Shown here: one piece after another, positions 1 through 18,974 of the stretch
Layout: each line of letters starts with the position of its first letter
How positions within the stretch are numbered: the stretch's first letter is position 1
Source of the DNA: a virus
Lineage: Duplodnaviria > Heunggongvirae > Uroviricota > Caudoviricetes
Virus record (IMG/VR): IMGVR_UViG_3300036876_000145
Span: 83,489-102,462 of that record
DNA length: 18,974 nucleotides
Strand: one strand, 5' to 3'
Position numbers and translations under genes: made by a program
The notes under the pieces: model-generated
Told to the model about the DNA's origin: nothing
Database searches by the model: none
The model's input: the letters and a program-made list of their open reading frames with translations, nothing else

Positions 1-213
1 CTAAATCAATGCTGCATTCGGGAATTCTCGTCGCCTCGGGATACGTGGAGTCGTTAAACGACTGCGGACAGTGTGTAAGTCTGGCGAAAGCTAGCAACGC
101 TGGTTGAAACAGTTAAGGGCGGCTTTGCCGCCTAGAATCCCTCGCCTTTAGGCGTGGGGAGTATCAAGCTATGAAAACTGGGCATTTGGAGTTTCTATTT
201 CGGTGAGACGACT

Positions 214-393
214 ATGCATCATTTTTTGATTAATTTGTTGTGGATAACTCTATTGGCCTTTCCATTTGGCGTTATTAGTTCAATTTGGTGTCATTTAATC
301 GGATTCGTACCTCCAAAAGGATGGCGTTTCTTTGTTTATGATATACCATCGTTTGTGTTCGGAATAATTCTCGGATTTTATTTTTTCAAATAA
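214..393 (+). CDS. putative small membrane protein (59 aa, two hydrophobic segments: MHHFLINLLWITLLAFPFGVISSIWCHLIGFVPPKGWRFFVYDIPSFVFGIILGFYFFK)
   Basis: ATG at 214 runs to TAA at 391-393. It is absent from the ORF track only because it is under 60 aa. The hydrophobic composition is typical of a small membrane protein (a holin-like protein is one possibility). The RBS is weak (GGTGAG upstream). Confidence 0.3.
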   Translation: MHHFLINLLWITLLAFPFGVISSIWCHLIGFVPPKGWRFFVYDIPSFVFGIILGFYFFK

Positions 394-897
394 TACTTGA
401 CTTTTGGTATTCTATATGAGACAATGTTTTTAGGTTAAGCCTGCGGAATAACGCTATTCGCCCTGGATGGAGAAACAACCCGATGGGCAAAGGGTGTGAA
501 TAACCCACTTGCATAGTGCCGCAGCCCCCACTTACGCCCCTGTATTCACCGGGGATGAAAGACGCAGGGGGTAACAATTTTAGGTTTACTGGTCGCATAA
601 GGATCGACAAAAACCGCAGGGCTAGACTCCTTGTGGCACAAATCGGTCGCTCGTCTAGGAGAAACCGGTTCCTAAGAATCGGCGATCAGTTTTTAAAGAA
701 GTGACGGCGCAGGAATAATGGCGCGGAATCGTGGTCGTAAGCAGCCGAAGGAGTGTCCTGGCAGCGAATGGATACTTCTGAGATGGGAACGCTATATAGG
801 ACTTACGAGCGGCGTTGTTTAGCAGTAGAAAAGCAACTGACGAGGTCCCCGGCTCACTTCTCCACTTTGTAATACTGCAACTGAAAGTGAGGAAGCA

Positions 898-2124
898 GTG
901 AGGAAACCGTTTTGCGTGCTGTGCATTTTCGCGCTCTGTCTTGAATCTGCTATGATGAGAAAAAAGAAGAGAACACCAGCCAAAGAATCTGCCCCGAAGT
1001 CTGTTCATATGGCTTTCAGAAGCAAGGAATTTGCAGGCATTCAGGCGGCTCTTGGCCGTCATCTGTGCCTGTCGTCCGCTAACGCACTCGTAGCGCAGGG
1101 CGATTCGCTGGAAATACTCCGCCAGCTGCCTAACCAATCCATCTCGCTCATTTTGACCGATCCGCCGTACCACTCAACGAAGAAGGACAACATTTACGGC
1201 GACACTTCGTTTGGGCATGACCAACACTATATTGAATGGATGACGCAGTACGCGAAGGAGTGGCGTCGCGTGCTGCGGCCCAACGGCTCGTTATATTGCT
1301 TCTGTGCTTCTGAGATGGCTGCACGCCTTGAAGTCATGCTCGCTAAGGATTTCAATATTCTCTCCAGCATCACGTGGACGAAGCCCAACGACCCTGGCTT
1401 CGACGGTTGGAAGGGCAAGATGAAGAAGGAATCCCTCCGGCAGTGGTATCCGCATTCGGAGCGAATCATCTTTGCAGAGATCGCGGTAGAGGGCAACCTG
1501 CACCGTTCTCCGTTTGGAGACTTTCTGCGAGCGACCAGGAAAAACGTGAACATGAGTGCTCACGAACTGGCTGGGTTGATCGGTGCGTATGGGAATGTCA
1601 ACCACGGTGGAGCGGTCTGCAATTGGGAAGCTGGGCGTAACATCCCGAGCCGGGAACAATATCGCAGAATCTGCGAGGCGATACTCACCACTGGCAAGAT
1701 GAAGTCGATGCCGCCATACGAAGACGCCGTTCGCCCGTTCTTCATGGACGGCTCAAAAGAATTCACTGACGTCTGGAATTTTCCATCTGTCCGTCCATAC
1801 AAAGGCAAGCACCCTGCTGAGAAACCTGCGTCCCTTCTGGAACACGTGATTGGGGCGTCATCATATCAAGGCGACATTGTGCTGGATTGTTTTGCAGGGT
1901 CAGGAAGTACGGCCTTGGCTGCTCTTAAACTAAACCGCCGCGCAGTCGCTATAGAGATTGATCCCCAGTGGGCTTCTGAGGTTGCAGCTCGGGTTCGGGC
2001 TTGTGGTGCGGAGAGTGCGGTCGCAGAATTGAAGGAGCACGACGCCAGAGTGATCCACGCTCCCAAGCTCAACCCGAAGGTGCCTCAATACGCGCTATCA
2101 TTTGACGGCAACGGTCGTGAGTAG
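898..2124 (+). CDS. orphan DNA methyltransferase, beta-class N6-adenine/N4-cytosine type (DPPY motif IV precedes FAGSGST motif I)
   Basis: The translation contains LILTDPPYH (motif IV) and later VLDCFAGSGSTALAA (motif I, AdoMet binding), the beta-class order. No restriction endonuclease partner is visible. The start is uncertain: the track gives GTG 898, with in-frame GTG 916 (GAGGAA SD about 10 nt upstream) and ATG 952 as alternatives. GC content is higher than in the neighbouring genes. Confidence 0.85.
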   Translation: MRKPFCVLCIFALCLESAMMRKKKRTPAKESAPKSVHMAFRSKEFAGIQAALGRHLCLSSANALVAQGDSLEILRQLPNQSISLILTDPPYHSTKKDNIYGDTSFGHDQHYIEWMTQYAKEWRRVLRPNGSLYCFCASEMAARLEVMLAKDFNILSSITWTKPNDPGFDGWKGKMKKESLRQWYPHSERIIFAEIAVEGNLHRSPFGDFLRATRKNVNMSAHELAGLIGAYGNVNHGGAVCNWEAGRNIPSREQYRRICEAILTTGKMKSMPPYEDAVRPFFMDGSKEFTDVWNFPSVRPYKGKHPAEKPASLLEHVIGASSYQGDIVLDCFAGSGSTALAALKLNRRAVAIEIDPQWASEVAARVRACGAESAVAELKEHDARVIHAPKLNPKVPQYALSFDGNGRE

Positions 2125-2415
2125 ATAACCAGCCTTTTGGTTGCGTTCCAATACGGACTGCATCCACTCGACTGTCTTCTGTATTCCTGAATCTTTCACT
2201 ACCACGTTGCAGTGATGGTGCCCCTCCTCCGAAGACGGCCAAGCAACACATAAAACTCGAACACCGCATCGATAGCTTTTTGCGCGTATTCAGGAACACT
2301 TTTGTCCTCATAGGACTTCAAGCATTCGATCTCAACCTCGCGGTTGATGTTAGGGTTGACATAATGCGCCAGACTCCAAGCTTTCTAGAAAGTTTTGTTA
2401 GCCATAAAATTTTTC

Positions 2416-2444
2416 TTGACAATAAGTCAAAGTTTTAGTAATAT
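2416..2444 (+). promoter_or_regulatory. sigma70-like promoter: TTGACA (2416-2421), 17-nt spacer, TAATAT (2439-2444). The -35 lies inside the inverted repeat TTGAC-aataa-GTCAA.
   Basis: Near-consensus -35 and -10 hexamers with ideal 17-bp spacing, about 20 nt upstream of the ATG at 2463. The palindrome TTGACAATAAGTCAA overlapping the -35 is operator-like. Confidence 0.55.
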
Positions 2445-2462
2445 CAGTATTAAGGTATAGAG

Positions 2463-2570
2463 ATGAATAAGATTCACACCAACTCGAACGCAGTCTGTAC
2501 GGAACACGGTACTGTCGCCGCTGCTGCGGCGGTAGGAGATACTGTGTCCTCGGATGGTTGGGACGGTTAA
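2463..2570 (+). CDS. 35-aa peptide (MNKIHTNSNAVCTEHGTVAAAAAVGDTVSSDGWDG); it could instead be an incidental ORF within a small RNA
   Basis: ATG at 2463 has AAGGT 7 nt upstream and TAA at 2568-2570. It sits exactly between a strong promoter and an intrinsic terminator, so the whole transcript is about 170 nt. Confidence 0.35.
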   Translation: MNKIHTNSNAVCTEHGTVAAAAAVGDTVSSDGWDG

Positions 2571-2595
2571 ATAACTCAACCTAAAAGATTCCGAG

Positions 2596-2629
2596 GACGC
2601 CATCAAAAAATGGCGTCTTTTTTGTTTTG
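2596..2629 (+). terminator. rho-independent terminator: GACGCCAT-caaaaa-ATGGCGTC stem-loop followed by TTTTTTGTTTTG
   Basis: Perfect 8-bp GC-rich stem, 6-nt loop and a 12-nt T-rich tract read directly from the sequence. Confidence 0.7.
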
Positions 2630-2639
2630 CGGTGAATGT

Positions 2640-2718
2640 ATTCCGATGGCGTGAGCGGCGAAACCACTTGCCCTACAAGCAAGTATCATCGGGGGTTCGA
2701 GTCCCTCTCGGAATACCA
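2640..2718 (+). tRNA. tRNA-Val(UAC)-like with aberrant D-arm and C33
   Basis: Perfect 7-bp acceptor (ATTCCGA/TCGGAAT), A73 and an encoded CCA. T-arm is GGGGG-TTCGAGT-CCCTC. Anticodon stem is CTTGC/GCAAG with loop CCTACAA, giving anticodon TAC. No convincing 4-bp D-stem could be found in 2649-2665. Confidence 0.45.
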
Positions 2719-2729
2719 AATTTTAATGT

Positions 2730-2804
2730 GTGGGTGTCGTCCAATGGGAGGACTTTCGGTTTGCACCCGGAGAATGCGAGTTCGAGTCTCGTCACTCTAC
2801 ACCA
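2730..2804 (+). tRNA. tRNA-Ala(UGC)
   Basis: Acceptor GTGGGTG has the G3:U70 Ala identity pair. D-stem is GTCC/GGAC. Anticodon stem is TTCGG/CCGGA with loop TTTGCAC. The T-loop is TTCGAGT and CCA is encoded. There are two mismatches at the base of the acceptor and one extra nt before the discriminator. Confidence 0.55.
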
Positions 2805-2896
2805 AATGTGCCGTCCGCGACGGTGATAGATACCAGAAAGCTCTTCGGAGCGCTGGAATGGGGATCAGCCCCTTAGTCATCGCGGCTAAATTTATA

Positions 2897-2970
2897 AGCG
2901 GATTAGCCAAGTGGTTAAAGGCATCTGCCTGCAAAGCAGACAAGCACGGGTTCGAATCCCGTATCCGCTT
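2897..2970 (+). tRNA. tRNA-Cys(GCA)
   Basis: Perfect 7-bp acceptor (AGCGGAT/ATCCGCT) with a U73 discriminator, as expected for Cys. Anticodon stem is TCTGC/GCAGA with loop CTGCAAA. T-arm is ACGGG-TTCGAAT-CCCGT. CCA is not encoded. Confidence 0.75.
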
Positions 2971-2979
2971 CCCAAATTT

Positions 2980-3056
2980 GGGGGTATAGTTCCAACTGGT
3001 AGAACAGCGGCTTGTCGCGCCGATGGTTGCGGGTTCGAATCCCGTTACCCCCGCCA
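2980..3056 (+). tRNA. tRNA-Asp(GUC) variant (anticodon loop TTGTCGC with G37)
   Basis: Acceptor is GGGGGTA/TACCCCC with G73 and encoded CCA. D-stem is GTTC/GAAC. The anticodon stem has 4 bp plus a G:A mismatch, and the anticodon is GTC. T-arm is GCGGG-TTCGAAT-CCCGT. Confidence 0.55.
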
Positions 3057-3060
3057 GTTT

Positions 3061-3138
3061 GGTGTGTTGGAGGAGTCTGGTCTTCCTCGCTTCCCTGTCA
3101 CGGAAGATATCACACGGGTTCAAATCCCGTACACACCG
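3061..3138 (+). tRNA. tRNA-Asp(GUC)
   Basis: Acceptor is GGTGTGT/ACACACC with G73. Anticodon stem is CTTCC/GGAAG with the canonical Asp loop CTGTCAC. T-arm is ACGGG-TTCAAAT-CCCGT. CCA is not encoded. Confidence 0.75.
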
Positions 3139-3147
3139 CTTTCGTGA

Positions 3148-3179
3148 CTTCCTGAGTATTAAGTAGAGTACTCAGGAAG
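3148..3179 (+). promoter_or_regulatory. 11-bp perfect inverted repeat (CTTCCTGAGTA ... TACTCAGGAAG) sequestering the SD of the GIY-YIG gene
   Basis: The 3' arm contains the AGGAAGG Shine-Dalgarno, and the ATG at 3184 lies 4 nt after the stem. The loop is TTAAGTAGAG. No T-tract follows, so this is not an intrinsic terminator. Confidence 0.5.
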
Positions 3180-3183
3180 GTTC

Positions 3184-3834
3184 ATGATGAAATACACAGT
3201 CTACAAAACTGTGAATCTGGTCAACGGCAAGTTCTACATCGGTGTCCACAAGACGGACAATCCGAATGATGACTACCTTGGTTCTGGGAAGTTCATCAAA
3301 CGAGCCGTTGCGAAGTACGGAGAGCAGAATTTTCGCAAGGAAATTTTGGCTGTCTTTGAAATCCAGAGAGAAGCTTTCGATCTCGAAAAGAAACTCGTGG
3401 TTGAAGCGAAAGTTGATCCACTGTGTTACAACCTGAAAGCTGGCGGTGAAGGTGGGTTTGACTGGATCAATCGTAAGGGATTGAATAACTCGAACGAGAA
3501 CGGCGTGAAAGGAAATCGGGTTACAATTGGAAAAATAAAAACTGACCCAAAGGTAAAGAAGCGATTTACTGACAGGATCAATCGAGTTAGACAGTATCGT
3601 ACTCAAGACTACAAAGCTCGAATTCCTTCGATGTTACAAAAGTGGACAGGACAGCATCATACCGCCGAGACAAAGGCTAGACTTAGCGAAACGCATAAAG
3701 GTAAGAGCAACGGACGCTTTGGAAAACAGTGGATGTATCATCTCGAATCGCAGAGATCAAAGCCTGTCTCACCGGACGAGATCAATAGCCACATTGAACA
3801 AGGTTGGTTGATTGGTCGCCGGATGAAATTTTAG
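3184..3834 (+). CDS. GIY-YIG homing endonuclease (Seg/I-TevI-like) with a C-terminal NUMOD3-like repeat
   Basis: The N-terminus YTVYKTVNLVNGKFYIGV carries the GIY..YIG motif with downstream R and E residues. The C-terminal TGQHHTAETKARLSETHKGKSNGRFGKQW resembles NUMOD3 DNA-binding repeats. The gene sits inside the tRNA array. Confidence 0.85.
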   Translation: MMKYTVYKTVNLVNGKFYIGVHKTDNPNDDYLGSGKFIKRAVAKYGEQNFRKEILAVFEIQREAFDLEKKLVVEAKVDPLCYNLKAGGEGGFDWINRKGLNNSNENGVKGNRVTIGKIKTDPKVKKRFTDRINRVRQYRTQDYKARIPSMLQKWTGQHHTAETKARLSETHKGKSNGRFGKQWMYHLESQRSKPVSPDEINSHIEQGWLIGRRMKF

Positions 3835-3841
3835 GAGAGAC

Positions 3842-4054
3842 GTGAAGATTCTCTACGATGAACAGCGGCATCTGATCACGGTGCCGTACTCGAAAGAGAA
3901 TCTACATGAAGCAGCGCGGCAGTTGGGTATTAAGCGTTGCTGGTTTCACAAAGACCACTACGACGTTCCTAAGAGAATGATGTCTCGGATGTCGGAGACG
4001 GTAGCAGAAAAAGTTTCGCCGCGTGAAGTTTTGAAGATCGTGCGCGGCAAGTAA
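3842..4054 (+). CDS. DUF4031-like small phage protein (70 aa, HYDVP motif)
   Basis: GTG start with a GGAGAGA SD. The sequence MKILYDEQRHLITVPYSKENLHEAARQLGIKRCWFHKDHYDVPKRMMSR matches my recollection of the DUF4031 pattern (..A..lGl.r.Wfq...HYDl). The family assignment is from memory, not from a search. Confidence 0.55.
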   Translation: MKILYDEQRHLITVPYSKENLHEAARQLGIKRCWFHKDHYDVPKRMMSRMSETVAEKVSPREVLKIVRGK

Positions 4055-4058
4055 GTTT

Positions 4059-4135
4059 GGATGGATAGCCAAGTAGGAAAGGCGCTCCCCTGCAAAGGGA
4101 GTCATGCGGGGGTTCAATTCCCTCTCCATCCTCCA
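4059..4135 (+). tRNA. tRNA-Cys(GCA), second divergent copy
   Basis: Perfect acceptor GGATGGA/TCCATCC with U73 and encoded CCA. Anticodon stem is CTCCC/GGGAG with loop CTGCAAA. T-arm is GGGGG-TTCAATT-CCCTC. Confidence 0.75.
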
Positions 4136-4530
4136 AATGTACCAGTTCGGGACAACCGCTGGCAGGAAGTTTCTGCGGGAGGGAAAGTTCGGGGCTTCAT
4201 AGAGTACCGTGCGGGGTAACTCCCCGGCGACGGCGCAAGCCGTTGACAATTAGAGCTACAGAGACGAGTCACAGAAGGTGTGCTTGGAAGCGCGTAAGAT
4301 TCACGTCGGTAGTGTTGATGTGAAATGCCCGACCAAGTCCCCTGATGTGGGTGAAACGAGCAATCTTCACGGGAAGCAAGTGCAAATAGGCTGACAGGAA
4401 CTACTCGTTCCGTTATGAATCAGCGGGTAGCATGCTTGAGCGTTGGAGTAATTCAACGCCTAGACGAATGGTTGTCGCCGCGCAAGCGGAACAGAACCCC
4501 GGCTAATAGGACTGGTACAAGTTTATGAGT
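4136..4530 (+). other. about 395-nt noncoding, GC-rich, hairpin-dense region (candidate structured RNA or long leader) between tRNA-Cys and the HNH gene
   Basis: There is no plausible ORF on either strand apart from a spurious minus-strand ORF overlapping the tRNA. Local stems are present, for example GGGGTAACTCCCC and GCGCAAGC. Confidence 0.25.
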
Positions 4531-4542
4531 TTTTGAACTATG

Positions 4543-4568
4543 AGCGACCTATATTAGAGAGGTCGCTC
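4543..4568 (+). promoter_or_regulatory. 8-bp inverted repeat (GAGCGACC ... GGTCGCTC) placing the HNH SD/start at the loop/3'-arm junction
   Basis: The loop is TATATTAGAG. The SD GAGAGG (4557-4562) straddles the loop and 3' arm. The GTG at 4569 immediately follows the stem. Confidence 0.45.
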
Positions 4569-5006
4569 GTGACAAGTCAAAAAGAAGTTCAAAGACAATT
4601 AGGAATGAGTCGAGGAACCGCCAACTACAGATTGGCGCGTCTTTTACTCTTCAAATACATGCAGCAAGCTGGGGCGGACAACTGTTTTCGCTGCGGTCTA
4701 AAGCTTGAAACGGTTGAAGATTTTAGTATTGAGCATAAAAAACCGTGGTTGTACGCATCCCCAGATTTATATTGGGATTTGGAAAATATTGCTTTTTCGC
4801 ATCGCGCATGTAATTCGGGCGCAGCTAGACAGATCAATAAGACCAAAATGAGTCTTAGATCAGTAGGACCGGAAGGAACAAGTTGGTGTACGGAACATAA
4901 ACAGTTTCTTTCAGTCGATGAATTTCAAAAAAATTCCGCTATTTGGAACGGCTTACAAAGGCAATGCAAAGAATGCCGACAAAAGCGAAATAAAAAGCGG
5001 GCTTAG
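4569..5006 (+). CDS. HNH homing endonuclease (HNH_3-like)
   Basis: CFRCG...EHKKPW...HRACN is an HNH motif. The preferred start is GTG 4569, which has GAGAGG 6 nt upstream; the track's longest ORF starts at TTG 4533. The last 10 nt overlap the 5' end of tRNA-Gly. Confidence 0.8.
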   Translation: MTSQKEVQRQLGMSRGTANYRLARLLLFKYMQQAGADNCFRCGLKLETVEDFSIEHKKPWLYASPDLYWDLENIAFSHRACNSGAARQINKTKMSLRSVGPEGTSWCTEHKQFLSVDEFQKNSAIWNGLQRQCKECRQKRNKKRA

Positions 5007-5073
5007 CTCACGCTGGTAGAGCGCTGGTCTTCCAAACCGGAGGTAACGGGATCGTCGCCCGTAGTCCGCTCCA
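4997..5073 (+). tRNA. tRNA-Gly(UCC) with an unusual T-loop (ATCGTCG)
   Basis: Acceptor is GCGGGCT/AGTCCGC (one G:U pair) with U73 and encoded CCA. D-stem is GCTC/GAGC. Anticodon stem is CTGGT/ACCGG with loop CTTCCAA. Confidence 0.65.
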
Positions 5074-5084
5074 AGTTTAGATAT

Positions 5085-5160
5085 GGCGCACTCTGCTAAC
5101 GGCTAGGCAACCACGTTCTCAGCGTGTGAAATGTGGGTTCAAATCCCGCGTGCGCTACCA
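5085..5160 (+). tRNA. tRNA-Glu(CUC)
   Basis: Acceptor is GGCGCAC/GTGCGCT with A73 and encoded CCA. D-stem is TGCT/GGCA. Anticodon stem is CCACG/CGTGT (4 bp) with loop TTCTCAG. T-arm is GTGGG-TTCAAAT-CCCGC. Confidence 0.6.
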
Positions 5161-5167
5161 GATTTTG

Positions 5168-5224
5168 GCTGACCATGTTCGGCAAGGTCAGCGGTTGGGG
5201 GACATGGCTCAGTACAACCGCTGA
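5168..5224 (+). other. pair of mutually exclusive hairpins (GCTGACC/GGTCAGC 7 bp; TCAGCGGTTG/CAACCGCTGA 10 bp) in a tRNA spacer
   Basis: The 3' arm of hairpin 1 (5186-5192) overlaps the 5' arm of hairpin 2 (5189-5198). The segment is not tRNA-like. Confidence 0.4.
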
Positions 5225-5231
5225 TAACCGT

Positions 5232-5307
5232 GGGGCTATGGCGCAGTTGGGAGCGCGTAATCATGGCATGATTAAGGCCGTCGGTTCGAACCCGACTAGC
5301 TCCACCA
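5232..5307 (+). tRNA. tRNA-Ala(GGC)
   Basis: Acceptor GGGGCTA/TAGCTCC has G3:U70, with A73 and encoded CCA. D-stem is GCGC/GCGC. Anticodon stem is TAATC/GATTA with loop ATGGCAT. T-arm is GTCGG-TTCGAAC-CCGAC. Confidence 0.75.
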
Positions 5308-5313
5308 GATTTT

Positions 5314-5388
5314 GCGGAAGTAGTTCAGCGGTAGAATATTTCCTTGCCAAGGAAGGGGTCGCGGGTTCAAATCCCGCCTTCCGCTCCA
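5314..5388 (+). tRNA. tRNA-Gly(GCC)
   Basis: Acceptor is GCGGAAG/CTTCCGC with U73 and encoded CCA. Anticodon stem is TTTCC/GGAAG with loop TTGCCAA. T-arm is GCGGG-TTCAAAT-CCCGC. Confidence 0.8.
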
Positions 5389-5399
5389 AGTTTAGAAGT

Positions 5400-5461
5400 T
5401 CATGGATGCCTAGATGTCGGTGGCTAACCGAAAGGTCGCGGGTTCAATGTCCGTTCCATGT
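5400..5461 (+). pseudogene. 62-nt tRNA-like element lacking a D-arm (pseudo-tRNA or armless tRNA)
   Basis: There is a 6-bp acceptor-like closing stem (CATGGA/TCCATG), an anticodon-like hairpin GTCGG-TGGCTAA-CCGAA, and a T-arm-like GCGGG-TTCAATG-TCCGT. Only 9 nt lie between the acceptor and the anticodon stem. There is no spacer before the next tRNA. Confidence 0.35.
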
Positions 5462-5537
5462 GGGGCTATAGCGCAGTTGGGAGCGCGTCTCGTTCGCAAC
5501 GAGAAGGTCGTGAGTTCGAATCTCACTAGCTCCACCA
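5462..5537 (+). tRNA. tRNA-Ala(CGC)
   Basis: Acceptor GGGGCTA/TAGCTCC has G3:U70, with A73 and encoded CCA. Anticodon stem is TCTCG/CGAGA with loop TTCGCAA. T-arm is GTGAG-TTCGAAT-CTCAC. Confidence 0.75.
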
Positions 5538-5544
5538 AGTTATT

Positions 5545-5617
5545 GCGGGTGTAGTTCAATGGTAGAATATTCGGTTCCCAACCGAAAGATTTGTCGGTTC
5601 GAGTCCGACCATCCGCT
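5545..5617 (+). tRNA. tRNA-Gly(CCC)
   Basis: Acceptor is GCGGGTG/CATCCGC with U73; CCA is not encoded. Anticodon stem is TTCGG/CCGAA with loop TTCCCAA. T-arm is GTCGG-TTCGAGT-CCGAC. Confidence 0.75.
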
Positions 5618-5624
5618 CCGTTTT

Positions 5625-5768
5625 ATGAGAGAGTGTCCAAAGTGCGGTAAGAAAGAACAATGGGAAATCGGTTGGATTTCTACTACCAATGAATGGCGCT
5701 GGCATTGTCTGTCTTGTGATATTCGTTTTAATGATGATGGCGTAATTTACACACCAGAAAAAGTTTAG
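5625..5768 (+). CDS. 47-aa zinc-ribbon protein (CPKCG ... CLSCD)
   Basis: ATG at 5625 is in frame with the track ORF 5559-5768, whose upstream part overlaps tRNA-Gly and is rejected. Two CxxC pairs are present: MRECPKCGKKEQWEIGWISTTNEWRWHCLSCDIRFNDDGVIYTPEKV. The SD is weak. Confidence 0.4.
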   Translation: MRECPKCGKKEQWEIGWISTTNEWRWHCLSCDIRFNDDGVIYTPEKV

Positions 5769-5791
5769 GGCCGTGGGACTGCATTGGGGTG

Positions 5792-5819
5792 GTTCGAATC
5801 TCACTAGCTCCACCAAGTT
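5792..5819 (+). repeat. 28-bp exact direct repeat of the 3' end of tRNA-Ala(CGC) (5514-5541), giving a 3' tRNA fragment with no 5' half
   Basis: GTTCGAATCTCACTAGCTCCACCAAGTT is identical at both sites. The upstream sequence at the second site cannot form a T-stem or an acceptor. Confidence 0.6.
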
Positions 5820-5822
5820 TAC

Positions 5823-5926
5823 GTAGGCTTCCGAGGGATACCTCGGTGACAGTTGTTCTGAGGTCATCTCTTCATGAGGGGCTGAACAGGGAACGGCAGC
5901 GTGGGGAAACCCACAAGCCTACACCA
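5823..5926 (+). ncRNA. 104-nt structured RNA of unknown class, closed by the 8-bp stem GTAGGCTT/AAGCCTAC and ending in ACCA
   Basis: The internal hairpins are perfect: CCGAGG-GATA-CCTCGG (6 bp, 4-nt loop) and GTGGG-GAAA-CCCAC (GNRA tetraloop). Its position in the array and its A-CCA end are tRNA-like, but there is no 7-nt T-loop. Confidence 0.35.
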
Positions 5927-5929
5927 TTT

Positions 5930-6005
5930 GCGCTGTTAGATTAGCGGTAAAATCGTCACCATGACAAGGTGAAAATCGGGGGTTCGATTCCCTCACGGCG
6001 CACCA
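5930..6005 (+). tRNA. tRNA-Val(GAC)
   Basis: Acceptor is GCGCTGT/ACGGCGC with A73 and encoded CCA. D-stem is GATT/AATC. Anticodon stem is TCACC/GGTGA with loop ATGACAA. T-arm is GGGGG-TTCGATT-CCCTC. Confidence 0.75.
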
Positions 6006-6017
6006 GTTTTTAAATAT

Positions 6018-6095
6018 GGCGTTGTCTTCTAAATGGTCTAGGAAAACTGACTTTCAATCAGTGGAATGCCGGTTCAACTCCGGTCAACGCTACCA
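6018..6095 (+). tRNA. tRNA-Glu(UUC)
   Basis: Acceptor is GGCGTTG/CAACGCT with A73 and encoded CCA. Anticodon stem is ACTGA/TCAGT with loop CTTTCAA. T-arm is GCCGG-TTCAACT-CCGGT. Confidence 0.75.
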
Positions 6096-6102
6096 GAATT
6101 GA

Positions 6103-6177
6103 GAGGGAGTAGCTCAGCGGTAGAGCAGAATATTGCCAATATTCAGGTCGCGGGTTCAACTCCCGTCTCCCTCTCCA
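6103..6177 (+). tRNA. tRNA-Gly(GCC), second copy
   Basis: Acceptor is GAGGGAG/CTCCCTC with U73 and encoded CCA. D-stem is GCTC/GAGC. Anticodon stem is GAATA/TATTC with loop TTGCCAA. T-arm is GCGGG-TTCAACT-CCCGT. Confidence 0.75.
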
Positions 6178-6372
6178 ACATTTATGCGAATCTATTCAAA
6201 AGTTTATTTTCGCTTTATGGTGTGTTATGAGAAAACTAAAGAGACTAAGCAAGGTCAAACTCGTGAAGGAAATGTCCAGGGAGAGGGTGCCAGTCCCCGC
6301 GACCCGCAAGATTGAAAATAAGAAAAAGAAATTTTTGCGTTACTTAGAAACACATTGGCAGGAAGATGAATT

Positions 6373-6448
6373 GGGGGTATAGCTCAGCTGGGAGAGCGCA
6401 TCGTTTGCAACGATGAGGTCGTCGGTTCGATCCCGTCTACCTCCACCA
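6373..6448 (+). tRNA. tRNA-Ala(UGC), bacterial-type (5' end GGGGGTATAGCTCAGCTGGGAGAGCGC)
   Basis: Acceptor GGGGGTA/TACCTCC has G3:U70, with A73 and encoded CCA. Anticodon stem is CATCG/CGATG with loop TTTGCAA. The T-loop is TTCGATC. Confidence 0.8.
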
Positions 6449-6463
6449 AAATTTAGGGGATGT

Positions 6464-6823
6464 ATGTTAAAGGAATTAAACGACTACAACTGGGCTGAAG
6501 TATTTGGTGAGGGAAGCGGTGGAAACTGCTTTTCGATCAAGCCAAATCGTGCCCCACAAGATACGGAGACATCCATTGGTACGTTTTCCCGCGAGGATGT
6601 AAAAAAACTCTATGGGCAATCTGACGGTGAAAATGATGAACAAAGTTGGGTATGTTGGGGTAAACTAAAAGACGGTCGCTGGTTTGTTGCTCGTGGCGAC
6701 TGCGATTACACCGGCTGGGATTGCAGTGCATCTAATAGCGGAGATGTTGCATCGTCTAAAAAAGATATTATCCGTTTTGGGCTTGATGCTAACGAGCGAT
6801 CACGTTTTAATTTGACGATTTAA
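6464..6823 (+). CDS. hypothetical protein (119 aa, Trp/Cys/Gly-rich)
   Basis: Internal ATG at 6464 of track ORF 6413-6823 has AGGGGA upstream; the part of the track ORF upstream of 6464 overlaps tRNA-Ala. No recognisable motifs. Confidence 0.55.
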   Translation: MLKELNDYNWAEVFGEGSGGNCFSIKPNRAPQDTETSIGTFSREDVKKLYGQSDGENDEQSWVCWGKLKDGRWFVARGDCDYTGWDCSASNSGDVASSKKDIIRFGLDANERSRFNLTI

Positions 6824-6845
6824 AATTTTGATTACGGCTCACAGC

Positions 6846-7019
6846 CTATCTTCCTCGTAATCTCTGCCGTAATTTAGTCATAGGGTTATGCGCCACTTTA
6901 GCTGCCCTCTTAACCACGGGGCAATCACTCATTTTTTTAGCACAACGTGGTAAATCTCCTCGCTGCCCCCACACCTTACCTGGTTGACCGCATCCGTATT
7001 GACAGTAAACTTCATCCAT
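6846..7019 (-). CDS. possible 57-aa Cys4 zinc-ribbon protein (MDEVYCQYGCGQPGKVWGQRGDLPRCAKKMSDCPVV...)
   Basis: Found by manual reverse-strand translation; it is under 60 aa and so not in the track. It carries four Cys residues. There is no SD, and its start overlaps the + strand promoter prediction. Confidence 0.25.
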   Translation of the reverse strand: MDEVYCQYGCGQPGKVWGQRGDLPRCAKKMSDCPVVKRAAKVAHNPMTKLRQRLRGR

Positions 7020-7027
7020 ATTAAATA
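6999..7027 (+). promoter_or_regulatory. sigma70-like promoter: TTGACA (6999-7004), 17-nt spacer, TAAATA (7022-7027)
   Basis: Consensus -35, 17-bp spacer and an A/T-rich -10, about 45 nt upstream of the phosphoesterase ATG. Confidence 0.45.
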
Positions 7028-7032
7028 CATGC

Positions 7033-7066
7033 GGTATTATAGATAATGGGGTATTATAGATAATGG
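7033..7066 (+). repeat. tandem direct repeat, 2 x 17 bp GGTATTATAGATAATGG, plus a partial third copy (GGTACTTAT), in the leader of the phosphoesterase gene
   Basis: Read directly from the sequence. Each unit carries TATTAT and TAGATAAT, which are -10-like elements. Confidence 0.6.
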
Positions 7067-7073
7067 GGTACTT

Positions 7074-7766
7074 ATGCCAAAAATAGTTTTTATTTCAGAT
7101 ACTCATGGGTTACACGGTCAGATGCAGGTGCCCGAAGGAGATATTTTAGTTCATGCTGGAGATATGACTAATGTAGGGCGTATAAATGAAGTTGCTGCCT
7201 TGGGCGTATGGCTCCGTGAAATGGAAAAACGTTTTAAATTTATCGTGATCGTCGCGGGTAATCACGATTGGCTTTTTCAGAAAAATAGAGCCTTGGCTGA
7301 AAGCCTGATAAATCAAGGTACAATGGGAGAAGCTACGGGTAAAATCATCTATTTACAAGATAGTGGAGTTACAATTGATGGCTTAAAAATACATGGAAGT
7401 CCTCAAACTCCTTGGTTTTTTGATTGGGCCTTTAATGTACGCCGAGGAGAACTTAAGCCCTATTGGGATAAGATCCCTGAAGGTCTGGACATATTAATTA
7501 CTCACGGTCCTCCCAGTGGTATACTGGATCAAGCAGACCCTCATTTAGGCAGTGAACATGTAGGCTGTGAAGAACTTATGGAAGCGGTGGAGCGCACCAA
7601 ACCAAAAATCCATGTATTCGGACATATACATGGCGGGTATGGTAAAATGGAACATGTGAATACCACATTTATCAATGCTTCAATTTGCGATGAACGGTAC
7701 AAACCGATTAACGCCCCTTGGGTTATTGATATGGAGCCCCGTGATACACATGGCGAAGAAAAATAA
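7074..7766 (+). CDS. calcineurin-like metallophosphoesterase (binuclear metal phosphatase/phosphodiesterase)
   Basis: The MPP signature motifs are present: FISDTHG, HAGDMTN, VAGNHD, ITHGPP and GHIHGGYG. Confidence 0.85.
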   Translation: MPKIVFISDTHGLHGQMQVPEGDILVHAGDMTNVGRINEVAALGVWLREMEKRFKFIVIVAGNHDWLFQKNRALAESLINQGTMGEATGKIIYLQDSGVTIDGLKIHGSPQTPWFFDWAFNVRRGELKPYWDKIPEGLDILITHGPPSGILDQADPHLGSEHVGCEELMEAVERTKPKIHVFGHIHGGYGKMEHVNTTFINASICDERYKPINAPWVIDMEPRDTHGEEK

Positions 7767-7938
7767 GCTACCTTCGGCGGCTTTATTGTTAAAAACTTTG
7801 GCTGGTGTAATGGCTATGGGATTACCTTACAAAAAAGGAATCTGTATATCTTGTGGGGTAACAGAAAGTAAAAAACATCACACTGACTGCTACTATCTAG
7901 ACGCTTTGAATTTGATAGTGAAATATTATAAGCCATGA
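7750..7938 (+). CDS. hypothetical small protein (63 aa, Cys/His-rich C-terminus), start overlapping the phosphoesterase stop
   Basis: ATG at 7750 lies within the phosphoesterase 3' end, suggesting translational coupling. It is the internal start of track ORF 7675-7938, whose upstream part overlaps the phosphoesterase CDS and is rejected. Confidence 0.4.
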   Translation: MAKKNKLPSAALLLKTLAGVMAMGLPYKKGICISCGVTESKKHHTDCYYLDALNLIVKYYKP

Positions 7939-7956
7939 ACGGTAGTTGAGGAGCGC

Positions 7957-7978
7957 AATCCCAGACTTTTAGTCTGGG
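7957..7978 (+). repeat. hairpin repeat copy 1: AATCCCAGACT-ttt-AGTCTGGG (8-bp perfect stem)
   Basis: A near-identical copy lies at 8180-8201. No T-tract follows. Confidence 0.6.
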
Positions 7979-8014
7979 CTAGCGAATGCCTTTGACTTTA
8001 GAAAGGAGGACACA

Positions 8015-8170
8015 ATGATTCAGTATCAACTCAAGTTGAGAATGTGCAAGTCGCAAGAACAACAATGCGAACAGTTTCTTTATCACCTGTCCTCTGTTTG
8101 GAACTGGGCGGTGAGGAAGATAGAACTCAGCGCGGCAGGATGTGCCGTCGAGGGTTACGCTTATGTGTAG
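8015..8170 (+). pseudogene. TnpB (IS200/IS605 OrfB)-like N-terminal fragment, 51 codons, with a strong SD
   Basis: MIQYQLKLRMCKSQEQQCEQFLYHLSSVWNWAV fits my recollection of the TnpB N-terminal pattern (Y.YKL.P...Q...L......R.VWNWAL). The consensus is recalled from memory, not taken from an alignment. AAAGGAGG lies 5 nt upstream of the ATG. The ORF stops after 51 codons, between the two identical hairpins. Confidence 0.4.
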
Positions 8171-8438
8171 CCGTTCAGGAATCCCAGACTTCAAGTCTGG
8201 GAGCATCAATAACGACCCTAAACTCGTAGCACTGGCTATACTTGTTCGAAAATACGGCACCAAAATATCTGGGGGTGCATACGAAATTTTCATTACCAGT
8301 GAAGATTTTGCAGATTTTTCTTCATTCGGTGAATTGGTTGAGACGAAGGATGAAGAACGCAAAAGACTCAGTTTGCGTTATTATCCTAATCCTACAATTG
8401 AAGGTGAAGGTGGACTTATTGAATCGACCGGGGGTTAA
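8142..8438 (+). CDS. hypothetical protein (track ORF, 98 aa); the start is doubtful
   Basis: The only ATG lies inside the TnpB-like fragment. The acidic C-terminal half has a plausible codon structure. Confidence 0.2.
   Translation: MPSRVTLMCSRSGIPDFKSGSINNDPKLVALAILVRKYGTKISGGAYEIFITSEDFADFSSFGELVETKDEERKRLSLRYYPNPTIEGEGGLIESTGG
8180..8201 (+). repeat. hairpin repeat copy 2: AATCCCAGACT-tca-AGTCTGGG
   Basis: Direct repeat of the 7957-7978 hairpin. Together they bracket the TnpB-like fragment, in an arrangement like the left and right end hairpins of an IS200/IS605 element. Confidence 0.6.
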
Positions 8439-8453
8439 ACATTCAGGTGAAAA

Positions 8454-9023
8454 ATGATTGATCCGTATGATTTGACTAAGCCTTGGGATCAACGCCGTCT
8501 TCAGGAATGGTTCTTATTCGGGATTTGTGTAGCTGGGAAGGGTGCAGGTCAAACCGCTAGGAAAATTGAAGCTTTACTGGACGACATGCGAATTAAGACT
8601 CGTACTGAATTATTCCCCCCATTCGTTCTTGTGAGTCGATCTATTAAAAGCGGAAAACTGGGATACTTTCTACGTAAGCACAAATTAGGTCAATACAAAC
8701 GAATCAATAAAGCGATGCGCGGCATGATCAAAATTGATCCCCAGACTGTTACATTGGAAGAACTTGAGCAGATCCCTGGATTAGGACCGAAGACAGCGCG
8801 TATGCTGTTACTATATACTCGTCCCGACCAGGAAATGATTCCATTGGATACTCATATCTTGCGCTGGCTTCGAAATAATGGGTATAACGCCCCTAAAACT
8901 ACTCCACCAGCGGGAAAGAAATATAGAGAATTGGAGTTGGCTTTTATCGCTGAAGGCAAAAAACGCGGATTATCCCCAAAAGATTGGGATACATTAGTTT
9001 GGCAGCAAGGCGCTAGTAAGTAA
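8454..9023 (+). CDS. HhH-GPD superfamily DNA glycosylase (Ogg2/AGOG-like 8-oxoguanine glycosylase fold)
   Basis: A helix-hairpin-helix motif (LEELEQIPGLGPKTARMLLLY) is followed by the catalytic Asp context PLDTHILRWL. A protein of about 190 aa is typical of small Ogg-type enzymes. Confidence 0.7.
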   Translation: MIDPYDLTKPWDQRRLQEWFLFGICVAGKGAGQTARKIEALLDDMRIKTRTELFPPFVLVSRSIKSGKLGYFLRKHKLGQYKRINKAMRGMIKIDPQTVTLEELEQIPGLGPKTARMLLLYTRPDQEMIPLDTHILRWLRNNGYNAPKTTPPAGKKYRELELAFIAEGKKRGLSPKDWDTLVWQQGASK

Positions 9024-9078
9024 TAGAATCAACAACTTCAGACTTTTTAACTTTAGGTTTCTTGAGTAGGAGAAACCT

Positions 9079-9762
9079 ATGTTCAATTACATCCCTACTT
9101 CCAGGTTAGCTGCCTCATCCGTTTCTCCCCTAAAAACAGCCCCCCGATTTAGAAGTGACCTATTACTCCCAAAAAATAAAAATTGGGCTCAAAGTGTAAA
9201 TTATCTTCGTGATTTTTATACAGATATTCAATTACTCTGGGGTGTTCATGAATCTGAGTCCAACGATCCTTACGACCCAGAGAAAGATAGACAAATTTTT
9301 AAAAAACTAGAGCCTATGCTCCACGAATTGATTCTTGGGATGGATGGAGTATCCAAAGAGCGTACTCAGCGTATGGATATTGCTAAGGCTATTCAAACGG
9401 CTATTTACGATTTCGAAACAGCAACTACTTATGCTCAAACTACAGATTATGCGATGGCGTTAGTATATTTTAATTATGCTTTGGATAGAATTCATTACCA
9501 ACTTGACAGTTTGACAATTGAAGCAAATAAAGAAAACAGTAGTAGGAAGTTGGGTTACGGGTATGACACATCAGGAAATATTGGGGAACAAGGTGGAACT
9601 AGCGGAAACGATAGACATCAATGGGATACCGGGAATTCACCAAAACTCGATAGAACCCCAATGAATCCAGCTAATATGGGAGATTTTGAAGCAGAAAATG
9701 ACTACCCTGAACTTGCAAAATTTAAACATAAAAGAGTATTTTGGCCGCCGCGTACACGATAA
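9079..9762 (+). CDS. hypothetical protein (227 aa)
   Basis: ATG has a TAGGAGAAACC SD. There are no recognisable motifs. It lies immediately upstream of the fibre gene block, so it could be a chaperone or assembly protein. Confidence 0.65.
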   Translation: MFNYIPTSRLAASSVSPLKTAPRFRSDLLLPKNKNWAQSVNYLRDFYTDIQLLWGVHESESNDPYDPEKDRQIFKKLEPMLHELILGMDGVSKERTQRMDIAKAIQTAIYDFETATTYAQTTDYAMALVYFNYALDRIHYQLDSLTIEANKENSSRKLGYGYDTSGNIGEQGGTSGNDRHQWDTGNSPKLDRTPMNPANMGDFEAENDYPELAKFKHKRVFWPPRTR

Positions 9763-9770
9763 GGATAAAT

Positions 9771-12347
9771 ATGTCATCGCCAACTAAAGTAGTTATATTC
9801 AATCCCACATCCACTCTTTTTGATATTGTAAATGGAGTTGATGGCGTTATTGTTCCTTCCAGTGGCGCTGCTTCGGCTGGTATTCCTGTAGTACTGAATC
9901 CTAATGGTGTTATTGATCCTAGTCTTACAAGCAGTGGTGTATCCGCATTGGTTAACTCATTTACTGGATTATCTAGTGGTAATTTGGTGACTTTGTACAT
10001 AAGTGGTGGTGTGTTAGTTATGCAGCCATCTACTGCATCTCCCACTGGACACGGAGTAAATGCTCCTGAACCTCCCAACGGCTGGTATTCTCCCGCGTTA
10101 GGGTTTGTTGATGCCTCTTACAATTATGGGGTAACCGGCACTGTATATTTTTCAGGTAGTTTTAAGTACACAGACACAATCGGGGAGTTTACGGCTAATA
10201 GTGTAGGCGATGTTGTATGGCTAGCGGATTCCGGAGACGGCTTGCACAGCCCAGGCGCTATCACACTCACAACCCCAGCAAGTCAATCATCACCACCATA
10301 CTCACCTTTAAGACAGTCTGTGGGACTGGTCACTAACTATGTGGGTGGAGTAGTAACCGTAAGTTTTAACCCATCGTTTCCAAATTCTGGCATAGGAACT
10401 GTTACAAGTGTAGGTTTAGCTGTACCTTCATGGCTGACTATAAGCAGTGCTAGTAATCCAATTATTTATAATGGCACTTTTACCATCGCTTCGGCACTTG
10501 GATTAGCAGCGAATCAAGTACTCGCAACACCTATCTCTGGCACTGGCATTTTGAGTCCTAGATTATTGGTAGCTAAAGATATTCCAGGTGTTTCAGGAGT
10601 AACTGTAAGCAGCACACCTCCAACTACAAATCAAATTCTCGTAGCTACCAGTGGAACTACCGCTACATGGCAAACTTTTTCAACAGGCTCGGGCACTGTA
10701 AACTCTGGAACTGGGGGACAACTTGCTTTTTATTCCGCTACTGGAACTACAGTATCAGGTAACGCCAATGTTACAGCATCTGTTGGTACTCTTACTTTGG
10801 GGGTGCCCGGATCGGTTGTAGGGTCGATAATATTAGGTCAGTCAAATGCTTTCACAACCATTATAACCGGTGCGGCAACATCTAATTGGACTATGACCTT
10901 GCCTCCGACGGCCGGAACATCAGGGCAACAATTACAAACTAATGGATCGGGTGTAACCACTTGGGTGACACCATCTACCACACAAAACGCACAAACTGGA
11001 ACTTCGTATTTATTCGCAAATTCCGATAACGGCAAATATATATCTTTTAAAAATACATCCGCTGTAACCGTTACTATCCCACAAGCCGGAGCGTCAAGTC
11101 AATTTTTAAGTGGGTGGTATTGCTTCATGCAAAATTTAGGTATAGGACAAGTAACAGTTGTTCCAACTATATCTACTATCAATACTTTTCCCAATATAAT
11201 TTTAGGTACATTCCAATCAGCTATGATTGTATCTGACGGAACCAATTATGAATGTACATTTACGAAAATAGTAAGTACAGATTATTATAATTCTATTAGT
11301 GCGTACCTGCAAAATGATGCCTCTGTTACTGAAGCTCAAAACCAAATCGTAATGCAGGATTTTTCAGTCGGGGGAAACAACCTAAAACGAAAAGGTTTGA
11401 ATATATTTTTAGAAACGAATGCTCAAATGGCAGCAACAAATTATGATGGGTTGCAGGTTAATGTGGGGGCTACGATTGCTTCCAATACTTCCGCATCCGC
11501 GGGACCTGTGGAAGCTGCTGAATTTTCAATATTTGCCTCTGGTTCTGCTGTTACATTACCCCAAATTAATGGTGTAAAAATTCGCACTAATGTACAAGCA
11601 AGTACGGCAGTCCAGAATGTAGTAGGGCTGAATTTTTACTTACCTGAAGTGTTTGGAACAGTAACAAATTATATCGGAATCTATATGGATTCCCCAACTG
11701 GCGGTGGGGTTATAGGCACATCTATAGGCGTAACAGCAGGATTAACACTTAATAATTTAAGTGCAGTTACAAATGAAATTGGATTGATTGCTTATGGAGC
11801 ATCGACCCCATCCACTTATGGGTACGGGATTTTGTCCACCGGTAAAACAGCCGGTATAGTTGCGAATGATCAAACAGTGGTGGGAAGTTTTATCGGACAC
11901 GGCGGAACATTTTCTTCTTACCCTATTGTTTTGCATGATGGTTGGTATGGAGGTACGGGAAGTCCTGAGGGGTCTCTTACCGCAGCTGTGGGATCAATGT
12001 TCTCTCGACAGGATAGCACCATTGGAGATTCTTTTTATGTAAAAACTTCAGGATCAGGAAATACTGGTTGGTCTCCAAGTTCAACTGTGGGACCCATTAA
12101 AACTGTGCTATCGACTTATTCTGTCACGAATTCTGATTCTACCATTAACTGTACAGGAACTTTTACAGTTACTTTACCTATTACAGGTATCGCGGTAGGA
12201 AAGAAATTTCGTGTTAAAAATATAGGGGTAGGTACAATCACAATTTCTTCAACTGCTAACATAGATTTTACAACATCTATATCTTTAACTATACAAGGTC
12301 AGGGTATAGAAGTGCAATGGGATGGCACACAGTATTGGTTGTACTAA
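9771..12347 (+). CDS. tail fibre protein 1 (Gly/Ser/Thr/Ala/Val-rich, about 858 aa)
   Basis: The track ORF is 9741-12347 (TTG start). The preferred ATG is about 30 nt downstream, with an AGGA RBS 5 nt upstream. The composition is the low-complexity beta-rich type seen in phage fibres. It shares the module TVTSVGLAVPSWL...NQVLATP.SG.L.PR.LVA.DIP with the next gene. Confidence 0.8.
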   Translation: MSSPTKVVIFNPTSTLFDIVNGVDGVIVPSSGAASAGIPVVLNPNGVIDPSLTSSGVSALVNSFTGLSSGNLVTLYISGGVLVMQPSTASPTGHGVNAPEPPNGWYSPALGFVDASYNYGVTGTVYFSGSFKYTDTIGEFTANSVGDVVWLADSGDGLHSPGAITLTTPASQSSPPYSPLRQSVGLVTNYVGGVVTVSFNPSFPNSGIGTVTSVGLAVPSWLTISSASNPIIYNGTFTIASALGLAANQVLATPISGTGILSPRLLVAKDIPGVSGVTVSSTPPTTNQILVATSGTTATWQTFSTGSGTVNSGTGGQLAFYSATGTTVSGNANVTASVGTLTLGVPGSVVGSIILGQSNAFTTIITGAATSNWTMTLPPTAGTSGQQLQTNGSGVTTWVTPSTTQNAQTGTSYLFANSDNGKYISFKNTSAVTVTIPQAGASSQFLSGWYCFMQNLGIGQVTVVPTISTINTFPNIILGTFQSAMIVSDGTNYECTFTKIVSTDYYNSISAYLQNDASVTEAQNQIVMQDFSVGGNNLKRKGLNIFLETNAQMAATNYDGLQVNVGATIASNTSASAGPVEAAEFSIFASGSAVTLPQINGVKIRTNVQASTAVQNVVGLNFYLPEVFGTVTNYIGIYMDSPTGGGVIGTSIGVTAGLTLNNLSAVTNEIGLIAYGASTPSTYGYGILSTGKTAGIVANDQTVVGSFIGHGGTFSSYPIVLHDGWYGGTGSPEGSLTAAVGSMFSRQDSTIGDSFYVKTSGSGNTGWSPSSTVGPIKTVLSTYSVTNSDSTINCTGTFTVTLPITGIAVGKKFRVKNIGVGTITISSTANIDFTTSISLTIQGQGIEVQWDGTQYWLY

Positions 12348-12356
12348 GGAAAATAA

Positions 12357-15300
12357 ATGTCTTTTAATTATCCACAAGCTCAAAACGCATTATCACTACA
12401 AGGAAATACTGTAGCTTCTACCACCCCAACTGCGGGGCAAGTACTGGTTTGGAATGGAAGCCAGTGGCAACCCGGAGCAGGAGCATCGGGGGCTAATTAT
12501 AATGTTGTTTATTCCAGTGATTACAACTGGAGTTTGAATTATCAAGCAGGGTGGGGGGCTCTTACGGCTGGTGTGCCAGCTACTTTAACTTTAGCAACCT
12601 GCCCTGTAGGAGTTGACACAAGCGCATCTACTATTTTAGGTGGCCCACAAGGGGCCTATTCGATTTATATCTCCGGATCAGACGGAATAGCGGAGGTTGT
12701 TAAAATTACAGGAGGTACTTGTACTCCTGGTATGACAAATGGGACAATACAATTTATTCCAGCTAATAATCATACTGTATCTGGCGGTAGTCCTCCAACT
12801 GGTTATACTTTAAGTTCAGCAACCGCTGGAATCCAAGAAGCAATCAATACAGCTTGCGGTACAAGTCAAACTTACTACGATAACTCTAACTGTAAAGTGG
12901 TTATTCCTCCATCAGGGGAATTGAGTGGAATGAATGGATACAATATTTATGACACAATCTACTTCCATTCAAATCAAAGTATCCTCAGTGGGTATGGAGC
13001 AACATTAAATCATTATGGAAGAGGCCCATGCCTACAGTTAGGAAATCTACTCAGTTCGAACGATTATGTGAGCAATAGAATAGAAGGTATGATGTTTCGG
13101 GCTCCTGTTTACCAGACAGCAACTGGAACTCTTAACACAAATGGCACAGCTGTGGTAACAGCTGCCGGAATCAGTAAATTCGGCACAAACTGGGCGTCTG
13201 GGTCTAACATATTAATTAATGGAACTGCCTACACGATCGCATTTGTCAACAGCAACACTCAAATAACATTGACAACCACAATTTTAACAGCATCAGGTTT
13301 ATCTTATGCTTATCAAGCGTACTCTGGGTCTTTAATTACAAGCACTCAAAGAACGAACGGGGTTACTACAATTACCACCAGCGAACCCCACGGGTTTGTA
13401 ACTGGGGATCGCGTAACTCAAATGCTGACCGATAATTCAGCTTTTTGGGGGGATGTTCCTTACATAACAGTTACTAGTCCAACTACCTATACATATGGAC
13501 GCTGGCTAAATGGGAATTCCGCAAGTAATATTACTGCAACTTCTATCACATCGAATGTCCTTACGATAATGGCGAATAATAGCTTTACTGTAGGGGAAAA
13601 TGTTCTTTTAGCGGGGACATCTGAAAGTTATCTTAACAATAAAGTAGTGACAGTCGCAAGTTTATTGGGGGCTAGCGGTTCTCCCCCAACATATACAGGA
13701 TTTACAGCGAACTTCACCGCAACTAACTATTCTAACCCATCAGAGCCGTCTACCGCTGAAGCTTACCCACCAGTAGGTAATATCGCTCTTCAAACCACAC
13801 CGGGGGTGGTTGCTCTTACTTATGTAGCGATATTAGATAACGCTGGAGGCAGTCAATTAGTGGATATTAGTTCTGCAAATGCTTATCAAGAATATTATTT
13901 CAATCATTTTTTTGACCTTTGGGATGACGAGTGCTGTACAATAAAGTCTTTCAATAATAACGCTGGATCCTTACAAAATAATGTAAACTGGACAGGATCT
14001 TTTATATGGTCTGGGGGAGCCTCCGGTTTACCTTTAGCTGCCAATCAACTAGCCCCTGTCATTACCCTTAAAGATTCTAATATTACGGCCAATTGCTCGA
14101 ATGGTGTTACAGTCTATAACTCCAACGGAGTTTATATTCATGATACAGTTCTGCAAGCAACCGGACCTTGGCAGGTGTATACGTCTAATGCCACAGGTAA
14201 CTATCAAGGGGCCCACTTGGAAAATTTGTATTCTGAATCTTCCGCTAGCTCCAATCCAGCCTCCCCTGTTCGTAGCCCCTATGCAGGCTGTGGTATTGCA
14301 GGAGCAATTTTTGGGCCAAGCACGGGAGCGGCTTCTTTTAGAATTAAAGGAACGGGGGTTGAAGGGCAACTTCCAACTGTAGGTGCAGGTGCAACATCCT
14401 ATCTCTATTATGTAGTAATTAATGATACAACAACGGGCACATCATCTGCCCCTCTGCCTGTAATGATTGCGAATTCCAACGGAGGGGCAGTTACAGTTTC
14501 TTGGCCACGAGTATCAAATGGAACAGATTCTATTACATATGATGTATTGCGTGTTTCTCCGAATACATTAGGAAGTATATCAAATATCGGTCCTTACACT
14601 GGAGGTTGTCCTGGTGGGGTTACACAATCACCCCCTAGTGTTAGCACAATGGGAAGTGTAGTGACTGGGCAAGCTCAACAATCTGGCTTTATTCAGACTT
14701 TTGTGGATAATACTACAGTTCCCACATCAAATTATCCTACAGTGCCGATCGGGAGTTATCAAGGTAATATTTTGTTCTGGCCTGGACAAGCGATTACTGT
14801 AGGAATAACCCCTATTATCAGCGACAATATTGTTAATGTTTATAGTACAGGGGCGTGTGGAAGTCCGACAAATATTTGTTTATATCCAGGACACGGAAGT
14901 GGTGCGGCACCAGCTATATCGGCATCTACCGCTACTAGTTTCGCTTTAAACGATTTATATGAACAACAAGCTCTTATTTTAAATGATGGCTGGTATCAAG
15001 GACCACAAACAGCAAATCTTAAAGGACGTTTGCAATTTGCCTCATCTGGGTTAGCTTTCCCGGGAGAGGTTAATAACGGACATATTATTACTTTAGTGGA
15101 TTCTGATCCTCAATTGACCAGGGCTTACGCATTAAATCGTCCACCCAATTCATCTTCTGATTGTTTCATTGGAATTGACGGTATTGGTCCATATTACGCT
15201 AATGTAGCTCCAATTGCTATAGGCTCTCCAGTTTCTATTAGTCATTATATAGCAAACATTGGTGACGGTACGAATTGGAAAGAACGATTAACATCATCAG

Positions 15301-16226
15301 TTAAACAGTTCAAAGTTCCTGTACAACTAGAGTCAGTAACATTTGCTACTTTACCATCATCCCCAGCGAATGGCATGGAAGTATATTGTTCTGATTGTAC
15401 TTTTGGATCAAACCCCTGTACAGGTAGTGGCACAGGATCTTTTGCATATCGAGTTAATGGCGCGTGGGTTTGTAGCGATTCGAGTGGGTCCGGTGGAGTA
15501 AACGCCACTAATTCACCATCACAATATGCTGTAACTACTTGGGTAAACAGCACTACTATTGAAGGCATTGCGCCATCTTCTACAAGTGGGTATCCTTTAT
15601 TATCTAATGGTTCATCTGCGTATGCTTCTTTTGGGCAACTCTCAGTCGGAGCAATTAGTGCCACGGGCACACCGTCTTCCACCACTTATTTGAGGGGAGA
15701 TGGTAGCTGGGCTACTGTATCTGGTAGTGGGACAGTTACTTCTGTAGCGATGACCGTACCAGCCTGGTTATCCGTGAGCGGGTCTCCTATAACCGGCACT
15801 GGTACGCTTGCCATCACTTCAGCGGGGAGTTTGACCCAAAACTGGGTCTTAGCTACTCCTAATGGCAGCAGCGGTGTATTAGCTCCTCGTGCCTTGGTAG
15901 CGGCGGACATTCCAACTTTAGGAGTAAGTACCGTTAGTTTTTCAGCAACGCCAATTTTCAACGCTACTGGTTATAGCGGATTCAAAATAACTCTGACCGG
16001 TAATGTTACCAGCTCCACATTCACAAATGGGACGGCAGGAAGTCTTTACACTTTTGAGATCACGCAGGACGGAACAGGTGGTCGGACATTTGTCTGGCCC
16101 GCTAATTTTAAAGGCGGCGCAAGTGTGACAGATCAGGCCGCAGGATCCAACGAGACAATAGCACAGTTATTTTATTTTGACGGCAGCAATGCACTTGCTG
16201 TTGGTCCAGGAATGGTGACCCCATAA
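12357..16226 (+). CDS. tail fibre protein 2 (1289 aa)
   Basis: ATG has an AAGGAAA RBS, 9 nt after the previous stop. The composition is highly G/S/T/N/A-rich. Its C-terminal region repeats the module found in fibre 1 ([13 protein letters not shown]...[25 protein letters not shown]). Confidence 0.85.
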
Positions 16227-18974
16227 TGTCAATTCGCATTTACTTTCTCGCTTTAATTATTGCACTAACATCTTTGGCTGGTGCGCAAAATATTACCGGT
16301 AACAGTTTGACACTCTCGCCTACTTTGACCGTAGGTACACTTCCATCAGCAGCAACCAATAAGGGGCGCACGTTTTCTATCAGTGACGGATTAAATTCTA
16401 CCGACTGTACTGTTGGCGGAGGAACTAACCATGTATGGTGCTGGTCAAATGGAACTATCTACGCAGTGCCGTTTGGGTCGGCAGCAGGGGGCGTCACTTC
16501 CATTAATACCGTAGCCGGGGCGTTTACATTCAGCGGACCTGGGGTAACTTGTACAAGCACGGCTTGCACATTTTCCGGTACAGGAGTATCTTCTGTTTCG
16601 AACAGCGATGGAACTCTGACGATATCTCCCAACACAGGAGCAGTCGCAGTTTCGCTTGCTTTAAGTCATGCTAACACATGGACAAATCAGACGATTGACG
16701 GGGTGACCCCAACCACTTTTGGCTTCGTCGATCCCACGTCTAGTATTCAGACGCAGTTGAATGCCAAGGCTAACTCCAGCGTGACTACTCTTTCTTCGTT
16801 GATTGCGGCTGCTGGGGGTACGTTTGGGACGTGTGCGTTTGTGAATACTTGTGGTTCGGGAGGAACGTATAGCGCGGTTACTTCTCCGATTACGGCATCT
16901 AGCAGCACGCTCCAGTTTTCCGCGTCTCTGCTGAACTACGGTGGCAACGGAAATGGGACTTCAGACAACTCCACGGCCATGACTTCAGCGTGCGCCGCGA
17001 ACTCAGAAGTCTGGTTGCCTGCTGGGGCGTATGCGTTCACATCGAACTATGCCGTGTCGTGCGGGCTTCACTTCGGCGCTGGGGCAACGCTTGTAGCCCC
17101 GACTGGAGTAACGGTTACAGTCAATGGCAAGATCGACGCTCCCACTGTGCCAATATTTACTGTAGCTGGAACCGGGAAGTTTCTTATCGGTCCAGGAACT
17201 CCTGTCGATTACGCGGAGTGGTTTGGAGCGAAGGGCGATAACTCAACCGACGATACAATTCCTATCACATCCTGCGCCAACAATTTTACCAAATCAGGGT
17301 TGTGCCAGCTTCTTGGGAAGTCCTATAAAACAACAAACGTCATCATTCTTAGCACCAGCTATACAGGGCTGATAGGAGTAGATTCGGGGCAGACACAAGG
17401 GCCACAGCCCACTGGTTCGGGATACTCCCAGATCAATAACAATAGCGCTACATCGGACATCATCGACATAAGCGGGAGTGGGATTTTGCCTTACGGTGTA
17501 ACGGTGAAAAACCTTACCTTGGCCAAATCCGTTGCAGCCACAAACGCAGGTGCGAATGGGCTATATCTGGGAACTGGGTTCTGGCATTTTGTTGATAACA
17601 TCAATATTTGGGACGCGCCCAATGGAGTGACTGTCGGTGCCTCTGCTACCGTGATAGTGACGAACGTCAACGTCAACTGGTCCTCTCTCTGTTGCTCAGT
17701 GCCCGTCGTAGGGTTCAACTTGAACGGACCTTCGAATGTCTTCTCTAATATCTTCGCAGAGAGGGAAGGTTCCAGTGCGAGTGCCACCGGTTTTGCAATG
17801 GCAGCGGGAGGTACCGGACTGAGCGACGTATGGGTGAATAACGCTCAGGCTGATTTCGTCGGGACAGGGTTCTTGATCGACGTAACTGCGTGTGTGGCCG
17901 CTGATCCTAGCAACGAATGTGCAACGGACATTCACATTACCAATCCTATTATCAATGTGAGCAATACAGGGTTTAGTTTTGTGAACTTGAACTCGGCCAC
18001 TGGTCCCCAAGGGCCGTCAGTCGATATCGTCGGGGGTTCGTTCCTGGAAAGCTCCGGTAACGCGTTTACCTTCACTAACTCCACCACAGGGTACAACATC
18101 GAGCACTTTAACAGTCAGGCAGGTGGTGTTAACACTTTCATCAATCGGACCATGCCGTCTGCGTTCTTCTCCATACCAGTATGTAGCGCGAGCTATGAAG
18201 GGTCGTATGAATCGTTTAATGATTCCGCGACGAATACACAAGGAGCAACGATCACGGGCAGCGGAACGAATCATGTGCTCGGGTACTGCAACGGAACGAA
18301 CTGGGTAGTAGCCTCGGGGAGCGGCAGTGGGAGCAGCGGACTATCTGGCATGACAGCTACACAGATCCCGATTGCTGCCTCATCCTCGACCGTAACTAGT
18401 TCCGTACCAGCACCCACAGGCACAATTGTAGGGACAACCGATACCCAAACTCTCACGAATAAGACATTGGACGGTGTATCCCCAACAACATTTGGATATG
18501 TTGACCCTACTTCCAGTATCCAGACGCAGTTGAACGCCAAGCAAGGGACGCTCACAGGCACCGGGTTGGCTCGCAACACCGGAGCATCCTCGGAACTGAG
18601 CGGCGACTGCGCCACCAGCGGATCAAACGCTATCGTCTGTACGAAGACGAACGGGACGGCTTTCGGCACTGGAGCTACGGCTACCATCGCCAACTACGCC
18701 CTGCTGACCGGAGCGACCTTCAGTGGTGCGATCTCCGCCGCCGGGATCACGAACTCATCCGTATCCAGCGCCGGTTGTGCGACGTTCAGTTCTGGTGGAG
18801 TTCTGACCAGCACAGGAACGGCTTGCGGTAGCGGATCTGGTGGCGATACGATCACATCACCCAACAGCACGCTTTCCGTGGGTGGAACTTCTGCGGCAAC
18901 AACGCTCGATCTCAACCTTGGCCACGCGAACACCTGGACGGCGACTCAGACTTTTCCGAATGGGTCGATCACGT
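16226..18974 (+). CDS. tailspike or depolymerase-like protein, 3' partial; it has a pectate-lyase-type beta-helix motif and an N-terminal hydrophobic segment
   Basis: The ATG overlaps the previous stop (ATAATG). The ORF is open to the window end. [17 protein letters not shown] matches the pectate_lyase_3/tailspike N-cap motif. The N-terminus [21 protein letters not shown] is signal-peptide-like. The module HANTWT..QT...[18 protein letters not shown] is repeated internally. GC content is higher than in fibres 1 and 2. Confidence 0.8.

Follow-up and report, generated by a model that had tools for sequence, protein, structure and literature searches.

Analysing an 18,974-nucleotide stretch of phage DNA (hereafter the window), we found that a compact unit at 2416–2629 has the make-up of a ribosome-mediated (leader-peptide) transcription attenuator, which would gate an array of tRNA and RNase P RNA genes directly downstream; we put the probability of this reading at about 85%. 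With such a switch, the phage would probably make the array tRNAs only when decoding of the leader codons is slow. The unit has the anatomy of an attenuator, including alternative pairings that involve its terminator; its leader codons match the tRNAs of the array; and it recurs, with the codon block swapped, in other phages.

The leader and the tRNA array behind it

An earlier note on this DNA had described a self-contained unit of promoter, ORF and terminator, and all three elements were recovered, together with a candidate ribosome-binding site and the genes that follow.

2416–2444, plus strand: sigma-70-type promoter matching 10 of 12 consensus positions (−35 TTGACA at 2416–2421, 17-nt spacer, −10 TAATAT at 2439–2444)
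2452–2455, plus strand: Shine–Dalgarno-like AAGG, 7 nt 5′ of the ATG, read off the sequence and putative in function
2463–2570, plus strand: leader ORF of 35 codons with its ATG at 2463, encoding MNKIHTNSNAVCTEHGTVAAAAAVGDTVSSDGWDG
2490–2531, plus strand: proposed sensing block, codons 10–23, AVCTEHGTVAAAAA
2593–2629, plus strand: intrinsic terminator, an 11-bp stem (2593–2603 with 2610–2620) followed by a T-run to 2629
2640–6448, plus strand: regulated unit with 16 tRNA genes (Val ×2, Ala ×4, Gly ×4, Glu ×2, Asp ×2, Cys ×2), an RNase P RNA gene and three protein genes
3184–3834, plus strand: GIY-YIG gene, inside the array
3842–4054, plus strand: DUF4031 gene, inside the array
4139–4522, plus strand: phage RNase P RNA gene, inside the array
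4533–5006, plus strand: HNH gene, inside the array

The promoter, which the note had called near-consensus, is the highest-scoring plus-strand match in the whole window, and the terminator, which it had called strong, ranks first among the terminator-like sites of the window. As classes, neither promoter-like sites (32 versus 28.6 expected) nor terminator-like sites (21 versus 17.1 expected) are enriched in the window. Transcription would start at about 2451; a start at that position puts the AAGG right at the 5′ terminus of the RNA, which counts against the attenuator reading.

The first gene of the array, encoding a tRNA-Val, begins at 2640, 10 nt past the T-run, so that the intrinsic terminator separates the leader ORF from the genes it would regulate. 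This context was absent from the first reading, as were the antiterminator alternative and the match of leader codons to array tRNAs described below. We found no other promoter-like site within the regulated unit, and the promoter at 2416–2444 is the only such site on the plus strand from 2416 to 6984, so that the array must be read through the leader terminator. No further tRNA genes lie in the 10 kb upstream or the 11 kb downstream of the array (to about 17766 of the window); the 10 kb to its left on the phage contig hold only protein genes. Loci retrieved with the methyltransferase, the metallophosphatase or the 136-aa ORF as anchor had no other gene in common with the window and lacked tRNA arrays, and a tblastn search with the 1,289-aa neighbouring protein returned marginal matches only.

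Seven independent assemblies of the window phage (at least 99.7% identical) carry the same sequence at 2100–2720 except for a single 1-nt deletion, which in strain L017 shortens the A-run of the terminator loop at 2605 and leaves the stems intact; owing to this identity, there is no within-lineage covariation signal. Gene callers annotated the leader ORF in two of these seven assemblies (L012 and L018) and also in L244 and L245. Neither megablast nor blastn matched the region to any of 50,697 phage records, and an exact 21-mer from the leader is absent from IMG/VR.

Alternative hairpins and swapped codon blocks

Folding the leader revealed four regions that can pair in two ways.

2493–2511, plus strand: region 1 (anti-antiterminator arm), codons 11–17, paired with region 2 in the full-length minimum free energy (MFE) fold
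2512–2535, plus strand: inner hairpin of the Ala-codon run (2512–2521 with 2526–2535), at the tip of the 1:2 structure
2540–2555, plus strand: region 2, within the final third of the leader ORF, partner of region 1 or region 3
2590–2603, plus strand: region 3, the terminator 5′ arm (2593–2603) overlapping the antiterminator partner (2590–2600)
2610–2629, plus strand: region 4, the terminator 3′ arm (2610–2620) followed by the U-tract

The full-length leader folds into 1:2 and 3:4 (MFE −61.3 kcal/mol, z-score −3.7 versus shuffles). Upon removal of the 3′ terminator arm, the predicted fold switches to an 11-bp 2:3 antiterminator that pairs 2544–2554 with 2590–2600 and contains the 9-nt perfect inverted repeat GTCCTCGGA/TCCGAGGAC. 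This antiterminator uses the terminator 5′ arm, making the two structures mutually exclusive, and its duplex is more stable than expected (−21.4 versus −14.2 ± 2.4 kcal/mol in shuffles, p = 0.012). The 1:2 structure lies over the putative regulatory codons, and the stop codon, ending 15 nt beyond region 2, is placed such that a terminating ribosome would block 2:3.

The array tRNAs serve a narrow set of amino acids, namely Val, Ala, Asp, Glu and Gly (the GNN codons) plus Cys only. Under strict wobble rules they decode 19 of the 35 leader codons, and the leader is enriched in codons cognate to what it would regulate. For the whole ORF this enrichment is modest (19/34, p = 0.006). Within the sensing block, whose boundaries were set after the fold was seen, 11 of 14 codons are read by array tRNAs, against a background share of 0.33 in the phage's own proteins (binomial p = 7e-4). 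Two features of the window leader argue against the attenuator reading: it contains Thr, His, Ser and Asn codons that have no tRNA in the array, and its Asp codons are placed within region 2 or beyond it, where a stalled ribosome should not promote read-through.

Using homologues of the GIY-YIG gene of the array, we found other phage tRNA arrays that are likewise sorted by amino-acid class. In all, 18 other distinct leaders have the same layout; they come from phages of metagenomes and from Tunturi_5, a cultured phage (host Tunturiibacter psychrotolerans X4BP1) in which the design is unannotated. In the Tunturi_5 record PP885688.1, two such leaders would yield terminated RNAs of about 150–200 nt, at about 231156–231313 and about 239222–239391 (L239 16157–16313 and 24223–24392). 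A promoter, short ORF and terminator stand directly ahead of most such arrays, but not all; no recognisable leader precedes the L168 array at 9769 or the third array of Tunturi_5. Three cultured phages with mixed tRNA arrays, examined as controls, have no such leader units. A generic terminator-tail pattern run against IMG/VR matched mostly ordinary terminators; three matches were adjacent to tRNA genes, comprising a new leader (L110), a repeat of the contig of L032 (L091) and an ordinary terminator (L069).

Each leader has a codon block that corresponds to the amino acids served by the array behind it, and at least five array classes are represented, among them the following.

V/A/G/E/D/C leaders, which precede GNN + Cys arrays
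L/S/Y/C leaders, which precede Leu/Ser/Tyr/Cys arrays
R/K/N/Q/H/W leaders, which precede Trp/His/Arg/Gln/Asn/Lys arrays
T/I/Q/C leaders, which precede Ile/Thr/Gln/Cys arrays

Across all 23 automatic matches, the fraction of codons read by a leader's own array was 0.407, compared with 0.251 ± 0.026 for permuted pairings (p < 1e-5). In 19 curated leaders, for which the ORF starts and the list itself were hand-picked, enrichment was 2.05-fold for the own codon set and 0.99-fold for the other sets (Fisher combined p ≈ 2e-29). The 3′ end of the ORF pairs with the terminator 5′ arm more strongly than in dinucleotide shuffles across 15 distinct leaders including that of the window (Fisher p ≈ 1e-12), and the switch between full-length and truncated folds is visible in nearly every leader. 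Counting against the attenuator reading, some class-B leaders are Ser-rich and the fetched part of their arrays holds no tRNA-Ser gene.

As DNA, the window leader can be aligned with those of L184 and L178 through the promoter, the ATG, the 5′ part and the 3′ part ending in SSDGWDG. CTTGACA and TAnTAT are unchanged, the AGG of the Shine–Dalgarno-like site sits at an equal position, and all three conserve, between promoter and regulated genes, a short ORF that has a start codon and a putative ribosome-binding site. Their middle blocks are swapped, A/V/G versus R/K/N/W/H/Q, in step with the arrays. The net difference in ORF length between the window and L184 is a multiple of three, meaning that the frame is kept. 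The inner hairpin at 2512–2535 is conserved in L184 with one-sided changes, and a two-sequence consensus fold shows invariance of the antiterminator only.

These comparisons bear on two other explanations of the unit. The first is an independent small gene or RNA, in which the 35-aa peptide or the RNA of about 175 nt is itself functional as a toxin, a regulator or a modified-peptide precursor, the terminator just ends that gene, and transcription of the array relies on passive read-through or on a phage promoter that escaped recognition. The unit does have its own promoter, ORF and strong terminator, the ORF is called as a protein in some assemblies, and attenuator RNAs can also act in trans, as described in a report on rnTrpL (PMC6614838). 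However, the 35-aa peptide has no match in Pfam or PHROGs, its central block is replaced in homologous leaders, in every case by one that suits the tRNAs downstream, a conserved antiterminator that overlaps the terminator would be left unexplained, and the 10 nt ahead of the first tRNA gene are too short for a promoter. We therefore consider this explanation unlikely. Of the roles that the earlier note had listed for the unit, that of a leader peptide stands, given the array context, the antiterminator and the codon match, whereas those of small RNA, toxin and modified-peptide precursor fit poorly with a mid-peptide that changes with the downstream tRNAs.

The second is a translation-independent attenuator, either riboswitch-like or binding a protein or tRNA (TRAP-like or T-box-like), with the ORF being incidental. 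T-box leaders respond to tRNA directly, so that one of them in front of a tRNA operon would make sense as a sensor, and the alternation of terminator and antiterminator is present. Yet an Rfam cmscan of 2100–2700 at E ≤ 10 gave two sub-threshold, unrelated matches and nothing else, with neither the T-box (RF00230) nor the Trp, His, Leu or Thr leader families among them; scanning the window and six related loci at the gathering threshold identified tRNA and RNase P RNA only. The leader is short, with about 130 nt ahead of the terminator, and its ORF, frame and cognate codon block are maintained across leaders that otherwise differ, all of which makes a translation-independent switch very improbable next to ribosome-mediated attenuation.

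Palindromes and the antisense frame

The earlier note had also drawn attention to two palindromes near the promoter and to a minus-strand frame interrupted by an amber codon. Both palindromes are present as described; the antisense frame partly coincides with two fragments of other genes, both of which lie outside the switch.

2416–2430: inverted repeat TTGACAATAAGTCAA, overlapping the −35 element
2381–2392, no strand: 12-bp palindrome CTTTCTAGAAAG, at the junction of a transferred 128-bp fragment
2256–2383, minus strand: 128-bp gene fragment, the 3′ part of a gene for a 141-aa HExxH-motif protein
2098–2223, minus strand: C-terminal relic of a BstXI-family restriction endonuclease gene, overlapping the methyltransferase 3′ end

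The operator-like role suggested for the palindromes, in which TTGACAATAAGTCAA over the −35 element and CTTTCTAGAAAG upstream would bind a phage or host repressor of the promoter, did not gain support. One inverted repeat does overlap the −35 element, and such a layer of control could coexist with attenuation. However, perfect 12-bp palindromes occur in the window at chance frequency (4 versus 4.7 ± 2.0 in shuffles; for 5-N5-5 inverted repeats the counts are 31 versus about 19), neither sequence has a second copy in the window, and the homologous leaders of L184 and L178 preserve neither, the only invariant parts of their promoters being the −35 and −10 hexamers. The 12-bp palindrome, moreover, sits on a recombination junction. 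Repressor operators at this promoter are thus a quite unlikely explanation of the palindromes.

The minus-strand frame with an in-frame TAG exists, with some corrections: its ATG is the complement of 2403–2405 rather than 2402–2404, the TAG is the complement of 2385–2387, and the frame ends at 2199 and does not overlap the methyltransferase gene, which ends at 2124. The minus-strand frame that does overlap the methyltransferase gene is another one, at 2098–2223. The identity of the region in seven assemblies indicates that neither the TAG nor the frame change is a sequencing error.

Judged by its sequence, the antisense frame is a patchwork of a junk ATG-to-TAG stretch, the 128-bp fragment and the endonuclease relic, and not a recoded gene. 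Its protein-like part is supplied by the 128-bp fragment, which is 99.2% identical to contigs L026 and L027, where it belongs to a gene of another phage; the homology ends at 2383, 1–2 nt from the TAG. The relic lies in a frame different from that of the fragment and is 64% identical to residues 290–317 of a 329-aa endonuclease (tblastn E = 2e-11) that, in Terriglobales genomes, is convergent with and the partner of an orthologous methyltransferase. No intact endonuclease gene (PF09552) was found beside the methyltransferase gene of the window, where only about 40 C-terminal endonuclease codons are retained, leaving the methyltransferase an orphan. We also considered a single endonuclease pseudogene spanning the whole antisense frame and rejected it, as only 2098–2223 is endonuclease-like and 2256–2383 is of other origin.

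Another reading is that of a real gene whose amber codon is read through by a suppressor tRNA or under an alternative genetic code. In its favour, the frame has 68 codons with a single stop, the phage has many tRNAs, and the TAG is fixed in seven of seven assemblies. Against it, none of the 16 array tRNAs is a suppressor, and long ORFs of the window are intact under code 11. Its only homologue, P0121, aligns solely past the TAG, over the last third of the 141-aa protein and exactly 128 bp at 99% DNA identity. The MANKTF part has no homologue, and the tail of the frame enters the separate endonuclease relic in another frame. There is thus no sign of a sense codon in homologues, of a suppressor or of an alternative code, and we regard read-through of the amber codon as having next to no probability.

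Proposed mechanism and relation to known systems

From this anatomy we infer translation of the leader ORF, ribosome stalling, termination efficiency, the direction of regulation and its physiological trigger as follows. Host RNA polymerase would initiate at the sigma-70-type promoter and a ribosome would load on the 35-codon leader ORF. When the Ala, Val, Gly, Glu and Cys codons (10–23) are decoded fast, the ribosome would cover region 2 and reach the stop codon, the 3:4 terminator would form, and the transcript would end at about 2625 as an RNA of about 175 nt. When cognate charged tRNAs are scarce, possibly through depletion or cleavage of host tRNAs, host shut-off or phage codon demand, the ribosome would stall on region 1; region 2 would then be free to pair with region 3, and this antiterminator would pre-empt the terminator. 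Polymerase would continue into an array encoding exactly the scarce decoders, and RNase P could remove the leader at the first tRNA, 10 nt downstream. Decoding capacity would thereby be under negative feedback. The physiological signal is uncertain, because ribosomes stalled by a lack of amino acids would not be helped by extra tRNA.

The attenuators of enterobacteria (trpL, hisL, leuL, thrL, ilvL and pheL) control amino-acid biosynthesis operons. The phage unit looks like a switch of the trp/his type and shares with these attenuators a promoter-proximal short ORF with regulatory codons, the 1:2, 2:3 and 3:4 hairpins, and a stop codon sited so that a non-stalled ribosome masks region 2. Sensing of several amino acids at once also has precedents, as ilv responds to Ile, Leu and Val, and thr to Thr and Ile. 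By contrast, the phage-encoded unit would regulate tRNAs and RNase P RNA, not enzymes, raising the supply of decoders rather than of amino acids; its codon block spans five or six amino acids and is swapped between arrays as a module; and it matches no Rfam leader family in sequence or structure. The pheST attenuator of E. coli (pheM leader) likewise uses a leader peptide, and the decoding of cognate codons in it, to control part of the translation apparatus. However, it is chromosomal, acts on an aminoacyl-tRNA synthetase mRNA and senses a single amino acid, whereas the phage unit would regulate tRNA genes themselves. T-box riboswitches likewise choose between terminator and antiterminator, report the state of the tRNA pool and control translation-related genes, but they bind uncharged tRNA directly and free of translation, through conserved Stem I, specifier and T-box motifs, none of which was detected here, where the proposed sensor is the translating ribosome.

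The array itself resembles the tRNA clusters of T4, T5 and jumbo phages such as Tunturi_5, in which tRNA genes are interspersed with homing endonuclease genes, and Tunturi_5 has leaders of the kind seen in the window. The searchable literature describes no regulatory leader for phage tRNA clusters, and we know of no earlier case there or elsewhere of tRNA genes under ribosome-mediated attenuation; if our reading is correct, these would be the first by that literature.

More broadly, it is moderately likely that soil and peat phages associated with Acidobacteriota possess an undescribed system in which tRNA arrays are sorted by amino-acid class and most of those examined are gated by their own modular leader-peptide attenuator, the exchangeable block of which reports the decoding speed of exactly those codons that the array serves. 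Ahead of GNN + Cys arrays, RNase P RNA would be gated too. With such leaders, a phage would have several sensors, each tuned to particular codons, and could turn on replacement tRNAs as they are needed, perhaps to counter the loss of host tRNAs or a defence system that cleaves tRNAs. The scaffold, about 230 bp long for the element in the window, has ends that stay constant and a codon block that can be exchanged, and could also be a natural starting point for engineering biosensors specific to a codon or a tRNA.

It has long been asked why phages carry tRNAs and by what means these are controlled; the roles proposed for phage tRNAs include compensating for codon usage, replacing degraded host tRNAs and evading anticodon nucleases. 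If the attenuator reading holds, tRNA supply in these phages would be a regulated, demand-driven function.

A promoter, leader ORF and terminator ahead of a tRNA array

The earlier note had described a small promoter–ORF–terminator unit, and this description was borne out by a promoter, a 35-codon ORF and the top-ranked terminator-like site; the tRNA array behind the unit was not visible to it. The features of the unit and the array are as follows.

2416–2444, + strand: sigma-70-type promoter (TTGACA 2416–2421, 17-nt spacer, TAATAT 2439–2444; 10/12 consensus positions)
2463–2570, + strand: leader ORF, 35 codons, encoding MNKIHTNSNAVCTEHGTVAAAAAVGDTVSSDGWDG
2593–2629, + strand: terminator (stem 2593–2603/2610–2620, T-run to 2629), which outranks every other terminator-like site of the window
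2640–6448, + strand: 16 tRNA genes (ARAGORN, Rfam)
3184–3834, + strand: GIY-YIG (SegE-like, NUMOD3) homing-endonuclease-like gene in the array
3842–4054, + strand: DUF4031 gene in the array
4139–4522, + strand: bacterial-type (class-A) RNase P RNA gene in the array (169 bits)
4533–5006, + strand: HNH homing-endonuclease-like gene in the array

The promoter is the top + strand consensus match within the window, and the inferred transcript carries a Shine-Dalgarno-like motif at its 5′ end. Positions 2100–2720 were unchanged across seven fetched assemblies (at least 99.7% identical) except for one 1-nt deletion, which in strain L017 removes position 2605 in the A-run of the terminator loop and leaves both stems unaffected. 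The first tRNA gene, tRNA-Val at 2640 (ARAGORN, Rfam), begins 10 nt past the T-run. Because no other + strand promoter-like site was found before 6984, transcription of the array has to pass the terminator. The tRNA specificities are limited to Val, Ala, Asp, Glu and Gly (all GNN codons) plus Cys, and besides this GNN+Cys array no other was seen in the 10 kb before it and the 11 kb after it (roughly 25 kb examined). A 95-nt gap separates tRNA-Ala from tRNA-Cys (2800–2896). Two other phages also have an RNase P RNA gene in their GNN+Cys array (L216, 8164–8561, 162 bits; L033, 5732–6106, 141 bits), likewise 3′ of the same kind of leader; a literature search found no description of a phage-encoded RNase P RNA.

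No similar cultured phage was found, and the exact window proteins are present on many peat and bog metagenome contigs. The methyltransferase gene (898–2124) shares 80% DNA identity with a restriction-modification locus in a Terriglobales (Acidobacteriota) genome segment, which points to an acidobacterial host. In the phage the enzyme has lost its partner: methyltransferase and endonuclease remnant together span 898–2223, with about 40 C-terminal endonuclease codons remaining; the IMG/VR phage contig L001 carries a similar methyltransferase and endonuclease relic.

Palindromes and gene remnants upstream of the promoter

Nothing was found to support an operator role for the palindromes that had been called operator-like. 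Perfect 12-bp palindromes in the window are at the chance level (4 versus 4.7 ± 2.0 in shuffles), and 5-N5-5 inverted repeats number thirty-one versus about 19. Neither palindromic element has a second copy within the window, and the homologous promoters of loci L184 and L178 preserve neither: invariance there is confined to the −35 and −10 hexamers.

An antisense, protein-like ORF interrupted by an amber codon had also been proposed, opening at 2402–2404 and overlapping the methyltransferase. Its ATG is the complement of 2403–2405, one base away, and the in-frame TAG is the complement of 2385–2387; the frame ends at 2199, short of the methyltransferase, so the overlap falls away. The frame proved to be a composite of three unrelated pieces. 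Two remnants lie in this region.

2256–2383, − strand: transferred gene fragment, 127/128 identical (99.2%) to codons about 94–136 of the gene for a 141-aa HExxH-motif protein
2098–2223, − strand: restriction-endonuclease relic encoding GHHHCNVVVKDSGIQKTVEWMQSVLERN, in a frame different from the antisense frame

This HExxH gene is found on L026 and L027, two otherwise unrelated phage-like contigs, and the 128-bp match (L026/L027 10281–10408) looks like a very recent mosaic exchange. Similarity ends at 2383, 1–2 nt away from the TAG; this left junction falls within the palindrome CTTTCTAGAAAG, a short way upstream of the tRNA-array promoter. The relic is 64% identical to residues 290–317 of a 329-aa BstXI-family endonuclease, whose gene in Terriglobales genomes is convergent to and overlaps the orthologous methyltransferase. 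No homolog was found for the ATG-to-TAG stretch (MANKTF), and no suppressor tRNA is present among the tRNAs. We therefore rejected an amber-recoded antisense gene: with its frame a composite of unrelated pieces, the interval 2098–2405 holds the dead 3′ ends of two genes next to a methyltransferase that is now an orphan.

Alternative pairings, codon content and recurrence of the leader

The full leader (2450–2632) folds at −61.3 kcal/mol (z-score −3.7), with region 1 (2493–2511) paired to region 2 (2540–2555), the Ala-codon run forming an inner hairpin, and regions 3 (2593–2603) and 4 (2610–2620) forming the terminator. When the terminator 3′ arm is left out, region 2 (2544–2554) switches partner to 2590–2600, giving an 11-bp antiterminator that uses up most of the terminator 5′ arm; this duplex scores −21.4 versus −14.2 ± 2.4 kcal/mol in dinucleotide shuffles of the leader (p = 0.012). 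Region 2 falls within the final third of the ORF, with 15 nt between its end and that of the stop codon, so a ribosome completing the ORF would cover region 2 or occupy the loop of the 2:3 helix. Stalling at codons 10–23 would instead place the ribosome over region 1 and leave region 2 free, the geometry of the classical trp, his and leu attenuators.

Under strict wobble rules, 19 of the 35 leader codons are readable by the array tRNAs (p = 0.006 against a background of 0.33 from the phage's own proteins). The leader contains all four Ala, three Val, two Gly, both Asp, one Glu and one Cys codon. Within codons 10–23 (AVCTEHGTVAAAAA), a block delimited after the fold had been seen, 11 of 14 are readable (p = 7e-4, same background). 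The Asp codons fall outside this proposed sensing stretch, and the Thr, His, Ser and Asn codons have no corresponding tRNA in the array. Taken by itself, the codon match is a modest enrichment and is suggestive.

Homologs of the array GIY-YIG gene (35–54% identity; IMG/VR and JGI metagenomes) are located inside other phage tRNA arrays, marking those of many phages and making a useful anchor for locating them; the set of comparison loci was reached via this one gene. The arrays around these homologs are strikingly sorted by amino-acid class. Classes in this group of soil and peat phages (window 2640–6448, L028–L035, L163–L224 and L239) are GNN+Cys; Tyr/Leu/Pro/Met/Phe; Trp/His/Arg/Gln/Asn/Lys; Ile/Thr/Gln/Cys; and Leu/Cys/Ser/Tyr, with at least three on one 162-kb contig. 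Among the Pro tRNAs of L168, ARAGORN called one with a four-base anticodon (gttg; 17088), and L029 holds an uncalled tRNA-like stretch (840–960) after a Ser-array terminator.

An automatic screen (terminator at most 75 nt upstream of a tRNA, short ORF before it) and inspection by eye placed the promoter–ORF–terminator–tRNA layout before many of the class-sorted arrays. The cultured Tunturiibacter jumbo phage Tunturi_5 (PP885688.1; locus L239) has two unannotated leader–terminator units (231156–231313 and 239222–239391) before class-sorted arrays, and in its GenBank record the tRNAs of this stretch are also unannotated.

Table. Leaders and the tRNA arrays that follow them
L033: MSIKTPISTTTVAAVAVVGVVAAAEAGCAGEDTMPLEVFG; Val/Gly/Ala/Glu/Cys/Asp
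L215/216: ...GVVGVVVAVAAAEAGCAGED...; Val/Gly/Ala/Cys/Asp/Glu
L110: MRFLLSSSRYCLSSLLRAGSPYLDKGI; Leu/Cys/Ser/Tyr
L029b/165/207: MTYTKRNSAKNQRWHRNSDTSGGLIIV; Trp/His/Arg/Gln/Asn/Lys
L189/190: MRQHKQWQRNQHAIGGLDSGGSA; Arg/Met/Trp/Gln/His/Asn/Lys
L177/214: MKQTLQTSITITCTQTGGGGSLRE; Ile/Thr/Thr/Thr/Gln/Cys
L187: MSQQHQTRTTTQTQITGHSGFVSDGWYD; Ile/Thr/Gln
Tunturi_5 leader 1: MKTLCLSSYCLSSSLSLSDGWDLRTGRDADMI; Leu/Cys/Leu/Leu/Tyr/Leu/Ser/Ser/Ser
Tunturi_5 leader 2: MQHVSTFRFAVPATAGNPAGQQGTNACDTGGGKVVKW; unclassified tRNA (L239 24477; possibly Asn), then Gln/Gly/Thr/Pro/His/Ala/Phe

The automatic screen gave 23 unique hits. With all of them counted, even false positives and truncated arrays, the share of residues in a leader that are cognate to its own array was 0.407 versus 0.251 ± 0.026 in 100,000 permuted leader/array pairings, none of which attained the observed value. 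For 19 leaders, curated and assigned start codons by hand, enrichment was 2.05-fold for the own set and 0.99-fold for other leaders' sets (Fisher combined p 2e-29). Antiterminator pairing exceeded shuffles in 15 distinct leaders (Fisher p = 1e-12), with the upstream arm at the ORF 3′ end in every case, and nearly all leaders showed the fold switch between full and truncated forms. The unit is absent before some arrays, and none was found in three cultured phages whose arrays are mixed and unsorted (Roseobacter DSS3P8, Stenotrophomonas DLP_6 and Erwinia pEp_SNUABM_01). Among the class-B leaders, several are rich in Ser, and no tRNA-Ser is visible in the fetched part of their arrays.

The leaders of the window, L184 and L178 can be aligned at the DNA level across the promoter, ribosome-binding site, ATG, first codons and a 3′ part coding for ...SSDGWDG, from which region 2 is formed; a ...SDGW(D/Y) tail is common to L187 and Tunturi_5 leader 1 as well. 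The L184 array is GNN+Cys, and that of L178, on a 436-kb contig, is Trp/His/Arg/Asn/Lys/Gln. The middle blocks of the leaders are unlike (NAVCTEHGTVAAAAAVGDTV in the window versus IARKGASQWRNNRHFGVG in L178), each fitting its own array, and between the window and L184 the ORF lengths differ by a net multiple of three, which keeps the frame. It is difficult to account for a constant scaffold with a swapped codon block without a translated ORF in which that block acts as the sensor.

Proposed attenuation of decoder supply

In its anatomy, alternative pairings, codon–tRNA concordance and recurrence, all shown here, the unit would qualify as a leader-peptide attenuator on every criterion that sequence can address. 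It matched no Rfam leader family or T-box. Full-text literature searches returned no description of tRNA operons, arrays or clusters, or of phage tRNAs, regulated by a leader peptide or attenuation, and the Tunturi phage paper mentions neither leaders nor attenuation. As precedents, the attenuators of amino-acid operons and of pheST (pheM) come closest. By this analogy the mechanism itself would be classical; what we rate as new is that it would act on tRNA and RNase P RNA genes, in a phage, and through modular blocks that each cover many amino acids.

We infer that host RNA polymerase starts at 2416–2444 and that a ribosome translates the leader. Fast decoding would let the ribosome mask region 2, and the terminator would end transcription at about 2625. 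Slow decoding of the Ala, Val, Gly, Glu and Cys codons would stall the ribosome on region 1, the 2:3 helix would form, and polymerase would continue into the tRNA and RNase P RNA array, after which RNase P would cut the leader off at the first tRNA. Triggers, speculatively, may include loss of host tRNAs during infection, a tRNA-targeting defence or the codon demand of an AT-richer phage (GC about 42–45% in the phage and about 54% in the host-derived methyltransferase). In effect, decoder supply would be under negative feedback.

Follow-up and report, generated by a model that had tools for sequence, protein, structure and literature searches.

The window, the whole stretch of 18,974 nucleotides analysed here (IMG/VR record IMGVR_UViG_3300036876_000145, positions 83,489 to 102,462), comes from a very large, peat-derived bacterial virus. 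At 2640-6448 on the + strand it carries an array of 16 tRNA genes detected by ARAGORN; ARAGORN and Rfam agree that their amino acids are Val, Ala, Asp, Glu, Gly and Cys only. The genes, found by both programs unless stated otherwise and given with their ARAGORN anticodons, are the following:

2640..2718, + strand: tRNA-Val(UAC), has C33
2728..2804, + strand: tRNA-Ala(UGC) no. 1, also from orthologues (2730-2800 in ARAGORN); acceptor and D-arm junction atypical
2896..2974, + strand: tRNA-Cys(GCA) no. 1
2980..3056, + strand: tRNA-Asp(GUC) no. 1
3061..3139, + strand: tRNA-Asp(GUC) no. 2, without encoded CCA
4059..4135, + strand: tRNA-Cys(GCA) no. 2, 3 nt 5' of the RNase P RNA
4997..5073, + strand: tRNA-Gly(UCC), T loop non-canonical
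5085..5160, + strand: tRNA-Glu(CUC), from ARAGORN, and from Rfam with relaxed filters
5232..5307, + strand: tRNA-Ala(GGC)
5314..5388, + strand: tRNA-Gly(GCC) no. 1
5462..5537, + strand: tRNA-Ala(CGC), 81% identity to Ala(GGC)
5545..5619, + strand: tRNA-Gly(CCC), without encoded CCA
5930..6005, + strand: tRNA-Val(GAC)
6018..6095, + strand: tRNA-Glu(UUC)
6103..6177, + strand: tRNA-Gly(GCC) no. 2
6373..6448, + strand: tRNA-Ala(UGC) no. 2

The Rfam tRNA gathering score was passed by all 16 genes, 15 of them in a default run and tRNA-Glu(CUC), at 43 bits, after the filters were relaxed. No other tRNA is present elsewhere in the window, nor in the 9 kb that precede it. Both programs reproduce the complete anticodon list of a preliminary description of this DNA, every entry being a decoder of GNN or Cys codons; under an even draw from 20 amino acids, the chance that all 16 tRNAs fall within a set of six is about 4e-9. 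The divergence claimed for duplicate isoacceptors was borne out (pairwise identity at most 73%); among the Ala tRNAs, the closest three share 78-81% identity, and the Gly tRNAs share 71-72%. The claimed identity elements held in part: the ARAGORN structures have U73 in 4/4 Gly, A73 in 2/2 Val and G73 in 2/2 Asp tRNAs, but U73 in only the second tRNA-Cys and A73 in only three tRNA-Ala, whereas G3:U70, assigned to all four Ala genes, is clear in three and appears in the Ala-UGC gene at 2730 only if its 5' end is set at 2728. The latter register is supported by the ACCA end and by orthologues in the related loci L019, L020 and L024; a 71-nt orthologue of this gene is kept in L019, L020, L024 and L030. 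In the ARAGORN structure of the tRNA-Cys at 2896, the acceptor stem is 8 bp long unless the tail is read as UCCCA.

Protein genes, remnants and other RNAs lie among the tRNA genes:

2803..2893, + strand: conserved structured spacer RNA, from comparison with relatives
3184..3834, + strand: GIY-YIG homing endonuclease (phrog_314, 2.5e-43), inside the array
3842..4054, + strand: DUF4031 protein (PHROG search), in the same insertion as the GIY-YIG gene
4139..4522, + strand: RNase P RNA, bacterial class A (Rfam, 169 bits, gathering score 100, model positions 1-367)
4569..5006, + strand: HNH endonuclease (PHROG search), between the RNase P RNA and tRNA-Gly
5389..5461, + strand: degenerate tRNA-like remnant read from the sequence, with acceptor-like and T-arm-like stems and without a D arm
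5769..5822, + strand: tRNA-Ala 3' fragment, a duplicate of an Ala 3' end by sequence comparison
5823..5925, + strand: tRNA-like RNA candidate read from the sequence, stem GUAGGCUU/AAGCCUAC, then ACCA

Homologues of the GIY-YIG endonuclease are found inside tRNA arrays of other phages, and the gene is missing at this site in L019. The HNH gene is missing in L019 and L020, where the RNase P RNA adjoins tRNA-Gly(UCC) directly; the junction between tRNA-Cys no. 2 and the RNase P RNA has an identical layout in both. The closing helix of the spacer RNA, CCGCGA/UCGCGG, becomes CCCGGA/UCCGGG in the same two loci. Rfam recognised neither the remnant (at E<=1) nor the tRNA-like candidate. Positions 5792-5822 match the Ala 3' ends of L019 and L030, and the Ala-Gly pairs look like tandem duplicates, with one broken Ala copy left.

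The RNase P RNA gene, which the preliminary description missed together with the leader upstream while reading the tRNA part correctly, has an orthologue in all relatives of the clade. It matches the bacterial class A model (RF00010) over its full length, with P1-P5, P7-P12, P15-P18, the P4 pseudoknot and the conserved GAGGAAAGU and ACAGAA stretches, and 45 of its 75 predicted pairs show compensatory changes, including P1, P4, P8, P15-17 and P18. It differs from that class in being phage-encoded inside a tRNA array, in the missing P13/P14, in one extra, compensated P4 pair (window and L019 copies), and in a module of 45-70 nt in P12, P9 or P3, varying by phage (in the window, an expansion of about 70 nt in P12). 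A GGU motif (CCA-binding) was not recognised by eye in L15, and a crude motif search found no RnpA-like frame. The class A call, as well as several arrayless IMG/VR pattern matches at contig edges that resemble host rnpB at prophage borders, would fit a bacterial chromosome segment (host tRNA operon plus rnpB) misjoined to phage DNA. This is scarcely credible, given that viral contigs of 170-463 kb have tRNA-Cys, RNase P RNA and tRNA-Gly in the same order well in their interior, with phage genes on both sides, that homing endonucleases are embedded in the region, that the ribozyme is reduced and co-diverges with the phages, and that the window was assembled independently from many samples. PHROG matches in the window comprise homing endonucleases, a methyltransferase and a phosphoesterase, beside large fibre-like frames; within the assembly collection, 155 blocks contain this phosphoesterase, on contigs of up to 95 kb.

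The same kind of array is present in 11 diverged viral loci, on contigs of up to 463 kb, where all 157 confident tRNAs are GNN or Cys decoders. Relatives with this array are L019 (332-kb contig) and L020 (170 kb), at 71-73% protein identity, and eight further loci. On the contigs of the closest relatives, another array, for Tyr, Leu, Pro, Met and Phe, lies about 35-39 kb downstream, and the restriction therefore belongs to the array and not to the genome: a repertoire confined to one codon column, as first described, stands for the former but not for the latter. Contigs with a Tyr/Leu/Pro/Met/Phe array are L251, L220, L219, L239, L227, L232 and L246; L024 and L103 show no overlap. For the window phage, the link to a Tyr/Leu array is circumstantial: contigs with a Tyr plus four Leu array co-occur with it in the same samples and share a 167-nt element 97% identical to window positions 1-167. 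L224, a 75.8-kb IMG/VR contig of the window phage, was unmatched in both exact RNase P RNA pattern scans, and thus its gene order may differ from that of L019 and L020. The composition had been called unusual against eclectic phage clusters, in agreement with the other huge-phage arrays that we fetched, which are eclectic (28 tRNAs in L074, 29 in L112, 33 in L142). The published account of up to 67 tRNAs in huge phages makes no mention of RNase P (PMC7162821).

The array precedes fibre-like genes here and in L019, L020 and L061, with homologues of window orf227 and of the first fibre gene following it in the latter three, and Gly (12%), Ala and Val are commoner in the fibres than in other genes. 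The earlier suggestion that the array serves translation of these genes just downstream is nevertheless contradicted by codon counts, and we consider it very unlikely. In fibre genes 33.2% of the codons are GNN, in non-fibre genes 31.5%; Asp and Glu have two tRNAs each although they are under-represented in fibres; ANN codons, read by no array tRNA, account for 33% of fibre codons; and Cys is rare (0.3-2.2%).

The array could also replace host tRNAs destroyed by an anticodon nuclease of the host or the phage, the phage copies being resistant. Complete isoacceptor sets, including C34 tRNAs for rarely used codons, suit replacement over codon-bias compensation, and the flanking calcineurin-type phosphoesterases, which stand beside arrays in many huge phages, could speculatively heal RNA ends. 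Against this mechanism, which seems unlikely to us, the anticodon loops are mostly canonical across the 157 tRNAs, and most other amino acids are covered by other arrays, so that no nuclease specific for GNN decoders is implied. We know of no nuclease that targets the GNN+Cys decoder set.

Upstream of the first tRNA lies a compact leader region:

2416..2444, + strand: sigma-70-like promoter, TTGACA-17 nt-TAATAT, from a motif scan (10/12 matches)
2463..2570, + strand: leader reading frame, conserved and putatively translated, 35 codons plus TAA, MNKIHTNSNAVCTEHGTVAAAAAVGDTVSSDGWDG
2514..2533, + strand: hairpin GUCGCCGC-UGCU-GCGGCGGU within the leader's Val/Ala codon run, stem kept in eight sequences
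2544..2554, + strand: predicted antiterminator 5' arm, leader codons 28-31 (RNAalifold, ribosome-mask folding)
2590..2600, + strand: predicted antiterminator 3' arm (RNA folding), overlapping the 5' arm of the terminator
2593..2628, + strand: intrinsic terminator, clade-conserved, whose stem (2593-2620) is followed by a U run; 11 nt 5' of the first tRNA

In L253, a Tyr/Leu array locus, TTGACA-17-TATTAT is equally placed from the first tRNA (-222 versus -224); sigma-70-like promoters were seen ahead of only some relatives' arrays. A leader frame of 32-48 codons occupies the same position in 11/11 clade loci, with 70-80% nucleotide identity across the leader region. These leaders are composed of 53-67% V/A/D/E/G/C (61% overall versus 34% in window proteins), and each contains one or two Cys codons. 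RNAalifold pairs 2544-2554 with 2590-2599, and five of the ten pairs show compensatory changes. Folding in silico with a masking ribosome leaves 4-5 bp of the terminator if codons 10-20 or 23-24 are covered, 7 bp for codon 27, and 10 bp for codons 26 and 28-35. The free leader RNA still makes an 8-bp terminator, and the thermodynamic model weakens the terminator and never abolishes it. G-rich leader codons double as parts of RNA helices, which counts against a codon-sensing reading.

In other arrays, the leaders over-represent the amino acids for which the same array has tRNAs. The leader-by-array matrix has diagonal values of 0.54/0.49/0.30/0.37, where the backgrounds are 0.34/0.20/0.14/0.20, and the best fit is the own array for 32 of 34 leaders. 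Of the 24 ways to assign the array sets to the leader classes, only one reaches such a score; since the leaders of a class are homologous to one another, about four independent classes underlie this agreement. Each of the 16 Tyr/Leu leaders has codons matching all four Leu anticodons, and Ser codons number 10-11 in the leaders of the two arrays with three Ser tRNAs (2-7 elsewhere). These patterns bear on the possibility that history alone sorted the arrays, through block capture, tandem duplication and anticodon drift, the leader parts being an ordinary promoter, small gene and terminator without sensing, and the tRNAs supplementing those of the host, as they do in other large phages. The mutually closest isoacceptors, the apparent duplication of Ala-Gly pairs with its persisting broken copy, and the continual reshuffling of arrays by homing endonucleases are all in line with such a history, to which we give a minor though real chance. 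It does not predict the own-array enrichment of leaders in four classes, the Cys codons in every GNN+Cys leader, the Ser-rich leaders accompanying Ser tRNAs, or covariation in a helix that competes with terminator formation.

Phage tRNA clusters (T4, T5, KVP40, huge phages) likewise combine many tRNAs on one strand, short spacers, interposed homing endonuclease genes and a presumed role in supporting phage gene translation; the T4 cluster has homing endonuclease genes between its tRNAs, as well as small stable RNAs without an assigned function. In contrast, the genes described here are split into arrays by codon or amino-acid class with complete isoacceptor sets in each, one array holds an RNase P RNA gene, and a leader frame and terminator stand ahead of each array. 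Bacterial chromosomal and plasmid tRNA arrays are long, horizontally mobile tRNA runs with about one tRNA per amino acid and are not known to be class-restricted. The phage array shares the long runs that can move horizontally, and differs in its class restriction, RNase P RNA and leader frame; to our knowledge, neither RNase P RNA nor leader frames have been described for the bacterial arrays. With the leader-peptide attenuators of amino-acid operons (trpL, hisL, leuL, pheL, thrL, ilvL) the leader has in common a promoter-proximal short frame rich in regulatory codons, an antiterminator overlapping the terminator, and regulatory codons 5' of the antiterminator arm. However, the controlled genes here are tRNAs instead of biosynthetic enzymes, and thus the product sensed would be the decoder itself; moreover, one leader samples six amino acids, in a phage setting. 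Our literature search found no published report of leader-peptide attenuation of tRNA genes. T-box riboswitches also make read-through of a terminator depend on how much of a particular charged tRNA is available, but they do so by binding the tRNA itself, without translation. The leader of this array consists of an open frame, and a search for T-boxes gave no match.

Overall, we think it fairly probable that every array forms a tRNA operon under the control of leader-peptide attenuation, with a phage ribozyme processing its transcript, and that the GNN+Cys array is one of several. Direct support extends to the genes, their conservation, the RNA covariation, the make-up of the leaders and, in silico, the helices that compete. 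From the promoter-like site (2416-2444), transcription would proceed through the leader frame (2463-2570), rich in codons read by the downstream tRNAs (Val, Ala, Gly, Asp, Glu, Cys), and the terminator (2593-2628) to the first tRNA. We infer the direction of control as follows. If charged tRNAs were scarce, a ribosome translating the leader would stall at codons 10-24, 2544-2554 would pair with 2590-2600, and RNA polymerase would pass the shortened terminator stem into the array; if they were plentiful, the ribosome would reach the stop codon and cover the arm 2544-2554, and the full terminator would form. Read-through would co-transcribe the 16 tRNAs and the RNase P RNA as a polycistronic precursor, whose tRNA 5' ends the phage ribozyme, if active, may cleave, probably with the host RnpA protein. 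In the putatively ancestral layout of L019 and L020, the RNase P RNA itself would be freed by tRNA processing at both flanks. The mature tRNAs could decode all 16 GNN codons and UGY. The GNN+Cys restriction would then be the set governed by this array's leader, other leaders governing the Tyr/Leu(/Ser), Pro/Met/Phe and Trp/His/Arg/Gln/Asn/Lys arrays. Since the leader is built from the same codons that the array tRNAs read, our data suggest that the virus monitors its tRNA supply and replenishes it.

The sixteen tRNA genes that the preliminary description had parsed by hand are all recovered by ARAGORN, on the + strand between 2640 and 6448 and with an identical list of anticodons, confined to Val, Ala, Asp, Glu, Gly and Cys. 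Every one of them also matches the Rfam tRNA family RF00005 at 40-71 bits, above its gathering score of 29 bits; 15 of the 16 pass in the default search, and the Glu-CUC gene scores 43 bits with filters relaxed. The set would read all 16 GNN codons plus UGY. No further tRNA was found in the window or in 9 kb upstream (sequence from overlapping contigs), and a relaxed Rfam search of window 1-7100 added no tRNA, T-box or other family.

The identity elements claimed for these genes (G3:U70 and A73 in Ala, U73 in Gly and Cys, G73 in Asp) are present on the ARAGORN structures, with ambiguity in two of them. For Ala-UGC at 2730, G3:U70 and A73 require a 5' end at 2728, a register favored by its ACCA end and by the orthologues; for Cys at 2896 the acceptor stem is 8 bp long or, alternatively, the tail reads UCCCA. 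Judged from sequence, the identity elements fit the anticodons. The encoded CCA is missing in two of the genes, and Val-UAC has C33. A role as nuclease-resistant replacements of host tRNAs had been suggested; the anticodon loops of the clade tRNAs are mostly canonical. The possibility that the Cys tRNAs are remolded Gly(GCC) genes was rejected, since their similarity to the Gly genes is not particularly high and their D loops resemble those of bacterial tRNA-Cys.

A search with the HhH protein of the window identified two IMG/VR contigs of 332 kb (L019) and 170 kb (L020) at 71-73% identity, each carrying 16-17 tRNAs that decode only GNN or Cys codons, Val-CAC included, in much the same order. 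Eight further arrays of this composition, on contigs of up to 463 kb, were found by an RNase P RNA pattern and a GIY-YIG protein search. The 11 loci together contain 157 tRNAs (Ala 40, Gly 32, Val 29, Cys 19, Glu 19, Asp 18), leaving aside one odd call with a 4-base anticodon. Because the same restriction recurs across 11 loci, it is conserved and cannot be put down to chance; the array itself is genuine, is retained in the clade and has an unusual makeup. Upstream of one relative's array (L061 1-2685) lies a ribonucleotide reductase gene with a LAGLIDADG intein.

PHROG matches in the window and the relatives on IMG/VR contigs of 170-463 kb place the array in a phage genome. The proteins recognized in the window are phage-like: a DNA methyltransferase, GIY-YIG and HNH homing endonucleases, a metallophosphoesterase and the HhH protein, which has PHROG matches only; family search of the window recognized no virion genes. 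Three very large Gly/Ser/Thr-rich frames are fiber-like, with only a weak Pfam match to phage fibers. Identical copies of the phosphoesterase are found in 155 blocks of a public assembly collection (longest contig 95 kb), many of the contigs listed coming from peat or bog according to record names, and every copy long enough to cover the whole array has the same 16 tRNAs. Among GenBank phages there was no match to the window by megablast or to the RNase P RNA by blastn. Calcineurin-type metallophosphoesterases lie on both sides of the array (window 7074-7766; L008 8170-8772), and 395 relatives of this 200-aa family occur on viral contigs, several examined loci having them close to tRNA arrays.

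The idea that the array supplies the fiber genes was not borne out by codon counts: GNN codons make up 33.2% of fiber codons versus 31.5% of the others, ANN codons are as common as GNN in the fibers, and Cys is rare. The notion of a repertoire limited to one codon class holds for the array itself and is conserved in the clade, but it does not extend beyond the array, as the contigs of relatives hold a second one. Second arrays were located by an IMG/VR scan with a protein family whose members immediately precede a different array; a search by exact patterns of non-GNN tRNAs was dropped because these sequences diverge too much.

Second tRNA arrays on contigs of the clade
L251 (332-kb contig): Tyr x3, Leu x5, Pro x4; runs past the locus end
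L220 (170-kb contig): Tyr, Leu x5, Pro x3, Met; runs on
L219 (463-kb contig): Tyr, Leu, Phe, Pro, Gln, Met, Phe
L239, L227, L232 and L246: second array also present

Going by contig ranges, the two closest relatives have the start of the second array about 35-39 kb downstream of the first. In the samples of the window phage, contigs were found that encode a homologue of the marker protein and, after it, a Tyr and four Leu tRNAs; they have a 167-nt element in common with the window (97% identity), and some of them terminate there. This non-coding element of about 170-270 nt has copies 90-97% identical (window 1-167; L253, a Tyr/Leu array locus, 15420-15565; L002 2844-3094), lies upstream of both array regions, and contains hairpins ahead of differing small frames. 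A physical join of the window to the Tyr/Leu array was not found: a search with the partial third fiber gave fragments only, and an exact copy of the L253 exonuclease occurs only on a 902-bp contig. Upstream of the Tyr/Leu array, a lone candidate tRNA-Ala(UGC) directly adjoins the marker gene at its start (L253 9971; L224 9887).

A third kind of array, of Trp, His, Arg, Gln, Asn and Lys tRNAs, occurs on separate contigs (L057, L063), and just upstream of it is a nucleotidyltransferase-like protein with the motif GGS...HG...D.D (L063 3067-4047; L057 5623-6414). Since a scan with this marker returned only the two known contigs, the third array is not linked to any contig of the GNN clade. Other huge phages have ordinary mixed tRNA arrays. 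Mini-arrays of Glu tRNAs alone (UUC and CUC, 3-4 copies) were seen in large phages (L071, L102, L134), with a small frame upstream, e.g. MSSFLREYEQRNFRERL, and tmRNA genes adjoin the tRNA arrays of some huge phages (L050 3697-4050; L053 7997-8332; L054 11520-11873). The GNN+Cys array forms a single module within a larger, sorted complement of tRNAs.

A candidate leader region lies directly upstream of the array.

Leader region of the window
2416-2444: sigma-70-like promoter, just upstream of the first tRNA
2463-2570: leader open frame of 35 codons, MNKIHTNSNAVCTEHGTVAAAAAVGDTVSSDGWDG; AAGG 8 nt 5' of its ATG, a putative translation signal
2593-2628: strong intrinsic terminator, directly before the first tRNA

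The stretch from promoter to terminator has 70-80% nucleotide identity across the clade, exceeding the conservation of the proteins. A leader frame of 32-48 codons is present in all 11 loci, with conserved length and stop position. Between 53 and 67% of the residues of each leader are Val, Ala, Asp, Glu, Gly or Cys (61% overall versus 34% background), in runs of 7-21 such residues, and one or two Cys codons occur in each. A shorter leader of 8 codons, in which ribosome occupancy would promote termination, was considered and dropped, as distant relatives reveal the longer in-frame leader.

Leader codons 28-31 (2544-2554) can pair with 2590-2600, overlapping the 5' arm of the terminator, and this antiterminator helix covaries. 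The window leader RNA was folded with a ribosome-sized mask at each codon in turn.

Predicted folds of the window leader
No mask (free RNA): terminator stem of 8 bp
Mask on codons 10-20 or 23-24: terminator stem of 4-5 bp, beside a 9-bp antiterminator
Mask on codons 26 and 28-35: terminator stem of 10 bp (codon 27: 7 bp)

The antiterminator and terminator are predicted to be mutually exclusive, the antiterminator including part of the leader frame. The geometry of these in silico folds is the same as in classical leader-peptide attenuation.

Comparable leaders stand upstream of the other tRNA arrays. The 16 leaders upstream of Tyr/Leu arrays have 22% Leu, 18% Ser and 6% Tyr, and in every one of them the four Leu anticodons present are each matched by one codon or more; Ser codons number 10-11 in the leaders of the two arrays with three Ser tRNAs versus 2-7 in the others. 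Leaders of the Pro/Met/Phe sub-arrays read MNTMRPFTMFRP and similar, and those of the Trp/His/Arg/Gln/Asn/Lys arrays include KRNSAKNQRWHRN. When leader classes were compared with the tRNA sets of the four array classes, the diagonal dominated and the own array was the best fit for 32 of 34 leaders, which amounts to about four independent comparisons because leaders are homologous within a class.

Inside the tRNA array, 3 nt past a tRNA-Cys gene, starts a full-length bacterial class A RNase P RNA (window 4139-4522; RF00010, model positions 1-367, 169 bits versus a gathering score of 100). It is present in all ten other loci of the clade at 139-208 bits; the covariance model also has matches in six further large contigs, within mixed arrays (118-300 bits). 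At least 17 large viral contigs carry an RNase P RNA confirmed by covariance model. The P4 pseudoknot with its bulged U and the conserved flanking stretches are present, and the P4 pairs covary (alignment columns 85-92 with 510-516), one extra P4 pair being found in the window and L019. RNAalifold on nine of these RNAs predicted 75 pairs, 45 of them with compensatory double changes, including helices P1, P4, P8, P15-17 and P18. P13/P14 are absent, 43-44 model positions being reduced to 0-1 nt. A conserved, structured RNase P RNA gene is well supported, and its role as a ribozyme is putative. In L019 and L020 it is directly flanked by tRNA-Cys and tRNA-Gly(UCC), and processing of these two tRNAs would free it; in the window an HNH gene is inserted 3' of it.

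A conserved RNA module of 45-70 nt (GUGUGCUUGGAAGCG, hairpin, CCCAACCAAGUCCCC) occupies different helices of the RNase P RNA depending on the phage (window 4286-4357; the P9 region in L030, L055 and L061; P3 in L034 and L052), and may be a stand-in for the absent P13/P14. The RNR motif of RnpA-like proteins was not found in the loci examined, which is a weak test, and an exact scan of IMG/VR, in a collection without the window's own contig, for the window's P4 variant gave no match. No report of RNase P RNA in a phage was found in the literature searched, and the main survey of huge phages (PMC7162821) does not mention RNase P.

Several other elements are interspersed among the tRNA genes. A conserved structured RNA at 2803-2893, between tRNA-Ala and tRNA-Cys, has no Rfam match and shows a compensatory change of its closing helix in L019 and L020. 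Another RNA of about 100 nt (5823-5925) ends in an 8-bp terminal stem followed by ACCA, resembling a tRNA acceptor without T or D arm, and is reminiscent of the small stable RNAs encoded among the T4 tRNA genes. A degenerate tRNA-like remnant (5389-5461) and a duplicated 3' end of tRNA-Ala (5769-5822) are marks of past duplication or insertion inside the array. A 69-codon frame with CxxC pairs (5559-5768) begins within tRNA-Gly(CCC), and several assemblies annotate it as a gene. Relatives of the GIY-YIG homing endonuclease (3184-3834), 37-48% identical, lie within tRNA arrays of seven other viral contigs (L056-L063), and homing endonucleases of this kind appear to have tRNA arrays as their target niche.

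Codon bias or escape from host nucleases is the usual explanation for tRNA genes in phages; to our knowledge, their regulation is a question seldom raised. Our literature search turned up no relevant report of GNN-restricted arrays or of attenuated tRNA operons. On the present sequences and folding models, the most economical account of both the sorting and the odd inclusion of Cys would be a set of leader-gated operons, each leader being written in the codons of its own array. We tentatively extend this account, at slightly less than even chances: the tRNAs of the clade may be sorted because each operon is under a leader peptide in its own codons, giving feedback on decoding capacity, with products matured by the phage RNase P ribozyme, and the virus would thus run the regulation and processing of its own tRNA pool largely alone.

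The RNase P RNA lengthens the list of translation-related functions in huge phages, and the RNAs of this clade are a natural set of putative class A ribozymes that are reduced in form and have a peripheral module able to change place. If the leaders act as proposed, they would represent attenuation acting directly on tRNA genes, each codon class having its own sensor, would explain why the tRNA genes are sorted, and would be natural sensors of decoding capacity for chosen sets of codons.

Follow-up and report, generated by a model that had tools for sequence, protein, structure and literature searches.

SegB of bacteriophage T4 cleaves tRNA-gene DNA site-specifically, recognising GGTTCRANTCC, with preferential inheritance in co-infection. 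No promoter was found close to segB, its mRNA is cut during tRNA maturation, and a hairpin of -20.2 kcal/mol holds both the Shine-Dalgarno (SD) sequence and the AUG within its stem (PMC2330249). A hairpin over the ribosome-binding site is known as a control device for I-TevI, I-TevII, I-TevIII and mobE as well as for segB (PMC2988022). Structures which sequester the ribosome-binding site on early polycistronic RNA have also been described for the T4 late genes soc, e, 25 and 26, and I-TevI furthermore represses itself via an operator overlapping its promoter (PMC2988022).

The DNA analysed here (the window) is a stretch of 18,974 nucleotides from a tailed phage (IMG/VR record IMGVR_UViG_3300036876_000145, positions 83,489 to 102,462). 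A first-pass annotation, made from the sequence, had proposed that its tRNA array contains two free-standing homing endonuclease genes, each with its SD buried in a hairpin. Both genes were confirmed between complete tRNAs, one coding for a GIY-YIG protein with NUMOD3 and the other for an HNH protein, and intron models revealed no group I intron around either of them. The features are collected in the table below.

Table. Features of the tRNA array and of a third hairpin in the window
Feature	Position	Strand	Remarks
tRNA gene directly upstream of hairpin 1	3061..3139	+	ARAGORN; Rfam tRNA, 50.8 bits
Hairpin 1, complete	3142..3187	+	fold -24.7 kcal/mol, z -5.7
GTATTAA, -10-like, candidate internal promoter	3156..3162	+	5' arm/loop junction of hairpin 1
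TAGAG in loop of hairpin 1	3164..3168	+	part of the conserved block [A/T]AGTAGAG of the SegB-like family
Shine-Dalgarno AGGAAGG of the SegB-like gene	3174..3180	+	fully paired, in 3' arm of hairpin 1
SegB-like GIY-YIG/NUMOD3 homing endonuclease gene, 216 aa	3184..3834	+	start ATG 3184 or ATG 3187
Small DUF4031 ORF after the SegB-like gene	3842..4054	+	Pfam DUF4031, 1.3e-12
Class A RNase P RNA gene	4139..4522	+	Rfam RF00010, 169 bits (gathering score 100), E 2.5e-53, full model length
Hairpin 2	4539..4571	+	12-bp stem, 9-nt loop; fold -22.1 kcal/mol, z -4.5, 0/200 shuffles
Shine-Dalgarno GAGAGG of the HNH gene	4557..4562	+	spans loop and 3' arm; spacing to GUG 6 nt
Free-standing HNH homing endonuclease gene, 145 aa, GTG start	4569..5006	+	Pfam HNH, PHROG 23251
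tRNA-Gly(UCC) gene	4997..5073	+	overlaps last HNH codons and stop codon 5004-5006
Third start-occluding hairpin (TAGGTTTCT / AGAAACCTA, loop UGAGUAGG)	9054..9081	+	before ORF 9079-9762

The protein encoded by the first gene begins with ..YTVYK..FYIGVHK and was assigned to PHROG 314 ('homing endonuclease', 2.5e-43). In Pfam it reached 21.0 bits for NUMOD3 (cut-off 20.4) and 23.4 bits for SegE_GIY-YIG, slightly below the cut-off of 25. By tblastn it is 37-38% identical to T4-type segB products along its entire length (E about 1e-35); the hit to segB of RB32/RB33 gave 37.2% identity across 100% of the query with an E-value of 6e-35. Altogether, tblastn matches in 379 phage records span at least 80% of the query. 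The tRNA upstream of the gene does not encode CCA, and its 3' trailer leads directly into the 5' arm of hairpin 1. A further tRNA lies downstream at 4059-4135. All members of the SegB-like family (12/12) are located directly 3' of a tRNA, and a free-standing SegB-type gene in a phage tRNA cluster is an arrangement common to RB32 and 11 related loci. Judged by its domains, its full-length similarity and its tRNA-cluster setting, the gene at 3184-3834 is a SegB-type GIY-YIG free-standing homing endonuclease gene. The GGTTCA in front of its AUG resembles the tRNA T-loop box recognised by SegB; only 6 nt are alike and no weight was given to it.

The product of the second gene scored 24.1 bits with Pfam HNH (cut-off 21.4) and 2e-23 with PHROG 23251, and among cultured phages the annotated HNH homing endonucleases share 41-57% identity with it, across 55-67% of the query only. 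Closer homologues (57-83% identical) are found in tRNA arrays at varying sites: after RNase P RNA in the window and in locus L039, after tRNA-Gly(UCC) in L038 and L040/41, and in other tRNA contexts in L043 and L044. Insertion sites thus vary among related genomes, as is expected of a mobile gene, and the gene can be classed as a free-standing HNH homing endonuclease gene, Mob-like in role. The proposed GTG start is backed by homologues with ATG at the same position. At its 3' end the ORF overlaps the following tRNA gene, and L038 and L040/41 show a comparable overlap of 21 nt.

Folding of both leaders, the check suggested by the first-pass annotation, revealed very stable hairpins of -24.7 and -22.1 kcal/mol, each matched by none of 200 shuffled sequences. 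In hairpin 1 the claimed perfect inverted repeat of 11 bp with the SD in its 3' arm was recovered, with arms 3148-3158 (CTTCCTGAGTA) and 3169-3179 (TACTCAGGAAG) and 10 nt between them. In the minimum free energy fold the additional pairs U3159.G3168 and U3160-A3167 reduce the loop to the 6 nt AAGUAG (3161-3166), and a lower stem is formed by 3142-3147 and 3182-3187, with the AUG at 3184 inside it and a 2-nt bulge at 3180-3181. In hairpin 2 the presence of GAGAGG at the loop/arm junction was verified, but the perfect stem measures 9 bp instead of the 8 bp claimed, between 4542-4550 (GAGCGACCT) and 4560-4568 (AGGTCGCTC). It extends to 12 bp with three further pairs (4539-4541 with 4569-4571; U.G, A-U and U.G) which enclose the GUG start. 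The statement that both loops count 10 nt applies to the perfect arms of hairpin 1 but not to hairpin 2, whose loop AUAUUAGAG has 9 nt (4551-4559). Both folds therefore enclose the start codon in addition to the SD, which for hairpin 1 goes beyond what had been described. Opening the region from -14 to +3 is predicted to cost 21.4 kcal/mol for the GIY-YIG gene and 17.0 kcal/mol for the HNH gene, against 2.7-6.4 kcal/mol for five ordinary genes of the window. The start of the small DUF4031 ORF is ordinary and unoccluded, with an opening energy of 5.7 kcal/mol.

The conservation of hairpin 1 was examined in 12 related metagenomic phage loci. One locus (L025) was left out of the SegB-like family, as its flank pattern matches but no GIY-YIG gene lies downstream. 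Across the alignment 98% of the cells pair, compared to 79% in shuffles and 38-46% in slid controls. Compensatory double changes were observed in 10 of the 17 pairs, a result reached by none of 500 shuffles. In the first 11 sequences the upper stem contains 17 wobbles, every one of them G.U when read on the + strand. Because of this pairing, the compensatory changes and the sense-strand G.U wobbles, comparative analysis identifies the SegB-like hairpin as an mRNA structure under selection. Hairpin 2 is kept in four homologous loci (L038, L039, L040/41 and L044), of which the upstream neighbours differ, being RNase P RNA or tRNA-Gly. Its covariation was not significant (95% pairing, one double change, observed score reached by 169/500 shuffles), because the four loci vary too little. 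Wider searches were also run: when the array and the large ORFs were compared by megablast with 50,697 phage records, no matches resulted, and an exact scan of IMG/VR for the 14-mer AGTATTAAGTAGAG returned chance matches among the matches listed.

Directly upstream of hairpin 2 lies the RNase P RNA gene. Its presence at full length within a phage tRNA array is the most unusual observation made here, more so than the hairpins. It is also present in loci L039 and L006, while blastn of the RNA against phage records gave no matches. The layout of the array makes it look like the HNH gene belongs to a single unit behind structured RNA genes.

Probably, then, the hairpins are start-site-occluding mRNA structures that throttle both endonuclease genes on a precursor of tRNAs and RNase P RNA. 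From the layout we infer that transcription joins the two genes and the flanking RNA genes in one long precursor. On this precursor, the SD and start codon of each gene would be locked in a stem and initiation by ribosomes would be nearly barred. The nuclease would thereby remain scarce, and ribosomes would be kept off an RNA which awaits processing. That the hairpins repress translation is suggested by the folding energies and by analogy with the T4 systems.

Start-occluding hairpins are not limited to these two genes. The first-pass annotation had made its reading depend on similar structures at other endonuclease genes, and such structures were found in related genomes, where a second GIY-YIG gene and two PD-(D/E)XK genes carry them. 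In the window itself, a third hairpin has its SD (AGGAG) at the loop/arm junction and an opening energy of 11.8 kcal/mol, and is conserved in L047 with compensatory changes. The ORF behind it had no match in Pfam, PHROG or the phage database. Synteny with gp211 of Tunturi_5 hinted at a phage sigma factor; this candidate was discarded, as no similarity was found.

Both loops end in TAGAG, as had been noted (3164-3168 and 4555-4559), and this motif had been put forward as a possible late-promoter or processing signal. This part of the proposal was abandoned. As a 5-mer, TAGAG occurs 20 times in the window against 27 expected, which excludes it as an over-represented signal there. TAGAGG is a Shine-Dalgarno element, because it stands 6-9 nt before the start codons throughout the HNH family and in many other cassettes of the clade. 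By its position, the TAGAG common to both loops is no signal in its own right but the UA+GAGG ribosome-binding motif of these cassettes. The loop TAG could also not be a leader-ORF stop codon, since the sole ORFs ending there overlap tRNA genes.

In hairpin 1 the TAGAG is SD-like, but 15 nt away from the AUG. This leads to an alternative which we consider unlikely, namely that the purine-rich loop (A)AGUAGAG(G) would be an exposed SD-like standby site on which the 30S subunit docks until the stem breathes, tuning translation to a low level without any switch. The loop block, similar to UAAGGAGG, is kept even where the stem sequence has been fully replaced (L024). Where the proximal SD is weak (L005, L006 and L024), the loop possesses a strong GAGG or GGGG, and TAGAGG commonly serves as SD in the clade. 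The distance from motif to AUG, 15 to 25 nt, is incompatible with the motif acting directly as SD, though not with a standby function. However, the arguments for such a site come purely from sequence, the loop of the window has GAG only, and a standby site would be compatible with occlusion rather than exclusive of it.

It appears rather improbable that the hairpins are instead elements of RNA processing or stability, such as a site at which an RNase III-type or other endonuclease would part tRNA and RNase P RNA precursors from the mRNA, or a 5' stabiliser, with SD occlusion being incidental or relieved by cleavage. Each of them indeed separates a structured RNA gene from an ORF (tRNA end at 3139, RNase P RNA end at 4522). 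Hairpin 1, with about 19 pairs and a small bulge, has the length required by an RNase III-like enzyme, the cleavage of T4 segB mRNA in tRNA maturation (PMC2330249) offers a precedent, and the conserved loop block [A/T]AGTAGAG could serve as a recognition site. Yet in every family, even in unrelated cassettes, the stems are built exactly around SD, spacer and start codon, which a pure processing site would not need, and a loop sequence is not read by RNase III.

Very improbable is an action of the inverted repeats as DNA, be it as operator for a dimeric repressor or for the endonuclease itself in the manner of I-TevI, or as cruciform or target site. The autorepression of I-TevI (PMC2988022) provides a model, and no variation is seen in the flanks TCGTGACT and GGTTCATGA throughout the SegB-like family. 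Against this, the stem sequence changes freely while pairing stays, which is the signature of an RNA structure, and the sense-strand G.U wobbles correspond to A.C on the other strand and break the symmetry of a palindrome. On the latter ground the palindrome/operator reading was rejected. The position of the hairpins right behind the tRNA and RNase P RNA genes might evoke intrinsic terminators or attenuators closing the preceding RNA gene, a reading to which practically no credence is given, as neither stem is followed by a U-tract (GGUUCAUGAUG after hairpin 1, ACAAGUC after hairpin 2) and neither was recognised in a scan that did detect a canonical terminator at 2593-2620.

If occlusion is the main function, the question is how the block would be lifted. 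According to the first-pass annotation the ribosome-binding site is exposed in late transcripts. As written, this claim found no support: a search for the T4 late promoter TATAAATA gave no excess and none near the hairpins, and the sigma-70 promoter scan had no + strand match at either hairpin. The promoter proposal persists in a different form, through the GTATTA at the 5' arm/loop junction of hairpin 1, a -10-like box with no -35 box. Within 45 nt upstream of ORFs of the clade GTATTA was observed 16 times against 2.1 expected (p 1.7e-10), either 6-8 nt ahead of an SD-less ATG or 16-22 nt ahead of one with an intervening SD. Of the 12 SegB-like hairpins, 5 contain GTATTA exactly, most others have variants (GTATC[CT], GTATTC) and L024 has none; the AGTAGAG block is better conserved than GTATTA in this family, and a promoter does not account for it. 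In L023 and L024 the promoters of the tRNA arrays have the sequence GTTTAC-17-TATTAT.

A transcript directed by this box would start at about 3168-3170, in the first bases of the 3' arm. Without the 5' arm its SD would be exposed, which would follow the logic of T4 I-TevI with a different promoter. Relief by an internal GTATTA promoter is our preferred guess, a tentative one, and for the SegB-like gene only. In the hairpin of the HNH gene, a start 7 nt past the -10-like TATATT of the loop would delete the SD. Alternatively, the SegB-like hairpin may act as a permanent throttle, as proposed for T4 segB.

In the large uncultured phage clade the junction block GTATTA + [A/T]AGTAG(A/G)G recurs in start-occluding hairpins of unrelated genes, namely the SegB-like GIY-YIG gene, the second GIY-YIG gene and an ORF without assigned function; a GTATTA variant is present in the HNH homologue of L044. 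It is possible, though doubtful, that this block is recognised either as a clade-specific promoter independent of a -35 box or by an RNA-binding factor, and that expression would be timed through RNA that is started or opened within the hairpin. If true, it would be a second, independently evolved switch of the T4-like 'promoter within the hairpin' kind, tied to the tRNA/RNase P RNA operons of phages with their own RNase P RNA.

Compared to T4 segB, the SegB-like gene of the window shares a homologous protein over its full length, the position in a tRNA array directly 3' of a tRNA, and a hairpin with SD and AUG. RB32 segB and its homologue in Acinetobacter phage Henu6 are likewise found immediately 3' of a tRNA, with hairpins that include SD and AUG. 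While the mRNA of T4 segB is part of a tRNA precursor, for the SegB-like gene this would follow from the layout. The hairpin sequences, however, are unrelated. The T4-type 5' arm contains a (T/C)ATAAATA late-promoter box, with a perfect TATAAATA in Henu6, whereas the clade of the window has none and carries GTATTA/AGTAGAG at the arm/loop junction instead. The phage itself is not T4-like, its nearest cultured relatives, as judged from one neighbouring gene, being Tunturiibacter phage Tunturi_5 and phiCbK-like Caulobacter phages.

With I-TevI, I-TevII, I-TevIII and Aeh1 mobE, the window shares the sequestration of the ribosome-binding site by a stable hairpin on read-through transcripts (PMC2988022), and mobE is a free-standing HNH endonuclease gene like that at 4569. 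In contrast to the window, where a candidate promoter is deduced from sequence for the SegB-like gene only, the promoters and starts of those systems have been mapped and the temporal switch shown. An internal promoter is not coherent for the HNH gene, and the I-Tev genes are intron-encoded, unlike the free-standing genes described here. As for soc, e, 25 and 26 of T4, the hairpin at 9054-9081 precedes an ORF that does not encode an endonuclease, so the device is not confined to endonucleases in this phage either. The proposed match to T4 I-TevI and seg genes consequently stands in what concerns hairpins over the ribosome-binding site, homology to SegB, the same place in a tRNA cluster and covariation, but not for late exposure and for TAGAG as a signal.

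The pair of hairpins is a well-documented new example of the T4 segB-type control device and not a new mechanism, and the picture of how such endonuclease genes are controlled is unchanged. It lends comparative support to a mechanism that for T4 segB itself rests on prediction, and offers annotators a recognisable signature for homing endonuclease cassettes in tRNA arrays. The segB-type package, a GIY-YIG endonuclease gene in a tRNA array probably throttled by a start-site hairpin, has spread beyond T4-like phages and is now seen in large environmental phages of a distant group, in which the RNA structure has been selected and its sequence rebuilt.

The window carries 16 tRNA genes in an array interrupted by three ORFs and one RNA gene. 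No match to group I intron models was obtained in the window and the tRNAs flanking both endonuclease genes are complete; both genes are therefore considered free-standing, as proposed in the first-pass annotation. A hairpin at 2593-2620, just 5' of the first tRNA, has a U-tract and resembles a canonical terminator. The RNA gene corresponds to a full-length bacterial class A RNase P RNA (model positions 1-367; 169 bits for a gathering score of 100; E 2.5e-53), which was also detected in two related loci, L039 (143-455) and L006 (3732-4106) (208 and 141 bits), of which one is a viral contig of IMG/VR. Blastn of this RNA against 50,697 phage records revealed no similar sequence, and the literature searched contained no description of an RNase P RNA encoded by a phage.

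Coordinates of the array, its genes and hairpins, and of endonuclease cassettes in related loci
Locus	Feature	Coordinates	Strand
Window	tRNA array	2640-6448	+
Window	Hairpin 1	3142-3187	
Window	Hairpin 1, perfect arms	3148-3158 / 3169-3179	
Window	GIY-YIG + NUMOD3 endonuclease ORF (ATG)	3184-3834	+
Window	DUF4031 protein ORF	3842-4054	+
Window	Class A RNase P RNA gene	4139-4522	+
Window	Hairpin 2	4539-4571	
Window	Hairpin 2, perfect arms	4542-4550 / 4560-4568	
Window	HNH endonuclease ORF (GTG)	4569-5006	+
Window	Third start-occluding hairpin	9054-9081	
Window	227-aa ORF behind third hairpin	9079-9762	
L001	Further cassette	346-1041	
L006	Further cassettes	4802-5428, 8824-9426, 9704-10351	
L015	GIY-YIG ORF		
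L024	GIY-YIG ORF		

The GIY-YIG gene is preceded by the 11-bp perfect inverted repeat described initially, with 10 nt between the arms and AGGAAGG inside the 3' arm. The predicted fold exceeds this description: two additional closing pairs leave a 6-nt loop (AAGUAG), and a lower stem pairing 3142-3147 with 3182-3187 buries the AUG. The hairpin announced in front of the HNH gene is also real, with corrected counts: instead of an 8-bp repeat and a 10-nt loop, the arms comprise 9 bp and the loop 9 nt (AUAUUAGAG), while three further pairs take in the GUG start. Folding gave -24.7 kcal/mol (z -5.7) for hairpin 1 and -22.1 kcal/mol (z -4.5) for hairpin 2, and in each case none of 200 shuffles was as stable. 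The predicted cost of opening positions -14 to +3 reached 21.4 and 17.0 kcal/mol for the GIY-YIG and HNH genes, respectively, against 2.7-6.4 in five ordinary genes of the window. A high value (13.3 kcal/mol, GAGGAAG being paired) was also predicted around the putative, uncertain GTG start (898; region ~855-900) of an N6/N4 DNA methylase ORF.

Twelve distinct SegB-like loci were collected by protein-based and pattern-based IMG/VR scans, plus one contig reached via HNH homologues. In all 12 the gene lies 3' of a tRNA, with TCGTGACT...GGTTCATGA in front of it. Aligned with the register fixed at the stem base and a fixed linker in place of the loops, the hairpins showed standard pairs in 98.0% of 204 cells versus 79.4% in shuffles, the observed value being reached by 0 of 500. 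Both sides had changed in 10 of 17 pairs, and sliding the partner by 1-3 columns left pairing at only 38-46%. Despite a wholly different upper-stem sequence (CTACCGACCTC/GAGGTCGGTAG), L024 retains perfect pairing. The stretch GGTTCATGA (3182-3187 and equivalents), which separates the SD from the coding region, is near-invariant across the 12 loci while the stem above varies freely; the sole exception, L002, has C for A as a compensated change. The six bases at the beginning of this stretch agree with GGTTCR, the tRNA T-loop box recognised by T4 SegB (PMC2330249), a match too short to interpret.

Database searching with the HNH protein gave 33 homologues, and those whose contigs were inspected all lie in tRNA arrays. 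L038, L039, L040/41 and L044 (proteins 60-83% identical) retain a hairpin whose stem includes the start codon. Pairing amounts to 95% with one double change only, which is not distinguishable from shuffles; conservation is shown for this hairpin, covariation is not. The homologue of L043 has a different hairpin occluding GGAGGG, and that of L045/46 (48% identity) has no start hairpin. The 5' arm accompanies the gene whether the upstream neighbour is the RNase P RNA (window, L039) or tRNA-Gly (L038, L040), and the hairpin is therefore part of the mobile cassette. At its other end, the last codons of the HNH ORF and its TAG stop codon (5004-5006) lie inside the downstream tRNA-Gly (4997-5073; shared part 4997-5006), an overlap recurring in L038 and L040/41 (21 nt). 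RNase P cleavage at the tRNA-Gly 5' end would give a non-stop HNH mRNA, in parallel with T4 segB, which is cut between its last codon and stop codon during tRNA-Arg maturation (PMC2330249).

Both loops indeed end in TAGAG, for which a late-promoter or processing signal had been suggested. In the window this pentamer shows no enrichment (20 matches for 27 expected). Loops of the HNH family (ATATTAGAG, TTATATAGGG, TTAGTTAGAG, TTTTATAGAG) are each followed by GG(T), and their conserved part is UA plus the SD GAGG, 6-7 nt upstream of the start. In the 45-nt segments preceding ORFs of 90 codons or more in 16 clade loci, TAGAGG was the top enriched hexamer (12-13 observed, ~1.7 expected, p 8e-8); 9 of 13 copies have a spacing of 6-9 nt to the start, several of these ORFs being other endonucleases. 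Since TAGAGG sits at SD distance, the TAGAG of hairpin 2 is a ribosome-binding site and the suggested signal was discarded. The same holds for the loop (UGAGUAGG) of the third hairpin, which occludes an AGGAG SD and the start codon and is kept with compensatory changes in L047, a 332-kb IMG/VR contig (GGTTCTC..GAGAACC, loop containing AAGTAGGAG). The ORF behind it gave no Pfam, PHROG or phage database match and overlaps the TTG start (9741) of an 868-aa ORF. Two other hairpins, 7954-7984 and 8182-8202, share the core CCCAGACT/AGTCTGGG and may represent a repeated intergenic element. In the SegB-like family, nine of the first 11 loops retain an [A/T]AGTAGAG block, which persists even after replacement of the stem. 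Its distance to the AUG is 13-25 nt, and a second SD is present in the 3' arm. One reading, which we consider unlikely, is that this block offers the 30S subunit an exposed standby site; it is compatible with occlusion of the start.

Further endonuclease cassettes were found in related tRNA arrays: a second GIY-YIG/NUMOD3 type, two PD-(D/E)XK (PDDEXK_5)+HTH genes and another HNH-like ORF. The idea of a common device had been staked on other endonuclease genes having similar structures, and most of these cassettes have SD/start hairpins. Many display TAGAGG 6-9 nt before the start.

Both hairpins probably act in the mRNA, preventing initiation on the precursor RNA and holding the endonucleases at low levels. 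Their placement at RNA-gene/ORF boundaries would also suit a processing or stability element, an improbable explanation which leaves open why every stem is built on SD, spacer and start. All 17 upper-stem wobbles in the first 11 SegB-like sequences are G.U on the + strand, so that hairpin 1 is a structure of the sense transcript and not a DNA palindrome; this strand specificity contradicts a DNA-level operator, which is very improbable. A terminator is the least credible, as no U-tract follows either hairpin and neither was picked up by the terminator scan.

The first-pass annotation had the RBS exposed in late transcripts as in T4. Neither a TATAAATA late-promoter signal nor, on the + strand, a sigma-70 consensus was found at the hairpins. 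Upstream of clade ORFs, GTATTA is enriched, with 16 of 52 occurrences in upstream windows making up 4.1% of the sequence (2.1 expected, p 1.7e-10). The sites fall into two classes, 6-8 nt before ATG without SD, and 16-22 nt before ATG with an intervening SD. The promoters of the L023 and L024 tRNA arrays have the sequence GTTTAC-17-TATTAT, and a sigma-70-like TTGACA-17-TAATAT followed by AGTATTAAGG precedes the array of the window (2416-2462). As judged from their sequences, GTATTA and the array promoters fit a -10-type hexamer TATTAN. The AGTATTAAGGTATAGAG after the window's array promoter is very similar to AGTATTAAGTAGAG at the junction of hairpin 1. Two tandem direct copies of GGTATTATAGATAATGGG (7032-7067), each with a GTATTA box, lie directly before a metallophosphoesterase gene (ATG 7074).

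The GTATTA element of hairpin 1 (3156-3162) lies at the 5' arm/loop junction. Transcription starting ~7 nt downstream would begin at the outset of the 3' arm (3168-3170) and yield an RNA unable to form the stem, which would be the T4 logic with a different promoter. On these motifs, an internal promoter might lift the block on the SegB-like gene, a tentative proposal; alternatively, the block may be relieved by RNA processing or may be permanent. The element has no -35 box, exact GTATTA occurs in only 5 of the 12 family members, and the promoter does not explain AGTAGAG, which is better conserved. An equivalent start in the HNH gene would yield transcripts that lack the SD.

The GIY-YIG protein shares 37-38% identity with T4-type SegB over 100% of the query (E about 1e-35), and 379 phage records cover at least 80% of it. 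Domains, full-length similarity and tRNA-cluster location are those of a SegB-type gene. The segB gene of RB32 is situated in a tRNA cluster, between tRNA-Ile, which immediately precedes it, and tRNA-Arg. In the hairpin formed by its leader, the 3' arm holds AGGAG and the AUG, and the 5' arm holds CATAAATA; the homologue of Acinetobacter phage Henu6 has the same leader hairpin with a perfect TATAAATA. Brok-Volchanskaya et al. placed the T4 segB SD and start codon in a predicted hairpin of -20.2 kcal/mol, on an mRNA that is part of a tRNA precursor with no mapped promoter nearby (PMC2330249). Edgell, Gibb and Belfort described an RBS hairpin and a late promoter as common to I-TevI, I-TevII, I-TevIII, segB and Aeh1 mobE (PMC2988022), and the hairpins of the window correspond to the RBS-hairpin part of this I-TevI/segB/mobE-type regulation. 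In contrast to T4-type segB, the host phage of these genes is not T4-like; its nearest cultured relatives, by one neighbouring gene only, are Tunturiibacter phage Tunturi_5 (45% identity) and phiCbK-like Caulobacter phages. The finding is a well-documented comparative confirmation that leaves one detail, the conserved junction/loop block. The device itself is already described for T4-type segB, and what is new here is its occurrence in a phage that is not T4-like.

Follow-up and report, generated by a model that had tools for sequence, protein, structure and literature searches.

Among the described ways in which phage tRNA clusters are remodelled, endonuclease-driven segmental amplification has been published for the SegB system of T6 and T4, in which a truncated gene stands at the unit boundary (PMC13096335). 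Another paper describes how SegB homes within the tRNA cluster of T4 (PMC2330249), and two further papers deal with tRNA pseudogenes and fragments in phage and bacterial tRNA arrays (PMC6409571, PMC8421152). In the present study, we analysed a phage tRNA array in which the 3' end of a tRNA gene is found twice; the window, that is the whole stretch of DNA analysed, has a length of 18,974 nucleotides. The surveys of R. Williams are said to contain tRNA integration sites with attL/attR repeats at tRNA/tmRNA 3' ends, and T-loop-type att sites in tRNA/tmRNA genes resemble the geometry of the repeat observed here. The first-pass annotation of this locus had claimed a 28-bp exact duplication of a tRNA-Ala 3' end around a small cassette. 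The features of the repeat and of the DNA that it brackets are as follows.

5462..5537, plus strand: intact tRNA-Ala(CGC), the functional paralogue (ARAGORN; Rfam tRNA 70.4 bits)
5514..5541, plus strand: first copy of the 28-mer, tRNA-Ala positions 53-76 and the AGTT trailer (exact match; position in the tRNA)
5545..5619, plus strand: tRNA-Gly(CCC), resident in the array, its encoded CCA truncated, ...GCTCC/G (ARAGORN; Rfam 66.1 bits)
5625..5768, plus strand: ORF47, a 47-aa zinc-ribbon mini-protein of the CPxC...STTNEW..C..CDIRFN family (HMMER, profile search, AlphaFold model)
5792..5819, plus strand: second copy of the 28-mer, orphan 3' end of a truncated tRNA-Ala(CGC) (exact match, fold, local alignment, trailer AGTTT, adjacencies in relatives)

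The duplication was confirmed. In a search of the whole window these two are the sole exact copies of GTTCGAATCTCACTAGCTCCACCAAGTT, no further copy was found even at 3 mismatches, and the chance expectation for the 28-mer is 0.00 matches (200 shuffles). The runner-up among the tRNA 3' ends of the array is only 82% identical to it. The tRNA part of the 28-mer starts with the final base of the T stem's 5' strand and takes in the T loop, the 3' strands of the T stem and of the acceptor stem, and ACCA; it is followed by the 4-nt trailer. Boundaries are sharp at both ends of the repeat, with flank similarity no better than in shuffles. The copies are 278 bp apart and the spacer between them (5542-5791) is exactly 250 nt, so the size of roughly 250 bp given earlier was accurate, as was its content of tRNA-Gly(CCC) and a CxxC...CxxC mini-ORF of 47 codons (MRECPKCGKKEQWEIGWISTTNEWRWHCLSCDIRFNDDGVIYTPEKV).

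At the second copy, no tRNA was called by ARAGORN or Rfam. As read from the sequence, two of the five T-stem pairs are possible with the preceding bases, the region folds no better than shuffles (z +1.41), and the 72 nt that precede this copy are no more similar to the first 52 nt of tRNA-Ala than shuffles are (score 7.0 vs a shuffle mean of 7.1). The description of this copy as an orphan 3' fragment without a 5' half was thus upheld; a partial tRNA match without a cloverleaf, uncalled by tRNA finders, is what characterizes a tRNA gene fragment (pseudogene). Since both copies are present, at the same distance, in 16 of 16 independent metagenome contigs (JGI, ENA), the orphan is not an assembly artefact. 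These contigs were found via an exact protein look-up, and their source metagenomes include JGI 3300037063, JGI 3300029908 and ENA ERZ27254067. Among them there are no variants within 5389-5930; as all are at least 99.8% identical to the window, they are silent on presence or absence. The orphan most likely has no function, and the scar as a whole is probably without function.

The gene order of four related phage lineages with homologous tRNA arrays (B, C, E and F) gives the position of the orphan. Ala(CGC) is directly followed by Val(GAC) in all four: in L022 Ala(CGC) at 7714-7789 precedes Val(GAC) at 7922, in L025 (lineage C) the series is Gly(CCC) 7439, Ala(CGC) 7521 and Val(GAC) 7656, and the corresponding Ala(CGC) and Val(GAC) positions are 3737 and 3823 in L027 and 1289 and 1446 in L029. 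Lineage C, in which Gly(CCC) is immediately 5' of Ala(CGC), is the closest. In the window, Val(GAC) is found downstream of the orphan.

5930..6005, plus strand: tRNA-Val(GAC), the next gene after Ala(CGC) in all four related lineages (ARAGORN; gene order in relatives)

Because Ala(CGC) comes before Val(GAC) in all four relatives and after Gly(CCC) in lineage C, the orphan occupies the ancestral Ala(CGC) position. Its trailer, AGTTT, is that of Ala(CGC) in lineages C and E; the trailer of the intact copy is AGTTA. Gene order therefore shows the orphan at the ancestral location of Ala(CGC) and the intact gene as a copy outside the ancestral context, and this lineage comparison reverses the polarity that the earlier reading implied. 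No relative has two complete Ala(CGC) genes; two complete and independent tRNA genes in relatives had been named beforehand as the result that would speak against the duplication as a scar. The relatives sampled are either at least 99.8% identical or about 65-69% identical at the protein level, and because no intermediate genome between these levels was found, the order of events is inferred from the end states only. The IMG/VR search for close relatives was negative for the 28-mer, the X core (see below) and a relative of the 868-aa protein, and phages in GenBank gave generic tRNA matches only. Related contigs have lengths of up to 332 kb, and the phage family comes from peat and wetland metagenomes.

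The claim that the cassette was inserted or shuffled as a unit did not survive this comparison. Gly(CCC) is present in all five array lineages (orthologues in 4 of the 4 others, with 68-73% identity) and directly before Ala(CGC) in lineage C, and is thus resident, while the ORF47 region and protein are absent from every related array; the cassette is not a unit because ORF47 alone was imported. A relocated Gly(CCC) remnant was not found in the spacer at 6178-6372, where scores were at shuffle level. Gly(CCC) is also the only tRNA of the array with a broken encoded CCA, GCTCC/GTTTTATG (slashes mark junctions).

5620..5791, plus strand: putative captured foreign segment, 172 bp (no similarity to related arrays or to the 5' part of tRNA-Ala; junctions from sequence)

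The left junction of this segment is at the broken CCA of Gly(CCC) and the right one is inside the Ala T stem; it is the sole foreign part of the bracketed DNA and looks imported. No promoters or terminators were found between 5300 and 6100, with scan counts at shuffle level. A candidate repeat, D11 (5755-5775 vs 4005-4025, 17/21 identical), was judged to be due to chance.

These results bear on site-specific insertion, in which a miniature element of Gly(CCC) and ORF47 would have entered tRNA-Ala(CGC) by means of an integrase, with the 28-mers as attL and attR. The geometry is right, as the repeat spans the T loop, the CCA and a few bases more, and one of its copies is part of an intact tRNA; we nevertheless consider this origin very unlikely, as the bracketed 250 bp hold tRNA-Gly and ORF47 only and no integrase. 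Neither an integrase nor a recombinase was found among the window ORFs scanned (Pfam). With Gly(CCC) resident, the bracketed DNA is not foreign as a whole, and on its left side the foreign DNA begins at the Gly(CCC) CCA, not at the repeat. Furthermore, the insert is present in 16 of 16 contigs of the population, all identical at this locus. The empty-site junction AGTTCGAATCTCACTAGCTCCACCAAGTTT, a pattern that would also detect a full second Ala(CGC) adjoining X, was absent from metagenome_contigs (241 million metagenome records); a circular or donor junction of a mobile cassette would read GGTG/28-mer/ATTGCGGG. A check for a single 28-mer or an empty site in relatives, as the first-pass annotation had advised, found neither in metagenome_contigs nor in the 16 contigs. 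Of its proposal that duplicated tRNA 3' ends are the scar of site-specific integration or of recombination between tRNA genes, the rearrangement scar stands, with tRNA-gene recombination likely, and site-specific integration is not supported: no integrase was found among the window ORFs scanned, and no empty site or attB was found.

A further att-type possibility is that the orphan serves as the attP core of the phage for a host tRNA-Ala or tmRNA gene, since an isolated tRNA 3' fragment is the expected look of an attP in a phage genome. A search of 185,579 species genomes for the 21-mer gave perfect matches, which include the adjoining CCA, solely at the 3' ends of tmRNA genes in five Gracilibacteria/Patescibacteria MAGs; this would fit an attP core. 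No bacterial tRNA-Ala attB for the 21-mer was found in the same genomes. The identity to these tmRNA genes ends at the CCA, however, and the five matches are from one clade; by a rough, uncomputed estimate, an Ala-type acceptor with a common T loop should give a few matches by chance alone. A Gracilibacteria host or attB had been considered from these matches and from the absence of TGA stops in the window (0/11), and was rejected on the normal TGA stops across 84 genes: Gracilibacteria read UGA as Gly, whereas in the phage and its relatives TGA is a normal stop codon (29/84 genes). The missing integrase among the window ORFs scanned counts against an attP as well, and so do relatives that reach 332 kb and carry large tRNA arrays. 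Large genomes with big tRNA arrays are more typical of lytic jumbo phages. We rate this the least probable of all the explanations considered.

The imported segment carries ORF47, and the search for this zinc-ribbon ORF elsewhere, also advised earlier, was productive. A word-indexed protein search had made it appear an orphan gene, which was overturned by an exhaustive HMMER search with 62 homologous proteins at E≤1e-3 (50-66% identical); a profile search gave 64 members without Pfam annotation. ORF47 keeps all invariant residues of the family, in which the knuckles C4/C7 and C28/C31 are invariant or nearly so (23 sequences). The family is real, with about 60 members, all of them small zinc-ribbon proteins of phages. 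The AlphaFold model predicts a three-stranded ribbon (pLDDT 78.6), so that the two CxxC knuckles and small beta ribbon of a zinc-ribbon mini-protein are both found in the predicted structure; no specific PDB match to the model was obtained (best E 2.4). Four sampled homologues are in ordinary small-gene operons, far from any tRNA. The Pfam Cas12f1-like TNB match (17 bits vs a cut-off of 26.3) was set aside as generic zinc-ribbon similarity. The Lar family of restriction-alleviation proteins is a candidate, as a lead only: ORF47 scores 16.7 bits against TIGR03655, short of the curated cut-off of 39.6, and weak matches to it occur in 5 of 23 family members (best E 7.4e-5).

Taken together, we favour, as somewhat the more probable account, that the orphan 28-mer is the surviving 3' end of the phage's own second tRNA-Ala(CGC), an ordinary recombination scar and not an attachment site, with a joint history of duplication and ORF47 capture. 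As a first step, the array would have gained another Ala(CGC); the simplest route is a tandem duplication of a [Gly(CCC)-Ala(CGC)] unit. The arrangement at this locus, [psi-Gly - Ala(CGC)] [Gly(CCC) - ORF47 - truncated Ala], fits such a duplication.

5389..5461, plus strand: psi-tRNA, a decayed Gly(CCC)-like fossil directly 5' of intact tRNA-Ala(CGC) (local alignment to tRNA-Gly(CCC))

This fossil is uncalled by ARAGORN and Rfam. Its alignment to tRNA-Gly(CCC) scores 20.5 vs 8.1 +/- 1.7 in shuffles, of which 0/1000 reach 20.5, with 47 of 69 columns identical, and Gly(CCC) is its best match among all tRNAs of three arrays. The succession of psi-Gly/Ala and Gly/truncated-Ala suggests an older unit duplication; only 28 bp are common to the two 'units'. 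With a spare Ala copy present, illegitimate recombination could then have inserted the ORF47 fragment, destroying the downstream copy at no cost. As the ORF47 segment starts in the Gly CCA and ends in the Ala T stem, it replaced the final CCA A, the spacer and the first 52 nt of the Ala copy. The breaks would probably have come from one or both of the resident homing endonucleases, as with SegB in the T6 tRNA cluster.

3184..3834, plus strand: free-standing GIY-YIG/NUMOD3 (Seg-like) homing endonuclease, candidate break source (phrog_314 E 2.5e-43; Pfam SegE_GIY-YIG, NUMOD3)
4533..5006, plus strand: free-standing HNH homing endonuclease inside the array (phrog_23251 E 2.4e-23; Pfam HNH)

The GIY-YIG endonuclease has 38% identity to Seg-like endonucleases of T4-like phages. 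Its gene is 45 nt after tRNA-Asp (end 3139) and 225 nt before tRNA-Cys (start 4059), and a free-standing GIY-YIG gene within 1 kb of tRNA genes, as in SegB-type systems, is therefore present.

The two fossils of this history do not look equally old. Divergence between psi and Gly(CCC) is about 32%, whereas the orphan agrees with the intact Ala copy at 28/28 positions, and the probability of both being the same age is about 2e-5; either psi goes back to an earlier event, or the Ala fragment is held identical by gene conversion. Ala(CGC) is 82% identical to the window's own Ala(GGC) and 72-78% to its orthologues; judged from these identities, homogenisation within the array is plausible, and the identity of the repeat therefore cannot date the scar. 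A single event would account for the 28/28 identity without gene conversion. In one-step, homology-facilitated illegitimate recombination with a co-infecting donor relative carrying Ala(CGC)-Gly(CCC)-ORF47, the left side would arise from a homologous crossover in Ala and the right side from an illegitimate join in the Ala T stem. The final 28 nt would thereby be duplicated at once, and the end product would be the observed one, with sharp boundaries and a perfect repeat. Exchange between lineages, which also counts in favour of duplication followed by capture, is visible elsewhere in the array, at 2730-2800, where an atypical tRNA is 96% identical between lineages A and B and other tRNAs are about 70-80% identical, and the homing endonucleases of the array would favour co-conversion from a co-infecting genome (PMC13096335). 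Against this, the donor order is found in 0 of 4 related lineages, and the right junction is without microhomology (...GGGGTG/GTTCG vs ...TCGTGA/GTTCG). It also leaves unaccounted for the broken CCA of Gly(CCC) and the Gly(CCC)-to-Ala(CGC) adjacency common to lineage C. We consider the one-step event unlikely, although with an appreciable chance of being correct.

As a perfect direct repeat of 28 bp, the duplication still offers a substrate through which Gly(CCC) and ORF47 can be deleted or amplified again. It may even be maintained for this purpose: unequal recombination between the 28-mers, triggered by an endonuclease, could reversibly delete or amplify the 278-bp unit and so tune the dose of the tRNA or of an anti-defence gene. 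Selection or gene conversion would then hold the repeat perfect, which would explain its 28/28 identity beside the decayed psi, and the phage would dose-tune Gly(CCC)/ORF47 as SegB does tRNA-Tyr in T6. A deletion junction would read ...GTGA/GTTCGAATCTCACTAGCTCCACCAAGTT/TACGTAGG, and an amplification junction ...GGGGTG/28-mer/ATTGCGGGTG, with tandem copies of the 278-bp unit. This role is improbable in our estimate.

The DNA directly 3' of the orphan contains a further element, designated X.

5823..5926, plus strand: X, a conserved RNA with a four-way junction, 3' of the orphan; its closing helix has 8 bp and is followed by ACCA (fold, homologue, covariation, covariance model)

X folds with a z of -4.25 and has a homologue at L025 7824-7932, 75% identical. 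All of its 33 pairs are kept in both lineages, 10 of them changed on both sides (0-1 in slid controls), and the covariance model scores 132 and 127 bits. A GNRA tetraloop is found where the T loop would be, and there is a 31-nt invariant core; GGGGCUG is invariant as well. The junction CCA-AGTTTAC-X is identical between the window and L025. No Rfam family matched X, and its core was found neither in metagenome_contigs, searched with one base set to exclude the window's own population, nor in genome_contigs. X is a new structured RNA, with support from covariation, directly beside the orphan. An 8-bp acceptor-like helix and a 6-bp/4-nt arm recall tRNA-Sec, but there is no T loop and no ARAGORN or Rfam call; since the putative anticodon loop (UUCAUGA or CUUCAUG) is in the invariant core, covariation cannot settle a tRNA-Sec-like identity. 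X precedes Val(CAC) in lineage C and Val(GAC) in the window, from which it follows that further rearrangements occurred, in an order not recoverable here.

The proximity of X allows the orphan to be viewed as functional, either as a split Ala-type (G3:U70) acceptor whose strand pairs with GGGGCUG of X, in the manner of a permuted tmRNA in two pieces, or as a leader in the processing of X. In the alignment to Rfam tmRNA_permuted, the orphan and X take the places of acceptor and partner, 7 pairs including G3:U70 are possible between UAGCUCC and GGGGCUG, the repeat is preserved without a single change, and the sole bacterial matches to the 21-mer are tmRNA 3' ends. However, the alignment reaches only 12.7-15.3 bits, vs a gathering threshold of 47 for RF04321, the T stem is broken at the orphan, and there is no space for a tag reading frame. 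In lineage C (L025), the X core stands behind a complete tRNA-Glu(CTC) without a tmRNA match. In a joint fold the orphan-X pairing probability is 0.0000, and forcing the pairing costs 6.3 kcal/mol and destroys covariation-supported helices. A functional orphan is accordingly given very little credence.

The array also contains an RNA gene for tRNA processing.

4139-4522: phage-encoded bacterial-type RNase P RNA

This RNA was seen in all five lineages sampled; no relevant paper on phage-encoded RNase P RNA was found in the literature library searched. The tRNA set of the array covers GNN (G-starting) codon families and Cys only.

The scar is a clean natural example of the remodelling of a phage tRNA array, with both junctions readable at single-base resolution. 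In the preferred account, a duplicated tRNA would have given cover for a foreign mini-gene that overwrote one copy. It is also a caution that not every duplicated tRNA 3' end is an integrase scar. The greater value of the scar is as a pointer to the surrounding locus, with its RNase P RNA, its GNN and Cys tRNA set and X. A ribozyme for tRNA processing brought along by a phage would be of real interest with regard to conflicts over translation between phage and host.

Overall, the locus has features of several known systems. The T4 tRNA cluster encodes small stable non-tRNA RNAs, the species 1 and 2 RNAs. Like them, X is structured, about 100 nt long, located between tRNA genes and provided with a tRNA-like closing helix and a CCA-type end, and it would presumably be freed by the same processing enzymes; X differs in its GNRA tetraloop instead of a T loop and in its invariant core. 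As in attL/attR pairs at tRNA/tmRNA 3' ends, the direct repeat here covers the T loop and ends shortly after the CCA, and one copy belongs to a working tRNA while the other is an orphan; unlike such insertions, no integrase, empty site or attB was found and half of the 250-bp segment is a resident tRNA gene. Growth and shrinkage by duplication and decay, as treated in the reports on tRNA-array pseudogenes, would leave psi and the orphan as expected debris (PMC6409571, PMC8421152), but in contrast to gradually decayed pseudogenes the orphan matches its parent at 100% identity and breaks off very sharply. In comparison with SegB in T6/T4, a truncated tRNA-Ala and a 278-bp spacing are present, yet here the duplication amounts to only 28 bp instead of a complete repeat unit; it is a tRNA gene, not that of the endonuclease, which is truncated, and a foreign ORF is at the junction. 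Furthermore, the endonuclease of the window is only 38% identical to Seg-like enzymes and is 1.7 kb away, and the event is fixed in a natural population, not laboratory-selected. The likeness to SegB lies in a free-standing GIY-YIG homing endonuclease within a phage tRNA cluster, in short-homology recombination in or near tRNA genes, by which segments are duplicated and a gene at their boundary is left truncated, and in the view of tRNA arrays as a fluid anti-defence locus (PMC13096335).

In the present study, the feature was identified as a recombination scar, in which a truncated tRNA-Ala(CGC) paralogue lies beside a captured mini-gene, and its setting is a fluid phage tRNA array with homing endonucleases. 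The 16 tRNA genes of the window are all encoded on the + strand and lie from 2640 to 6448. The gene order around the scar is Ala(GGC), Gly(GCC), psi, Ala(CGC), Gly(CCC), ORF47, orphan, X and Val(GAC), and the following elements are referred to here:

3184-3834: Seg-like GIY-YIG homing endonuclease, inside the array
4533-5006: HNH homing endonuclease, inside the array
5389-5461, + strand: psi, a decayed tRNA fossil between Gly(GCC) and Ala(CGC)
5462-5537, + strand: intact tRNA-Ala(CGC)
5514-5541, + strand: first copy of the 28-mer, comprising tRNA-Ala(CGC) positions 53-76 and four trailer bases
5545-5619, + strand: tRNA-Gly(CCC), between the 28-mer copies
5625-5768, + strand: ORF47, a zinc-ribbon mini-gene of 47 codons (CxxC...CxxC)
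5792-5819: second copy of the 28-mer (the orphan)
5823-5926, + strand: X, a structured RNA of 104 nt immediately downstream of the orphan

The first-pass annotation had reported an exact 28-bp duplication of the tRNA-Ala(CGC) 3' end, and this was confirmed. The sequence GTTCGAATCTCACTAGCTCCACCAAGTT matches exactly at 5514-5541 and 5792-5819, with no further match in the window when up to 3 mismatches were allowed (shuffle expectation 0.00), and the next-closest tRNA 3' ends of the array share at most 82% identity with it. The second copy is indeed an orphan lacking a 5' half: it was called neither by ARAGORN nor by Rfam (sub-region at E<=10 included), with the preceding bases just 2 of the 5 T-stem pairs can form, and the fold of the region is no more stable than that of shuffles (z +1.41). 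Its left flank aligned with the 5' part of tRNA-Ala at shuffle level, and the right flanks of the two copies were not similar to each other above shuffles. An assembly artefact is excluded by 16 contigs of different JGI and ENA metagenomes, which carry both copies at a spacing of 278, with no variants among them in 5389-5930. These contigs represent one population (at least 99.8% identity) and are therefore uninformative on the presence or absence of the proposed cassette. Among the 15 that span the array fully, the largest array variant is a 7-bp deletion in L005, at the equivalent of window 3004-3010, inside the first tRNA-Asp (window 2980-3056).

Between the copies, both tRNA-Gly(CCC) and the CxxC...CxxC mini-ORF were found as described. 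The inserted segment of 172 bp begins at the CCA of Gly(CCC) and ends within the T stem of Ala; it has thus taken the place of the terminal A of that CCA, of the spacer and of 52 nt of Ala. No similarity of 5620-5791 to any related array was found by BLAST or tblastn. The positions and junctions have been shown, as has, judging from these comparisons, the apparent foreign origin of the inserted piece. tRNA-Gly(CCC) reads GCTCC followed by GTTTTATG (5617-5627, +) and is the sole array tRNA without a complete encoded CCA, all others having the CCA and then a short A/T-rich trailer (e.g. AGTTT, GATTT, AAATT); its CCA would have to be repaired or added. The search for ORF47 elsewhere gave only the self-match with a word-indexed protein search, but an exhaustive HMMER search detected 62 proteins at E<=1e-3, mostly of 45-100 aa and 50-66% identical. 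The family signature CPxC...(L/I)STTNEW..(Y/H)C..CDIRFN is complete in ORF47, which is a real gene type. None of the 64 members in the profile search has a Pfam annotation, no PHROG covers the family, and its sole named similarity is a sub-threshold Lar-family match. AlphaFold predicts a zinc ribbon of three strands (pLDDT 78.6), for which no specific PDB match was found. All four of the other contexts sampled place the homologue in an ordinary operon made up of small phage genes; in three of the four its start overlaps the upstream stop (ATGA), and no tRNA was found within 4 kb (0/4). The start of ORF47 is also ATGA; since it lies only 5 nt past tRNA-Gly(CCC), the mRNA would keep almost no leader once the tRNA 3' end has been processed, and no Shine-Dalgarno was seen upstream on reading the sequence.

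No close relative of the window was found in GenBank phages or IMG/VR. Related phages were reached through homologues of the flanking phosphoesterase (65-69% identity), and these have the same gene order with a tRNA array at the equivalent place. Besides the window's own lineage, they were grouped as lineages B (L022-L024), C (L025 and L026), D (L017-L020, contigs too short for comparison), E (L027 and L028, from a 332-kb contig) and F (L029). The elements compared were as follows:

2730-2800, + strand: atypical tRNA-like gene of 70-71 nt, anticodon UGC (Rfam 40 bits, model positions 3-68 only); also L022 6895-6965, L025 5689-5758, L027 2516-2586, L029 11-81
3842-4054, + strand: DUF4031 mini-gene, 70 aa (Pfam E 1.3e-12); also L025 6248-6460, L029 372-584
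4139-4522, + strand: full-length bacterial class A RNase P RNA (Rfam RF00010, model 1-367); also L022 7137-7454, L025 6543-6876, L027 3110-3408, L029 670-1002
X homologues in lineage C: L025 7824-7932, L026 336-444

In all four other lineages Val(GAC) directly follows Ala(CGC), and in lineage C Gly(CCC) directly precedes Ala(CGC) with a spacer of 6 nt. Lineage C also has X, Asp2, Cys2 and the DUF4031 mini-gene in common with the window. When ORF47 is taken out and the 5' part of Ala restored, the right half of the window reads Gly(CCC)-Ala(CGC)-[X]-Val(GAC), which is the lineage-C order. The orphan trailer is AGTTT, as in Ala(CGC) of lineages C and E, against AGTTA in the intact window copy, and the junction CCA-AGTTTAC-X is identical base for base in the window and L025. 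Because of this order, trailer and junction, the orphan marks the ancestral Ala(CGC) site. The proposal that the cassette moved as one unit is thus not supported: only the ORF47 piece looks foreign, and tRNA-Gly(CCC) is resident and adjoins Ala(CGC) in lineage C. Site-specific insertion of the cassette at tRNA-Ala(CGC) by an integrase, one of the origins first suggested, is highly improbable, as no integrase was present among the window ORFs scanned, no empty site was found in metagenome_contigs, and the tRNA between the copies is resident.

There is scarcely any probability that the orphan is an attP core. The last 24 nt of Ala(CGC), from T loop to CCA, equal the tmRNA 3' end of five Gracilibacteria/Patescibacteria MAGs (L034 7305-7748, L037 4182-4627, also L035, L036 and L038), the only 21-mer matches among 185,579 species genomes. 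However, the identity ends at the CCA, and a code-25 host is contradicted by ordinary TGA stop usage (29/84 genes), against which the 0/11 TGA stops in the window are a sampling fluke. The match was judged a coincidence of Ala-type acceptors.

The RNA X forms a four-way junction (z -4.25). Its closing helix is 8 bp long, with ACCA after it, and X also has one 6-bp/4-nt arm and one GNRA-capped arm; its outline is tRNA-like, but without a T loop. The lineage-C copy is 75% identical, with all 33 base pairs kept in both lineages and 10 changed on both sides (slid controls 0-1), a tetraloop that remains GNRA (GAAA or GAGA) and an invariant central 31 nt, CUGAGGUCAUCUCUUCAUGAGGGGCUGAACA. X matched no Rfam family, and no copy was detected in GenBank phages, IMG/VR or genome_contigs, nor in lineages B, E and F. 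The equivalent junction of lineage B, between Ala(CGC) and Val(GAC), carries a different, strongly structured spacer of 132 nt (L022 7790-7921, +), unrelated in sequence to X and with a multi-branched fold bearing UUCG and GAAA loops (MFE -53.6, z -5.2, 0/200 shuffles). That the orphan and X together form a split Ala-type acceptor or a permuted tmRNA is hardly credible: their pairing probability is 0.0000, the split acceptor would cost 6.3 kcal/mol and the covariation-supported helices, and the permuted tmRNA scored 12.7 bits vs 47 with no match in lineage C.

The RNase P RNA lies within the tRNA array in 5/5 lineages (169-198 bits); in the window, as in lineages B, C and F, it has a tRNA-Cys immediately before it. 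The DUF4031 mini-gene is kept inside three lineages' arrays just upstream of this pair. The RNase P RNA had no blastn match in 50,697 GenBank phage records, and our literature search yielded no publication on an RNase P RNA encoded by a phage; a phage with its own tRNA-processing ribozyme looks unusual and is worth separate study. The tRNAs of all arrays are limited to Val, Ala, Asp, Glu, Gly and Cys; the first five account for every codon family that starts with G, each being served by several anticodons (window, L022, L025, L027, L029). GNN codons make up 32% of 3,810 in the window genes. The limitation to one codon column is striking, and one idea is that it is a counter-measure against tRNA-targeting defence. 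Inside the lineage-C array, L025 8329-9033 (+), between Gly(GCC) and Ala(TGC), encodes a protein of 234 aa whose matches to class-II aminoacyl-tRNA synthetases (tRNA-synt_2b) are weak. L027 3983-4089 is a tRNA-like remnant similar to psi, without a tRNA call, ending ...UAGCGUCCACCA-AGUUU.

The arrangement [psi-Gly, Ala(CGC)] [Gly(CCC), ORF47, truncated Ala] resembles a unit duplicated in tandem, and psi is closest to Gly(CCC) (47/69 columns identical, a score reached by 0/1000 shuffles). We infer that a Gly(CCC)-Ala(CGC) unit was probably duplicated in tandem and then underwent complementary decay, a spare Ala(CGC) being present before ORF47 destroyed the downstream copy. The divergence of psi is about 32% vs 28/28 identity of the orphan (chance of equal age about 2e-5). 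Either the two stem from events of different age, or conversion maintains the identity of the Ala fragment. At face value, 28/28 permits divergence up to about 10% (5% level). Gene conversion within the array is plausible: Ala(CGC) shares 82% identity with Ala(GGC) of the window, against 72-78% with its orthologues. A single event of homology-facilitated illegitimate recombination, with DNA from a co-infecting relative, would give an identical end product to this two-step history, and we consider it unlikely. Exchange between lineages is seen in its favour at 2730-2800. This atypical gene, second in the array wherever the array start is visible (window, L022, L025, L027) and at the cut left end of the L029 contig, is 96% identical between the window and lineage B, with about 70-80% for their other tRNAs, which suggests recent inter-lineage exchange or strong constraint.

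Overall, the original observation stands and its interpretation was supported in part only. For the duplication history preferred here, the GIY-YIG and HNH homing endonucleases of the array are likely sources of DNA breaks. SegB, the GIY-YIG enzyme of the T6 tRNA cluster, has been shown to drive the tandem amplification of segments, marked by microhomology and by a gene cut short at the boundary of the unit, and its homologues are significantly co-located with tRNAs (PMC13096335). The surrounding array merits separate study, and the scar itself is a fresh example of an already known type of event.

What the first reader, a model, noticed from the sequence alone, without database searches (positions are those of the whole stretch)
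5823..5926. Unclassified 104-nt structured RNA in the tRNA array ending in A-CCA
An 8-bp closing helix (GTAGGCTT/AAGCCTAC) is followed by a discriminator-like A and CCA, exactly as at a tRNA 3' end. Inside are a perfect 6-bp/4-nt-loop hairpin, which has D-arm dimensions reminiscent of tRNA-Sec, and a GTGGG-GAAA-CCCAC GNRA-tetraloop hairpin. No 7-nt T-loop is present. It is too long and too irregular for a canonical tRNA, yet it sits in a tRNA slot with tRNA-like spacing. It may be a novel tRNA-like or decoy RNA.
Basis: seen in the sequence. Interest (0 to 1): 0.55.

Follow-up and report, generated by a model that had tools for sequence, protein, structure and literature searches.

The report
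New tRNA-shaped RNA in phage array
A 104-base RNA gene in the tRNA cluster of an uncultured peat-soil phage has tRNA-like ends, cannot read codons, and keeps its four helices through compensatory mutations in a second phage, so it is a real RNA of a previously undescribed family whose job is unknown.

Summary
Window 5823-5926 (+) folds into a four-way junction: an 8-bp closing helix, a 6-bp hairpin with a tetraloop, a long arm, and a 5-bp GNRA hairpin, followed by A-CCA. MFE is -48 kcal/mol (z about -4.4 to -5). It is not a tRNA by ARAGORN in any mode, and Rfam gives no tRNA hit at E<=10 and no other family. A weak permuted-tmRNA hit is explained by a tRNA-Ala remnant just upstream. A covariance model built from the element found one true homolog in a related phage (L064/L065, 92 bits). 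The two are 72% identical. All 22 differences in paired columns keep pairing: 10 pairs changed on both sides, none broken. A 31-nt stretch at the tip of the long arm is identical. Both copies lie directly 5' of a tRNA-Val with a UUU spacer, in arrays that also encode an RNase P RNA. The element is an accessory cassette. The nearest strain (L046) lacks it, and in the window it arrived in a ~200-nt recombination patch. Best reading: a non-decoding RNA on a tRNA-like chassis, probably matured by the tRNA processing machinery, with the function residing in the invariant tip. That function, decoy or otherwise, is untested.

The parts
5823..5926 (+). The whole element E: a 104-nt four-way-junction RNA ending in A-CCA
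   Evidence: The homolog E2 in L064 4827-4929 scores 91.7 bits, E=2e-19. Covariation is counted.
5823..5830 (+). H1 5' strand (GUAGGCUU), acceptor-like, 8 bp
   Evidence: Pairs with 5915-5922. A3-U98 becomes G-C and G4-C97 becomes G.U in E2.
5831..5846 (+). H2: a 6-bp hairpin with a 4-nt loop (GAUA), directly abutting H1
   Evidence: Two pairs are changed on both sides in E2 (C-G to U-A, A-U to G-C). The loop is CGUA in E2.
5847..5851 (+). J2/3 linker UGACA (UGGG in E2)
5852..5897 (+). H3: the long arm. It has an 8-bp outer stem, a 4x4 internal loop, a 7-bp inner stem with a bulged C, and a 7-nt loop UUCAUGA.
   Evidence: The outer stem has 5 pairs changed on both sides and 1 on one side in E2. 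The inner stem is invariant.
5858..5888 (+). Invariant 31-nt apical module CUGAGGUCAUCUCUUCAUGAGGGGCUGAACA. It reads GAGG-N10-AUG-AGG-GGC-UGA, and its loop contains the 6-nt palindrome UCAUGA.
   Evidence: This is the longest identical run between E and E2 (alignment columns 36-66), against 72% identity overall.
5898..5900 (+). J3/4 linker AGC, identical in E2
5901..5914 (+). H4: a 5-bp hairpin with GNRA tetraloop GAAA, directly abutting the H1 3' strand (the position of a T arm)
   Evidence: Two pairs are changed on both sides in E2. The loop is GAGA in E2, which is still GNRA.
5915..5922 (+). H1 3' strand (AAGCCUAC)
5923..5926 (+). Unpaired A plus encoded CCA
   Evidence: Identical in E2
5816..5822 (+). 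Leader AGUUUAC between the preceding CCA and G1 of E
   Evidence: Identical in front of E2 in L064
5927..5929 (+). UUU spacer to the next tRNA
   Evidence: Identical after E2
5930..6005 (+). tRNA-Val(gac) immediately 3' of E. E2 is followed by tRNA-Val(cac).
5768..5815 (+). Remnant of a tRNA-Ala(cgc)-like gene. Its 5' acceptor strand and D region are fused to a T-loop/3' end identical to that of tRNA-Ala 5462-5537 (28-nt exact repeat, 5514-5541 = 5792-5819).
   Evidence: This remnant accounts for the weak permuted-tmRNA hit.
5794..5993 (+). Recombination patch relative to the nearest strain L046. It carries the Ala 3' end, E, and the anticodon stem and T arm of tRNA-Val(gac).
   Evidence: The alignment shows only 5 differences in the 190 bases to the left (5604-5793). 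One search shows differences clustered at 5956-5993, with the next one at 6096.
4139..4522 (+). Phage-encoded bacterial type-A RNase P RNA inside the same array, the likely 5' processing enzyme
   Evidence: 169 bits against RF00010. The CGGGUAG segment (L15 GGU) is kept. The gene is also in the arrays of L021, L022, L061, L064 and L068.

Best explanation
E is a gene for a small non-coding RNA of a previously undescribed family. It is carried as a movable cassette in the tRNA arrays of a clade of uncultured soil and peat phages; related contigs reach 330-460 kb.

The RNA is built on a tRNA-like chassis. An 8-bp acceptor-like helix is stacked on a 5-bp hairpin, followed by an unpaired A and an encoded CCA, and a 6-bp/4-nt hairpin sits where the D arm would be. 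The T-loop/D-loop elbow is replaced by tetraloops, and the third arm is about three times too long. It therefore cannot decode.

Inferred mechanism: E is co-transcribed with the tRNAs. RNase P, host-encoded or the phage's own, cuts at G5823. RNase P cleavage of the tRNA-Val 3 nt downstream, followed by exonucleolytic trimming, releases it at the encoded CCA. The product would be a discrete, very stable ~104-nt RNA.

The chassis evolves freely as long as pairing is kept, while the tip of the long arm is invariant. The tip is therefore the working part: a site that binds a partner (protein, ribosome or RNA). The tRNA-like part serves as a processing and stability scaffold and possibly also as a mimic of the tRNA acceptor end.

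Shown: the structure, the strand, the covariation, the non-tRNA status, the accessory distribution and the recombination origin. Inferred: processing by the tRNA machinery. Unknown: the partner of the tip.
For: - Structure and stability.
- Strand: 130 bits on + against 24 on -.
- Not a tRNA and not in any Rfam family.
- Homolog E2: 91.7 bits, E=2e-19. It folds on its own into the same junction.
- Covariation: 29 differences, 22 of them in paired columns and all keeping pairing. Ten pairs changed on both sides, 2 on one side, 0 broken. 100% of cells pair, against 34-49% when the 3' partners are slid.
- GNRA loop kept as GNRA (GAAA to GAGA). J3/4, ACCA, leader and spacer are identical. A 31-nt run at the tip is identical.
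- Same strand as the tRNAs, with no promoter-like or terminator-like site near it.
- An RNase P RNA that keeps the L15 GGU lies in the same array in the window and in L064.
- Established knowledge: bacterial RNase P needs only an acceptor/T-stem stack plus 3' RCCA (minihelix substrates, 4.5S RNA, tmRNA).
Against: - Only two distinct members are known, so the covariation rests on one pairwise comparison.
- There are no expression data, so the mature ends are not known.
- The element is absent from the closest strain (L046) and from about 10 related arrays, so it is dispensable.
- The residue at -1 is C, not the U that RNase P prefers, and there is no T-loop for the RNase P S-domain to contact.
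- Nothing identifies a partner of the tip. A scan of the two loci for complementary targets found no site shared by the two phages.
Confidence: 0.6

Rival explanations
1. E is a cis-acting leader of the downstream tRNA-Val. In this reading it is a structured 5' extension that forms a dimeric precursor and controls or orders the maturation of tRNA-Val, as in the dimeric tRNA precursors of phage T4. It would not be a free-standing trans-acting RNA.
For: Both members lie immediately 5' of a tRNA-Val with an identical UUU spacer. In the window, E and two thirds of tRNA-Val(gac) arrived together in one recombination patch.
Against: The two tRNA-Val genes are different isoacceptors (gac and cac) with quite different sequences. 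About 10 related arrays have the same tRNA-Val genes without E. A mere leader would not need an invariant 31-nt tip or an encoded CCA.
Confidence: 0.15
2. E is a non-functional relic: a decayed tRNA or a scar of the frequent recombination between tRNA genes in these arrays.
For: A true tRNA remnant lies directly upstream at 5768-5815. E entered by an illegitimate crossover that destroyed a tRNA-Ala-like gene. It is missing from the nearest strain.
Against: At 28% divergence from E2, every one of 34 pairs is kept through 10 double changes, and the GNRA loop is kept as GNRA. There is no residual similarity to any tRNA. E is more stable than the neighbouring real tRNAs.
Confidence: 0.03
3. E is an unusual decoding tRNA of the tRNA-Sec/allo-tRNA type, with anticodon CAU or UCA in the UUCAUGA loop.
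For: The 8-bp acceptor, the 6-bp stem with a 4-nt loop in the D position, the 5-bp stem in the T position and A-CCA are all conserved. Allo-tRNAs with such D arms occur in Acidobacteria and phages of soils (PMC5389517).
Against: There is no 7-nt T-loop, no D-loop and no variable arm. The 7-nt loop sits on an arm of about 15 pairs plus an internal loop, and covariation confirms the outer 8 bp, so the distance from loop to CCA is wrong for the ribosome. ARAGORN finds nothing in standard, intron-tolerant, low-threshold or mitochondrial modes. The Rfam tRNA model finds nothing at E<=10.
Confidence: 0.03
4. E is part of a two-piece (permuted) tmRNA. The acceptor piece would be 5789-5816 and the coding piece would start at GGGGCUG (5878).
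For: Rfam tmRNA_permuted matches 5789-5895 at 15.3 bits, E=0.25. GGGGCUG could pair with UAGCUCC with a G3:U70.
Against: The score is far below the gathering score of 47. The 'acceptor piece' is the 3' end of a tRNA-Ala copy, as shown by L046 and by the 28-nt repeat. In L064 the upstream neighbour of E2 is a normal tRNA-Glu, yet GGGGCUG is still there, inside a helix. tRNA-Val starts 52 nt after GGGGCUG, leaving no room for a tag frame and pseudoknots. ARAGORN calls no tmRNA.
Confidence: 0.02
5. E is a DNA-level element: a miniature inverted-repeat mobile element or a protein-binding palindrome, not an RNA.
For: It has 8-bp terminal inverted repeats. It is present or absent between strains and sits in different slots in the two phages.
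Against: Five G.U pairs, one of which becomes U.G in E2, are mismatches in DNA. The minus strand folds 10 kcal/mol worse. There is a single copy per locus in 413 kb searched and no target-site duplication.
Confidence: 0.03

Closest known systems
RNAC and RNAD (species 1 and 2 RNAs) of the phage T4 tRNA region
   Same: They are small stable RNAs of 119-139 nt on the same strand and directly next to the tRNA genes of a phage, in a cluster that also holds a homing endonuclease gene. RNAC has a closing helix and a T-arm-like hairpin, and RNAD is followed by CCA. Their roles are still unknown (PMC3014915, PMC9697503).
   Different: There is no sequence or structure homology. Models R1 and R2 find nothing in the T4 region. 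RNAC keeps a canonical GUUCGAAUC T-loop, whereas E has a GNRA tetraloop. The architecture is different.
tRNA-Sec and allo-tRNAs (8/5, 8/4 or 9/3 acceptor branch, 6-bp D stem with tetraloop)
   Same: E has an 8-bp acceptor helix, a long D-position stem with a tetraloop, and a 13-bp acceptor branch like bacterial tRNA-Sec. Allo-tRNAs come from Acidobacteria and phages of forest and peat soils, and some are thought not to serve in translation (PMC5389517).
   Different: E has no 7-nt T-loop and no variable arm. There is no linker between the acceptor and the D-position stem. The anticodon-position arm is about three times too long. ARAGORN and the Rfam tRNA model do not detect it.
Anticodon-less tRNA-like RNA 'Z' of related phage arrays (L021, L033, L038, L042, L044)
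   Same: It sits immediately 5' of tRNA-Val(gac), like E in the window. It begins with GU, and in L021, L033, L038 and L044 it ends in UACACCA; in L042 the encoded end is UACAC, directly abutting tRNA-Val. It is non-decoding: the anticodon arm is a closed hairpin of 12-13 pairs capped by UUCG, UGCG or GAAA, and that hairpin covaries while the rest is invariant.
   Different: Z keeps canonical D and T loops and scores 41.7 bits on the Rfam tRNA model. It is variable where E is invariant (the arm tip) and invariant where E varies. No homology is detectable.
Engineered tRNA scaffolds for RNA expression (own knowledge: Ponchon and Dardel 2007)
   Same: The logic is the same. A functional RNA module replaces the anticodon arm, and the tRNA-like body provides processing by RNase P and protection from nucleases.
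   Different: Those are artificial and keep the full tRNA elbow. E is natural and has lost the elbow.
tRNA-like domain of tmRNA
   Same: An acceptor helix with CCA is combined with a non-tRNA body. E contains a very short reading frame (AUG AGG GGC UGA).
   Different: E has no G3:U70, no T-loop, no pseudoknots and no tag-like frame. The Rfam score is 15 against a gathering score of 47.

Membership tests
Canonical tRNA (Rfam RF00005) | Acceptor helix followed by a discriminator base and CCA | tested here: met
   8 bp plus A plus CCA, conserved in E2
Canonical tRNA (Rfam RF00005) | T arm with a 7-nt T-loop, and a D-loop that forms the elbow | tested here: not met
   Both loops are tetraloops: GAAA/GAGA and GAUA/CGUA.
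Canonical tRNA (Rfam RF00005) | 7-nt anticodon loop on a 5-bp stem | tested here: not met
   The 7-nt loop sits on 8 bp, an internal loop and 7 bp. The outer 8 bp are confirmed by 5 double changes.
Canonical tRNA (Rfam RF00005) | Score at or above the gathering score of 29 bits, or detection by ARAGORN | tested here: not met
   No tRNA hit on 5823-5926 at E<=10. ARAGORN finds nothing in four modes.
tRNA-Sec / allo-tRNA | 8- or 9-bp acceptor helix and a 6-bp D stem with a 4-nt loop | tested here: met
   Both lengths are conserved in E2.
tRNA-Sec / allo-tRNA | Long variable arm, 7-nt T-loop, and a 7-nt anticodon loop on a 5-6-bp stem | tested here: not met
   There are only three hairpins, no variable arm, and a tetraloop in the T position.
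tmRNA, two-piece (Rfam RF04321) | Score at or above the gathering score of 47 bits | tested here: not met
   15.3 bits, E=0.25
tmRNA, two-piece (Rfam RF04321) | G3:U70 acceptor, T-loop, and a tag reading frame with pseudoknots | tested here: not met
   E has A3-U70 and E2 has G3-C70. The upstream T-arm belongs to a tRNA-Ala remnant. Only 52 nt lie between GGGGCUG and tRNA-Val.
T4 RNAC/RNAD type (small stable RNAs of phage tRNA clusters) | Encoded on the tRNA strand inside or next to a phage tRNA cluster | tested here: met
T4 RNAC/RNAD type (small stable RNAs of phage tRNA clusters) | Homology in sequence or structure to RNAC or RNAD | tested here: not met
   R1 and R2 find no match in the T4 locus L055.
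T4 RNAC/RNAD type (small stable RNAs of phage tRNA clusters) | Accumulates as a discrete stable RNA during infection | not testable with these tools
   No expression data are available for this uncultured phage.
RNase P substrate (minihelix type) | Coaxial acceptor/T-stem stack of about 12-13 bp with a 3' RCCA | tested here: met
   8+5 bp with no linker, then ACCA, in both members. The array's RNase P RNA keeps the GGU of L15.
RNase P substrate (minihelix type) | Cleavage at the 5' end of the helix by RNase P | not testable with these tools
   Needs an in vitro assay or 5' end mapping.
Anticodon-less tRNA-like RNA Z of related arrays | Canonical acceptor, D and T arms with a closed hairpin in place of the anticodon arm | tested here: not met
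   E lacks D and T loops. No homology by blastn, nhmmer or covariance model.

The most novel reading that the evidence does not exclude
E may be a natural tRNA-scaffolded effector RNA, one of a wider repertoire of non-decoding tRNA mimics that these large phages place in their tRNA arrays and mature with their own RNase P RNA.

Its invariant tip displays an SD-like GAGG, an AUG exposed in the loop, two codons and a UGA stop. This could engage the host translation apparatus, for example as a minigene or 30S trap that sequesters ribosomes or peptidyl-tRNA. Alternatively it could bind a host defence or tRNA-handling protein, while the acceptor-like end mimics a tRNA.
Probability: 0.15. Interest if true: 0.8.

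Novelty: new variant of a known kind. Interest (0 to 1): 0.55.

Why it matters
Phage tRNA clusters have long been known to hold a few stable RNAs of unknown function. T4 RNAC and RNAD have remained unexplained for decades. Here a second, unrelated example has clear comparative support: a tRNA-derived chassis that has given up decoding and carries an invariant module.

It lies in arrays that also encode an RNase P RNA and several other non-tRNA structured RNAs. This suggests that large soil phages use the tRNA transcription and processing pathway as a general platform for producing small RNAs.

If the partner of the invariant tip were found, it could reveal a new way in which phages interfere with host translation or tRNA-directed defence. 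The chassis is also a natural counterpart of the tRNA scaffolds used in RNA engineering.

Tried and rejected
**Known-family checks**
- Rfam at gathering thresholds on the window and at E<=10 on 5760-5990: only a weak permuted-tmRNA hit, rejected as described above.
- ARAGORN in standard, intron-tolerant, low-threshold and mitochondrial modes: nothing.

**Exact-pattern scans of IMG/VR**
- The 3' 26-mer, the H2 19-mer and the linked tRNA-Val variant: no match.
- The closing helix with a free interior: 5 hits, all in one protein-coding gene family, so chance.

**Other collection searches**
- GTDB genome scan with a 20-mer of the arm: 3 chance hits in coding DNA. That 20-mer included variable bases, so a scan with the invariant core remains to be done.
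- JGI metagenome scan with the tRNA-Val 5' 18-mer: gave related arrays but no E.
- GenBank phages by blastn: only tRNA matches.

**Protein anchors**
- The 119-aa neighbour is widespread but not syntenic.
- The Zn-ribbon ORF has no relatives.
- Distant metallophosphatase loci in IMG/VR have no arrays.
- Seven copies of the window's own population are 100% identical across the array, so they are uninformative.

**Interpretations tested and dropped**
- Reading Z as an intron-containing tRNA: ARAGORN gives different anticodons for different variants, so rejected.
- Search for RNA targets complementary to the tip in the two loci: only self-complementarity and a one-sided match to a tRNA-Glu, so inconclusive.

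**Model searches**
- R1 and R2 in 413 kb of related loci, with filters off in 97 kb of arrays, in the T4 tRNA region and in part of the Tunturi_5 array: no third member.

Full report
**What is there.** Window 5823-5926 reads GUAGGCUU-CCGAGG-GAUA-CCUCGG-UGACA-[46-nt arm]-AGC-GUGGG-GAAA-CCCAC-AAGCCUAC-ACCA. It lies on the + strand inside an array of 16 tRNA genes (2640-6448). tRNA-Val(gac) starts 3 nt after its CCA. The predicted fold is a four-way junction with four elements:
- H1: an 8-bp closing helix.
- H2: a 6-bp hairpin with a 4-nt loop that abuts H1 directly.
- H3: a long arm made of 8 bp, a 4x4 internal loop, 7 bp with a bulged C, and the loop UUCAUGA.
- H4: a 5-bp GNRA hairpin that abuts the 3' strand of H1.

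The MFE is -48.1 kcal/mol, z = -4.4, and none of 200 shuffles is as stable. My own shuffles gave z = -5.0. E is more stable per nucleotide than the neighbouring tRNAs, and the four main helices have pair probabilities of 0.95-1.0, apart from the last H1 pair (0.76). The fold survives folding within 250 nt of context. Five G.U pairs make it strand-specific: -48.1 against -37.8 kcal/mol, and 130 against 24 bits with the covariance model.

**What it is not.**
- ARAGORN does not call it a tRNA in standard, intron-tolerant, low-threshold or mitochondrial modes.
- Rfam gives no family at gathering scores. At E<=10 on 5760-5990 it gives only tRNA-Val, a 15-bit hit to permuted tmRNA (gathering score 47) and a 6.6-bit tmRNA 3' end.
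- The tmRNA lead dissolves on inspection. The supposed acceptor piece (5789-5816) is the 3' end of a tRNA-Ala copy, an exact 28-nt repeat of 5514-5541. The GGGGCUG that would pair with it lies inside helix H3. It is retained in the homolog E2, whose upstream neighbour is an ordinary tRNA-Glu.

**Origin in this genome.** Seven independent assemblies of the same phage population (ENA and JGI peat or bog samples) are 100% identical over 5400-6500. They differ at only about 0.1% of sites elsewhere in the window. The nearest divergent strain, L046, is about 95% identical overall, with only 5 differences in the 190 bases (5604-5793) just left of the element.

In L046, the stretch between the Zn-ribbon ORF and tRNA-Val(gac) holds an 80-nt tRNA-Ala(cgc). 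ARAGORN calls it, but the Rfam tRNA model does not at E<=1. L046 has no element there.

Aligned to L046, the window is identical up to 5793. It then carries TCGAATCTCACTAGCTCCACCAAGTTTAC, E and TTT. Its tRNA-Val(gac) differs in the anticodon stem and T arm up to 5993, after which the two are identical again. E therefore entered in a ~200-nt recombination patch from an unsampled donor array. The left crossover was illegitimate and left a tRNA-Ala remnant at 5768-5815.

**Search for relatives.** E has no detectable relative in:
- GenBank phages;
- IMG/VR, by four exact or gapped patterns;
- GTDB representative genomes, by one 20-mer;
- the related arrays recovered through the tRNA-Val 18-mer.

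A covariance model built from E (R1) found nothing in 345 kb of such loci. When I fetched arrays next to more distant homologs of the neighbouring metallophosphatase, R1 hit L064 4827-4929 and the identical L065 339-441 at 91.7 bits, E=2e-19.

**Comparative evidence.** E2 is 103 nt long and 72% identical to E. Of the 29 differences, 22 lie in paired columns and every one keeps pairing:
- H1: one pair changed on both sides and one on one side.
- H2: two pairs changed on both sides.
- H3 outer stem: five pairs changed on both sides, including U.G to G.U, and one on one side.
- H4: two pairs changed on both sides.
- No pair is broken anywhere.

All 68 cells pair, against 34-49% when the 3' partners are slid by 1-3 columns. 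E2 folds on its own into the same junction. Helix lengths (8, 6, 8, 5) and the absence of linkers at H1/H2 and H4/H1 are the same in both. The H4 loop stays GNRA (GAAA to GAGA). J3/4 (AGC), the ACCA, the AGUUUAC leader and the UUU spacer are identical.

By contrast, columns 36-66 (window 5858-5888), the tip of H3, are identical over 31 nt. This pattern, free variation where only pairing matters and no variation at one tip, is the signature of a functional RNA whose specificity lies in that tip. With only two sequences the shuffle control carries little weight. The slid-partner control and the absence of any disruptive change are the strong points.

A two-sequence model (R2) finds no third member in 413 kb of related loci. 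It also finds none in 97 kb of arrays with filters off, where the best hit is 13.5 bits on a tRNA.

**Context.** E2 lies between tRNA-Glu(ctc) and tRNA-Val(cac), and E lies before tRNA-Val(gac). Both are thus directly 5' of a tRNA-Val, but in different slots. Together with the patch in the window, this marks E as a cassette that moves by recombination between tRNA genes.

Arrays of this clade contain a bacterial type-A RNase P RNA: 169 bits in the window, 162-183 bits in L021, L022, L061, L064 and L068. The window copy keeps the CGGGUAG segment whose GGU pairs with the tRNA 3' RCCA in E. coli M1 RNA (established knowledge). No promoter-like or terminator-like site lies near E.

The same arrays hold several other non-tRNA structured RNAs. 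One is Z, directly 5' of tRNA-Val(gac) in L021, L033, L038, L042 and L044. Z is a tRNA-like RNA (41.7 bits on the tRNA model) whose anticodon arm is a closed, covarying hairpin capped by UUCG, UGCG or GAAA. Non-decoding tRNA look-alikes are therefore a recurrent feature of these arrays, although Z and E are not detectably homologous.

**How it most likely works.**
- Shown: a conserved four-way junction on the tRNA strand, with an 8+5-bp stack followed by ACCA.
- Inferred: co-transcription with the tRNAs; 5' cleavage by RNase P at G5823, since the stack plus RCCA is what minihelix substrates need; and 3' release by RNase P cleavage of tRNA-Val at 5930, followed by trimming of UUU to the encoded CCA.
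- Excluded: decoding. There is no elbow, and the 7-nt loop sits about 15 pairs plus an internal loop from the junction instead of 5 pairs.

The invariant tip reads GAGG-N10-AUG-AGG-GGC-UGA, and its loop holds the palindrome UCAUGA. This can be read directly from the sequence, but whether it binds ribosomes, dimerises or binds a protein is open. A scan for complementary targets in the two loci was inconclusive. I therefore commit to 'a tRNA-scaffolded small RNA whose effector is the H3 tip' (confidence about 0.6). I treat 'decoy' as one untested version of it.

**Comparison with known systems.**
- The closest precedent in kind is the pair of small stable RNAs RNAC and RNAD next to the T4 tRNA genes. 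Their roles remain unknown. RNAC has a closing helix and a canonical T arm, and RNAD is followed by CCA. Neither matches R1 or R2.
- The dimensions of H1, H2 and H4 match bacterial tRNA-Sec and recall the allo-tRNAs of soil Acidobacteria and phages, some of which appear not to be used in translation. E lacks their T-loop, variable arm and normal anticodon arm.
- E is not a member of the tRNA, tRNA-Sec/allo-tRNA, tmRNA or T4 RNAC/RNAD families, because defining features were tested and not met. It works like a tRNA only at its acceptor end.

**Verdict.** E is a real RNA gene of a new, small and patchily distributed family. It is a new variant of the known kind 'tRNA-like small RNAs of phage tRNA clusters'. 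Interest is moderate (0.55): the comparative support is clean, but it rests on two members and the function is unknown. The surrounding arrays, with their own RNase P RNA and several further unclassified structured RNAs, may be the larger story.

Noticed in passing
window 4139-4522 (+); also L021 2506-2884, L022 67-441, L061 4137-4454, L064 3543-3876, L068 3667-4000: A complete bacterial type-A RNase P RNA gene (162-183 bits, RF00010) sits inside the phage tRNA array, between a tRNA-Cys and a tRNA-Gly (an HNH endonuclease ORF intervenes in the window), in six arrays of the clade. blastn finds no match in GenBank phages. Three full-text literature searches turned up no report of a phage-encoded RNase P RNA.
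   Followed up: partly
window 2640-6448 and the arrays of L021, L033, L036, L044, L061, L064, L068: This array holds only tRNAs for GNN codons (Val, Ala, Asp, Glu, Gly) plus Cys, so it appears sorted by first codon base. The window lacks tRNA-Val(cac), which most related arrays with comparable coverage have.
   Followed up: no
window 5768-5815, with repeat 5514-5541 = 5792-5819: There is a remnant of a tRNA-Ala(cgc)-like gene. Its 5' acceptor strand and D region are joined to a T-loop/3' end identical to that of tRNA-Ala 5462-5537. The intact counterpart in L046 198-277 is irregular: ARAGORN calls it, but the Rfam tRNA model does not at E<=1.
   Followed up: yes
window 5402-5461; L022 1838-1898; L036 7160-7220 (reverse-complement orientation used): A ~60-nt mini tRNA-like RNA is conserved. 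It has a 5-6-bp closing helix (CAUGGA/UCCAUG, ACGGA/UCCGU and ACAGG/CCUGU, so it covaries), one nested hairpin, a canonical T arm (GCGGGUUCRAUGUCCGY), no D arm and no CCA. It is not called by the bacterial tRNA search; only ARAGORN's mitochondrial mode calls it.
   Followed up: partly
window 2801-2895; L036 6071-6189; L064 2759-2855: The structured spacer between tRNA-Ala(tgc) and the next tRNA is conserved across three arrays (GUGCCGUCCGCGACGG...GGGG-loop-CCCC...CGCGGC), and an inner hairpin covaries. No Rfam family matches it.
   Followed up: no
L021 5985-6073, L033 7511-7602, L038 1207-1295, L042 450-539, L044 9205-9293 (reverse-complement coordinates for L038): Z is a tRNA-like RNA with invariant acceptor, D and T arms. 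Its anticodon arm is replaced by a closed hairpin of two length classes, capped by UUCG, UGCG or GAAA. That hairpin is hypervariable with compensatory changes between otherwise near-identical arrays.
   Followed up: partly
L030 196-342 (reverse-complement), L061 4790-4921, L021 about 3040-3173, L044 about 7710-7845: A conserved RNA-like element of about 130-150 nt (..CGAGAYWCGA..UCCGRGWAAYCCGA..GACACA) occupies the Ala(cgc)-Val(gac) slot in L030 and L061 and another slot in L021 and L044. The L030 copy has no Rfam hit at E<=1.
   Followed up: no
L021 6152-6328, L033 7681-7854, L044 9372-9545, L022 about 2075-2235: A conserved structured element of about 170 nt follows tRNA-Val(gac). Its core is GGGGAAUAyrkCGAAUACCC followed by several hairpins. 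It is absent from the window. No Rfam family reaches its gathering score in L021 or L022.
   Followed up: no
L033 7444-7503, L038, L044 and L021 5917-5976: Y is a 60-nt RNA ending in CCACCA. Its hairpin loop is GA-UCAUGA-G in three arrays and AG-ACAUGU-A in L021. The 6-nt palindrome is kept by a compensatory change, and the stem also covaries (CCGC/GCGG against UUGC/GCAA). The loop of E also contains UCAUGA.
   Followed up: no
window 3184-3834 and 4533-5006: GIY-YIG/NUMOD3 (SegE-like) and HNH endonuclease-like ORFs are embedded in the tRNA array. This parallels segB in the T4 tRNA cluster.
   Followed up: no
L036 about 7510-7566, L064 about 5043-5100, L068 about 5148-5205: A short (~57 nt) tRNA-Ala-like RNA, GGGCGUCCG..GGGUGCCAAAUCCCA..ACGUCCACCA, has a G3:U70 pair in its closing helix and lies after tRNA-Glu(ttc) in L036 and after tRNA-Val(cac) in L064 and L068. 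It is not called as a tRNA.
   Followed up: no
L064 5329-6033 and L068 5406-6017: A short (203-234 aa) protein with a class II aminoacyl-tRNA synthetase core domain (Pfam tRNA-synt_2b) is encoded inside the array in L064 and L068. In L064 it lies about 400 nt downstream of E2. No counterpart is seen in the window.
   Followed up: no

Follow-up and report, generated by a model that had tools for sequence, protein, structure and literature searches.

An internally deleted IS200/IS605-family element with IS608-type ends between the first and second codons of a phage gene, and a putative replacement start codon in its right end

Two copies of one hairpin stand about 220 bp apart, on either side of a 51-codon ORF, in a stretch of 18 974 nt from a tailed phage (Caudoviricetes; positions 83 489-102 462 of IMG/VR record IMGVR_UViG_3300036876_000145; this whole stretch is called the window below). 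What is this unit, where does it end, and what has it done to the phage gene next to it? The original prediction took it for a PATE-like miniature derivative of an IS200/IS605 element. A pattern scan of the window located AATCCCAGACT-nnn-AGTCTGGG at 7957-7978 and 8180-8201 on the + strand, while 200 dinucleotide-preserving shuffles of the window gave no match. As had been predicted, both hairpins have the same perfect 8-bp stem (CCCAGACT/AGTCTGGG); the loops are TTT (left) and TCA (right). As single-stranded DNA, both clearly exceeded shuffled sequence in folding stability (z -3.5 and -3.7), and the stem of the right one shows compensatory changes among relatives of the element.

The hairpins had been thought to delimit an IS200/IS605 element; the family assignment held, but the hairpins are subterminal rather than the outer limits of the element. 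Both lie on the same (+) strand, 20 nt (left) and 8 nt (right) inside the element ends. In every readable related copy TGAA is followed by ∼20 nt ending in GCGCAAT and then by the hairpin; on the right, unrelated DNA begins at once after ...GGAAT-hairpin-AGCATCAA, in at least 10 contexts. We found no terminal inverted repeats at the element ends and no target-site duplication in the flanks. The element and its end sequences are as follows.

7940-8209 (+), whole mini-element of 270 bp (left end LE, collapsed tnpB, right end RE), delimited by comparing copies across different flanks
7956-7959 (+), left guide tetranucleotide CAAT, directly 5′ of the hairpin foot
7960-7978 (+), left subterminal hairpin CCCAGACT-TTT-AGTCTGGG, from the pattern scan and single-stranded DNA fold
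8179-8182 (+), right guide tetranucleotide GAAT, the same as GR of IS608 and pairing with TCAA by the published code
8183-8201 (+), right subterminal hairpin CCCAGACT-TCA-AGTCTGGG, from the pattern scan and single-stranded DNA fold
8206-8209 (+), right cleavage tetranucleotide TCAA, with which the element ends (from flank divergence), the same as CR of IS608

It is known that in IS608 the left cleavage occurs 3′ of a tetranucleotide located 19 nt 5′ of the left hairpin foot, that the right cleavage site TCAA is a few nt 3′ of the right hairpin, and that each hairpin has its guide in the 4 nt on its 5′ side, where GL AAAG pairs with TTAC and GR GAAT with TCAA; the code also includes A+16:T-3 and A+17:T-4 (PMC3201880, PMC5934647). 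With this element of Helicobacter pylori (IS605 group) the window element has in common subterminal top-strand hairpins, a predicted left cleavage just after a tetranucleotide that precedes the left hairpin foot by about 19-20 nt, a terminal TCAA that follows the right hairpin by a few nt, an identical right guide GAAT and the lack of target duplication. The left guides differ while obeying the same pairing code (AAAG to TTAC in IS608, CAAT to TGAA here). Thus, under the IS608 code, the guide CAAT predicts the target T-G-A-A, which is the left flank observed; this is a consistency at the level of sequence. Also, the single difference between GL and GR (C/G) mirrors the single difference between CL and CR (G/C). 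The element is inserted 3′ of TGAA, and every related element with a readable left flank likewise has TGAA before its left end. We had considered TGAA as the target of one relative (L005) as well and set it aside: from its guide CAAG the code predicts TGAC, a tetranucleotide located 17 nt from the hairpin foot and probably the target of that element. A further likeness to IS608 is seen in the hairpin CCCCAGGCTTTAGCTATGGGG of a relative from Thiobaca trueperi (L059). On the other hand, IS608 has the target TTAC and bulged hairpins, whereas the window element has the target TGAA and perfect hairpins, no tnpA, and a tnpB reduced to 51 codons.

The ORF between the hairpins runs from an ATG at 8015 to 8170. 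A consensus Shine-Dalgarno (SD) sequence had been predicted to precede it and does so.

8000-8009 (+), SD region of tnpB, AGAAAGGAGG, read directly and conserved in full-length relatives
8015-8170 (+), collapsed tnpB of 51 codons, in which codons 1-40 continue in frame with the final 11 codons and the native stop

The proposed TnpB N-terminal signature was confirmed, as residues 1-40 of the window peptide are identical in 39 positions to the N-terminus of a TnpB protein of 325+ aa encoded in a viral contig (L012). The length of 51 codons was also correct; still, the ORF is not an N-terminal stump with early termination but the product of an in-frame internal deletion that left 40 N-terminal and 11 C-terminal codons with the native stop. 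Codon-level comparison puts the deletion junction within AGC GC/G GCA, at about 8132-8135 (the slash marks the junction); the window peptide reads ...KIELSA/AGCAVEGYAYV* where the relative L058 has ...AAAGCAVEGYVYA*, and the C-terminal AGCAVEGYAYV matches AGCAVEGYVYA of L058. In a Pfam search the 51-aa peptide alone matched HTH_OrfB_IS605 below threshold (E 0.026, 14.4 bits, cut-off 21); the L012 protein and the full-length relatives exceed the Pfam thresholds for both OrfB_IS605 and Cas12f1-like_TNB. The RuvC and zinc-finger TNB domains are missing from the window TnpB, in which residues 1-40 and the last 11 are left. As tnpB has collapsed to 40 + 11 codons, it can make no nuclease.

Relatives of the element were recovered by a full HMMER scan and a DNA scan for the hairpin. 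The HMMER scan of 1.8 billion representative proteins, with the first 37 residues as a query, returned 47 proteins at E ≤ 1e-3, and the exact-pattern hairpin scan of viral contigs returned 14 related loci; one candidate of the hairpin scan (L016) was rejected as a chance palindrome. Other searches were poor in matches: blastn of 7600-8600 against INPHARED phages gave none, tblastn of the 51-aa peptide gave chance-level matches only, and a word-indexed protein search with this peptide gave a single protein (P0001, leading to locus L001) and no full-length TnpB.

Further copies of the hairpin and an intact tnpA or tnpB partner, which the original prediction had called for, do exist. The same hairpins and flanks bound full-length tnpB genes in about 40 viral contigs (38 loci) and in bacterial MAGs and genomes (Acidobacteriaceae, Thiobaca, Kiritimatiellia, Nitrospirae and others); the lengths of the encoded proteins are, e.g. 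350 aa (L004), 354 aa (L009) and 365 aa (P0026). The prediction had staked itself on two points, and on both it stands: the peptide belongs with the TnpB family and the hairpin is not confined to its two sites in the window. In one viral contig (L036) a 131-aa Y1_Tnp protein (E 5.8e-44) is encoded directly upstream of tnpB, and two other relatives (L035 and L068) appear, judging from C-terminal sequence, to have a Y1 transposase as well. Thus, autonomous members of the clade exist. The TnpA-bearing relatives have a hairpin of a different, bulged type, and a TnpA accompanied by the exact hairpin subtype of the window was not found among the relatives. The lineage of the window element usually carries tnpB alone in phages.

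No second copy of the element and no tnpA (Y1/HUH transposase) were found in the window or in the 20-33 kb contigs of the same phage, and no full-length tnpB in the 33 kb available; the element is identical and occupies the same site in six assemblies. As there is no tnpA in the window copy, we characterized the segment 7940-8209, by its sequence, as a non-autonomous, internally deleted copy of an IS200/IS605-family element with IS608-type ends. Its cis sites for TnpA all appear to be intact. The description as PATE-like is adequate for a deletion derivative, while a classical PATE, free of ORFs and multicopy, would be a wrong name for an element with a coding remnant and one copy in ∼33 kb. 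With PATEs it shares short length, both transposon ends and the lack of a functional transposase or nuclease. PATEs as described contain no protein-coding genes and are usually multicopy, whereas this element keeps an in-frame tnpB remnant with SD, start and stop, and is single-copy and fixed at one site; it resembles a PATE without being a strict one.

Solo right ends (GAAT-hairpin-AGCATCAA), with neither left end nor tnpB, were seen in L002/L003/L010, L006/L008/L011/L014/L015 and L013, where their neighbours are phage genes (terminase-like, GIY-YIG and others); they represent additional products of decay in this family. One MAG of an uncultured Acidobacteriaceae bacterium (CAVQNY01) contains three copies of a TnpB element that are 78-80% identical (L058, L062 and L071), which hints that Acidobacteria may be hosts of these phages.

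An omega-RNA-like structure, which the original prediction had proposed to look for, may survive in part: three 3′-terminal hairpins are present, the stems upstream of them are gone, and Rfam gave no match at the element, in the window or in full-length relatives. RNAfold showed three hairpins in the last 84 nt of the window element and of 15 relatives, with the same layout. For the first of the three, hairpin B, we observed compensatory changes at 5 of 7 pairs in 18 relatives.

8132-8148 (+), conserved hairpin B (GCGGCA-GGATG-TGCCGT) of the omega-RNA/right-end region, from RNAfold
8153-8172 (+), hairpin C, from RNAfold, holding the right-end ATG (8163-8165) together with the stop of the mini-ORF (8168-8170)

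RNAalifold, applied to a 200-nt right-end alignment, did not return the right-end hairpin and hairpin C because the register shifts between sub-clades; these two were assessed by per-sequence folds and direct reading. Thus, the window copy keeps the last three hairpins of the presumed omega-RNA region, while covarying stems farther upstream (around the zinc-finger TGTGG, for instance) have been deleted. The full-length relatives are similar to IS1341-type TnpB-only elements with a 3′ omega/reRNA (as for ISDra2 TnpB): they likewise consist of tnpB and structured, covarying hairpins reaching to the right end. In TnpB-only elements an omega-RNA scaffold is expected, with the flank as a guide, and the hairpin layout of the relatives fits this. 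The window copy differs from such elements in having lost the nuclease along with the 5′ portion of the scaffold, and its predicted TAM is TGAA as opposed to TTGAT for ISDra2 TnpB.

The site of insertion is defined by two features on the left side of the element.

7750-7938 (+), upstream phage gene of 62 aa from the ORF list, with no Pfam family
7935-7939 (+), ATGAA, combining the target TGAA at 7936-7939 (the expected TAM) and the orphaned native start ATG at 7935-7937

The upstream gene was called as a gene of 62/65 aa in six assemblies, and its TGA stop (7936-7938) overlaps the orphaned ATG. The flanks of the element are ...AAGCC ATGAA on the 5′ side and TAACGACCC... on the 3′ side; joined, they read ATG AAT AAC GAC... 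and encode MNNDPKLVALAILVRKYG... (MNNDPKLV...). The reconstructed MNNDPKLVALAILVRKYG aligns with the N-termini of homologues, MRGNPQVNAVALLVRKFG in L017 and MQRANPQLSALALLVQRFG in L019. These two contigs (332 and 170 kb) come from jumbo phages and are syntenic with the window phage, with the gene order metallophosphoesterase, small Zn-ribbon gene, interrupted gene, HhH protein; they have no element, and no TGAA, at that point. Given the match of the reconstructed N-terminus to both homologues, the element lies between the start codon (ATG 7935) and the second codon (8210) of a small conserved phage gene, as read from the sequence. Similar cases were seen in bacteria. In the Acidobacteriaceae MAG locus L058 the insertion follows the start codon, and the reconstructed product, an MFS sugar transporter, matches Pfam from profile position 2; in L059 (T. 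trueperi) the reconstructed ORF encodes a metallophosphoesterase with a Pfam match beginning at profile position 1. At the nucleotide level, the empty site TGAATAACGACCCTAAACT had no match in viral contigs, and a degenerate version had 51 matches in metagenome contigs, none of them encoding the downstream protein. A candidate third insertion allele (P0050) turned out to be the same element in an indel-ridden short contig.

How, then, could the interrupted gene still be translated? The right end contains a purine-rich motif and an ATG followed by an open frame that leads out of the element.

8150-8153 (+), GAGG, putative SD for the right-end start codon, conserved in aligned relatives
8163-8438 (+), fusion ORF of 91 aa, made of 15 right-end residues (MCSRSGIPDFKSGSI) and the native gene from codon 2

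The putative SD is followed by the ATG at 8163, which overlaps the stop of the mini-ORF (TAG 8168-8170); its frame crosses the hairpin and TCAA and enters the gene, the native part of which starts at 8210 (NNDPKLV...). In six independent assemblies the 91-aa gene was predicted by gene callers to begin at 8163. A GTG at 8142 is in frame as well and could be the real start rather than the ATG at 8163. In a close homologue (P0049) a different leader encoded by the right end precedes the same body. An SD and an ATG in frame with the terminus, as in the window right end, are not described for IS608 in PMC3201880 and PMC5934647. Neither a right-end start codon nor translational coupling to a host gene is described in the TnpB/IS605 literature covered by our limited search, and a built-in replacement start codon may be new.

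The same arrangement is seen across the clade: an ATG stands 1-11 nt before the tnpB stop, with a purine-rich GAGG or GGAG 5-12 nt upstream of it in aligned relatives. In most distinct right ends this ATG stands 44, 47, 50, 53 or 56 nt from the terminal base; the distance is 2 mod 3 in 22 out of 29 (binomial p 3e-6, a generous value since related sequences were counted), and it stays 2 mod 3 in most right ends though the length of the hairpin varies from 18 to 22 nt. The frame of the right-end ATG is the longest open frame past the right end in 24 of 32 loci (binomial p 1.7e-6, with independence overstated as the loci are related). A fused ORF of at least 55 aa was found in 23 of the 32, including four with spacing other than 2 mod 3; eight loci have no long fused ORF. 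As a control, we used 29 distinct cyanobacterial tnpB loci that are distantly related (∼30% identity), and none of these had such an ORF. Without selection on the reading frame, it is hard to account for five different spacings that are all in frame.

A start codon and the preceding stop within one hairpin are the usual arrangement for translational coupling. We propose that the right end's own SD (GAGG 8150) and ATG 8163 keep the interrupted gene expressed: the strong SD of the mini-ORF would load ribosomes whose passage would unfold hairpin C and permit re-initiation at 8163, the host protein would gain a leader of 15 residues, and the element would be retained as it has become the translation start of the gene. 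To move again, the element would depend on a cognate TnpA, or on TnpB with a full omega RNA, provided in trans; none is visible here. A relay from the orphaned host ATG through the left end into tnpB was also considered; it fits L027 and was rejected for the window, where this frame stops after 4 codons. Taken together, an IS608-like deletion derivative that splits the start of a gene, with a right end that restores the translation start, is in our judgment a probable explanation of the locus. We lean only slightly towards the wider proposal, drawn from sequence comparison, that the clade may have evolved a translation initiation region inside the right end, where the target TGAA coincides with NTG-AA gene starts and translation of the host gene is re-initiated.

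The same site in a near-identical phage gives a second view of the decay. In a 57.6-kb contig (L134), with flanks 99.0-99.6% identical to those of the window, a different mini-element occupies the same right junction (L134 3634-4060 compared with window 7920-8215). It is 182 bp long, belongs to the lineage of L047 and has about 83% identity where alignable; its tnpB consists of 6 + 17 codons, a 23-codon ORF in frame that ends at the native stop overlapping the right-end ATG. Thus, two independent mini-elements have been found at this site with tnpB in frame in both. TnpB-driven homing would, by analogy with TnpB-only elements, explain different element alleles at one site. At another locus (L001, 9950-10659) the left and right ends are of the window type and the body of tnpB has been replaced by an ORF of 166 aa for an Endonuclease_7 (HNH-type) protein; a TnpB N-terminal stump of 42 codons lies before this ORF, which continues in frame into the last 18 TnpB residues and ends at the native tnpB stop. 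P0007 combines a TnpB N-terminus of ∼140 aa with an HNH_5-like insert after it. This tnpB seems to have been invaded by HNH genes more than once, and free-standing HNH/Endonuclease VII homing genes have kin in these two cases (Endonuclease_7 in the LE/RE frame of L001, the HNH insert in P0007), while the window copy has no endonuclease. What is conserved is translation into the right end up to the native stop, and not the peptide.

The history of the insertion in the window phage is more complex than one clean insertion, since a 66-aa Zn-ribbon-like gene located beside the insertion in L134, L017 and L019 is missing from the window. In L134 this gene starts at the very ATGAA that abuts the left end of the window element; the window thus has the element, and has lost the neighbouring gene, between two ATGAA pentamers. 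Candidate histories are two insertions followed by recombination, cassette exchange by homing, and an adjacent deletion.

Several other readings of the locus have to be weighed. The element could be an active PATE, moved around the phage or host genome by a TnpA encoded elsewhere, as its cleavage sites, guides and hairpins on both sides are intact and match those of full-length copies, and TnpA-bearing relatives are present in viral contigs. Still, a single copy in the window and the 20-33 kb contigs, identical and at the same site in six assemblies, the different, bulged hairpins of the TnpA-bearing relatives and the absence of tnpA from any contig of this phage make active mobilization unlikely. 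A role at the RNA level would be to donate a guide: the right-end remnant would act as an omega RNA for a TnpB located elsewhere in the phage, cutting insertion-free competitors (homing or exclusion). PATEs encoding omega RNAs used in trans have been discussed (10.1101/2023.03.14.532601), and here the three 3′-terminal hairpins and the would-be guide flank are intact; however, covarying upstream stems such as the one around TGTGG are deleted, no tnpB is present in the available 33 kb and no Rfam family covers the region, so that we give this role a rather low probability.

The 51-aa peptide itself could have been domesticated as a small protein, e.g. a DNA-binding remnant of the TnpB N-terminus. 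Its strong SD, the intact ORF identical in six assemblies and the weak HTH_OrfB_IS605 match are in line with that, but in L134 a 23-aa ORF (6 + 17 codons) of a different element lineage stands at the same place. As the decay events keep the frame and not the peptide, a function for the 51-aa product is very doubtful. Finally, short GC-rich hairpins between genes could be ordinary terminators, regulatory stem-loops or a chance repeat with no link to a transposon. We consider this refuted, with practically no probability left to it: neither hairpin has a T-tract or was called as a terminator, none of the 200 shuffles reproduced the repeat, and the same sequences elsewhere bound tnpB genes whose products have TnpB domains.

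The preferred reading, in which an IS608-like deletion derivative has split the start of a gene and its right end has restored it, gives the window element two kinds of interest. As an object, it is a clean, dissected case of IS200/IS605 decay in a large phage; decay of an IS inside a phage genome was rightly predicted, and as such it is ordinary and routine. The part worth following up is the replacement-start feature of the right end, seen across the clade. If true, the in-frame right-end start codon and the target overlapping a start codon would explain the persistence of TnpB elements where non-coding DNA is nearly absent: an element could sit between the first and second codons of a phage or bacterial gene without inactivating it, and decayed copies like that in the window would persist as the start of the gene. 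The RNA guide of TnpB would then always be the 5′ coding sequence of the interrupted gene, and a guide on the first codons of a gene would bear on phage-phage competition and gene-drive-like homing. This would also be a new way for a transposon to spare its host gene, a translational counterpart to splicing of IStrons. Like IStrons (IS605/IS607 with a group I intron) and the intron and intein homing elements of phages, the window element is selfish, located in a gene and apparently sparing its function, which would permit persistence in gene-dense genomes; unlike them, it would act through a new translation start at the 5′ end of the gene and not through RNA or protein splicing. No intron-like RNA was detected by Rfam at the window element or in full-length relatives.

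Some observations concern the rest of the window, which comes from a phage genome that looks large. An N6/N4 DNA methyltransferase gene with an HTH insert (898-2124, +) lies upstream of an array of 16 tRNA genes (2640-6448). Inside this array we found a full-length bacterial class A RNase P RNA at 4139-4522 (+) (Rfam RF00010, 169 bits, E 2.5e-53, model 1-367), which is present in the related contig L134 as well; a limited search of the jumbo-phage literature found no mention of RNase P RNA. The array region is dense in selfish elements: two free-standing homing-endonuclease-like genes are located at 3184-3834 and 4533-5006 (+), one of the GIY-YIG/NUMOD3 type (SegE-like, weak) and the other an HNH endonuclease gene directly after the RNase P RNA. 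Farther downstream, an 87-nt direct repeat (family D5) with 77% identity occupies 16682-16768 and 18455-18541, the copies being 1.8 kb apart.

Follow-up and report, generated by a model that had tools for sequence, protein, structure and literature searches.

The third fibre gene (fibre 3) of the window, by which we mean the whole stretch of 18,974 nucleotides analysed here, is most likely to encode a modular mosaic fibre or tailspike of a jumbo phage, with a putative export signal at its N-terminus, and we are highly confident of the core of this reading, that the gene is a mosaic tailspike built by recombination. Sequence comparisons indicate that its beta-helix cassette was exchanged horizontally and recently, and the donor looks like another phage rather than a bacterial gene. 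The window is a fragment of a soil jumbo phage with genes for a methyltransferase, homing endonucleases and a phosphoesterase, and its gene order matches that of a 332-kb IMG/VR contig. The best cultured hit was Tunturiibacter phage Tunturi_5, and of the 21 best matches in genomes, 20 were Acidobacteriota; the host most likely belongs to this phylum. Neither fibre 3 nor the window in its entirety had a match when 50,697 deposited phage genomes were searched by tblastn and megablast, and a viral-contig scan with fibre 2 was equally empty.

The reading frame of fibre 3 is open from 16181, and its first start codon is ATG 16226, followed in frame by TTG codons at 16274, 16307 and 16325. This leaves ATG 16226 as the sole plausible start on reading the frame and rules out a wrong start codon, a doubt that had been raised in the preliminary description of this DNA. 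The ATG overlaps the stop codon of fibre 2 by one base (in the context ATAATG), suggesting translational coupling of fibre 3 to fibre 2. The open reading frame runs for 916 codons and then leaves the window at its end. An exact-match search with the window end found no viral contig and only two metagenome contigs, both short, noisy and frameshifted; these lengthen the distal part by 230 aa or more, in which the usual motifs of fibres recur. The full-length protein is probably longer than 1,150 aa, with the beta-helix at mid-fibre. The long minus-strand reading frames reported earlier over this gene are also there, five of them, 79–140 aa in length, within 17491–18933. The features of the region are as follows:

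12357..16226, + strand, fibre 2, the upstream gene, 1289 aa, without a signal peptide (from sequence)
16224..16228, + strand, stop/start overlap TAATG, with fibre 2 TAA and fibre 3 ATG sharing one base (read directly)
16226..16285, + strand, Sec-type signal-peptide-like N-terminus, aa 1–20, predicted cut before Q21 (from sequence)
16286..16573, + strand, N-terminal domain, aa 21–116, with a 14-residue motif and resident-like GC3 of about 0.40
16574..16795, + strand, junction module 1, aa 117–190, with a 51-residue stretch
16931..18100, + strand, predicted right-handed parallel beta-helix domain, aa 236–625
18101..18310, + strand, small post-helix region, aa 626–695, with a 16-residue stretch; second copy of the N-domain motif (z = 6.1)
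18314..18334, + strand, SGSGSGS flexible linker; homology to L009 stops at 18337 and contig L006 stops at 18334
18335..18973, + strand, distal fibre part, aa 704–916 onward, GC3 0.59, continuing beyond the window

The order of parts would thus be signal peptide, N-domain, junction module, beta-helix, SGSGSGS linker, second junction module and distal fibre. Junction module 2 (18371–18553) and a third HANTWT module (18848–18940) both lie in the distal part. HANTWT itself is found at aa 148 (nt 16667) and again, alone, at aa 900 (nt 18923), where it had been placed near 18920, and a 13-residue element is present at aa 169 and aa 760. The module repeat described earlier is real, with 77% identity between the DNA of its two copies (16682–16768 and 18455–18541), though copy 2 carries another 10-residue stretch in place of the HANTWTNQT of copy 1. 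Repeats in the protein are far above those of shuffled sequences (z = 16.5, 8.3 and 6.1), the last of these being a weak repeat of the N-domain motif at aa 641–700.

Close relatives each share only part of this arrangement. L005 has 99.3% DNA identity to window 15575–16794 only, and aa 1–205 of fibre 3 have 95.6% amino-acid identity to P0001/L005. There the N-domain adjoins an identical fibre 2 end across the same gene junction (99% identity), and L005 has the signal peptide and N-domain of fibre 3 with another distal part. L006 and L009 show the reverse arrangement, with 96.2% and 98.1% DNA identity, respectively, to window 16607–18337 only, and both carry the beta-helix of fibre 3 behind another signal peptide and N-domain. 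L009, which shares nothing else with the window, has a different 385-aa N-terminal part and a different C-terminal part after GSGSGSG. The proposal that signal peptide and enzyme were acquired together therefore fails, as L005 on one side and L009 and L006 on the other pair them with different partners. Breakpoints 16607 and 16794 fall inside junction module 1, and 18337 coincides with the SGSGSGS linker, immediately ahead of junction module 2. The limits of homology to close relatives thus coincide with conserved motifs around variable cassettes, and one cassette occurs in otherwise unrelated phages (the window and L009). The junction modules keep 60–88% amino-acid identity among otherwise unrelated proteins, and 168 retrieved proteins contained 203 copies, spread over 83 of them; relatives of the whole fibre 3 protein number 1,711 at E ≤ 0.001. 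We propose that junction modules may act as sites of homologous recombination that would let phages swap receptor-specific cassettes. Codon differences between the fibre 3 and L009 cassettes comprise 21 synonymous and 7 nonsynonymous changes, and the cassette is therefore under purifying selection in both phages.

The base composition of the gene bears the mark of this exchange. As first noticed from the letters, GC is higher in fibre 3 (0.527; GC3 0.543) than in fibre 1 (0.419; GC3 0.283) and fibre 2 (0.436; GC3 0.303), and the GC3 difference among the fibres is significant (chi-square p = 2e-38). GC1 and GC2 are nearly equal in all three, which places the shift at synonymous positions. By maximum likelihood, the change point lies at nt 16690, where GC3 goes from 0.301 to 0.575 (reached in 0 of 200 permutations), inside junction module 1 together with the two homology breakpoints. 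This is about 465 nt inside the gene, and while the profile is indeed non-uniform, the rise does not begin at the fibre 3 start, and the distinct composition that had been supposed for the gene does not extend over all of it. A second, weaker GC3 step is found at 15662 within fibre 2, the last ~570 nt of which have an already raised GC3 (0.40–0.42) and are 99% identical to L005, and GC-rich sequence also occurs elsewhere in the window (methyltransferase gene, GC3 0.61). GC is 56.7% in L009 as opposed to 46.2% in the window, and GC3 in L009 is 0.60–0.73 in the neighbouring genes and 0.57 in the shared cassette. A cassette shared at 98% DNA identity with a phage of different composition explains the GC3 jump at nt 16690. 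The GC rise could instead reflect the amino-acid composition or expression level of fibre 3 and not foreign origin, given that G, A, S, T and N together make up as much as 58.5% of the protein, but the shift is in GC3 and present in every four-fold codon family, and the switch lies inside the gene at a homology breakpoint. We consider this explanation extremely improbable, and a shift from amino-acid composition is effectively refuted by the GC3 pattern and the match to the L009 cassette.

These results narrow what had been described as a recently acquired depolymerase module: the exchange of the beta-helix was recent, but the acquisition did not involve the whole gene, and with a donor that looks like another phage, capture from a secreted bacterial enzyme is not borne out. 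An older bacterial origin of the signal-peptide-bearing fibre genes is possible because the wider family is common to secreted Acidobacteriota proteins at non-phage loci.

The predicted structure of aa 236–625 is a right-handed parallel beta-helix, the fold that structure prediction was suggested to check. The pectate-lyase-type cap motif pointed out earlier is present at aa 332–344 (13 residues; nt 17219–17257) and is of the G-A-K-G-D-x-x-T-D-D type of N-terminal cap; its E, W and G are nearly invariant in a 29-sequence alignment (A1), in which the nearly invariant columns are structural or cap residues only, with no conserved acidic pair. A longer cap-like motif of 34 residues lies upstream (16931–17032). 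Confidence in the model was low for the post-helix region (aa 626–695), and the AlphaFold model of aa 1–235 had a pLDDT of 47, unusable for the N-terminal part. No part of fibre 3 matched Pfam, PHROG, NCBIfam or PDB sequences, and the same was true of fibres 1 and 2. Pfam offered no family for aa 196–675 at an E-value limit of 10, with HMMER filters discarding most matches above E of about 0.1, nor for the whole protein at a limit of 0.1. Fibre 3 stayed below the gathering scores of PF12708 and PF13229, and the sole PF12708 match was a weak one in the distant relative P0032 (22.6 bits against a cut-off of 27). Since no sequence family matches, the beta-helix family assignment depends on the predicted structure, from which the central domain is probably a pectin-lyase-fold beta-helix and a putative glycan-binding domain that is probably also a depolymerase. 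It may bind or cleave host surface polysaccharide, and the protein would be a trimer. The 20 Cys residues of fibre 3 lie in ten close pairs, with suggestive co-conservation for C256/C279 only (both in 9 sequences, one in 2).

The N-terminus of fibre 3 reads as an MSIR n-region, a 13-residue h-region and an AGA c-region followed by Q, with a positive n-region, an uncharged h-region within 7–15 residues, small residues at −3/−1 and no lipobox cysteine. The hydrophobic start first described as signal-peptide-like thus has the n/h/c pattern of Sec signals. The same feature recurs, with unrelated sequences, in P0001, P0003, P0004, P0005 and P0007, including homologues within phage contexts, and a crude home-made rule found it in 81 of 152 full-length relatives; the background rate of this rule is about 7%, and two of its calls were visibly false. 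From its sequence this looks like a genuine signal peptide, and we put the chance of real Sec export at about even. A functional signal would direct fibre 3 into the periplasm by way of the Sec pathway, and there it could form disulfides and act on nascent polysaccharide, and it could join particles only once lysis mixes the compartments. Fibre 2 is also Cys-rich and has no signal peptide, which makes the cysteine argument for export a weak one. To our knowledge, the tailed phages studied so far put their virions together in the cytoplasm from proteins that carry no signal peptide, and for this reason a functional export signal is hard to reconcile with a virion role; the literature searched did not describe tail fibres with signal peptides. 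PHROG scans of neighbouring signal-peptide-bearing genes in related phages assigned no function. More speculatively, and in our view rather doubtful, there may be a sizeable group of phages, mainly of Acidobacteriota, whose receptor-binding fibres and tailspikes are Sec substrates that mature in the periplasm, with disulfide formation and perhaps some early trimming of host polysaccharide, and are joined at lysis to particles built in the cytoplasm, drawing on a module pool shared with host secreted fibres. Such a two-compartment assembly route would be one undescribed for tailed phages.

Fibre 3 could also be a Sec-exported soluble enzyme or adhesin that remodels host exopolysaccharide or capsule and is not a particle component, acting for example in receptor destruction, superinfection block or biofilm release, with host secreted fibre-like proteins as its ultimate source. 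We see this as unlikely, though it is the rival to be taken most seriously. The signal peptide is of textbook form, and the Acidobacteriota proteins with a junction module are mostly signal-peptide-bearing; at the four loci examined, their neighbours were glycosyltransferase, GDP-mannose dehydratase, GH18, GH28, GH106, Laminin_G_3, housekeeping and insertion-sequence genes, and genes for phage structural proteins were absent. The 332-kb related contig has no fibre 3 equivalent, and fibre 3 would be accessory for that reason. A bacterial precedent exists in WceF of Pantoea stewartii, a tailspike-like trimeric beta-helix exported by a Tat signal that acts on the cell's own exopolysaccharide (PMC7949094). 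Against a soluble role stand the apparent coupling to fibre 2, the modules typical of tail fibres and the cassette donor on another phage contig. Its homologues also lie directly behind tail genes (P0007 directly follows Phage-tail_3), and about 30 kb of a P22-like phage type, read between portal and DnaB, revealed no beta-helix protein other than P0004, which bears a signal peptide.

It is conceivable, but less probable again, that the hydrophobic N-terminus is a structural helix, for instance one used in trimerisation or docking, or a leftover of evolution to which the Sec pathway does not respond, and that the protein assembles onto the particle in the cytoplasm, as all well-studied tailed-phage fibres do as far as we know; the tail-module position of the homologues fits this too. 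However, the n/h/c pattern with small −3/−1 residues and a following Q is kept in dozens of sequence-unrelated relatives, a divergence that a leftover would not survive, and it also matches the way in which secreted homologues of the host begin; the hydrophobic run of 13–16 residues has signal-peptide length. That the window crosses from a phage or prophage into the host chromosome, making fibre 3 a host gene, is very unlikely. GC does shift towards host-like values and host genomes do encode signal-bearing proteins with the same junction module, but a chromosomal position outside a phage was seen only for those distant Acidobacteriota carriers. The overlap of the fibre 3 start with the fibre 2 stop, the same junction in L005 and the close relatives L009, L010 and L011, which are IMG/VR viral contigs with phage head or replication genes, led us to reject it; in addition, the other window genes match the 332-kb jumbo-phage contig and not a prophage.

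As a mosaic tailspike, fibre 3 can be set beside several known systems. The GAKGD..TDD cap motif is shared with the tailspikes of P22, HK620 and Sf6, with CBA120 TSP2, phi29 gp12 and Geobacillus virus E2 ORF18, and with the Acinetobacter and Klebsiella capsule depolymerases. Such beta-helix tailspikes likewise sit in a fibre cluster and are modular, the enzyme domain being flanked by an N-terminal part on one side and distal domains on the other. Unlike them, fibre 3 has no family-model match, a second, upstream cap-like motif, a beta-helix at mid-fibre and a signal peptide in place of a recognisable particle-binding domain. Recombination at short conserved motifs also shapes mosaic tail-fibre genes, as at the 'His boxes' of T-even gp37/gp38, and fibre segments are common to P2, Mu, P1 and lambda. 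In fibre 3, too, motifs flank variable cassettes, homology starts and stops there and cassettes cross between unrelated phages, but the motifs (HANTWT and a 30-residue module) differ from those of T-even-type fibres, are found in genomes that are mostly Acidobacteriota and are also used by host secreted proteins. The N-terminal core of fibre 3 is strongly hydrophobic, unlike signal-anchor-release (SAR) domains, which have much Gly and Ala and only weak hydrophobicity. Lys44 of Oenococcus phage fOg44 and other Sec-exported or SAR endolysins are a precedent for tailed-phage late proteins that bear a genuine signal peptide of host type and use host Sec (PMC6116005), but they are lysis enzymes and not fibres or tailspikes. 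WceF lies in a glycan biosynthesis cluster like the chromosomal relatives of fibre 3 in Acidobacteriota, but it is bacterial and not phage-encoded, has a Tat and not a Sec-type signal, and showed no sequence similarity to fibre 3. The mosaic adhesive trimer (MAT) fibres of Bdellovibrio have a signal peptide, a small conserved N-domain and exchangeable tips (PMC10769870), and like fibre 3 are phage-tail-fibre-like mosaics; they are surface proteins of a predatory bacterium and not phage-encoded, whereas the signal-bearing fibres described here lie within phage tail modules.

The module swap in fibre 3 provides a clean, datable case of soil phages re-tooling host recognition, combining exact motif breakpoints, a GC scar at synonymous sites and 98% identity across phages of different GC, and it concerns Acidobacteriota, an abundant phylum with barely known viruses. 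Lack of a signal peptide is a common criterion for recognising phage particle proteins (for example, PMC6199706). If the fibres are exported, this rule would fail for a whole phage group, and the place and time at which receptor-binding proteins are added to the particle would become a directly testable question. Furthermore, such genes would be misclassified in soil metagenomes by signal-peptide filters that sort viral structural, auxiliary metabolic and host genes.

Fibre 3, the third large fibre gene of the window (16226 to the window end), was described at first reading as richer in GC than its neighbours, and the rise is real: GC and GC3 are 0.527 and 0.543, versus 0.419 and 0.283 in fibre 1 and 0.436 and 0.303 in fibre 2 (12357–16226; chi-square p = 2e-38 for the GC3 difference). 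Since GC1 and GC2 are near-constant across the fibres and all four-fold codon families move to G- or C-ending codons in fibre 3, the signal lies at synonymous sites and not in protein composition. The maximum-likelihood GC3 change point is nt 16690, about 465 nt into the gene, with a GC3 of 0.301 before it and 0.575 after, and the observed likelihood ratio was reached by 0 of 200 permutations. A second, weaker step is found at 15662, inside fibre 2. The window overall is a compositional patchwork, in which the methyltransferase gene has a GC3 of 0.61. Further GC3-rich islands (0.56–0.61) lie at 898–2124, 2636–2989 and 5133–5471, the N6/N4 DNA methyltransferase being among the islands of the window, and two homing endonuclease genes (GIY-YIG, 3184–3834; HNH, 4533–5006) sit amid them; the genes at 6413–9762 have a GC3 of 0.29–0.39.

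The fibre 3 frame is open from nt 16181 and its first start codon is the ATG at 16226, whose A is at once the last base of the TAA stop of the 1289-aa gene upstream (ATAATG); further in-frame starts are TTG codons within or beyond the hydrophobic segment. The open reading frame runs for 916 codons and then leaves the window, so that the gene is truncated there. Two short, frameshifted metagenome contigs matching the last 235 nt add at least 230 more residues with typical fibre motifs, e.g., ..ANYLALAGGTMTGAITFAGG..NQNTTGTAANLSGTPALP...

The motifs quoted in the preliminary description were all found where it had placed them, and the repeats around them are well supported. At the DNA level 16682–16768 is 77% identical to 18455–18541, and in the protein aa 111–190 repeat at aa 701–790 (z = 16.5) and the HANTWT module at aa 111–165 repeats at aa 861–916 (z = 8.3). 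A third protein repeat, aa 26–100 versus 641–700 (z = 6.1), was absent from that description. Fibre 1 aa 216–344 (10386–10772) and fibre 2 aa 1122–1246 (15720–16094) have a common module of their own, 45% identical (..SVGLAVPSWLTISS..ATPISGTGILSPRLLVAKDIP..), which is also present in the signal-peptide-bearing phage protein P0007 and again points to one shared pool of modules.

Comparison with near-identical loci placed the boundaries of these parts. L005, a contig in ENA, is 99.3% identical to 15575–16794 and divergent beyond; within the match lie the last part of fibre 2, with 100% identity in protein, the signal peptide, the N-domain and junction module 1 (16574–16795), and the distal part of its product, P0001, differs from fibre 3. 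L006 (96.2%) and L009 (98.1%; IMGVR_UViG_3300036717_000014) match 16607–18337 only. In L009 the same beta-helix is preceded by another signal peptide (MRTIRSLALLLILAPIMAWG|Q) and another N-part, of 385 aa, and after GSGSGSG its C-part differs from fibre 3 as well. Outside the cassette, L009, whose gene content includes head-morphogenesis and homing-endonuclease genes, has only a weak match to the window (25% identity) between GIY-YIG homing endonucleases. Its GC content is 56.7%, and GC3 is 0.60–0.73 in the neighbouring genes and 0.57 in the common cassette. The codon differences between the two cassettes are 21 synonymous and 7 nonsynonymous, and therefore the cassette is under purifying selection in both backgrounds.

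The left breakpoints at 16607 and 16794 flank junction module 1, with the GC3 change point at 16690 between them, and the right breakpoint at 18337 is the end of an SGSGSGS linker (18314–18334). These alignments show that a beta-helix cassette was recently exchanged between phages of different composition at conserved junctions, and that the histories of the signal peptide and the enzyme domain are separate. The GC step in fibre 3 is a recombination scar. L134, a Ga0182031 contig extending the fibre 3 C-terminus, has the segment ..SIAFPQTVSGTTVANGIPYLSSTTNLVGGSAAFT.., which is part of the different C-terminus of L009, and therefore the distal modules were shuffled further; L135, also from Ga0182031, shows the segment only as a frameshifted trace. 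Beta-helices in tailspikes are well known, and so is the exchange of fibre cassettes at conserved motifs, as at the T-even His boxes and in the fibre segments shared by P2, Mu and lambda; the mosaic part of fibre 3 is a new member of this familiar kind.

None of the three fibres had a sequence match in Pfam, PHROG, NCBIfam or PDB, and deposited phage genomes gave no match to fibre 3 or to the whole window and short matches only to fibre 1 (5–11% of the protein). An exhaustive profile-free search found 1,711 relatives of the fibre 3 protein at E ≤ 0.001, and 28 of these were used to build an alignment of aa 185–700. The AlphaFold model is confident (pTM 0.80; 259 residues with pLDDT ≥ 90; aa 234–624) and has the shape of a right-handed parallel beta-helix; against viral models, Foldseek gave a best match of E = 7e-13 and a second-best, a "Pectate lyase superfamily protein", of E = 5e-12. 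Across the alignment the cap motif EWFGAxGD is almost invariant, and a second cap-like motif upstream (aa 236–269) is conserved too. The model thus supports a predicted right-handed parallel beta-helix fold. Enzymatic activity and substrate are not supported, because no conserved catalytic residues emerged from the alignment. The two cap-like motifs in the domain (16931–17032 and 17210–17257) are about 90 residues apart and both kept in homologues, which suggests a duplicated or two-part helix start.

The N-terminus of fibre 3 (MSIR / h-region / AGA | Q) follows the n-, h- and c-region pattern seen in substrates of signal peptidase I. P0001, P0003, P0004, P0005, P0007 and P0009, protein relatives of fibre 3, and many others carry canonical signal peptides of unrelated sequence, e.g., MKKLVLLSLVLIASSCAFA|Q. 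By a crude rule, 81 of the 152 full-length representatives are called as having one; applied to all ORFs of at least 150 aa in the viral loci, that rule flags 7%, with two evident false positives. Of 37 IMG/VR loci whose 5′ end could be read, the seven closest relatives and one more have signal peptides, and distant relatives with just the ..IQTQLNAK motif in common start like ordinary fibres. Signal peptides are a family trait, shared by phage-borne members.

We looked at gene context in four host loci and a small number of phage contigs. The P0004 gene is on an IMG/VR contig of 43.6 kb; a close relative of that contig, with an exact 50-nt match to it, is arranged in the manner of P22 (portal, scaffold, major head protein, adaptor, head closure, DNA-ejection protein). 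After the ejection-protein-like genes of the P0004 contig itself comes a block in which 6 of 7 genes have signal peptides, the beta-helix protein P0004 included, and behind that block stand endolysin, holin-like genes and DnaB. A Phage-tail_3 gene precedes P0007 and its downstream neighbour, P0009 and its two neighbours share a contig with a portal gene that lies about 7.6 kb downstream of them, and in L005 the gene downstream of the fibre 3 allele also has a signal peptide. Several phage contigs have runs of consecutive genes with signal-peptide-like N-termini where their tail modules end distally, in the P22-like case directly before the lysis genes; eight genes from such runs were scanned with PHROG and received no functional assignment.

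Runs of signal-peptide genes in phage contigs
L001, 5770–13326
L003, 10001–15606
L007, 9517–14427
L005, 2528–3310

The first junction module is present in 203 copies in 83 of 168 fetched proteins, with up to 28 per protein and 61–88% identity to the window copy, and a second module, of different sequence, is similarly widespread. Scanning prokaryotes at one genome per species confirmed 153 stretches with the first module, and 20 of the best 21 are from Acidobacteriota (Acidobacteriaceae, Bryobacteraceae, Terriglobia, Blastocatellia, Solibacteraceae); the isolate Terriglobus albidus DSM 26559 has a weaker match. By eye, about 15 of 22 junction-module proteins in Acidobacteriota chromosomes have a signal peptide. 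Those in L053, L057, L058 and L075 reach about 2,200 aa. All four host loci inspected have glycan, housekeeping or insertion-sequence genes as neighbours and no phage genes (GT1 glycosyltransferase, GDP-mannose dehydratase, GH18, Laminin_G_3, GH28, GH106, histidine kinase, an IS110-type transposase and an integrase-core gene). These host proteins resemble a secreted, fibre-like family encoded in glycan loci and lying outside the family models searched: one member gave nothing in NCBIfam and another a weak, sub-threshold CBM_5_12 match in Pfam.

The non-fibre genes of the window point the same way, to Acidobacteriota, a host assignment that draws on where the module occurs and on a single distant relative in culture. 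Two IMG/VR contigs, of 332 kb and 170 kb, keep the order phosphoesterase, HhH protein, orf9079, fibre 1; their proteins are 41–73% identical across the first three of these genes and 31–34% identical over the N-terminal part of fibre 1. For the HhH protein, the best match from a cultured phage is in the 309-kb Tunturiibacter phage Tunturi_5 (44.9%), among the first isolated acidobacterial viruses (PMC11924767).

Regions in the lineage comparison
Window, 7074–12347
332-kb relative (L131), 8495–16884
Tunturi_5 (L133), 13989–18811

By these genes, the window belongs to a jumbo-phage lineage. At the matching position of the 332-kb relative there are two fibre genes and no equivalent of fibre 3. 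In Tunturi_5 the HhH homologue gp212 is followed by gp211, annotated as an RNA polymerase sigma factor, three other genes and a helicase; since there are no fibre genes between gp212 and the helicase, the fibre block looks like a variable insertion site. The HhH-motif protein (8454–9023; phrog_11575, unknown function) is 40–45% identical in Tunturi_5 and about 30 Caulobacter phage genomes, those listed being 219–225 kb, e.g., CcrBL10 and CcrRogue. A 112-aa ORF (5133–5471) has three matches in the 332-kb relative, adjacent to each other and overlapping (L131 5089–5835), which suggests a small repeated gene or motif.

Our literature search, of incomplete coverage, found no report of export signals on phage fibre or tailspike genes. 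Bacterial tailspike-like proteins do carry them, namely WceF with a Tat signal (PMC7949094) and the Bdellovibrio MAT fibres (PMC10769870), as do some phage endolysins (PMC6116005), and one study took the absence of signal peptides as an argument for phage origin (PMC6199706).

From its N-terminus, fibre 3 would be exported by the Sec pathway. Export followed by building into particles at lysis is possible in principle: tailspikes or fibres added in vitro can complete P22 heads and T4 particles that lack fibres. A particle role is favoured by P0004, the only beta-helix protein found in the roughly 30 kb of the P22-like contig read, which carries the signal. An exported protein that is never incorporated and acts as a receptor- or matrix-modifying enzyme remains a second explanation, favoured by the host homologues and by the accessory nature of fibre 3, and a protein that is not exported at all remains a third. 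Across these readings, the loci compared show fibre 3 to be a fibre gene coupled to fibre 2, with exchangeable cassettes joined by conserved modules, and its central cassette to be a beta-helix recently moved between phages. By analogy with known tailspikes, its protein would be a trimer, the beta-helix would bind and probably cleave a surface polysaccharide of the acidobacterial host, and the distal fibre would supply a second binding function.
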